Origin: Candidatus Limnocylindria bacterium
Lineage (GTDB): Bacteria; Chloroflexota; Limnocylindria; QHBO01
NCBI GenBank assembly: GCA_039917955.1
Contig: JBDSIN010000184.1
Coordinates: forward strand, 1 to 33,006
Length of the DNA stretch: 33,006 bases
Direction of reading: 5' to 3'
The notes under the pieces were generated by a model. It had not been told where the DNA came from, made no database searches, and saw only the letters and a program-made list of their open reading frames with translations. Positions within the stretch are counted from its first letter, which is position 1; each line of letters opens with the position of its first letter. Made by a program: the position numbers and the translations under genes. This document shows, piece after piece, positions 1 to 33,006 of this stretch.

Positions 1-36
1 AAGAACGTCTTCACCCGGATCGGTGAGCCGTCATAG
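1..36 (+). CDS. 3' end of an upstream gene (KNVFTRIGEPS*), possibly an aldehyde dehydrogenase
   Basis: Frame 1 is open to TAG at 34-36. KNVF resembles aldehyde dehydrogenase C-termini, but only 11 codons are visible. Confidence 0.25.
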   Translation, partial: KNVFTRIGEPS

Positions 37-53
37 GACCGATAGACACGGGC

Positions 54-461
54 GTGCGGCCGGCCCTGCTGACGCGCGCCGAGTTCTTCGCCAGCGACCT
101 CGACCGGACGATCGAGTTCTACGCTCGGCTGGGCTTCACCCAGGTGCGCCGCTGGGAAGGGTGGGCGCTGATCGATCGCGGTGGGTCTCGCCTCGGGCTG
201 CAGCACGACGCCTATGCACGTGATCACGAGCACTACTTCACGCCGCACCTCGACCGCTTCCCGCGAGGAGTCGGCGTGGAGGTCAGCATCGACGTGGCCG
301 ATGAGGACGACCTGCGGCAGCTGTACGCGACGGCCCAGGCGATGGGTTGCGCCGTGCGCGAGCTCGTGAAGCGCGGCTGGGGAGCGACCGACTTCCGGAT
401 CGCCGACCCGGACGGCTACTTCGTGCGCTTCACGACCCCGCTGGGCCTGGTGGGCGAGTAG
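54..461 (+). CDS. VOC family (glyoxalase/bleomycin resistance) protein
   Basis: 135 aa with SDLDRTIEFYARLGF and RGWGATDFRIADPDGYFVRF, typical VOC motifs. Confidence 0.85.
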   Translation: MRPALLTRAEFFASDLDRTIEFYARLGFTQVRRWEGWALIDRGGSRLGLQHDAYARDHEHYFTPHLDRFPRGVGVEVSIDVADEDDLRQLYATAQAMGCAVRELVKRGWGATDFRIADPDGYFVRFTTPLGLVGE

Positions 462-1413
462 CTGCCGGATCAGGCGCAGCCGGAGCTGGCCGGCGACCCA
501 GTTGGCTGATCACGATACCGACCGCCACGGTCGAGACCCCGGCCACCATCAGCGGCACGCTGCTCTCGGCGAACAGGATGACCGCGGCGACATACGAGAA
601 GACGACGGTGGAACTCTGGATGCTGCTGGCTATGGCGACCGTGGTGTAGCGCATCGACTGCACGATCCCCAGCAGCGCCACCGCGTTGAAGCAGCCGGCG
701 GCCAGCACGATCAGCACCTGCTCCGGGTCGGCACCGTCGATCGGGTTGCCGCCGCCACGGATGACCTGGATGAGGAGGAGCGGCACCAGTCCGCCGAGAC
801 TCGTCCCGGCGAGCGCCACGAAGGTGGTCGGCCGGGTCCGTTGCACCAGTCGTGTGAGCACGTTCGAGATGGCATAGCTGGCGCCCGCACCCAGGGCGAA
901 GGCGAGACCGGCGAGCCATCCGTCGACCGACGCACCGCGCGCCAGTCCGATGAGCGCCAGGCCGCCGACCAGGACCGTGGCGCCGGTTACCACCTGCCGC
1001 GACGGCCGCTCGCCGAGCGCTATCAGTCCCGCGACCAGGGCGGTCAGGATGATCCCCGCCTGCGCTCCCGAAGCGGTGACCCCCAGCCCTCCGCTGGCGA
1101 GTGCATTGAAGTAGAACAGGTTGCCGATCACAAAGCTGACGGTGCCGCCCACCACCAGGGCGATGGCGAACTGCCAGCCGAGGAAGCGCGTCGACCAGGG
1201 CCATACCTCGGCGCGGCGTCCAATGATCACCGCGCCCCAGGCAAGCGCGAAGACCGGCACCTGCCGCAGCATCGAGCCGAGCCACGGGTCGATCTCGACC
1301 GCGGCCGCCCGCAGCAGCAGGTTGGTGGCGGTGTACGCCAAGGCGGTGATCAGGGCCCACGTCTCGCCGCGCCCCAGCCGCCCGAACCCCCGCGTTCCCT
1401 GGTGATCGGTCAC
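430..1413 (-). CDS. DMT/EamA family transporter
   Basis: 327 aa, about 10 hydrophobic helices in two repeats (LGERP and LFAES repeat ends). GTG start with GGAGG at 1418-1422. Confidence 0.85.
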   Translation of the reverse strand: MTDHQGTRGFGRLGRGETWALITALAYTATNLLLRAAAVEIDPWLGSMLRQVPVFALAWGAVIIGRRAEVWPWSTRFLGWQFAIALVVGGTVSFVIGNLFYFNALASGGLGVTASGAQAGIILTALVAGLIALGERPSRQVVTGATVLVGGLALIGLARGASVDGWLAGLAFALGAGASYAISNVLTRLVQRTRPTTFVALAGTSLGGLVPLLLIQVIRGGGNPIDGADPEQVLIVLAAGCFNAVALLGIVQSMRYTTVAIASSIQSSTVVFSYVAAVILFAESSVPLMVAGVSTVAVGIVISQLGRRPAPAAPDPAATRPPGPAGS

Positions 1414-1430
1414 GAAGCCTCCGTATCAAT

Positions 1431-1463
1431 CCGATGGCCCGGGCATTGCGCCCGGGCCATCGG
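1431..1463 (-). terminator. 14-bp GC stem-loop between IID and DMT (terminator-like or RNA-stabilising)
   Basis: CCGATGGCCCGGGC (1431-1444) pairs perfectly with GCCCGGGCCATCGG (1450-1463), 5-nt loop. No strong U tract. Confidence 0.5.
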
Positions 1464-1487
1464 TGCGGTGAACGCTGGCAAACCGAC

Positions 1488-2393
1488 TCAGGCGGCCGGC
1501 GGTGCGGGCACGCAGTAGTCGGGCTGGAAGAACGGGTTGAGGATCGACGGGCAGGCCTGGTCACCCCAGAAGGGGAAGGCCCCGACCATCGCCACCACCA
1601 CGTAGATGAGCAGCAGCCAGATCGGTGAGACCCGCTTGCGGGCGATCAGCCACCACGTCAGCAGGGTGAAGAGCAGGGGAAGCAGGCCCGGCAGGATGCT
1701 GCCGAGCAGCTTATACAGCTCGAACTTGGAGTCATCGATGGTGAGCTGCAGGGTCACGTAGAGGTGGACGAACTGGGCGGTCAACGCACCCAGCACCACG
1801 TTGCCGAGGACCCCTGCGCCGAGCACCACTCGGTCGAGCAGTCCGGAGCGGAGCAGTCCGGTCACGCCCTCGCGGCCGCGATCGTAGCCCTGCATCCAGA
1901 AGAAGTAGGCCAGGGTCAGCATGATCCCCACTTCGAGCACGAAGTAGAGGGGCGCCCCGAGCCAGTTACCGGCAGCGGCGAGGCTGATGCCCACCGACAG
2001 CAGGATCGGGGTGATAGTTCCCTGGCTGATCGTGTCGCCGACACCGGCGAGCGGACCCATCAGGCCGGTCTTCACACCGTTGATGGCGTCGTCGTCGATA
2101 TCGGCACCGTTCGCCCGCTGCTCCTCCATGGCGATCACTGCGCCGTGGATGACGCCGCCGATGTTCGGCTCGGTGTTGAAGAAGACCAGGTGCCGCTTGA
2201 GCGCCGCCTTGATCTCCTCGGGGGTGTGGTAGAGCTTTCGGATGATCGGCGTCATGGAGTGCGCAAAGGCCGTCCCTTGAAGCCGCTCATAGTTGTAGTT
2301 GGCGTGGCTGAAGAATGTCCACAGCCAGAACGCGCGCTGGACGTCAGACCGCTCCAGCCTGATCTCGGGCTTTCCCATCATTTCGGGGCCCAT
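1488..2393 (-). CDS. PTS mannose/fructose/sorbose family IID component
   Basis: NYNYERLQG, RHLVFFNTEP, GAVIAMEE and KTGLMGPLAGVGDT are EIID signature motifs. Confidence 0.95.
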   Translation of the reverse strand: MGPEMMGKPEIRLERSDVQRAFWLWTFFSHANYNYERLQGTAFAHSMTPIIRKLYHTPEEIKAALKRHLVFFNTEPNIGGVIHGAVIAMEEQRANGADIDDDAINGVKTGLMGPLAGVGDTISQGTITPILLSVGISLAAAGNWLGAPLYFVLEVGIMLTLAYFFWMQGYDRGREGVTGLLRSGLLDRVVLGAGVLGNVVLGALTAQFVHLYVTLQLTIDDSKFELYKLLGSILPGLLPLLFTLLTWWLIARKRVSPIWLLLIYVVVAMVGAFPFWGDQACPSILNPFFQPDYCVPAPPAA

Positions 2394-2394
2394 C

Positions 2395-3288
2395 TCAGGC
2401 CTCCTTCTTCAGCATCGACGGCCCCACGAACGAGACGTGGAGGAACGCCAGTGCGGCGCCGATGATGCCGACGGCCACGATATTCAGGCCTCCGGCAGCG
2501 GCCACCGACAGGATGTAGCCGATGAAGAAGTAGGGGACCACCGCGCCACGGAAGATGAACCTCATGTTCATCGCGAGACCGATGGCCGGAAGCATGCCGC
2601 CGGCGATCTCGAGTCCCTTGAGGAACCACGGCAGGCTGCCCTGTAGCCAGGTGATCGCGTCAGCCACCACCGGCGCGCCCGCGTAGACCGCGATCGTCGC
2701 CGGGAAGAAGCTGATGATGAAGAGGAAGATCTGCGGTGGTAGCCAGTTCATCCTGGCCACGCCACTGATGTCTCCCTCCTCGGCTCGCGCATCGGCCCAG
2801 TGAGCGAAGACCGCATCCACGCTCATCCGGGTGAAGAAGATGAAGGTGCCGAGCAGGCCAACCGCCACGCCCAGCGTGATCGCCGAGCCCGAGTCGAGCC
2901 CGCCGCCCATCGCCAGCGCGGTGCCGACCCAGCCGGCGACCGATGGATCGGCCGGAATCGAGCCGCCGGCCGAGATGAAGCCCAGGTACAGGATGTTGAT
3001 GGCGGCACCGATCTTGGCGCCCTCAACCGGGTCGCCCATGATCACGCCGACCAGGAAGCCGGCGACGAGTGGCCGGTACAGGCCGAAGAACCCACCGTTG
3101 CCGGCGAGCCATGGGCTGTTGGACAGGTAGTACCCGAGACCGATCAGGATCGCCTGGACGAGGCTGACCCCGGTGTCGTCGCCGTTGGCGCCAAAGACTG
3201 GGCTGGCGAGTACCAGCGTGCCGAAGAGGGCAACGCTGATGGCAGCCGCAATCCCGGTCGGGCGCCGCGAGCCGTTCACGCGTTCCAT
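2395..3288 (-). CDS. PTS mannose/fructose/sorbose family IIC component, with N-terminal extension
   Basis: RPLVAGFLVGVIMGD, LGFISAGGSIPAD and GGMLPAIGLAM motifs. ATG at 3288 follows GAGGTG; the ORF-track GTG at 3297 lies inside that SD. Confidence 0.93.
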   Translation of the reverse strand: MERVNGSRRPTGIAAAISVALFGTLVLASPVFGANGDDTGVSLVQAILIGLGYYLSNSPWLAGNGGFFGLYRPLVAGFLVGVIMGDPVEGAKIGAAINILYLGFISAGGSIPADPSVAGWVGTALAMGGGLDSGSAITLGVAVGLLGTFIFFTRMSVDAVFAHWADARAEEGDISGVARMNWLPPQIFLFIISFFPATIAVYAGAPVVADAITWLQGSLPWFLKGLEIAGGMLPAIGLAMNMRFIFRGAVVPYFFIGYILSVAAAGGLNIVAVGIIGAALAFLHVSFVGPSMLKKEA

Positions 3289-3326
3289 GACGCGCACCTC
3301 GCAATCACTTCCACTGAACCCTCCGG

Positions 3327-3803
3327 TTACTTGTCGACCGATGCGAACATGGTGGGGCGGTCGTTCTCCACGATGCGGAGCTCGACCGTGGTCCCCATCC
3401 TCTCGAGTTGGCGCATCGCCTCCAACTCATCGGGCGAGGCCGAGATGTTCCGGTAGAGGGGCTTGCGGCCCGGGCCAGCCCCGAGTCCGCCGACGTTCAG
3501 CACGGGAAACTCGATGCCTGCCTCGCGCAGGCGCAGCGCGGTGACTGGCGACCTGAGGATGACGAAGGCCGGATCCGGGTGTGCAGCGACCTGCCGCACT
3601 CGATCCGTTCCGCTCGCCAGGTCGTGGATCTCGACCGGGACCCCGCTCGGGGCCGTCAGCTCGATCACCTCGCGCAGGAAGTCGTCCTTGGCGGTGACGT
3701 CGTCGACGATGACGATCCGCTTGGCTCCCAGCGCTTTCAGCCAGATGGCGACAACCTGCCCATGAATGAGCCGATCGTCGACGCGCACGAGTCGAAGTCC
3801 CAA
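3327..3803 (-). CDS. PTS mannose/sorbose family IIB component
   Basis: RVDDRLIHGQV phospho-His motif and LNVGG. TTG start with GGAGG SD. Confidence 0.95.
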   Translation of the reverse strand: MGLRLVRVDDRLIHGQVVAIWLKALGAKRIVIVDDVTAKDDFLREVIELTAPSGVPVEIHDLASGTDRVRQVAAHPDPAFVILRSPVTALRLREAGIEFPVLNVGGLGAGPGRKPLYRNISASPDELEAMRQLERMGTTVELRIVENDRPTMFASVDK

Positions 3804-3917
3804 TCCAACCTCCCTCTCCGTGTTGCCAGCCGGCCGGGTCGTAACTCCTTTCAGTGCCCGGCGTTGTCCAAGAGCACTGGGGTCGATGTAGGGGTCATCT
3901 GTTCATTGTCTCGGTCG

Positions 3918-4316
3918 TCATGCGCGTGACGCCATCCGGGCCGCGATGTCCACGATCGACTCGCGCGCCGCCGCAACCAGCCTCTCGACCAGGGCGTCAC
4001 CAAGCGGCTCATCAGCGGTCAGCGCCTCGATTACCACGCCGAGGTTCGCCCCGGAGATGCAGCGCACCGGCTGCGAGCGCGTCGCGGCGATCGCCACGTT
4101 CTGGGGGGTGCCGCCGAACAGGTCGGTCAGGATCAGGGTCGGGCGCCCCGGCGCAACCGTGGCGAGCAGCCGCTCTCGGTACGTCTCGGGTGAATCGGCC
4201 GGATCGAGCCCGACCGCGGTGGCGTGCTCGACGGGCCCCGTGATCATGGCGGCTGCCTCCAGCAGGGCGGTCCCCAGACCGCCGTGCGAAGCGACCACCA
4301 CGTCGAATTGCCTCAC
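3918..4316 (-). CDS. PTS mannose/fructose family IIA component
   Basis: VVASHG (phospho-His), LTDLFGGTPQN and ISGANL motifs. Confidence 0.93.
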   Translation of the reverse strand: MRQFDVVVASHGGLGTALLEAAAMITGPVEHATAVGLDPADSPETYRERLLATVAPGRPTLILTDLFGGTPQNVAIAATRSQPVRCISGANLGVVIEALTADEPLGDALVERLVAAARESIVDIAARMASRA

Positions 4317-4361
4317 CGCAACCCCTTCCGTCCCGCCGTCAGATTCGTCACAATGGGAGCA

Positions 4362-4428
4362 TGCAAAAAATTGCGTACCAGTTTTGCAGGATCTCCCTTG
4401 TATACTCCCGCGACTCGCTGAGTGTCAA
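4362..4428. promoter_or_regulatory. Divergent PTS control region with candidate operator
   Basis: AT-rich island. Inverted repeat TGCAAAA (4362-4368)-N13-TTTTGCA (4382-4388). TATACT at 4401-4406 (+) and TTGACA at 4428-4423 (-). Confidence 0.55.
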
Positions 4429-4464
4429 GGATAGGAGCCCTTCCGTGCAGGTCCGCTCGACGCG

Positions 4465-5472
4465 ATGACAGCGGCGCCGCGCTCCACACCGGCGACCTCG
4501 GGCGACGAGCAGATGATGCGCCTCGTGGCCGAGCTGTACTACATCCGTGACCAGAGCCAGTCTTCCATTGCGGACCTGACCGGCTACAGCATCTCCAAGG
4601 TCTCCCGATTGCTTGCGCAGGCGCGCGAGGTCGGGATCGTGCGGATCAACGTGCAGGCGGCGCCCGAGCAGTTGTCGGGTCTCGCCGCGCGACTCGCCGC
4701 CGGCCTGGGAGTGGACGACGCACACGTCACCCCGGGGCGAAGCGACGCCCCGTCTGTCGCCTCTCGCCTCTGTGCGGTGGCGGCCGCCCCGTGGGTGGCG
4801 GGGACGATTCCCGATGCCGGTGTGTTGGGGATCGCCGGCGGCTTCACCGTCTCGGCGCTGGTCGACGCATTCCCGCCCGCGCAGCGGGGGCATCTGACCG
4901 TCGTCCCGCTGGTCGGTGGGTTCGACCCGGGAGCGCCGCACCTGGACATCAACGAAGTGACCCGTCGCGCCGCTGAGCGGCTGGGCGCACGCCACCTGGT
5001 GCTGCATGCGCCTGCCCGGGTTGACTCCCCCGCGGTGCGCGATGCGCTCCTGCGCGAGAGCAGCATCGTGGCCACCACCGAATACTGGTCCCGCCTCTCG
5101 TTGGCGATCATCGGCATCTCCGGGGGCCCGCTTGCGAACCCGGGCTACTGGACGGTGATGGATCGCCTCACCACCGAGGAGCGCAGTCGCCTGGTGGACC
5201 ACCGCGTCGTTGGCGACATCGTCGGTCACCTGTTCACCGAGGACGGGGCCGTGGTCGAGGATCCGTCGACCGATCAGACGATCGCGGCGCCGGTCGACAT
5301 GCTGCATCGCGCCGCGAGAGTGATTGCGGTCGCCGCCGGTCCGCACAAGGTGGCGGGGATCATCGGCGCCAGCCGCACCGGCCTACTGGACTCACTCGTG
5401 ACCGATGAGCCGACGGCGCTGGCCATTCTCGAGCGCCTCGAGGCCGACCCGCGTCGGTCGATGGGATCCTGA
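4465..5472 (+). CDS. SorC/DeoR(Bacillus)/LsrR family sugar-binding transcriptional regulator
   Basis: N-terminal HTH (VAELYYIRDQSQSSIADLTGYSISKVSRLLAQARE..IVRI) plus sugar-binding domain (VPLVGG, VGDI, AAGPHK, LVTDE). Confidence 0.92.
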   Translation: MTAAPRSTPATSGDEQMMRLVAELYYIRDQSQSSIADLTGYSISKVSRLLAQAREVGIVRINVQAAPEQLSGLAARLAAGLGVDDAHVTPGRSDAPSVASRLCAVAAAPWVAGTIPDAGVLGIAGGFTVSALVDAFPPAQRGHLTVVPLVGGFDPGAPHLDINEVTRRAAERLGARHLVLHAPARVDSPAVRDALLRESSIVATTEYWSRLSLAIIGISGGPLANPGYWTVMDRLTTEERSRLVDHRVVGDIVGHLFTEDGAVVEDPSTDQTIAAPVDMLHRAARVIAVAAGPHKVAGIIGASRTGLLDSLVTDEPTALAILERLEADPRRSMGS

Positions 5473-5482
5473 GGACAACCCG

Positions 5483-5782
5483 ATGCCCGAGGCGACCATC
5501 ATTGTCCTCAACCGATCGGGCCTGCACGCCCGACCGGCGGCCAGCTTCGTGCGGGCCGCAGCCGGCTTCGGCGCCGATGTCCGGCTCTGCAACCTCACGC
5601 GCGACCCCGGCCGGACGGCATCGGCCAAGAGCATGCTGGCGGTCCTGGGGCTCGGTGTCGGCCACGGCGACGAGATTCGTCTCGAGGCGACCGGCGCGGA
5701 CGCGGACGAGGCGATCGATACCCTGCTGGCTCTCGTCGCCGGGGGACTCGGTGAGGGGACGGCCGAAGTGATAGGCGAGTGA
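5483..5782 (+). CDS. ptsH: Phosphocarrier protein HPr
   Basis: GLHARPA (His15) and AKSMLAVL (Ser46 region). ATG at 5483 follows GAGGA. Confidence 0.95.
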   Translation: MPEATIIVLNRSGLHARPAASFVRAAAGFGADVRLCNLTRDPGRTASAKSMLAVLGLGVGHGDEIRLEATGADADEAIDTLLALVAGGLGEGTAEVIGE

Positions 5783-7449
5783 GAACGCTGCGCGGGGTCG
5801 CGGCCGCCCCGGGAATGGCCTCGGCACCGCCGGCGTTGCTGGAGCCGGCATCCGGCAGCGGGGCCCCGCTCCTCAGGTTGGATGCCGCGGTCGAGGAGTC
5901 CTGCCGGCAGCTCGATCTCCTCGCGGCCCGCCTGCGCGATCGGGGGTTGCCCGACGAGTCGGAGATCCTGGAGGCGCAGGCGCTGATGGCCGCCGACCCA
6001 GAACTGCTCGAGGCTGCGGGCCGACGGATCGCGGCGGGGATGGCCGCCGATGACGCGATTCTCGCCGCCGGCGAGGAAGCCGCAGCGGTGCTCGAGGAGT
6101 TGTCGGACGAGCTGCTCGCGGCGCGCGCCGCGGACGTGCGCGACGTCGCGGCTCGCATCGCCCGCGCGGTGCGCGGCGAGGCACCGCCCCAGCTGAGCCG
6201 GCGCTCAATTCTGGTGGCGCGGGATCTGACGCCCTCGACGACCGCAGAGCTGGATCAGTCCCTGCTCGCCGGACTCGCGCTCGAGGGTGGGTCCCCGACG
6301 GCCCACGCGGCGATCCTGGCGCGCGCATTGGGAATTCCCGCGGTCGTCGGGGTCGCCGGCCTGCTCGCCGCCGCAAGCGGCGCAGCCGAGTTGATGGTGG
6401 ACGGCAACGCCGGCCTGGTGATGCTCGAACCGGGGGCCGAGGACCGCCAGCGCCTCGCGCACTGGGAGACCGAGCATGAGGCCCGGTTGGATGCCGAACG
6501 GGCACTCCACCACCGACTGCTGGCCACCGCTGACGGCCACCGCGTGATGCTGGGCGCCAACATCGGCAGCCCGCACGACGCGTCGGTCGCCCTGCGAGCC
6601 GGGGCGGAGGGGGTGGGCCTGTTCCGCACCGAGTTCGTATTCATGGGACGCCGGCGGGCACCCGACGAGCAGACCCAGGCGGCGGCCTACGCGCAGGTCC
6701 TGCGCGACTTCGGCGAGCGCCCGGTGGTGATTCGCCTGATGGACATCGGGGGCGACAAGCCGCTCCCCTTCGTTGTCCTCGAGCCGGAGCCGAACCCGTT
6801 TTTGGGGGTGCGCGCCATCCGCCTGGCGGAACGCGAGCCGGAGCTGCTCTCCACCCAGTTGCGGGCCATCGTGCGCGCTGCGGCGGAGGCTGGCGTACCG
6901 CGCCCGCTGATCATGGCGCCGATGGTCGCCGACCTCGCGGATGTGCGTCGCGTGCGAGCGCTGCTCGACGAGGCGGTCGCGGCGGTTGGTGCGGCGGTCA
7001 CGCCGCAGCTCGGAATCATGGTCGAGGTGCCATCTGCGATCGTGGTCGCCGATCAGCTCGCCGACGAGGTCGCCTTCTTCAGCGTCGGCACCAATGACCT
7101 GACGCAGTACCTGCTCGCGGCCGATCGCACCAATGCCGCCCTCGCGGAGCGCCAGGACCCGATGCATCCCGCCGTGCTGCGCAGCATTGCCAGCCTCGTC
7201 GCGGCGGCCGCGCCCCGGGGCGTCCCCGTCGCGGTCTGCGGCGAGATGGGCGGTGATCCTGTCGGTGCGGTGGTGCTCACCGGGCTCGGCGTCAGCGAGC
7301 TGTCGATGGGTCCGGCCTCCTTCGGTGCCGTCAAGCGGGCGCTCGCATCGGTCACCCTGGCCGAGGCACAGGAACTCGCGAAGCGCTGCCTCGACGCACC
7401 GGATCCCGCCACCTCGCGGGCCTGGGTCAGCGAGCGGCTGGCGGTCTGA
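5779..7449 (+). CDS. ptsI: PEP-protein phosphotransferase (PTS enzyme I)
   Basis: TAHAAILARALGIP (phospho-His), GLFRTEF, NPFLGVRAIR, FFSVGTNDLTQY and VCGEM. GTGA overlap with HPr. Confidence 0.95.
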   Translation: MRTLRGVAAAPGMASAPPALLEPASGSGAPLLRLDAAVEESCRQLDLLAARLRDRGLPDESEILEAQALMAADPELLEAAGRRIAAGMAADDAILAAGEEAAAVLEELSDELLAARAADVRDVAARIARAVRGEAPPQLSRRSILVARDLTPSTTAELDQSLLAGLALEGGSPTAHAAILARALGIPAVVGVAGLLAAASGAAELMVDGNAGLVMLEPGAEDRQRLAHWETEHEARLDAERALHHRLLATADGHRVMLGANIGSPHDASVALRAGAEGVGLFRTEFVFMGRRRAPDEQTQAAAYAQVLRDFGERPVVIRLMDIGGDKPLPFVVLEPEPNPFLGVRAIRLAEREPELLSTQLRAIVRAAAEAGVPRPLIMAPMVADLADVRRVRALLDEAVAAVGAAVTPQLGIMVEVPSAIVVADQLADEVAFFSVGTNDLTQYLLAADRTNAALAERQDPMHPAVLRSIASLVAAAAPRGVPVAVCGEMGGDPVGAVVLTGLGVSELSMGPASFGAVKRALASVTLAEAQELAKRCLDAPDPATSRAWVSERLAV

Positions 7450-8350
7450 TCGACGCTGACGGGGCGGGCAGCGCGTAGCGGTCCAGCGCGGGCTCGAACT
7501 CGGCGGCCAGGCGCTCGGCCGCTTCTACGGTCTGCTCCAACAGCATCATGGTGGTCACCGGGCCGACTCCGCCCGGGACGGGGGTGATGGCGGCCACCAC
7601 CGGGCGCACCGACCCGAAATCGACGTCGCCGACGATCCCGTCGGGCGTGGTGTTGATGCCGCAGTCGATGACCACCGCCGAGCGATTGACCATCTCGGCG
7701 CGGATCAGTCGCGGGCTTCCGGCGGCAACCACCAGGATCTCGGCGCGCCGCGCCTCGCGCGCCAGGTTGCGGGTTCGCCGATGACAGATCACCACCGTCG
7801 CGTCGGCCGCGACCAGCAGGGCGGCGACCGGCCGGCCGACCACCGCAGAGCGGCCCACCACCACCGCCCGTCGGCCGGCGATGGGGACCTCGTAGTTCCG
7901 CAGGATCGCCATCACCGCGAGGGCGGTGGCCGGCACGAAGGTGCGCTCGCCACGGGCGATGCGCCCCGCATTGAGGGGCGTCGCCCCGTCCACGTCCTTC
8001 GCCGGATCGATCAGGGCGACGACCGTCGAAGGATCGAGGTGGGCAGGTAGCGGCTGGGCGATCACGATCCCCGCCACGCTTGGGTCGCGGTTGAGGGCAC
8101 CGATCCGCCCGGCCAGGTCGGTGAGCGACACCCCGGATGGCGGAGCGACCTCGTGTGGCTCGACGCCGACGCTCCGCGCGGCCCGAGCGAGGCTCCCAGC
8201 GTAGACCGCCGATGGTCCGCGGTCGTCGAACCGCACGATCGCCAGGCGTGGGGCCGCCCCGGTACGCTCGCGCAGGTCGGCGACACGATCGGAGAGGTCG
8301 CGCCACAGGCGGGAGGCGACCGCCCGTCCGTCGAGGATTCGTGCGCTCAT
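7427..8350 (-). CDS. folD: FolD-family methylene-THF dehydrogenase, predicted cyclohydrolase-deficient
   Basis: KDVDG, VGRS..VGRP, VIDCGIN, GDVDF and TPVPGGVGP are present. YxxxK reads YAGSL and GILVQLP reads GIVIAQP. Confidence 0.9.
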   Translation of the reverse strand: MSARILDGRAVASRLWRDLSDRVADLRERTGAAPRLAIVRFDDRGPSAVYAGSLARAARSVGVEPHEVAPPSGVSLTDLAGRIGALNRDPSVAGIVIAQPLPAHLDPSTVVALIDPAKDVDGATPLNAGRIARGERTFVPATALAVMAILRNYEVPIAGRRAVVVGRSAVVGRPVAALLVAADATVVICHRRTRNLAREARRAEILVVAAGSPRLIRAEMVNRSAVVIDCGINTTPDGIVGDVDFGSVRPVVAAITPVPGGVGPVTTMMLLEQTVEAAERLAAEFEPALDRYALPAPSASIRPPAAR

Positions 8351-8997
8351 ACCAGTCCCATCCGAGCGTCGACTGCGGACAGTGTCGCCCGCTCGCTCGC
8401 CGCGGCGGACGTCTCGAGGCGGCGCATCTCGGCAATGGCAGTGAGGCGCAGCGGCTCGTCCTCGGGGAGGTACGGCAGGTTGATCCGCACGTTCAGCAGC
8501 GCCCCGCGCAAGGCGGCCGCCGCGAGCTGCGCGGCGACTCCGGCATCGCTGACCGCATTGCTGTTGCCGATCGGCGCAATGCGCTCTGCCAGCTCAAGTA
8601 CCTCGGAGGCGACGGTCGCGGTGCGCAGGGGCACCCCGGCGGCCTGCAACATGGCGTCGCGCAGCGCGGCGGAGCGCGCCTCGCGTTCTGGATCGGTCTG
8701 TTTCGGCATGCGCCGGGCGGTGACGACCGATCCGTAGGCGGCGGCATCGGCCTCGGCAAGGTCGAGCAGAACGGCCCGCCGCTCCACGGCGCCGGCCCCG
8801 ATCTCGCGGAGCGCGGCTTCGTGCTCAGCGTACTCGGGGCGCCCGACCGTCAGTTCGACGACCATCGAGACAAGCGCCGCGCCCATGGCACCGGCGATCG
8901 CCGCCGCGCTGCCGCCGCCGGGCACGGGGTCGCGGCTGGCCAGTCGGTCGGCGAGATCGCGCAGGGGAAGATCGGTGAGTCGGATTGGGTCGCCCAT
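8347..8997 (-). CDS. fchA: FTCD_C-family cyclodeaminase/methenyl-THF cyclohydrolase (FchA-like)
   Basis: LASRDPVPGGGSAAA, DAAAYG.V, VPL, GNSNAVSDAGV and NVRINL motifs, 216 aa from ATG 8997. 4-nt overlap with the folD start. Confidence 0.85.
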   Translation of the reverse strand: MGDPIRLTDLPLRDLADRLASRDPVPGGGSAAAIAGAMGAALVSMVVELTVGRPEYAEHEAALREIGAGAVERRAVLLDLAEADAAAYGSVVTARRMPKQTDPEREARSAALRDAMLQAAGVPLRTATVASEVLELAERIAPIGNSNAVSDAGVAAQLAAAALRGALLNVRINLPYLPEDEPLRLTAIAEMRRLETSAAASERATLSAVDARMGLV

Positions 8998-9043
8998 CGG
9001 CTCGGGCCTCGTGCGGTTCGCGAAGCGCCCCGCGCCGGCCCGG

Positions 9044-9078
9044 CGGGAGGCCTCCCGGTCGATTGTACGGGCTAGACT
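9044..9078. promoter_or_regulatory. Back-to-back -10 elements and a palindrome between fchA and the formyltransferase
   Basis: TACAAT on minus (9067-9062), TAGACT on plus (9073-9078), perfect palindrome CGGGAGGCCTCCCG (9044-9057). Confidence 0.45.
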
Positions 9079-9087
9079 TCGAACTGC

Positions 9088-9936
9088 ATGAGCGAGGCTG
9101 CCTGGCGGATCGTCCTGATCACCACCGTTCCGCCGGTGGCCGACGCGATGGTGCCCGTCCTGCGCGAGCTTGGTCACGAGCCGGTCGCCATCCTGAGCGC
9201 CCGCCGTGGCCAGCCTTCGGCGGCGGGCCGTCCGCCGATCAACGACGAGACCGCCCCGAGCGGGCTGGACGTGATGATCGCGCGCGACAAGTGGTCGGTC
9301 GAACCGATGCTGCGCGCCTGCCGGCCCGACCTGGCGTTGTGCTGGGGCTTCCCGTGGCGCATTCCACTCGCCGCCCTGCAGGTCCCCTCGCTCGGATCGG
9401 TGAACTGTCATCCGGCGCTGCTGCCACGCCACCGCGGCCCGATCCCCCTCTCCTGGGCGTTCCGCGACGGTGACGGGCAGTTCGGCGTGACCTGGCATCG
9501 CATGGACGCCGAGCTCGACACCGGAGCGATCCTGGCTCAGACGACCGTGCCGATGCACGACGACGACTACGCGATTGAGCAGGTCGGGCCGCGCATCGGC
9601 ACAGCCGCGATCGGCCTGCTGCCGGGCGTGCTGGCCCGAATCGCCGCAGACGACCCCGGCGACCCGCAACCGGCCGAGGGGGTGACCTGGGCCGGGCACT
9701 TCGGCGAGGACTACGCCTCGATCGACTGGTCGCAGCCGGCTCGGCGCATCCACGACCAGGTGCGTGCATGGGCATTCACCTTCGGCCTCTCGAAAGTGGC
9801 TGGCCCGATCGCCGAGCTCGACGGACATCCGGTTAGGGTGCAGCGCACGTCGCTCACCGATCCGAGTGGCGACGCACGCCGGGTCGAATGCGGCGACGGC
9901 CCGATCTGGGTCGTGGAGTACGAGCCGGCGAGCTAG
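9088..9936 (+). CDS. Methionyl-tRNA formyltransferase-like 10-formyl-THF-dependent formyltransferase
   Basis: NCHPALLPRHRGPIP and GVTWHRMDAELDTG carry the Asn/His/Asp triad. IDWSQPA..IH.QVRA begins an Fmt-type C-terminal domain. The Fmt N-terminal FMGTP motif is absent. Confidence 0.8.
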   Translation: MSEAAWRIVLITTVPPVADAMVPVLRELGHEPVAILSARRGQPSAAGRPPINDETAPSGLDVMIARDKWSVEPMLRACRPDLALCWGFPWRIPLAALQVPSLGSVNCHPALLPRHRGPIPLSWAFRDGDGQFGVTWHRMDAELDTGAILAQTTVPMHDDDYAIEQVGPRIGTAAIGLLPGVLARIAADDPGDPQPAEGVTWAGHFGEDYASIDWSQPARRIHDQVRAWAFTFGLSKVAGPIAELDGHPVRVQRTSLTDPSGDARRVECGDGPIWVVEYEPAS

Positions 9937-10193
9937 GCCGCCAGGTCGAGCGCCTCGACGAACCAGCGCCGTCCGCGCGGGTCGTAGACGAGGGTCGCCT
10001 GCCCGCCGCTGCTTTCGACCAGGAAGGTAATCCGCGGGCCGCGCTCGGCGGGATAGGCGGCGGTCTCGTCGCGTACGGCGTCGACCGCGGTGACCGTCAG
10101 CTCGCGACCCGCGACACGAACGGCGGCTGGCCGGGCGCGCTTGCGATCCCAGCGCACCTGCGCTGGGGTTGGGGTGATGGGGGTCAGTGCCAT
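9933..10193 (-). CDS. 86-aa putatively LexA-regulated protein, ImuB C-terminal/DUF6504-like
   Basis: ATG 10193 with AAGGAG SD at 10210-10205. Pattern P..vrv.Gr...V..V...R.tF.V...G....L.YD....RW.V...D resembles DUF6504/ImuB-C by eye. Confidence 0.65.
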   Translation of the reverse strand: MALTPITPTPAQVRWDRKRARPAAVRVAGRELTVTAVDAVRDETAAYPAERGPRITFLVESSGGQATLVYDPRGRRWFVEALDLAA

Positions 10194-10234
10194 GGTGTCG
10201 ATTGCTCCTTGCGCTGCTACCTGCCCTCGGCACT

Positions 10235-10246
10235 GAACAGGTGTTC
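10235..10246. promoter_or_regulatory. LexA (SOS) box GAACAGGTGTTC
   Basis: Exact GAAC-N4-GTTC, identical to the box upstream of lexA, just downstream of the predicted TSS of the 86-aa gene. Confidence 0.85.
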
Positions 10247-10258
10247 GAGTGGAGCCCG

Positions 10259-10287
10259 ATGATACGAACATCTGTTCTAGATGTCAA
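10259..10287 (-). promoter_or_regulatory. Sigma70-type promoter TTGACA-N17-TATCAT with LexA box GAACATCTGTTC in the spacer
   Basis: -35 at 10287-10282, -10 at 10264-10259, box at 10266-10277. Confidence 0.85.
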
Positions 10288-10318
10288 TACCCTGCATCGG
10301 CCCCGGCTCGCATGTTTT

Positions 10319-11533
10319 TCACTCGTCGTCAGGCGGCGCTTCGGGGCGCTCGCCGAAGTCGAATCGGCGTCGATCGGTATGGCCGATCAGTCTTGCCCGA
10401 GTGATGGCGCGCTCCCCGAACCGTTCTCGCACGGCGTCGATGCTTCGGGTGAGTCGATCCCTGCGGTCGGCATCGTCAAAGAGTGTCAGCTGCTGTGCAT
10501 CGGCCAGGTTGATGGCGGTCAGGCCGATCAGGCGGACGGCGCGCTCGGCGGAGAGCACCTTCCGCAGCAGGCTCACGCCGGCGGCGTGGATCGGGCCGGA
10601 CTCGCGCGTCTGGCTCGGCAGCGGCATCTGTCGAGTGATCGTCTCGAACCCCTCGTATCGCAGCTTCAGCTGCACCGCCCCCGCGGCCAGGTCGTGGTGA
10701 CGGAGCCGGCTGGCGACCGATTCGGCCAGGTCGAGCAGCGTCGCCTCAAGGCGCGCCAGGTCGGTGACATCGCGGTCGAAGGTCAGTTCGTGACCGATGC
10801 TCTTGGCCCCCTGGCCGGGCACCACCGGCGAGGGATCCAACCCGCGAGCGCGTTCTGCCAGATCCGCGCCGTGGCTGCCGAAGCGCCGGCGCAGCGTCCC
10901 TTCGGGAAGCGCGGCGAGCTGCCCGATGGTGGCTACTCCGTACTCCGCGAGTGCCTGCCGCGCCTGCGGTCCGACCCCCCACAGCCGGCTCACCGGCAAC
11001 GGTGCGAGGAAAGCTGCCTCTCTGCCGGGCGAGACCACCACCAGCGCGTCGGGCTTGCGCAGGTCCGAGGCGACCTTGGCACACAGCTTGTTCGTCGCCA
11101 CACCGACGCTGACCACCAGCCCGACCTCGTCGACCACGCGCCTCTTTATCGTGCGCGCAATCGTCTCCCCGTTCCCGAACGCTTCTCTGCTGGAGGTCAC
11201 ATCGAGGAACGCCTCGTCGAGGCTCAGCGGTTCGACGAGCGGCGTGAAGGCGGCGAATATCGCCATCACCTGCCCGGACAGGTCTCGATATCGGTCCGGG
11301 CGACCGGGCAGGAAGACGCCGTCAGGGCAGAGCCGCGCCGCCGTGCGCAGCGGCATCGCCGAGTGCACCCCGAATTTCCGTGCCGCGTACGAGGCGGCAC
11401 TCACCACGCCGCGCCCGCCGGGGTCGCCACCGACGATCACGGGCCTACCGCGCAGCGACGGCTGGTCGAGCTCCTCGACGCTGGCGTAGAAGGCGTCGAG
11501 GTCGGCGTGGAGGATGGTGCGCACGGGTGTCAC
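10319..11533 (-). CDS. dinB: Y-family DNA polymerase (DinB/Pol IV-like)
   Basis: HADLDAFYASVE, ASYAARKFGV, SLDEAFLD, KVASDLRKPD and LWGVG motifs; C-terminal QQLTLF clamp motif. An alternative GTG start lies at 11524. Confidence 0.93.
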   Translation of the reverse strand: MTPVRTILHADLDAFYASVEELDQPSLRGRPVIVGGDPGGRGVVSAASYAARKFGVHSAMPLRTAARLCPDGVFLPGRPDRYRDLSGQVMAIFAAFTPLVEPLSLDEAFLDVTSSREAFGNGETIARTIKRRVVDEVGLVVSVGVATNKLCAKVASDLRKPDALVVVSPGREAAFLAPLPVSRLWGVGPQARQALAEYGVATIGQLAALPEGTLRRRFGSHGADLAERARGLDPSPVVPGQGAKSIGHELTFDRDVTDLARLEATLLDLAESVASRLRHHDLAAGAVQLKLRYEGFETITRQMPLPSQTRESGPIHAAGVSLLRKVLSAERAVRLIGLTAINLADAQQLTLFDDADRRDRLTRSIDAVRERFGERAITRARLIGHTDRRRFDFGERPEAPPDDE

Positions 11534-11580
11534 CAGCGTACTGCGGCCGCTGAGGCCGCCATCGGTCTGTAGCCGGCGGA

Positions 11581-12273
11581 TCAGCCGAGCTTGCGAATGA
11601 CGCCGACGACCTTGCCCTGCACCTGGACCTCCGACGCGTAGATCGGCTCCATCTCCGAGTTCGCCGGCTGCAGGCGGATGCGGTCCTTCTCGCGGTAGAA
11701 GCGCTTGAGGGTCACGCCGTTATCCTCGAGCAGGGCAACCACGATGTCGCCGTCGCGGGCGGTCGCCTGCGGCTGCACGACCACGTAGTCGCCGTCGTCG
11801 ATCAGCGCATCGATCATGCTCTTGCCGCGGACGCGGAGGACGTAGGAGTCGTCGCGAGCCTGGAGCGAGCGCGGGACCTCCAGCGTTTCCGTCCCCTCGG
11901 CGTACGCCTCGATCGGTCGTCCGGCGGCGATCTCGCCGATCACTGGCAGCGCCAGCAGATCACGCTCGACCGGCATGCGGAAGGGTGTGACCCGGCCGCG
12001 TTCGGCGGCCTCCCGTGGCACTGCTCGGGGGCGTCCGCCGCTCAACTCGGCCTCGCCCCGAGCGGTCAGCCGCAGTGCGCGCGACGACCGGGAGCCCCGC
12101 TCGATCAGTCCGTCACGCTCGAGCGCAGTCAGGTGATGATGGACGGCCGATGGTGACGCGAGGCCCACCACCTCGCCGATCTCGCGGACGCTGGGTGGGT
12201 AGCCCCGCTCGGCAACCGCACGGGCGATGCTTTCGAGGATTCGCATCCGGCGGGCGGCGTCATGACTGGTCAA
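11581..12273 (-). CDS. lexA: LexA repressor
   Basis: PPSVREIG..VGLASPSAVHHHL winged HTH, IAAG cleavage site, GKSM (Ser) and TLKR (Lys) catalytic dyad. TTG start with AGGAG SD. Confidence 0.96.
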   Translation of the reverse strand: MTSHDAARRMRILESIARAVAERGYPPSVREIGEVVGLASPSAVHHHLTALERDGLIERGSRSSRALRLTARGEAELSGGRPRAVPREAAERGRVTPFRMPVERDLLALPVIGEIAAGRPIEAYAEGTETLEVPRSLQARDDSYVLRVRGKSMIDALIDDGDYVVVQPQATARDGDIVVALLEDNGVTLKRFYREKDRIRLQPANSEMEPIYASEVQVQGKVVGVIRKLG

Positions 12274-12319
12274 GGTTCACTCCTGGTGCGGCGTGGGCTG
12301 CGCACGGTCTTCGGCGCCC

Positions 12320-12349
12320 ACCATAGCCGAACAGGTGTTCTAATGTCAA
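12320..12349 (-). promoter_or_regulatory. lexA promoter TTGACA-N18-TATGGT with LexA box GAACAGGTGTTC (12329-12340)
   Basis: -35 at 12349-12344, -10 at 12325-12320, box in the spacer. This is the classic autorepression arrangement. Confidence 0.85.
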
Positions 12350-12428
12350 CCGATGATGCGGGCTCGCTCTGGTATCATCGCCGCCCACTCGACCCCCCGC
12401 CGCGGGGACCAGAACAGCGGAGGCCCAG

Positions 12429-12983
12429 GTGAACTCGTCCGGCCGATGGCGCCACGCGCGCTTGGCGCGCCTGATCTGGAAGCTGCCCACGTATGCCCGT
12501 GTCATCTGGGGGATGCTCCGAGATCCACGCACGCCGCTGCCGTTGAAAGGGCTGCTCGGTGCCGCGCTGCTGTATCTCGCCGTCCCGATCGACCTGATCC
12601 CCGACGTGATCCCGATTCTCGGCCAGGCTGACGACCTGACGGTGATGATGCTCGTCCTCGACCTGTTCATCGCCAACGCTCCCGCCGAGGTGCGGGCCGA
12701 GCACATGGCACGGGCCCGCAACGGGACCGCCGACCTGGACCGCGACCTGGCACGGCTGCGCTCGCTCCTGGGGCACCGATACGACGAGATCCGCGACCGA
12801 CTTCCCGAGCTCCTGGAGCGGTATGGTGGCCTTCGCGATCCGGCTGCCGTGAAGAACCTGCTCGGCCACTGGCGAGAGCGCCGGGTTCGAGGGGCGCATG
12901 CCGGGGAGCCCGCAGGAGCGGACCAAGACCGAGAGACTGGCCGGCCCGGCGCTCGCGTGCTGACCGGCGCCGACCTGAACTGA
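12429..12983 (+). CDS. DUF1232/YkvA family membrane protein
   Basis: YLAVPIDLIPDVIPILGQADD signature. GGAGG SD and an extended -10 TGGTATCAT at 12370-12378. Confidence 0.8.
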   Translation: MNSSGRWRHARLARLIWKLPTYARVIWGMLRDPRTPLPLKGLLGAALLYLAVPIDLIPDVIPILGQADDLTVMMLVLDLFIANAPAEVRAEHMARARNGTADLDRDLARLRSLLGHRYDEIRDRLPELLERYGGLRDPAAVKNLLGHWRERRVRGAHAGEPAGADQDRETGRPGARVLTGADLN

Positions 12984-12999
12984 AAGGAACCATGCAGCC

Positions 13000-13446
13000 A
13001 TGAAGGTGATCCTCAAGCACGATGTGAAGGGGCTGGGCCACGCCGGCGACGTCCGCGAGGTGAAGGCCGGCTATGCGCGCAACTTTCTCTTCCCGACCGG
13101 CGCGGCCGCCATTGCCGATGCCGGAGCGCTGAAGAACTGGGAGCGGCATCGCGACGAGCGGGAGGAGCGAGAGCGCGGGCTGCGCGCCGAGGCCGAGGCG
13201 ATGGCCGAGCGCCTGCGCGAGATGCAGCTTGAGATCGCGGTCAAGTCCGGCGAGAGGAACCGTCTCTTCGGGTCAGTCACCAATCGCGAGATTGCCGAGC
13301 TGATCGCCCGCGAGGGGATCGAGATCGATCGCCACGACATCCATGTCCGCCAGCCGATCAAGACCCTCGGCGAGCACAAGGCCGACGTGCACCTGTCGCC
13401 CGGTGTCGACGTGCAGATCACCGTCACGGTGGTGCCCGCCGCCTGA
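13000..13446 (+). CDS. rplI: 50S ribosomal protein L9
   Basis: MKVIL..DVKGLG..GDV.EVK.GYARNFLFP, LFGSVT and PIKTLGEH motifs. Confidence 0.98.
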   Translation: MKVILKHDVKGLGHAGDVREVKAGYARNFLFPTGAAAIADAGALKNWERHRDEREERERGLRAEAEAMAERLREMQLEIAVKSGERNRLFGSVTNREIAELIAREGIEIDRHDIHVRQPIKTLGEHKADVHLSPGVDVQITVTVVPAA

Positions 13447-13516
13447 CCCGGGAGGTCGGGCAGGTCCGGGACAGGCAACGTGTCGCGACCTGCGGTTCTG
13501 ATGGGCCCGCCATGCC

Positions 13517-13593
13517 TCGTCCACAGGCTCATCCACACTTCGCGGTGGCTTATCCCCAGCATCGGTCGCCGGGGGACCGAATCGTCTGGATAA
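13517..13593. promoter_or_regulatory. Cluster of four DnaA-box-like 9-mers upstream of dnaB
   Basis: Against TTATCCACA: TCGTCCACA 13517-13525 (2 mismatches), TCATCCACA 13529-13537 (1), TTATCCCCA 13550-13558 (1), TTATCCAGA on minus 13585-13593 (1). Confidence 0.7.
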
Positions 13594-13639
13594 CTCCGTT
13601 GCGCCGCCGCGGGCGGGGCCATACGGTCACCGGTGACCG

Positions 13640-14989
13640 ATGAGCATCGACAAGCTGGCCCCCCAGGCGGTCGAGGCCGAGCAGAGTGTGCTCGGCTCGA
13701 TCCTGATCGACCCCGAAGCCATCCTCAAGGTGGCCGAGTTCCTGCGTCCGGCCGACTTCTACCGTCAGCCGCATTCCGACATCTACGAGGCGATGCTGGC
13801 GCTGCATGGTCAGCGCGAGCCGATCGACCTGGTGACGCTCGGTGACGAGCTGGCACGCCGCGAACGACTGGAACCGATCGGCGGCCCGGCTTACCTGGCC
13901 AGCGTCATGAACATGGTCCCGACCGCTGTCCACGTCGAGCACTACGGGCGGATCGTCGAGCGTAAGGCCGTGCTCCGCAACCTGATCGGCGCGGCTGGCA
14001 AGATCGCCGCGGTCGGCTACGAGGAGGCCAACGACGCGGAGGCCGCGATCGACCGCGCGGAGGGGATCCTCTTCGAGATCAGCCAGCGCCGCACGGTTGG
14101 CGGCTTCGAATCGCTGGCCACCCTGCTCGGCCTGGCGTACGACCGGCTCGAGTACCTGCACGAGCACCGTGGCCAGATTCTCGGCGTACCGAGCGGGCTG
14201 TCGCAGCTCGATGCGCTGCTCGGCGGCTTCCAACCGTCAGACCTGATCATCCTGGCCGCGCGCCCCAGCGTCGGCAAGACCAGCCTGGCGTTGAATATCG
14301 CGCAGCACGCCGCGATCCGGGAGCGCAAGAAGGTCGGCATCTTCTCGTTGGAGATGAGCCGGGAACAGCTCGCCCTGCGCCTCCTGTCGGCGGAGTCAGG
14401 AATCAATCCACGGCCCCTCCAGAGTGGGTTCGTTGACGAGACCGACTGGAGCAAGATCGCCCAGGTGATGAACGACATGCACGGCGCGCCGATGTGGATC
14501 GACGACTCCCCGGTGCTCACCGTGCTCGAGCTCCGAACCAAGGCCCGGCGACTCGAGGCGGAGCAGCACGGCCTCGACCTGCTGATCGTGGACTACCTGC
14601 AGTTGATGCAGGGCAGCCTCTCCCAGAAGGAGTCGAACCGGGTCCAGGAGGTGAGCGAGATCAGTCGGGGACTCAAGCAGCTCGCCCGCGAGTTGAAGGT
14701 GCCGGTGATCGCGCTGTCGCAGCTGTCCCGCGGGGTGGAGCAGCGCGGCAGTGCCGAGCCGCGCCTCTCGGACCTGCGCGAATCGGGATCGATCGAGCAG
14801 GACGCCGACGTCGTCATCTTCCTATACCGCGACGGTGAGACGACAGCCGATTCGGAGACGGAGCTGATCAAGGCCAAGATCGCCAAGCACCGCAACGGGC
14901 CGATCGGCGAGGTGCCGCTCCAGTTCCGCAAGGCGAACACCCGCTTCTACACCGTGGCCGCTCGCGAGACGGAGGCGGTCGCCTACTAG
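13640..14989 (+). CDS. dnaB: Replicative DNA helicase
   Basis: EAEQSVLG, AARPSVGKT (Walker A), FSLEM, IVDYLQL, LSQLSR, DLRESGSIEQDAD and KHRNGP; 449 aa, no intein. Confidence 0.98.
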   Translation: MSIDKLAPQAVEAEQSVLGSILIDPEAILKVAEFLRPADFYRQPHSDIYEAMLALHGQREPIDLVTLGDELARRERLEPIGGPAYLASVMNMVPTAVHVEHYGRIVERKAVLRNLIGAAGKIAAVGYEEANDAEAAIDRAEGILFEISQRRTVGGFESLATLLGLAYDRLEYLHEHRGQILGVPSGLSQLDALLGGFQPSDLIILAARPSVGKTSLALNIAQHAAIRERKKVGIFSLEMSREQLALRLLSAESGINPRPLQSGFVDETDWSKIAQVMNDMHGAPMWIDDSPVLTVLELRTKARRLEAEQHGLDLLIVDYLQLMQGSLSQKESNRVQEVSEISRGLKQLARELKVPVIALSQLSRGVEQRGSAEPRLSDLRESGSIEQDADVVIFLYRDGETTADSETELIKAKIAKHRNGPIGEVPLQFRKANTRFYTVAARETEAVAY

Positions 14990-15049
14990 CGCGCAGATCG
15001 GCCAACATTCGACGAGTTTTGGACTCTAGGCACACCGTGGGCCCGTGTG

Positions 15050-15186
15050 TATAGTCGGGCGCTGAACGTCCGGTTCACGGCTCCGCCCGAGTCAGACCGA
15101 TCCCGATAGCCGCGATCAGCCCAGGCCCGAGTGGACAGCGCCGTCCATTCCGGGACCGGACGCGCCATGGAGGAGGTCAGGGAAGG
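15050..15186 (+). promoter_or_regulatory. Putative promoter (TATAGT 15050-15055) and structured ~125-nt 5' leader
   Basis: Hairpins at 15063-15077 and 15126-15154; long-range complement between 15067-15074 and 15155-15162. Confidence 0.45.
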
Positions 15187-15495
15187 GTGTACGCGGACAA
15201 GACGATCAGTTGTCGCGACTGCGGCATGGACTTCGTGTTCTCCAGCGGCGAACAGCAGTTCTACGCGGAGAAGGGTCTGGTCAATGAGCCGCAGCGCTGC
15301 CAGAGCTGTCGCTCGGTGGCGAAGCAGAACCGGGCCCTCGGGATCAGCTCCGGCGGTGGCTCCGGCCAGCGTGAGATGCACGCCGCGGTGTGCGCCGAGT
15401 GCGGTGGCCAGGCACTGGTGCCGTTCCTGCCGCGCAACGACCGCCCGGTCTACTGCAGCAGCTGCTTCGACAAGGTGCGCGAGATCCGCACCTGA
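15187..15495 (+). CDS. Zinc-ribbon plus CxxC-x17-CxxC domain protein
   Basis: DK.I.CRDCG..F.FS.GEQ.FY.EKG..NEP.RC..CR followed by CAEC-x17-CSSC. Confidence 0.9.
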   Translation: MYADKTISCRDCGMDFVFSSGEQQFYAEKGLVNEPQRCQSCRSVAKQNRALGISSGGGSGQREMHAAVCAECGGQALVPFLPRNDRPVYCSSCFDKVREIRT

Positions 15496-15516
15496 CCCTT
15501 GGGTGCAGCGACCGAT

Positions 15517-15542
15517 GAAGCGCCGCCCCGGGGCGGCGCTTC
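15517..15542 (+). terminator. Perfect 26-nt palindrome, probable terminator hairpin
   Basis: GAAGCGCCGCCCCGGGGCGGCGCTTC is its own reverse complement and starts about 20 nt after the stop codon. Confidence 0.6.
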
Positions 15543-15600
15543 GGGCGTTCCCGAGCGCTAGGATTGCCCGGCCCACCCCGCACCCGAGGTCCTCGCATCC

Positions 15601-16953
15601 ATGTCCGTGATCGCCGTGGTCGGCGCCCAATGGGGCGACGAGGGGAAGGGGCGGGTCGTTGACTACCTGGCGACCGACGCCGACCTGGTGGTCCGCTACG
15701 GGGGCGGCAACAACGCAGGGCACACCGTGGTCAACCGACATGGCCACTTCAAGCTGCATCTGATCCCGTCGGGGATCTTCTATCCGGAGACGCGCAATCT
15801 TCTTGGCAACGGGGTGGTGATTCACCCACCGGCGCTGGTCCGCGAACTCGATGGGCTGGCAACGGCAGGATTCGACTGCGCCAATCTGTTCATCAGCGAT
15901 CGCGCGCACCTGGTGATGCCCTACCACATCCTGCTCGACCAGCTGGAGGAGCGCGAGCGCGGCTCGGCGAAACTCGGCACGACGAGCAGGGGTATCGGGC
16001 CCGCCTACGTGGACAAGGTCGCACGCCGCGGGATCCGGGTGATCGACCTGATGGAGCCCGATCTGTTCAGTGAGCGGCTGTCGGTCGCCCTGCGTCGGGT
16101 GAAGCGAATCGTGTCGGGCTACTTCGCCGCCGGCGGCGAGGCGGACGAGATGCGCGAGGCGATCGACGAGGCCACCGACGAGGAGCGGATCGCGGCTGAC
16201 TACCTCGCGGCCGGAGAGCGACTGGCGGACCACGTCGTGGACGGGCACGCGATGGTCGACTCGGCGCTGCTCGCCGGACAGCGGATCCTGCTGGAGGGGC
16301 AGCTCGGCACGATGCGCGACATCGACTGGGGGATCTACCCGTACGTGACCAGCTCGAACCCGATCCCCGGCGGCGCGTCGATCGGCGCCGGGCTGCCGGC
16401 GGTGGCGATCGACCAGGTCCTGGGCGTGGCCAAGGCCTACACCACCGCGGTCGGCGCCGGCCCGTTGCCGACCGAGCTGCTCGACCCCGACGGCGAGCTG
16501 CTGCGAGAGCGGGGCGCAGAGTACGGAACCTCCACCGGCCGTCCGCGGCGCTGCGGCTGGTACGACGCCGTCGCCGTCAGCTTCAGCGTCCGGCTGGCCG
16601 GCTACTCGAGCATCGCGCTCACCAAGCTCGACGTGCTCGACGGCTTCGAGCGGCTACAGGTCTGCGTCGCCTACCGGGACCCGGCGACCGGGGCCGAATG
16701 GCGAACCGTGCCGGCGTCGACATCGGTCTACGAACGGCTCGAGCCGATCTATGAAGGGCATCCCGGCTGGCAGACCGATACGACGGGCTGCCGCGCCTGG
16801 GACGACCTGCCGCCGGCGGCGCGCGCCTATGTCGATCGGCTGGAGGAGCTGGCGGGCACACGCATCTCGCTGGTGAGCGTTGGCCCGGAGCGCGACCAGA
16901 TGATCGTGCGGAAGCCGCGCGTAACGAGCGGGGCGACCGCCCTCGCGTTGTGA
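15601..16953 (+). CDS. purA: Adenylosuccinate synthetase
   Basis: GAQWGDEGKG, GGNNAGHT, GIGPAYVDK, YPYVTSS, TGRPRRCGW and TKLDVL motifs. Confidence 0.97.
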   Translation: MSVIAVVGAQWGDEGKGRVVDYLATDADLVVRYGGGNNAGHTVVNRHGHFKLHLIPSGIFYPETRNLLGNGVVIHPPALVRELDGLATAGFDCANLFISDRAHLVMPYHILLDQLEERERGSAKLGTTSRGIGPAYVDKVARRGIRVIDLMEPDLFSERLSVALRRVKRIVSGYFAAGGEADEMREAIDEATDEERIAADYLAAGERLADHVVDGHAMVDSALLAGQRILLEGQLGTMRDIDWGIYPYVTSSNPIPGGASIGAGLPAVAIDQVLGVAKAYTTAVGAGPLPTELLDPDGELLRERGAEYGTSTGRPRRCGWYDAVAVSFSVRLAGYSSIALTKLDVLDGFERLQVCVAYRDPATGAEWRTVPASTSVYERLEPIYEGHPGWQTDTTGCRAWDDLPPAARAYVDRLEELAGTRISLVSVGPERDQMIVRKPRVTSGATALAL

Positions 16954-17510
16954 AGCGTCCGGGCATGCAACGAGCCGCGGCCCTGGTCGGCGGCCTGGCG
17001 ATCGTGCTCGCGGCGTGTGCCACACCCACGGGCTCCCGTGGCGGACTTGAGCGGTGGGACCGCGACGGCATGCGGTTCGATGTTCCGGCCGGGTGGGGAT
17101 TGCTCGCCTCGACGGCCGCGGCCTCGGGCGGCTCGCGGCGCCTCCTCTACCTGGCCACCCAGTTGCTGCGCGACGACTGCACGGCGGGCGCCTACGCACA
17201 GAGCTGCCGCCTGCCGATCGACGAATTAGAGACCGGCGGCGTACTGCTGTGGTGGCACACCACCAGTTGTGCCGGCCCGGCCTGCTCCCTCCCGGACGGG
17301 GATCTCACGCAGATCGGCGGCCGTGCCGCGACCGCTGTTCCGCCCGCCGACGGCTGCGGGCAGATCGGCCAGACCGATGCCTCTGCCTACCTTGTCGCGG
17401 TCACGCCTCAACGGCTCGATACGATCGTGGTCTGCTCACGTGACGCGTCGGCGGTCACGCTCGACACGCTGCGAGCATTCCTCGACGCCGTGGAGTGGCG
17501 TACGCCGTAG
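16950..17510 (+). CDS. Hypothetical Cys-rich lipoprotein
   Basis: Signal peptide with lipobox LAAC and six further Cys. GTGA overlap with the purA stop. Confidence 0.7.
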   Translation: MKRPGMQRAAALVGGLAIVLAACATPTGSRGGLERWDRDGMRFDVPAGWGLLASTAAASGGSRRLLYLATQLLRDDCTAGAYAQSCRLPIDELETGGVLLWWHTTSCAGPACSLPDGDLTQIGGRAATAVPPADGCGQIGQTDASAYLVAVTPQRLDTIVVCSRDASAVTLDTLRAFLDAVEWRTP

Positions 17511-17592
17511 TTTGTCGGTCGCGCGGCCGCAGCCCGCGTGGGTCGGGCGCCCAGAGTCCGTATACTTCGCGGACAGTCAGCGGAGGCGCTCG

Positions 17593-18759
17593 TTGATCGA
17601 CCCATCCACCCTGCTCCCCGACGCCGTTTCGACGCGACTGCGTCGCGCCTACGGATTCGAGGAGGTGGCGCTGGTTCCCGGCGCGGTGACCGTCGACCCC
17701 GCCGAGGTGGAGCTGGCCACCGAGATCGCGGGGCACCGCCTGGAGATCCCGTTCATCGCGGCGGCCATGGACGCCGTCGCGGACCCGGACTTCGCGGTCC
17801 GCATGAGCCGCCACGGCGGTCTGGCCTTCATCAATCTCGAGGGGCTCTACACCCGCTACGAGGACGCCTCGCCGATCATCGAGCGCGTTGCCGCTGCCAC
17901 GTCGGGTGCGGAGGCGGCATCGGTCCTGGCCGAAGCGTATGCGGCCCCCGTGCGCGCCGACCTGATCCGCTCGCTGATCGCACGGGTCAAGGCGCAGGGC
18001 GGGATCGCCGCCGTATCCACCACGCCCGCATCGGCCTGGGAGCACGCGGAGATTGCAGCTGAAGCCGGCGCCGACCTCCTGCTGGTCCAGTCGCAGGTCT
18101 CCAGCGCCCGCCACATCTCAACCTCCGGCCGTGTCCTCTCGCTCGCCGATCTGACCGGGGCGCTCCAGATGCCGGTCCTGGTCGGCAACACGGTGAGCGG
18201 CGAGGCCGCCTACCAGCTGATGGAGCAGGGGGCCGCGGCCGTGCTGGTGGGGGTCGGCCCGGGTGCAGCGTGCACCACGCGAGAGGTGCTGGGGATCGGC
18301 GTACCGCAGGTAAGCGCAACCCTGGACGTGGCAGCGGCCCGCGACCGGTTCGCACGAGACACTGGCCGGTACGTGCCGGTCATCACCGACGGCGGCATGA
18401 AGACCGGGGGCGACATCGCCAAGGCGATCGCCAGCGGGGCCGATGCGGTGATGCTCGGGTCCCCGTTCGCCGCCGCGACGGAGGCGCCGGGGCGCGGCTT
18501 CAACTGGGGGATGGCGGCGCCGTCGCCGACGCTGCCACGCGGCACGCGCATCAGGATCGGTGAACGCCTGCCGCTGGAACAGATCCTGTTCGGCCCCGCG
18601 CATACCAGCCACGGCACCCAGAACCTGGTCGGTGCGCTGCGTCAGTCGATGGCCGCGCTCGGCGCGCGGACGATCGCCGAGATGCATGCGGTCGAGATGG
18701 TGATCGCCCCGTCGATCGCCACCGAGGGCAAGTCCTGGCAGCTCTCCGGCAAGGAATAG
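17593..18759 (+). CDS. guaB3: GuaB3-family IMP dehydrogenase (no CBS pair)
   Basis: YGFEEVALVP, AAMD, NLEGLYTRYED, GVGPGAACTTREVLGIGVPQ (catalytic Cys), DGG, WGMA and LPRGTRI. TTG at 17593 with GGAGG SD; TATACT at 17561-17566. Confidence 0.9.
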   Translation: MIDPSTLLPDAVSTRLRRAYGFEEVALVPGAVTVDPAEVELATEIAGHRLEIPFIAAAMDAVADPDFAVRMSRHGGLAFINLEGLYTRYEDASPIIERVAAATSGAEAASVLAEAYAAPVRADLIRSLIARVKAQGGIAAVSTTPASAWEHAEIAAEAGADLLLVQSQVSSARHISTSGRVLSLADLTGALQMPVLVGNTVSGEAAYQLMEQGAAAVLVGVGPGAACTTREVLGIGVPQVSATLDVAAARDRFARDTGRYVPVITDGGMKTGGDIAKAIASGADAVMLGSPFAAATEAPGRGFNWGMAAPSPTLPRGTRIRIGERLPLEQILFGPAHTSHGTQNLVGALRQSMAALGARTIAEMHAVEMVIAPSIATEGKSWQLSGKE

Positions 18760-18764
18760 ACGGA

Positions 18765-19166
18765 TTGAAGACCCACCGTGCCGCGCACGAGGCGCCCGCG
18801 CCGGCCGGCGAGGAGCATTTCAGCGGACCGGTCTGGATGTCGACCATCTTCACCGCCGACGGGCCGGGCGAGATGAACTCGCATCGCGTCACCTTTGGAC
18901 CGGGTGCCAGGACCCATTGGCACTCCCATCCCGATGGGCAGGCTCTGATCGTGACCGATGGTCGGGGAAGGACCCAGGTCGAGGATGGCGCGGTTAGTTC
19001 CTTCGCAGCCGGTGACGCGATCTACCTCCCGTCCGGCGTTCGACACTGGCATGGCGCCGATCCCGACTCGTCGATGACGCATGTCTCGGTAACGGGCGAG
19101 GGCGGCACGCTGTGGGACGGACCGCCAGTCGCCGATGCCGAGTATCACGAGACGCGCCGGGAATGA
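18765..19166 (+). CDS. Cupin domain protein
   Basis: [21 protein letters not shown] and GD....[10 protein letters not shown] metal-binding cupin motifs. Confidence 0.88.
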
Positions 19167-20842
19167 CTCGCGGACGCACGGTCCACGGCGAGCCGGCCAA
19201 CGCCGGTCACCGCGTTCTTGCCCCCGACGATGCCGAGGTCGAGGCCTACCTCGAGCAGGCGCTCCATGCCCCACCGCCCGACCGCGCGGACGCAGCCCCC
19301 GTTGAGCCCGATACGGTCATCATCCTCGACTTCGGCAGCCAGTTCGCGCAGCTGATCGCGCGGCGCGTGCGCGAGCTGAACATCTACTCGGAGCTCCTCC
19401 CCCACGACACACCGTGGGCGGAGATTCAGCGGCGTCGGCCAAAGGCGATCATCCTGTCGGGGGGGCCGGCATCGGTCTATGACGAAGGTGCCCCGCTGGC
19501 CGACCCGGCCATCTGGGCGGGAGGCATCCCGGTGCTGGGGATCTGCTATGGGCTTCAGCTGATGGCCCACCAGCTCGGCGGGGAGGTGGTGGCGAGCGCC
19601 AAGCGCGAGTACGGTCCGGCCTCGATCGAGATCACCTCCACCGAGGGCCTCTTCCGCGGGATGGATCGGCACCAGCCGGTCTGGATGAGCCACGGCGATG
19701 CGATTCTCCGCGCGCCTGCCGGCTTCACAGCCACCGCGCAGAGCGAATCGACGGCCTATGCGGGCCTCGCCGATCCATCGCGCAACCTGTACGGCATCCA
19801 GTTCCATCCCGAAGTCGTCCACACCCCCGGCGGTCGTGACCTGCTGCGCAACTTCCTCGTCGAGATGTCCGGGGTCAGCCCCACCTGGACGCCGGCCAAT
19901 TTCGTGGAGACCGCGATCGCCGCCATCCGAACGCGGGTCGGGGATGGGAAGGTCATCTGCGCACTGTCGGGCGGCGTCGATTCGGCCGTGGCGGCGCGCC
20001 TGGTGCATCGGGCGATCGGCGACCAGCTGACCTGCATTTATGTCGACCACGGGCTGATGCGCAAGCGCGAGTCGGAGCTGCTGCGCGCCACCTTCGCCGA
20101 GACTCTGGGCATGCGCCTGGTGATGGTGGATGCACGGGACCGATTCCTCGCCCGCCTGGCGGGCGTCGAGGACCCGGAGGAGAAGCGTCGCATCATCGGG
20201 GACGAATTCATCCGGGTCTTCGAGGAAGAGGCCGCCGGCCTCGGCCAGATCGATTTCCTGACGCAGGGCACGCTGTACCCCGACGTCATCGAGTCGAAGA
20301 CGTCGGAGACGAAGGCCGCGGCCAAGATCAAGACCCACCACAACGTGGGTGGGCTGCCGGCAGACCTGCGCTTCAGCCTGATCGAGCCGTTGCGCTACCT
20401 GTTCAAGGACGAGGTGCGCCGGGTCGGCACCGAGCTCGGCCTGCCCGACGCGATCGTCCTGCGCCAGCCGTTTCCGGGGCCAGGGCTCGCCATCCGGATC
20501 ATCGGCGCGGTGACGGCCGAGCGGCTCGACACCCTGCGCGAGGCGGACTGGATCGTGATCGACGAGATCAAGTCAGCGGGGCTGTATCGGTCCCTGTGGC
20601 AGTCATTCGCGATCCTGACCCCGGTGCGGTCGGTGGGCGTCATGGGCGACGGCCGGACCTACGCCAACGTGGTCGCGGTGCGTGCGGTGACAAGTGACGA
20701 TGGAATGACCGCCGACTGGGCGCGGCTGCCGTACGAGCTGCTGGCGAAGATCAGCAGCCGCATCGTCAACGAGGTGCCCGGCGTCAATCGCGTCGTGTAC
20801 GACATCAGCAGCAAACCCCCCGCCACCATCGAGTGGGAGTGA
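19163..20842 (+). CDS. guaA: GMP synthase (glutamine-hydrolysing)
   Basis: [46 protein letters not shown] and [13 protein letters not shown] overlap with the cupin gene. Confidence 0.98.
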
Positions 20843-20897
20843 GGCGCCGCGGAGCCAGTGTCGGCCGATTCGCCTGATCCCCGCTAGGATGGGTGTC

Positions 20898-23840
20898 ATG
20901 TCAAGTTGGTTCGACAAGCTCCTCGAGGATCTCCAGCGTCGCCAGGCGGAGCAGGACGCACGCCGCGAAGGTCGCCCGTTCGGTGGCCCGCGGCCGACCA
21001 ACGGGAGCGGCAACGGGGCGCCGGACGGTGGTTCGGGGGACGGAGACGAGCCACCAGTGCGCCCGGGCCGGCCACGGGTCCTCAGGCCCGACGGGCGCTC
21101 GCCGCAGCCGCGCTGGGGCCTGCTGATCGGGATCGGGCTGGCCGCGTTCATCCTGTTCGGCGTGCTCGGCGGACTGGTCGAGCTGATCACCGACCTGATG
21201 TGGTACTCGGCGCTTGGCCGGACCAACGTCTTGACCACCCGGATCTGGGCGCAGGCGATCCTGTTCGCGCTCGGGACGGTCGCCTTCGTGCTGCCGGCGC
21301 TCCTGAGCGTCTGGCTCGCCCGACGGATCGCCCCGCAGGTTCCGGTGCGGCGGCTGAGCGTCCTGGAGCTGCCCGACGCGAGTCGGGCCATCACCATCGG
21401 GATCGCCGTGGCGGCGGTGCTGCTTGCCCTCGTCTCGGGGGCCGCGTGGGCCTCGAACTGGCAGACGACCCTGCTCTTCGTCAACGGCGGCGAGTTCGGA
21501 ACGGTGGATCCGAACCTCAACCGCGACATCGGCTTCTTCATCTTCGACCTGCCCTTCTGGCGCTTCGTTCAGGGTTGGGGCGTCACCTCGCTGGTGGTGA
21601 TCCTGCTGCTCAGCCTCGGGACGTATGCCGCCGGCGCGCTGCGCTGGGAGCTGCGCCTGACCGCACCGGTACGCGCGCACCTTTCGACGCTGGGCGCGCT
21701 GCTGCTGCTGGTGATCGCGGCCGGCTACCAGCTCGACATCGCCGAGCTGCCGTTCTCGACTCGCGGCATCGGCGGCACGATGCAGGCTGCCAGCTACACC
21801 GATATGCACGCCCAGCTGCCCGCCTTCGTGATCCTGACCTTCGCGGCGCTGGCGGCGGCGGCGCTGCTGCTGGCCAACATCTGGTTCAAGACGCTGTGGG
21901 CCATCACGCTTGCGGCCGGCGCCTGGATCGGCATCTCGGTGCTGGTCGGCGGCGTCTACCCCGGCATCGTGCAGCGCTTCAGCGTCGAGCCGAACGAGCT
22001 CGCCCTCGAGCGTCAGTACATCGCGCGACATATCGACTCGACCCGGGCGGCCTATGGCCTCGACGCGATCGACGTTCGGCCGTTCACCGGCGAGCAGTCC
22101 CTCTCGCGGGCGCTGGTCAACGAGAACCAGGCGACGCTCGACAACATGCGCCTGTGGGACTACCGCCCGCTGCTGGTCACCATGGGCCAGCAGCAGATCC
22201 TGCGCCAGTACTACCAGTTCCTCGACGTGGACATCGACCGCTATGCGGTCGATGGCGAGCAGCGGCAGATCATGCTGAGTGCCCGGGAGATCGGCGTGCT
22301 GCCGCAGAACGCGCAAACCTGGACCAACGAGCGACTTGTATTCACGCACGGCTACGGGATCACCGCTGTACCGGTCAACGGCGTGACGCCCGAGGGGCAG
22401 CCCGACTACCTGGTGAGCGGCATCAACCGTGAACCGGAGCTGCCAGTGGGGGAACCGCGCCTCTACTTCGGCGAGTCGGCGTCCTCGTACGTGGTGGTCT
22501 CCACCCGTACCGATGAGTTCGACTACCCGCTCGGCGACGAGGGCGGCGAGACGACCACCTGGAACGGCAGCACCGGGGTGAGCGTCGGCAACCCGTTCAG
22601 CCGCCTCCTCTTCGCGCTGCGCTTTGGCGATCTCAACCTGATGATCAGCAACCAGCTGACCGACAGCTCGCAGATCCTCTTCCACCGCCAGATCGGCGAG
22701 CGGGTCGGCGAGATCGCCCCGTTCCTGGCGTACGACCGCGATCCGTATCTCGTCACGACCGACGAGCGGGTGTATTGGATGTGGGACGCCTACACCGTCA
22801 GTGACCGATACCCGAATGCCCAGCCGCTGACCGACATCTTCCCGGGCGCCAACTACGTCCGTAACAGCGTGAAGGTCGTGATCGACGCCTACGACGGCTC
22901 GGTGCGCTTCTTCATCGCCGACCCGAGCGACCCGATCGTGAACGCCTACGCGGCCATCTTCCCCGGTCTGCTCGAACCGCTCGACGCGATGCCGGAGGCG
23001 CTCCGCGCCCACCTGCGCTACCCCGAAGACCTGTTCACCGCGCAGAACGAGGCGTACCTGCTCTACCACGTGTCGGCCGACGAGCAGGGCGCCGGCACCT
23101 TCTACAACCAGGAGGACCGCTGGTCGTTCCCGTCGCAGCAGACCGAGGTCGACGATGCCGGGCGGATCGTCGAGCCGTACTACGTGATCATGAAGCTCCC
23201 CGGGGAGGAGGATGCCGAGTTCGTCCTGATCCAACCGCTGGTCGCCGCGTCCCGACCGAACATGATCAGCTGGGTGGCGGCGCGGATGGACCCGGGGCAC
23301 TACGGCGAGCGGATCAGCTTCCGCTTCCCGAGTGACTCGACCACGCTCGGTCCGGCCCAGATCCAGGCGCGCATCAACCAGGACTCGACCATCAGCGCGC
23401 AGTTCACCCTCTGGTCGCGCGCGGGCTCGAGCGTGGTCCGCGGCGACCTGCTGGTGCTGCCGATGGGCGACTCGATCCTCTACGTCGAACCGATCTTCCT
23501 GCGCTCCACCGAGTCCTCGTTCCCCGAGTTCAAGCGGGTGATCCTGGCCAGCCAGAACAAGCTCGCCTTCGCCGAGACGGTCGAGGAAGGGATCCGCCAG
23601 CTGCTCGGAGAATCGGTGATCCCGCCGATCGACCCGGGTAACGGGGGTGAGCTGCCAGGTGACATCGCCGCGCTCGTCGCCCGCGCGTCCGAGCTGTATG
23701 ACCAGGCGCAGGCTGCGCTGCTGGCGGGCAACCTCGGCACCTACCAGGCGCGAATCGATGAACTGGCGCGGGTGATCGATCGGCTCGGGGAGCTGACCGG
23801 TACGCCGCTGCCGTCCCCGAGCGCCTCTCCGGGAGGATAG
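20898..23840 (+). CDS. UPF0182 family membrane protein
   Basis: DIGFFIFDLPF, ASYTD, VEPNE, RLWD, DIDRY, FTHGYG, YVRNSVKVVIDAYDG, RYPEDLF, EPYY and LYVEP motifs. The start could be 20889 or 20898. Confidence 0.93.
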   Translation: MSSWFDKLLEDLQRRQAEQDARREGRPFGGPRPTNGSGNGAPDGGSGDGDEPPVRPGRPRVLRPDGRSPQPRWGLLIGIGLAAFILFGVLGGLVELITDLMWYSALGRTNVLTTRIWAQAILFALGTVAFVLPALLSVWLARRIAPQVPVRRLSVLELPDASRAITIGIAVAAVLLALVSGAAWASNWQTTLLFVNGGEFGTVDPNLNRDIGFFIFDLPFWRFVQGWGVTSLVVILLLSLGTYAAGALRWELRLTAPVRAHLSTLGALLLLVIAAGYQLDIAELPFSTRGIGGTMQAASYTDMHAQLPAFVILTFAALAAAALLLANIWFKTLWAITLAAGAWIGISVLVGGVYPGIVQRFSVEPNELALERQYIARHIDSTRAAYGLDAIDVRPFTGEQSLSRALVNENQATLDNMRLWDYRPLLVTMGQQQILRQYYQFLDVDIDRYAVDGEQRQIMLSAREIGVLPQNAQTWTNERLVFTHGYGITAVPVNGVTPEGQPDYLVSGINREPELPVGEPRLYFGESASSYVVVSTRTDEFDYPLGDEGGETTTWNGSTGVSVGNPFSRLLFALRFGDLNLMISNQLTDSSQILFHRQIGERVGEIAPFLAYDRDPYLVTTDERVYWMWDAYTVSDRYPNAQPLTDIFPGANYVRNSVKVVIDAYDGSVRFFIADPSDPIVNAYAAIFPGLLEPLDAMPEALRAHLRYPEDLFTAQNEAYLLYHVSADEQGAGTFYNQEDRWSFPSQQTEVDDAGRIVEPYYVIMKLPGEEDAEFVLIQPLVAASRPNMISWVAARMDPGHYGERISFRFPSDSTTLGPAQIQARINQDSTISAQFTLWSRAGSSVVRGDLLVLPMGDSILYVEPIFLRSTESSFPEFKRVILASQNKLAFAETVEEGIRQLLGESVIPPIDPGNGGELPGDIAALVARASELYDQAQAALLAGNLGTYQARIDELARVIDRLGELTGTPLPSPSASPGG

Positions 23841-23848
23841 TCCGCGCG

Positions 23849-25126
23849 GTGGAGATCCTGGTCCTGGGTTCCGGGGCCCGCGAGCACGCACTCGCCTGGC
23901 GTCTCGCCCGCGATGAGGGGGTGCGCCGCGTGCGCATCGCGCCAGGGAACGGCGGAACGGTTGCCGTCGCCGAGGCGATCGCCGACCTTGACATTCTCAA
24001 TCCGGCCGCAGTCGCTCGGCACGCCGGGCGGGAGCGGTACGACCTGGTGGTGATCGGCCCCGAGGCGCCGCTTGCGGCGGGCGTTGCCGACGCGCTGGCG
24101 ACGGCCGGGATCCCGGCATTCGGGCCAACCCGCGCCGCGGCTCGCCTGGAATCGAGCAAGGTGTATGCCAAGGAGCAGTTGCGCCGGGCCGGGGTGCCGA
24201 CCGCGGCGGCGGCGACCTTCGATGAGCCCGAGGCTGCCGTGGCGTGGATGCGCGCGCAGGCCCGGCCGCCCGTGGTCAAGGCCGACTGGCTGGCGGCCGG
24301 CAAGGGGGTGGTGGTGCCGGAGACGCTCGAGGAGGCCGAGGACGCGGTCCGCACCCTTCTCGCGGGCGCGGCGCCGCGCGCGCGCGTTCTCCTGGAGGAG
24401 CGCCTCGAGGGCCGCGAGGTATCGGTCTTCGCGCTGGTGAGCGATGCTGCAGTGCTGCCGCTCGGCGCCGCGTGCGACTATAAGCGGCTGGGCGACGGGG
24501 ACACAGGCCCGAATACCGGCGGGATGGGCGCCTACACGCCGGTTCCGTGGTTCGGTCCTTCCGAGGTTGAGCGCACCGTGGCCGAAGTGTTCGAGCCTAT
24601 CGCCTGGCGGATGGCCCGCGACGGCGCCCCGTATCGCGGGGTCCTCTACGCGGGCCTGATGCTGACCGATGACGGACCGCGGGTATTGGAGTTCAACGCG
24701 CGATTCGGCGACCCCGAGGCACAGGTCCTGCTGCCGATGCTCGACGGCGAGCTCGGCAGCGCGCTGCTGGGCGCGGCGACCGGCGATCGAGGCCGGATGG
24801 AAGGATCGGTGTCGGTGCGCGCCGGCGCGGCGGTGGGCGTGGTGGTCGCCTCGGAGGGCTACCCGGAGGCGCCCGTCACCGACCGGCAGCTGCTCGGGGC
24901 CGAGCCATCCGGCCCGGCCGACGCCGGCCCGGTCCTGTGCTTCCACGCCGCGACACGGGCGACGCCGGGCGGGTACGCATCGAGCGCCGGAAGGGTGGTG
25001 ACGATGGTCGGCCTGGGGGGCGACCTCGCGGAAGCGTGGCAGCGAGCGTACGCCGGAGTGGCGGGTGTGCAGCTTGCGGGCAGCCAGCATCGCACAGACA
25101 TCGCGGAACGGGAGCTTGGCGGATGA
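23849..25126 (+). CDS. purD: Phosphoribosylamine-glycine ligase
   Basis: LGSGAREHAL, IGPEAPL, LESSK, VVKAD.LAAGKGV, GPNTGGMGAY and EFNARFGDPE motifs. Confidence 0.97.
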   Translation: MEILVLGSGAREHALAWRLARDEGVRRVRIAPGNGGTVAVAEAIADLDILNPAAVARHAGRERYDLVVIGPEAPLAAGVADALATAGIPAFGPTRAAARLESSKVYAKEQLRRAGVPTAAAATFDEPEAAVAWMRAQARPPVVKADWLAAGKGVVVPETLEEAEDAVRTLLAGAAPRARVLLEERLEGREVSVFALVSDAAVLPLGAACDYKRLGDGDTGPNTGGMGAYTPVPWFGPSEVERTVAEVFEPIAWRMARDGAPYRGVLYAGLMLTDDGPRVLEFNARFGDPEAQVLLPMLDGELGSALLGAATGDRGRMEGSVSVRAGAAVGVVVASEGYPEAPVTDRQLLGAEPSGPADAGPVLCFHAATRATPGGYASSAGRVVTMVGLGGDLAEAWQRAYAGVAGVQLAGSQHRTDIAERELGG

Positions 25127-25160
25127 AGCAGGCGCCCATCGGGCTATCCTTAGCGGACCG

Positions 25161-25664
25161 ATGACCTCCTCTCCCGTCGTCGCCGTGGTGTGCGGCTCCC
25201 GTTCCGACCTGCCGGTTCTGCGCGGCTGCTTTGACGTGCTCGACCGGTACGGAATCGGCTGGGAGGCGAGTGTCATCAGCGCGCACCGCCAGCCCGACGC
25301 GCTCGGACACTATGTGCGTGACGCGGAGGCCCGCGGAGTGCTGCTCTTCATCGGCGCGGCCGGCCTGGCGGCCCATTTGCCGGGCGTTCTGGCTTCCCAG
25401 ACCGCACGACCGGTGATCGGCGTGCCGCTGGACGGCGGCGCACTCGGTGGCGCCGATGCCCTGTACAGCGTAGTCCAGATGCCCCCGGGAGTCCCGGTTG
25501 CGGCCGTTGCGATCGGCTCGGCAGGAGCGAAGAACGCAGCGCACCTGGCAGCGCGCATCCTGGCGCTCTCCGACCCGAGGCTCGCGGCCGCGGTGGAAGC
25601 ATTCCGAGCCGAGCAGGCCGGCGGCGCAGAGTTGGGCGTCGACCCGCGGGCCGCCGACCGGTGA
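25161..25664 (+). CDS. purE: N5-CAIR mutase (class I PurE)
   Basis: GSRSD, SAHR, AGLAAHLPG, PVIGVP and QMPPGVPVA motifs; ATG at 25161. Confidence 0.96.
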   Translation: MTSSPVVAVVCGSRSDLPVLRGCFDVLDRYGIGWEASVISAHRQPDALGHYVRDAEARGVLLFIGAAGLAAHLPGVLASQTARPVIGVPLDGGALGGADALYSVVQMPPGVPVAAVAIGSAGAKNAAHLAARILALSDPRLAAAVEAFRAEQAGGAELGVDPRAADR

Positions 25665-26986
25665 TCGATCGCTACGCCCTGCCGGAGCTGCGCGAGCTGT
25701 TCAGCGAACGGCGCAAGCTCGAGGTGTGGCTGCGGGTAGAGATGCTTGTTGTCGAGGCCCTCAATGCCGCCGGCGTGATCCCCGACGACGACTGGCAGCG
25801 GATCCGCGCCGCGACCGCAGACGGGGGCGTCGACCCCGCCCGGGCGCATGAGATCGAGCGTGAGTCGCAGCACGACGTGATCGCCTTCCTGCGTTCGGTG
25901 ACCGAGCGTCTCGGGCCGGAAGGTCGCTGGCTCCACTTCGGTCTCACCAGCTCCGACGTGCTCGACACGGCGACCGCGGTGATCCTGCGCGACGCGATGG
26001 CCGTCGTGGAAACGGAGGTCGCGCGCCTCGCCGAGGTGACGCGCCGGCTGGCGATCCAGCATCGGTCGACGCCGATGGTGGGGCGCAGCCACGGGATCCA
26101 CGCCGAACCGACCACCTTTGGCTTCAAAGTCGCCGGGTGGTACGCGGAGATCACCCGCGACCAGGCGCGCCTCGAGCGTGCCCGCGAGGGGATCTCGGTC
26201 GGCAAGGTGTCGGGCGCAGTCGGGACGCATGCCAACGTTGGGGTCGAGGTCGAGCGATTCGTATGCGAAGCATTGGGTCTCGTGCCCGATCCCGCCGCCA
26301 CCCAGGTGGTGAGCCGTGACCGCCATGCAGAACTGCTCACCTCGCTCGCCATCCTGGGCGGGACGCTGGAGCGGGTCGCTGTGGAGATCCGGCACCTCCA
26401 GCGCACCGAGGTCGGCGAGGCGTTCGAGCCGTTCGGTGCCGGCCAGCAGGGCAGCAGCGCAATGCCCCACAAGCGCAACCCGGTACTGACCGAGCGCGTG
26501 ACGGGCCTCGCACGGCTGCTGCGCGCGGATGCCATGGTGGGACTCGAGAACATGGCCCTCTGGCACGAACGCGATATCAGCCACTCGTCGGCCGAGCGCT
26601 TCGTCTTCGAGCGCGCGTTTGGCGTCGCCGCCTACGCGACGCGGACCCTCGCGACGGTGCTGGACGGGCTCGAGGTGGATGCCGAGCGGATGGCGAGCAA
26701 CCTGGGGATGCTCGGCGGGATGGTCTACTCCGAGGCGCTGCTGCTCGCGATGGTCGCCCGGGGGGCGGACCGCCAGGAGGCGTACCGGCTGGTGCAGGGT
26801 GCCGCCGGGCGGTCGGCGAGCGGGGAGCGCGGATTTGATGCCGAACTGAAGGCGGACGCCGGCGTTGCCGAGTGGCTCTCCGCCGACGAGGTCGAACGTG
26901 CGATGGACCTGGAGCATCACCTGGCCGGCATCGCGGCGAGCTATCGCGCGCTCGGGCTCGACGACGGGGAGCTGTCGGCCCGGTGA
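25661..26986 (+). CDS. purB: Adenylosuccinate lyase
   Basis: MIDRY, HDVIAF, HFGLTSSD, GRSHGIHAEP, GSSAMPHKRNP and LWHERDISHSS motifs. Confidence 0.98.
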   Translation: MIDRYALPELRELFSERRKLEVWLRVEMLVVEALNAAGVIPDDDWQRIRAATADGGVDPARAHEIERESQHDVIAFLRSVTERLGPEGRWLHFGLTSSDVLDTATAVILRDAMAVVETEVARLAEVTRRLAIQHRSTPMVGRSHGIHAEPTTFGFKVAGWYAEITRDQARLERAREGISVGKVSGAVGTHANVGVEVERFVCEALGLVPDPAATQVVSRDRHAELLTSLAILGGTLERVAVEIRHLQRTEVGEAFEPFGAGQQGSSAMPHKRNPVLTERVTGLARLLRADAMVGLENMALWHERDISHSSAERFVFERAFGVAAYATRTLATVLDGLEVDAERMASNLGMLGGMVYSEALLLAMVARGADRQEAYRLVQGAAGRSASGERGFDAELKADAGVAEWLSADEVERAMDLEHHLAGIAASYRALGLDDGELSAR

Positions 26987-27888
26987 CCATGACCGGCTGG
27001 CTGGTCCGTGCCGGGCTCGCCGCGCGGCTCGCCGGGAATCGCGCCGACCTGTGGATCCCTGGAGCCGCGAGCGCCCTCGCCTACCTGGCCTGGCTGCCGC
27101 TGCTGGTGGTCGTGGCGGGTCCGCCGCGGACCAGCGACTTCGCCTTCGTCGGGGCCGGACTCTTCTCGTCCTCGGCCTACCCGTGGAACGTGCTGCTGCT
27201 GGCAGCAGCAGCCACCCTGCTGGTCCTGGCCGCGTTCCTCATCGCCGCCCTGAGTGAAGCGGCGCTGCTCCGTGGCCTGCGACAGGACGAGGCGGGCCGG
27301 TCGCTGACGCACGACACGGGGGTGATCTTCACCGTGCTCCTGGGGGCTGCGCTGCCCGTGGCGATCGCCGTCGCGATCCTGGTGGCCGCAACCGCGACGA
27401 TCGCCCCCGGCGAGTTTGGCGCGCCTGACCTGGGGGCACCGCTCCTGGTGCGGATCCTCGGTTCGCTGGCGCCGTTCGTGGTGCTCCTGGCGGCCACGAT
27501 CCTGTTCGGACAGGCTGTCGGCGCGGCGGCAATTCGTCGCGCCGTGGGTCCCGGCTCGCGACGGATCGGGGCGGCGCTGCGCGGCGGGGCACTCGATGTG
27601 CTGCGCCATCCGACGCGGCGCCTGGGGCTGGCGCTGGCCGCCACCCTCGCGGAGCTGCTCGCCCTGAGTCTGACCTTCGCGCTGCTGCGCGTTCTGTGGG
27701 AGCCACTGGCAGAGGACCTCGCCGCCGGATGGTTGCTCACCCCGGCGAGCCTGTCGCTGCTGGTAGGCTTCGTGGCGATCTGGCTGGCCCTCGTCCTGAT
27801 CGCCGGCGCACTGCATGCCTGGGTGTCGGCGTGGTGGTCGGCCGAGCTCGTGCCGGATGCAGGAGGCGCAGATGCTGCTGACCGCTGA
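26983..27888 (+). CDS. Hypothetical polytopic membrane protein
   Basis: About 6 hydrophobic segments. GTG at 26983 overlaps the purB stop (alternative ATG 26989); the end overlaps the next gene. Confidence 0.65.
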   Translation: MTMTGWLVRAGLAARLAGNRADLWIPGAASALAYLAWLPLLVVVAGPPRTSDFAFVGAGLFSSSAYPWNVLLLAAAATLLVLAAFLIAALSEAALLRGLRQDEAGRSLTHDTGVIFTVLLGAALPVAIAVAILVAATATIAPGEFGAPDLGAPLLVRILGSLAPFVVLLAATILFGQAVGAAAIRRAVGPGSRRIGAALRGGALDVLRHPTRRLGLALAATLAELLALSLTFALLRVLWEPLAEDLAAGWLLTPASLSLLVGFVAIWLALVLIAGALHAWVSAWWSAELVPDAGGADAADR

Positions 27889-28375
27889 CCTCAGCTTTGA
27901 TACCGAGCTCCAACTCGCCGGTCGGCTGGCTGCCGGCCTCGTGCTGGGGGCGGTGATCGGCCTCGAGCGTGAGCTGCATCGCCAGCCTGCGGGCTTCCGC
28001 ACGCACTCGCTGGTCGCCCTGGGCGCTGCGCTCTTCACGATCGTGTCGGCCTACGGGTTTGCGGGGGACGGGGTCGATCCGACTCGTATCGCGGCGCAGA
28101 TCGTGTCGGGGATCGGGTTCATCGGGGCCGGAACCATCCTTCAGCATCGCGGGAATATCCGCGGCCTGACGACCGCCGCCTCGCTCTGGTCGGTCGCCGC
28201 CATCGGGATGGCGGCCGGTGCCGGCCTGCTGGTGATGGCCGTGATCGGGACGGTCCTGATCCTCGTTGTGTTGGCGCTGCTCGACCGGGTTGCGGCGTTC
28301 GTCTCGAGGTGGATCCGACCATCCGACGATCAGCAATCACCTGACCGTGGTCATTCGGAGGAGGATCTCTCGTGA
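27872..28375 (+). CDS. MgtC/SapB family membrane protein
   Basis: IGLERE..QPAGFRTH, DPTRIAAQIVSGIGFIGAG and GLTTAASLW. AGGAGG SD before ATG 27872. No C-terminal ACT-like domain. Confidence 0.92.
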   Translation: MLLTADLSFDTELQLAGRLAAGLVLGAVIGLERELHRQPAGFRTHSLVALGAALFTIVSAYGFAGDGVDPTRIAAQIVSGIGFIGAGTILQHRGNIRGLTTAASLWSVAAIGMAAGAGLLVMAVIGTVLILVVLALLDRVAAFVSRWIRPSDDQQSPDRGHSEEDLS

Positions 28376-29271
28376 CACTGACGTCAACCGATATCGGCGG
28401 ACTGCCGCTCGTTCACCGCGGCAAGGTGCGTGAGACGTACGCCGTTGGAGCCGACCGGCTCCTGTTGATCGCCACCGATCGCCTCTCGGCGTTCGACGTG
28501 GTCTTCGATCAGCCGATCCCCGACAAGGGCCGCGTGCTGACCCAGCTCGCCGCCTTCTGGTTCGGGCGGCTGGCTCCGCTGGGGCCGACCCACTTCCTGT
28601 CGGTCGCGACCGACGACCTGCCGGAGGCCGCGCGCACCGCGGCGCTCGCCGGCCGGGTGACCCTGGCGCGTCGCGCCGACCGGATCGACGCCGAGTGCGT
28701 GGTGCGCGGCTACCTGGCCGGGTCGGGGTGGGCCGAGTACCGCGCCAGCGGCATGGTCGGCGGGCATCGGCTGCCGGCCGGACTGCAGGAGGCTGACCGC
28801 CTGCCGGAGCCGATCTTCACGCCGTCGACCAAGGCGGAGGTGGGACACGACGAGAACATCACCCGCGAACAGCTGGCGGAGATGGTGGGAGGCGACCTTG
28901 CGCGCGAGCTCGAGGAGCGGTCGCTGGCCATCTACCGGGCCGGCGTGGAGCGCGCGGCCGAAGTTGGTCTGATCCTCGCCGACACGAAATTCGAGTTCGG
29001 CTGGATCGACGGTCGGGTGGCGCTCATCGACGAGGTGCTGACCCCTGACTCGAGCCGCTTCTGGGATGCCGATCTGTACCAGCCCGGTTCGAGCCCTCCC
29101 TCCTTCGACAAGCAGTACGTTCGCGACTTCGTGGCCGCGTCGGGCTGGAACAAGGAGCCGCCCGCGCCCGAGCTGCCGGCCAACGTGATCGCCGGCACGC
29201 GAGAGCGCTACGTCACAGCGTACGAGCGACTCACCGGGCAACCGTGGAGCGACGTGGGGAGATCGGCCTGA
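28372..29271 (+). CDS. purC: SAICAR synthetase
   Basis: GKVRETY, TDRLSAFD, ECVVRGYL.GS, FTPSTKA, ADTKFEFG, DEVLTPDSSRFW and DKQYVRD motifs. Confidence 0.98.
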   Translation: MTLTSTDIGGLPLVHRGKVRETYAVGADRLLLIATDRLSAFDVVFDQPIPDKGRVLTQLAAFWFGRLAPLGPTHFLSVATDDLPEAARTAALAGRVTLARRADRIDAECVVRGYLAGSGWAEYRASGMVGGHRLPAGLQEADRLPEPIFTPSTKAEVGHDENITREQLAEMVGGDLARELEERSLAIYRAGVERAAEVGLILADTKFEFGWIDGRVALIDEVLTPDSSRFWDADLYQPGSSPPSFDKQYVRDFVAASGWNKEPPAPELPANVIAGTRERYVTAYERLTGQPWSDVGRSA

Positions 29272-29549
29272 TGCGATGGCTGGCCGAGGTCCACGTGCGG
29301 CTGCGGCCGGGGATCGCGGACCCCGAGGGACAGACGATCGCAGGTGGGTTGCGCTCGCTCGGTTTCGATGCGGTCCACGAGGTGCACGCCGGCAAACTGC
29401 TGCGGATCGCATTCGAGGCGGACGATCAAGCGGCCGCCGATGAGGCGCTCGGATCGATGTGCCGGCGTCTGCTCGCCAACCCGGTGATGGAGACCGCCGA
29501 CTGGGAGTTGCGAGCCGCCGGAGAGACGGACGCGGAGGCCGGTTCGTGA
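29271..29549 (+). CDS. purS: FGAM synthase subunit PurS
   Basis: DPEGQTI, GK and LLANPVME motifs. TGATG overlap with purC. Confidence 0.95.
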   Translation: MRWLAEVHVRLRPGIADPEGQTIAGGLRSLGFDAVHEVHAGKLLRIAFEADDQAAADEALGSMCRRLLANPVMETADWELRAAGETDAEAGS

Positions 29550-30274
29550 GCCGAGCACCGCGCGTCGCGGTGGCCGTCTTCCCAGGGACCTGGAGCGAGC
29601 GCGACTTCCTGCACGCGGCCTCCGTCCTCGGCTGGGAGGCGCGGCCGGTGTGGCACACCGAGGGTCAGCTGGGGAACGTCGATGCGGTCGTCCTGCCGGG
29701 TGGATTCGCCCACGGGGACCACCTGCGAACCGGGGCAATCGCGCGCTTCTCGCCGGTGATGCGCGCCGTGGAAGCGTTCGCCGATGCCGGCGGGCCGGTG
29801 CTCGGCTCGTGCAACGGCTTTCAGATCCTGTGCGAGGCGGGCATGCTGCCAGGCGTCCTGATGCGCAACGATCACCTCCAGTTCCGCTGCGACTGGCAGA
29901 CGCTGCGGGTCGAGCATCCGAGCGGAGCCTGGCTCGGTGATCTGTCGGACGGTGAGACGATCCGGCTCCCCATCTCGCACGGCGAGGGTCGCTACCACGC
30001 CGACGATGCCACGCTCGACGATCTGGAGCGCACCGGCCGCGTCGTGCTCCGCTACGCCGATGCAGCGGGAGCCGTGACGCCCGACGCGAACCCCAACGGC
30101 TCTCTGCGGTCGATCGCGGGGATCGTCAATCCGCGCGGCAACGTGCTTGGTCTGATGCCGCACCCCGAACGCGCCGCCGAGACCGAGGTGGGCGGCACCG
30201 ATGGCCTGCGCATCCTTGCCTCCCTCGAGCGGTGGCTGGTCGCGCAGCCGGCCGCTGCGGAGCGTCGGCTATGA
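29546..30274 (+). CDS. purQ: FGAM synthase glutaminase subunit PurQ
   Basis: FPG, LPGGF..GD.LR.G, CNGFQIL (Cys), HGEG, NPNGS and GLMPHPER (His-Glu). GTGA overlap with purS. Confidence 0.97.
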   Translation: MSRAPRVAVAVFPGTWSERDFLHAASVLGWEARPVWHTEGQLGNVDAVVLPGGFAHGDHLRTGAIARFSPVMRAVEAFADAGGPVLGSCNGFQILCEAGMLPGVLMRNDHLQFRCDWQTLRVEHPSGAWLGDLSDGETIRLPISHGEGRYHADDATLDDLERTGRVVLRYADAAGAVTPDANPNGSLRSIAGIVNPRGNVLGLMPHPERAAETEVGGTDGLRILASLERWLVAQPAAAERRL

Positions 30275-30317
30275 TGCGAATCGGACGCGATTGGCCGGGA
30301 TGGAGGCCCTCTGCCCG

Positions 30318-31199
30318 ATGAGCGACGACGAGCGGGAACCACGCGAGGACCGGCCGCCCGCACCCCGCGAGGCCGAGGCGTGGGTCGTCCCGCCTGAGCC
30401 CACCGACGCCCCACCCGCGGTGTCCGCCCATTCGGTACCCGCCACACCCCTCGGCGAGGGCATTCGCTGTCCACGCTGCTCTGCTGACAATCGGCCCGGT
30501 ATCGCGTTCTGCCGCAACTGCGGGCAGCGACTCGCGACGGCCGGAGCGCCGGTGACCGTCGAGCGCCCGACCGACGCCGAAGGAACGCTCGCCTGCCCGC
30601 GCTGCGCGACGCACAACCGGGCCGGAGCGGCCTTCTGCCAGAGCTGCGGGGCCAATCTGCGGGCGGTTCCATCGACGGACGCCCCTGCGCCGGACGCCCC
30701 TGCGCCGGACGCCCCCGCGGCGCCCGGCCGCGCGATCCTCGGCCCGGTGGTCCTGCTTCTCGGTGCGGTGGGGATCCTCACCGGCTGGCTGCTCCCCTTC
30801 GCCTACGGCGGCGGCTCGCTGTGGGATCGCTCGTTCGGTGATCCGGGCGGCTACGGCATCGGCTTCTGGGCCGGCTACTCGGCGGTTGCGGGTGGCTTCC
30901 TCGACAAGGTCTACTTCGGGCTGGCCGGCCCGGCCCCGTTGCTCGTGATCCTGCTCATCGGATTGGCAGCCGCCGGCCTGTGGCGCGCCGCGCCGAGCGC
31001 CGCTCAGAGGATCGTTCTGCTCGTGACACTCGCCTGGGGCGCGGGGCTGGCCCTCCTCTTCGGCGTGGTCGAGCTGTTCGGTGGTCCGGGTGGCGGCCTG
31101 ATCGAGATCCTGCGTGCCCTGTCGCCGGCCGGGGTGATCTTCCTTCTCTCTGGGTTGATCGTCGCCATCGGATCCCTGACACGCTTGGCCAGGGCCTGA
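30318..31199 (+). CDS. Double zinc-ribbon membrane protein, unknown function
   Basis: CPRC..N.....FC.NCG and CPRC..N.....FC.SCG, Pro/Ala linker, about 4 TM helices. GGAGG at 30302-30306. Confidence 0.75.
   Translation: MSDDEREPREDRPPAPREAEAWVVPPEPTDAPPAVSAHSVPATPLGEGIRCPRCSADNRPGIAFCRNCGQRLATAGAPVTVERPTDAEGTLACPRCATHNRAGAAFCQSCGANLRAVPSTDAPAPDAPAPDAPAAPGRAILGPVVLLLGAVGILTGWLLPFAYGGGSLWDRSFGDPGGYGIGFWAGYSAVAGGFLDKVYFGLAGPAPLLVILLIGLAAAGLWRAAPSAAQRIVLLVTLAWGAGLALLFGVVELFGGPGGGLIEILRALSPAGVIFLLSGLIVAIGSLTRLARA
30676..30720 (+). repeat. 3 x 15-bp coding tandem repeat (DAPAP linker)
   Basis: CGGACGCCCCTGCGC twice, then the variant CGGACGCCCCCGCGG. Confidence 0.85.
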
Positions 31200-31202
31200 C
31201 CG

Positions 31203-31835
31203 ATGGCGGAGCGGTACTGCGCAAACTGCGGCACCGGGGTGGACGACGATGCGCGCTTCTGTCCCGTCTGCGGCCAGCCGATCGATCCGCCCGAGGCGCC
31301 GATCCCGGCCACGCCAGCATCGACCGATGCCGCAGCGGATCTGCCCGGCGAGCCTGAAACGGAAGCCGAACCGGAGGCTCCCGTGGAGGCACCGGTCGCG
31401 CCATCGGCGGCCACGGTGCCCCGCCCCGAGACGCCGGCCAGCATGCCGGCCGTGGCCGAGCGCGCGTCCGACCTGCCCTTCAGCCTGCCGACCATGCTGT
31501 CGGGCTGGCTGATCGGGGGAGGCAGCCTGCTGGCGGCGATCGGGTTGGCACCCTCGCTCGGCCGTGCCCTCAGCGTGATCCTCTTCGTGGGGCTCCTCTG
31601 GCTCGCGGCCTCGGTCTTTCTGCCTGATCGCCTCCCGGAGGTTCCGCGCGAGCGGCTCGTTATCCTCGTGGTGGCCTTCATCGGCCTGGGGATGGCGCTC
31701 GACCGCACCGGCTTCGACCCGCGCGGCTGGGAGACCACCTTCCTGATCGGGATGCTGGCTGTGGCTGGCGGCGCGCTGCTGGTCGAACTGGACCGCGACC
31801 GGCCGATCCCTCCTCCCGCCCCTCCCCCCTCCTGA
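31203..31835 (+). CDS. Zinc-ribbon membrane protein, unknown function
   Basis: YCANCG......ARFCPVCG, Pro/Glu/Ala-rich linker, about 4 TM helices. Confidence 0.75.
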
Positions 31836-31843
31836 GCGCTGCG

Positions 31844-33006
31844 ATGACCATGGCGCCGCCCGTCGAGCTGCACGGGCTGACGGACGACGAGTATCGGCGG
31901 GTGGTCGGTGCGCTCGGTCGCGAGCCGAACGCCGTGGAGCTCGGCATGTTCGGGGCGATGTGGTCCGAGCATTGCGCCTACAAGCACTCACGCCCCCTGC
32001 TGGCCGGACTGCCAACCCAGGGTGAACGCGTTCTGGTGGGACCCGGCGAAAACGCCGGTGCGATCGACATCGGGGATGGCCTGGCGGTCGTCTTCAAGGT
32101 CGAGTCGCACAACCACCCGAGCGCGGTCGAGCCGTACCAGGGGGCGGCCACCGGCGTGGGAGGCATCATCCGCGACATCTTCACCATGGGCGCTCGGCCG
32201 ATCGCCCTCTTGAACTCGCTCCGCTTTGGGCCGCTCGACCCTGCCGACGATCCCTCCGGCCGGACCGATGCCGAGGCGGCTGCCAGGAATCGCTACCTGT
32301 TCGGCGGCGTGGTGGCCGGGATCGCAGGATACGGAAACTGCATCGGCATCCCCGATGTCGGCGGCGAGTTGCACTTCGACGCCAGCTACAACGGCAACCC
32401 GCTGGTGAACGCGATGTGCGTCGGCCTTGCGTGCCACGACGAGATCACCCTGGCCCGCGCCGCCGGCCCGGGGAACGCGCTCCTGCTGGTCGGATCGGCC
32501 ACCGGCCGCGACGGGATCCAGGGCGCCAGCTTCGCGTCGGCGACGCTCGGCGAGGACCGGGAGGAACGGCGCCCGGCGGTGCAGGTCGGCAATCCGTTCC
32601 TCGAGAAGCTGCTCATGGAGGCGTGCCTGGAGCTCGCCTCGTCCGACGCGGTGGTCGCGATGCAGGACCTGGGAGCGGCGGGACTGACCTGTGCGCTTGC
32701 CGAGCTCTCCGCGCGCGGGGGCTGCGGAGCCGAGGTCGACCTAGACCTGGTGCCGACCCGCGAGCCGCAGATGAGCGGCTACGAGCTGCTCCTCTCGGAG
32801 TCGCAGGAGCGGATGCTGCTGGTGGTCCTGGCGGGGCGTGAGGGGGAGGTGCAGCGCGTCTTCGCCCGATACGACCTGCACGCCGTCGTGATCGGCCGGG
32901 TGATCGCCGAGCCGGTGGTGCGCGCCGTCCTGCGCGGAGAGCCGGTCTGCGAGGTGCCGGGGCGCGCCCTGGCCGACGATGCACCGCGTTACGTGCGCCC
33001 GGGCGC
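31844..33006 (+). CDS. purL: FGAM synthase subunit PurL (partial, runs off the window)
   Basis: Hand translation from ATG 31844: HGLTDDEY...[54 protein letters not shown]. Absent from the ORF track because it has no stop in the window. Confidence 0.97.

Follow-up and report, generated by a model that had tools for sequence, protein, structure and literature searches.

Standalone ImuB-C proteins have been described with DinB, often together with lexA (Aravind 2013, PMC3765255). Active Y-family polymerases (PolY) with a standalone ImuB-C (plus RecA) were reported in 2019 (Timinskas & Venclovas, PMC6511836) and in a 2026 NAR survey (PMC12926913). Variants of the PolY-[ImuB-C]-RecA module are described from genomes without imuA (Timinskas & Venclovas 2019, PMC6511836), and Geobacter sulfurreducens has a lexA-imuB-C-polY operon, treated among "GeoPolY-like" systems (PMC3765255, PMC6511836). 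The role of standalone ImuB-C was termed unclear in a 2021 review, and none of the papers found put such a protein's role to the test.

Here, we report the analysis of a three-gene locus (lexA, dinB and a gene for an 86-aa protein) in a metagenome-assembled genome (MAG; 88.9% complete) of Candidatus Limnocylindria (Chloroflexota). The locus lies in a 33,006-nt stretch of DNA (the window). A preliminary description of this stretch had proposed an undescribed, noncanonical mutasome without imuA or dnaE2. That proposal had to be given up, because systems of the kind were published in 2013, 2019, and 2026 and the genome has a LexA-boxed dnaE2. Limnocylindria are named neither in the main text of PMC3765255 and PMC6511836 nor in the supplement text examined (one supplement in part), and a literature search for Limnocylindria together with LexA found no paper.

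Gene order and predicted LexA operators

All three genes are on the minus strand. The lexA gene (11581-12273; 230 aa, TTG start) was identified with TIGR00498 (1.1e-58), PF01726 (LexA_DNA_bind), and PF00717 (Peptidase_S24); in profile searches of the genome, no S24 protein except LexA exceeded the cut-off. The dinB gene (10319-11533; 404 aa) encodes Pol IV (IMS, 2.3e-49; IMS_HHH; IMS_C, 1.8e-27), and the small gene (9933-10193) encodes a predicted all-beta protein, which we read as a divergent standalone ImuB-C-like domain and assign to a family designated A1. Its ATG is at 10193, with a ribosome-binding site (AAGGAG, 10205-10210) 8 nt upstream. The open reading frame is best read as 86 aa, as opposed to an alternative of 112 aa, which would extend across the operators; 86 aa is also the length of most among the 120 homologues listed.

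Exact GAAC-N4-GTTC sites were found in the window at 10235, 10266, and 12329, with a fourth at 15250, outside the locus (4 observed, 0.17 expected; 4 reached in 0 of 100 shuffles). A promoter scan of 9700-12600 returned two promoter-like sites and no others, where 0.2 would be expected. The lexA promoter (TTGACA-18-TATGGT, 12320-12349, minus strand) matched at 10/12 positions and holds the box GAACAGGTGTTC (plus-strand letters, 12329-12340) in its spacer. The small-gene promoter (TTGACA-17-TATCAT, 10259-10287, minus strand) matched at 11/12 positions and has box 1 (10266-10277, exact) in its spacer and box 2 (10235-10246) downstream of the -10 hexamer at a distance of 13 nt; the two boxes are 31 nt apart. 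The preliminary description had reported three co-oriented genes with three exact boxes and two promoters of one architecture, and both observations were reproduced, the hexamer pairs reading 12349..12320 and 10287..10259 with a box in each spacer. Among 20 related loci, 19 have two exact boxes ahead of the small gene and the remaining locus has one, and an exact box lies beside lexA in all 15 loci that hold lexA. The operators are thus predicted to overlap the small-gene promoter (in the spacer and just past the -10 hexamer), and from these letters we infer that LexA would bind the boxes and that the locus would be damage inducible.

The dinB gene starts 47 nt past the lexA stop, in a gap where the promoter and box scans found neither a promoter-like site nor a LexA box; the two genes are therefore probably cotranscribed. 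Within 300 nt upstream of dinB, no LexA box (≤1 mismatch) was found in 25 of 29 loci, so SOS control of dinB is not evident outside the lexA-adjacent arrangement.

DinB scored 371 bits against NF002677 (DNA polymerase IV; cut-off, 256). Its translation carries HADLDAF and SLDEAF, and D11, D13, D106, and E107 are invariant across 19 orthologues (a 19-row alignment, from which the dinB of congener G003 [L041] was left out owing to an in-frame stop). The polymerase thus appears to be active, as had been proposed from its DLDAF and SLDE motifs. At the C terminus, a beta-clamp motif (QLTLF) is followed by a stretch resembling the RecA N terminus, and QLxLF with such a stretch was present in 29/29 DinB orthologues read. 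This stretch and the N terminus of the genome's own RecA have the pattern I..V/I..FG..AI.R in common, as judged by eye and not by profile. Intact catalytic residues and a RecA-N-terminus-like motif after the clamp motif, both of which this DinB has, are the traits of the PolY partner in the PolY-[ImuB-C]-RecA module.

The small protein and the ImuB-C superfamily

Neither the 86-aa nor the 112-aa form matched any Pfam model (E ≤ 1), and NCBIfam gave no match to the small protein. The DUF6504 model (PF20114; gathering threshold, 24.2 bits) likewise found nothing in the genome or in the class members among 201 phylum genomes searched, and two distant A1 representatives gave subthreshold matches (22.3 bits against 24.2, and E 0.052). 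In the nearest Atlas clusters, PF20114 is assigned to 23% and 13% of members. No mention of DUF6504 by name was found in a literature search.

The relationship emerged when profiles were compared. A1 was represented by 49 sequences, and a second family, A2, by 17 standalone open reading frames that match PF20114, 11 of which lie beside an imuB-like and/or dnaE2-like gene. With hhalign, A1 aligned to A2 at 96.5% (E 9.2e-10; 77 columns, almost the whole length) and A2 at 97.9% to strong members of DUF6504; when A1 was compared with that strong group alone, the figure was only 18.7%. In six-frame whole-genome searches, the A2 model picked out the A1 gene in 7 genomes (E 8.4e-9 to 3.1e-5), and its sole match in the genome studied here was the A1 gene (E 0.0054). 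Conversely, the A1 model matched the ImuB-C open reading frame directly upstream of dnaE2 in three genomes (G019, G046, and G055; E ~8e-4). The ImuB-C/DUF6504 likeness noted beforehand is therefore upheld by the hhalign result and the reciprocal matches, at the level of profile methods only and with no Pfam match, and at that level the 86-aa protein belongs to the ImuB-C/DUF6504 superfamily. The Pfam DUF6504 model misses an entire clade-wide subfamily. Kinship with YolD (PF08863) or UmuD (PF00717) was considered and rejected, as the small protein had no Pfam match and the genome has no YolD.

The AlphaFold2 model of A1 (pLDDT 81.6) has six strands, no helix, and no transmembrane segment, and in that of A2 (pLDDT 86.4) the strands, likewise six, follow the same order at matching positions. 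The predicted A1 fold is consistent with the all-beta domain of ~80 residues that characterizes ImuB-C. The A1 family comprises 142 homologues (69 representatives), with R41 invariant and W77 and R54 each present in at least 90% of sequences; in the hhalign alignment, these three residues pair with the invariant W72 and two arginines of A2. A C-terminal tryptophan and basic residues are hallmarks of the ImuB-C family (Aravind 2013, PMC3765255). Canonical ImuB-C has three or four conserved tryptophans, two of which are absent from A1. Structure searches with the A1 model returned nothing at E ≤ 0.001 in the PDB (Foldseek; best E, 0.37) and a best Z of 5.3 in a wide VIA-align search (propeller blades and similar, at noise level), and the sole match of a sequence-profile search of the PDB was a de novo design (E 0.17). 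According to the 2026 survey, ImuB-C has no PDB relative and its barrel is not SH3-like (PMC12926913).

Distribution in the class and a second ImuB-C

The A1 gene is present in single copy in 83/121 genomes of the class. In a linkage survey of 20 fetched 10-kb loci, 16 have dinB immediately upstream of the small gene, 3 have it in divergent orientation, and 1 has it at a distance of 2.5 kb; dinB is adjacent in 19/20, and lexA is within 10 kb in 15. One read-through gene call (P0162) joins the small protein with IMS_C. In a sister family within the class (f2), dinB is orthologous and its product shares the clamp and RecA-N-terminus-like motifs, yet the A1 gene is missing; the A1 model matched in 3/39 f2 genomes, and all three matches were canonical ImuB-C. 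DinB therefore does not need the A1 protein.

The absence of imuA, umuD, and dnaE2, as first described, is correct for the window; for dnaE2 it does not extend to the genome, where a LexA-boxed copy is found on contig C23. The encoded DnaE2 scored 1,080.8 bits against NF004225 (cut-off, 939), and the box GAACATCTGTTC lies within a TTGCGG-16-TATCAT promoter, 17 nt ahead of the dnaE2 ATG. DnaE2 exceeded the cut-off in 93/121 genomes of the class. In congeneric genomes, an imuA-like/imuB-like/imuB-C operon lies upstream of dnaE2, and in two congeners (G003 and G009) and two members of family f4 (G065 and G011), a LexA-boxed, RecA-fold imuA-like gene is followed by an imuB-like gene. These imuA-like genes in congeners and f4 set the clade apart from the imuA-free genomes of the PolY-[ImuB-C]-RecA module. 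A canonical ImuB-C open reading frame beside imuB-like and dnaE2 genes was found in every family of the class (109/121 genomes); in f4, the canonical ImuB-C matches were weak in 2/2 loci examined. In the MAG studied here, searches for imuA-like, imuB-like, and canonical ImuB-C genes recovered recA, dinB, and the gene in the window and nothing else. The absence of the operon probably reflects an assembly gap, because contig C23 extends no more than 3.2 kb upstream of dnaE2 and the operon of G003 lies ~7 kb upstream. A1 is thus a paralogue and not the sole ImuB-C of the cell; a canonical standalone ImuB-C is encoded in relatives as well.

Proposed role and comparison with described systems

Our preferred reading, which we hold to be rather probable, is that the divergent ImuB-C-like protein is a LexA-repressed accessory subunit of active DinB in a translesion complex. 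LexA would repress lexA itself and probably also dinB, through read-through from the lexA promoter, and would separately repress the 86-aa gene from two operators that overlap and follow its strong promoter. DNA damage would lead to RecA-stimulated cleavage of LexA and release of the small protein, which would act as a noncatalytic accessory subunit of DinB in an assembly of the PolY-[ImuB-C]-RecA type (Timinskas & Venclovas, PMC6511836). Every protein-protein contact in this complex is putative. A complex prediction of DinB (19 rows) with A1, run without controls, gave scores of 0.00, 0.33, and 0.00 against a mark of 0.32 and speaks neither for nor against it.

The adjacency to dinB could also mirror shared regulation instead of contact, and on one such account the small protein serves DnaE2, as an alternative adaptor or as a primer bridge from DinB to DnaE2. 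The LexA-boxed dnaE2 of this genome and the presence of DnaE2 in 93/121 class genomes are in keeping with this, as are published models that place ImuB-C on DnaE2's PHP domain, and the ImuB-C of ImuB on DnaE2 and ImuA, and a DnaE2-[ImuB-C]-PolY-RecA module catalogued in Actinobacteria (PMC12926913). However, with a canonical ImuB-C beside dnaE2 (109/121), DnaE2 is already served by an adaptor of its own; in none of the loci read does the A1 gene adjoin dnaE2, and f2 retains DnaE2 without A1, so service to DnaE2 seems unlikely to us. We give still less credence to a recruiter that binds damaged or single-stranded DNA and is not a stoichiometric polymerase subunit. Such a role was proposed for ImuB-C by Aravind et al., who found standalone ImuB-C also with nonpolymerase repair genes (PMC3765255), and the two invariant or near-invariant arginines and the basic RRW motif of A1 would suit it; however, no known DNA-binding fold was matched in the Foldseek and VIA-align searches (best E, 0.37; best Z, 5.3), and linkage to dinB is tight and exclusive in the class.

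An effector unrelated to ImuB-C, such as a division inhibitor or toxin, would make the likeness spurious. Other bacteria commonly have small effectors, induced in the SOS response, close to lexA, and the lack of a Pfam match fits one. Even so, the reciprocal profile and HMM matches against whole-genome backgrounds, together with a modelled six-strand pattern that is the same as in ImuB-C and has no transmembrane or helical segment, make this explanation highly improbable.

The two ImuB-C paralogues might sort two error-prone polymerases, with the canonical one for imuA-like/imuB-like/DnaE2 and the divergent one, with its two operators, as a late-SOS switch on DinB. We offer this extension tentatively and regard it as doubtful. 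As dinB in most loci has no LexA box of its own, such a switch would make a RecA-dependent mutasome of a Pol IV that is otherwise largely constitutive, and only under heavy damage, or, alternatively, would hand the DinB product to DnaE2, again under heavy damage only. The class offers a clean natural comparison (A1 with active DinB, a second paralogue with DnaE2 in the same genome, and f2 without A1), which makes ImuB-C partner specificity directly testable. Apart from this comparison and the Pfam gap, the locus is an SOS module for mutagenesis of the ordinary kind.

Among described systems, the GeoPolY-like ones likewise have no imuA within the locus. The Geobacter order is lexA-imuB-C-polY, whereas here it is lexA-dinB-small gene; moreover, the small gene here has its own promoter and two operators, its product falls below Pfam DUF6504 detection, and a second, canonical ImuB-C coexists in the class. 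With ImuB-fused ImuB-C, the small protein has in common the superfamily (by profile), the C-terminal tryptophan and basic residues, and a predicted place in the SOS regulon, but it is free-standing, is linked to an apparently active DinB rather than a dead ImuB, and its gene adjoins neither dnaE2 nor imuA. A known LexA-controlled cassette with an ~80-aa standalone ImuB-C is resembled by the relatives' imuA-like/imuB-like/imuB-C...dnaE2 clusters; it matches the second, A2-type ImuB-C of the class and not the window gene, and its Y-family partner is inactive. UmuD' and YolD/YqjX of Pol V-type mutasomes, for which no sequence relation to the small protein was found, would be no more than functional analogues (a Y-family polymerase bearing a RecA-N-terminus motif, together with a small beta-protein induced in the SOS response). 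Set against these systems, the small gene, linked to dinB, encodes a divergent paralogue of an accessory domain already described, with a partner and a role that we infer.

Genes and operators of the locus

Contig C184, which makes up the window, belongs to a draft genome of 1.85 Mb (257 contigs, 88.9% complete). The three co-oriented genes of the preliminary description were recovered, all on the minus strand: lexA (11581-12273; 230 aa; TIGR00498, 1.1e-58), the Y-family polymerase gene dinB (10319-11533; 404 aa; IMS, IMS_HHH, and IMS_C domains), and a small open reading frame. The polymerase passed the NF002677 "DNA polymerase IV" cut-off (371 bits versus 256), and because 19 orthologues all share its catalytic residues D11, D106, and E107, "apparently active" is a fair label. 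The small frame can be read as 86 aa (9933-10193) or, extended up to 10271, as 112 aa; the shorter reading is favored because AAGGAG lies 8 nt 5′ of the ATG at 10193, most listed homologues are 86 aa long, and the longer frame would span the operators. A formyltransferase-like gene (PF00551 and PF02911; 9088-9936, plus strand) converges on the small gene, the two frame ends sharing 4 nt, and the interval 9700-12600 showed no terminator-like site. A DUF1232 gene (PF06803, 5e-13; 12429-12983, plus strand) is divergent from lexA, whose start is ~155 nt away; this divergent pair recurred in 12/20 related loci (DUF1232 match in 14/20), and the LexA operator region may be common to both genes.

The exact LexA box GAAC-N4-GTTC occurred four times in the window (10235, 10266, 12329, and 15250) versus 0.17 expected, a count reached in 0/100 shuffles, and a scan of 9700-12600 returned exactly two promoter-like sites versus 0.2 expected. 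The small-gene promoter (TTGACA-17-TATCAT) holds box 10266-10277 within its spacer and box 10235-10246 just past the −10 element, and the lexA promoter (TTGACA-18-TATGGT) holds box 12329-12340 within its spacer; box count and scan thus reproduced the three boxes and the two TTGACA promoters with a box in the spacer that had been noted earlier. The 47-nt gap between lexA and dinB contained neither a promoter-like site nor a box, so the two genes are probably on one transcript. The fourth box (15250-15261; GAACAGCAGTTC), 3′ of dnaB and inside overlapping frames 14986-16248 (minus) and 15131-15610 (plus), could be due to chance, since the genome has 25 exact boxes in total. The recA gene (contig C177, about 6644-7381) runs off the contig end, and no exact box or searched one-base variant was found from −400 nt to +200 nt of its open frame.

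Family assignment of the small protein

Neither Pfam nor NCBIfam matched the small protein, and PF20114 (DUF6504, the Pfam model of ImuB-C) matched nothing in this genome nor in members of its class (Candidatus Limnocylindria) among 201 phylum genomes. Elsewhere in the phylum, PF20114 found two kinds of small frames, of ~120 aa (strong matches, alignment A3) and ~79 aa. Alignment A2 holds 17 of the ~79-aa frames, which are standalone and of canonical ImuB-C type; for 11/17, a neighbor no more than 1.5 kb away was imuB-like and/or dnaE2-like. Profile comparison joined the small-protein family (alignment A1, 49 sequences) to A2 (96.5%, E 9.2e-10, 77 columns) and A2 to A3 (97.9%, E 5e-13); A1 against A3 gave 18.7% (E 0.0013). 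The A2 model matched the A1 gene itself, at the coordinates of the A1 search, in seven genomes (E 8.4e-9 to 3.1e-5), and its sole match in the six-frame set of this genome was the small gene of the window (E 0.0054); reciprocally, the A1 model matched the ImuB-C frame directly upstream of dnaE2 in three genomes of family f2 (E ~8e-4). AF2 models of A1 (pLDDT 81.6) and A2 (pLDDT 86.4) each have six strands, in the same order and at aligned positions. The family conserves a C-terminal Trp and two basic residues aligned with those of A2, and a C-terminal Trp with basic residues is the ImuB-C hallmark named by Aravind et al. (PMC3765255). Foldseek and VIA-align returned no solved structural relative, in agreement with a 2026 NAR survey, which states that ImuB-C is without a close PDB relative (PMC12926913). 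As a lead only, the neighboring clusters by Atlas features are from Chloroflexota, and 23% and 13% of their members carry PF20114. The small protein, below the formal Pfam threshold, is very likely a member of the ImuB-C superfamily, and the profile match, reciprocal model matches, and predicted strand order uphold its earlier description as ImuB-C/DUF6504-like. The strongest DUF6504 proteins, from other Chloroflexota (loci L055 to L062; ~120 aa; 29 invariant residues, a PxCP motif among them), are a separate branch; within 1.5 kb of them, a search with the probe proteins recovered neither polymerase nor lexA genes.

Distribution, synteny, and dnaE2

The small gene is real and conserved: 142 homologues were found at an E value of ≤1e-3 in a 5.8-billion-protein set, with 69 representatives in a 50%-clustered library, and public sources label its relatives Chloroflexota or Candidatus Limnocylindria. 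It occurs once per genome in 83/121 sampled genomes of the class (families f1, 39/40; f3, 35/35; f4, 5/5; f2, 3/39, weak matches only; f5, 0/1). Class tallies take in genomes flagged unpublished (G087 for the small gene; G067, G087, G091, G096, G106, and G112 for DnaE2, DinB, and canonical ImuB-C). In 20 loci of 10 kb from 20 genomes, dinB immediately preceded the small gene in the same orientation in 16, was divergent in the three f4 loci, and lay 2.5 kb away in one; lexA was within 10 kb in 15. Two exact boxes preceded the small gene in 19/20 loci and one box in the remaining locus, and no box (≤1 mismatch) was found within 300 nt upstream of dinB in 25/29 loci. What stays constant is therefore that LexA control falls on the small gene rather than on dinB. 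In congener G003 (97% complete), dinB (locus L041, contig G003:C1, 5352-6575, minus; 53% identity to the window DinB) has an in-frame stop, and the small gene and double box beside it are intact. All 29 DinB orthologues read end in QLxLF followed by a motif resembling the RecA N terminus of this genome, which we equate with the "RecA-NT" feature that Timinskas and Venclovas require of such polymerases (PMC6511836).

A mutasome lacking imuA and dnaE2, as proposed in the preliminary description, did not hold. Two Pol III alpha genes are present, encoding DnaE1 (contig C255; NF004226, 1,183 bits versus a cut-off of 1,002) and DnaE2 (contig C23, 3274-7185, plus, locus L085; 1,303 aa; NF004225, 1,080.8 bits versus 939), and the dnaE2 promoter (TTGCGG-16-TATCAT) holds a LexA box (GAACATCTGTTC), 17 nt ahead of the ATG. 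Congeners G003 and G009 carry a LexA box followed by an imuA-like gene (RecA fold; PF00154, 8.5e-21; ImuA model 51.8 bits, under cut-off), an N-terminally reduced imuB-like gene, and a separate canonical ImuB-C gene (84 aa), with dnaE2 5 to 7 kb beyond, behind its own box. All four genes form one cassette in f4, the ImuB-C frame abuts dnaE2 in f2, and the canonical type occurs in 109/121 genomes of the class. None of the imuA-like, imuB-like, or canonical ImuB-C genes was found in the present assembly; because only 3.2 kb of contig C23 precedes dnaE2, we claim no real absence. Because relatives carry canonical ImuB-C with these partners, we read the dinB-linked small gene as a second ImuB-C paralogue, of divergent sequence. 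The DnaE2 of this genome has a ~200-aa insertion (roughly residues 516 to 716; no Pfam match) splitting its Pol III alpha domain; frames of ~1,245 to 1,390 aa recur in f1 and f3 and of ~1,070 to 1,150 aa in f2 and f4.

Comparison with described systems

The genes, boxes, and promoters were confirmed as first observed; their interpretation stands only in part, and the suggestion of an undescribed system falls, since an active Y-family polymerase with a standalone ImuB-C is described in both PMC3765255 and PMC6511836. Aravind et al. (2013) report standalone ImuB-C "most frequently" paired with DinB, often with LexA added, and Timinskas and Venclovas (2019) propose RecA as third partner and describe in Geobacter a damage-induced operon, lexA-imuB-C-polY; the 2026 survey models all of its 11 module types as complexes, and a Deinococcus review leaves standalone ImuB-C without a known role. 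Chloroflexi are not mentioned in the main texts of PMC6511836 and PMC12926913, nor "Limnocylindr" in the searched portion of their supplement text. Linkage and homology suggest that the small protein would serve as an accessory of DinB, with RecA; it is a known kind of accessory domain in a new, Pfam-invisible variant.
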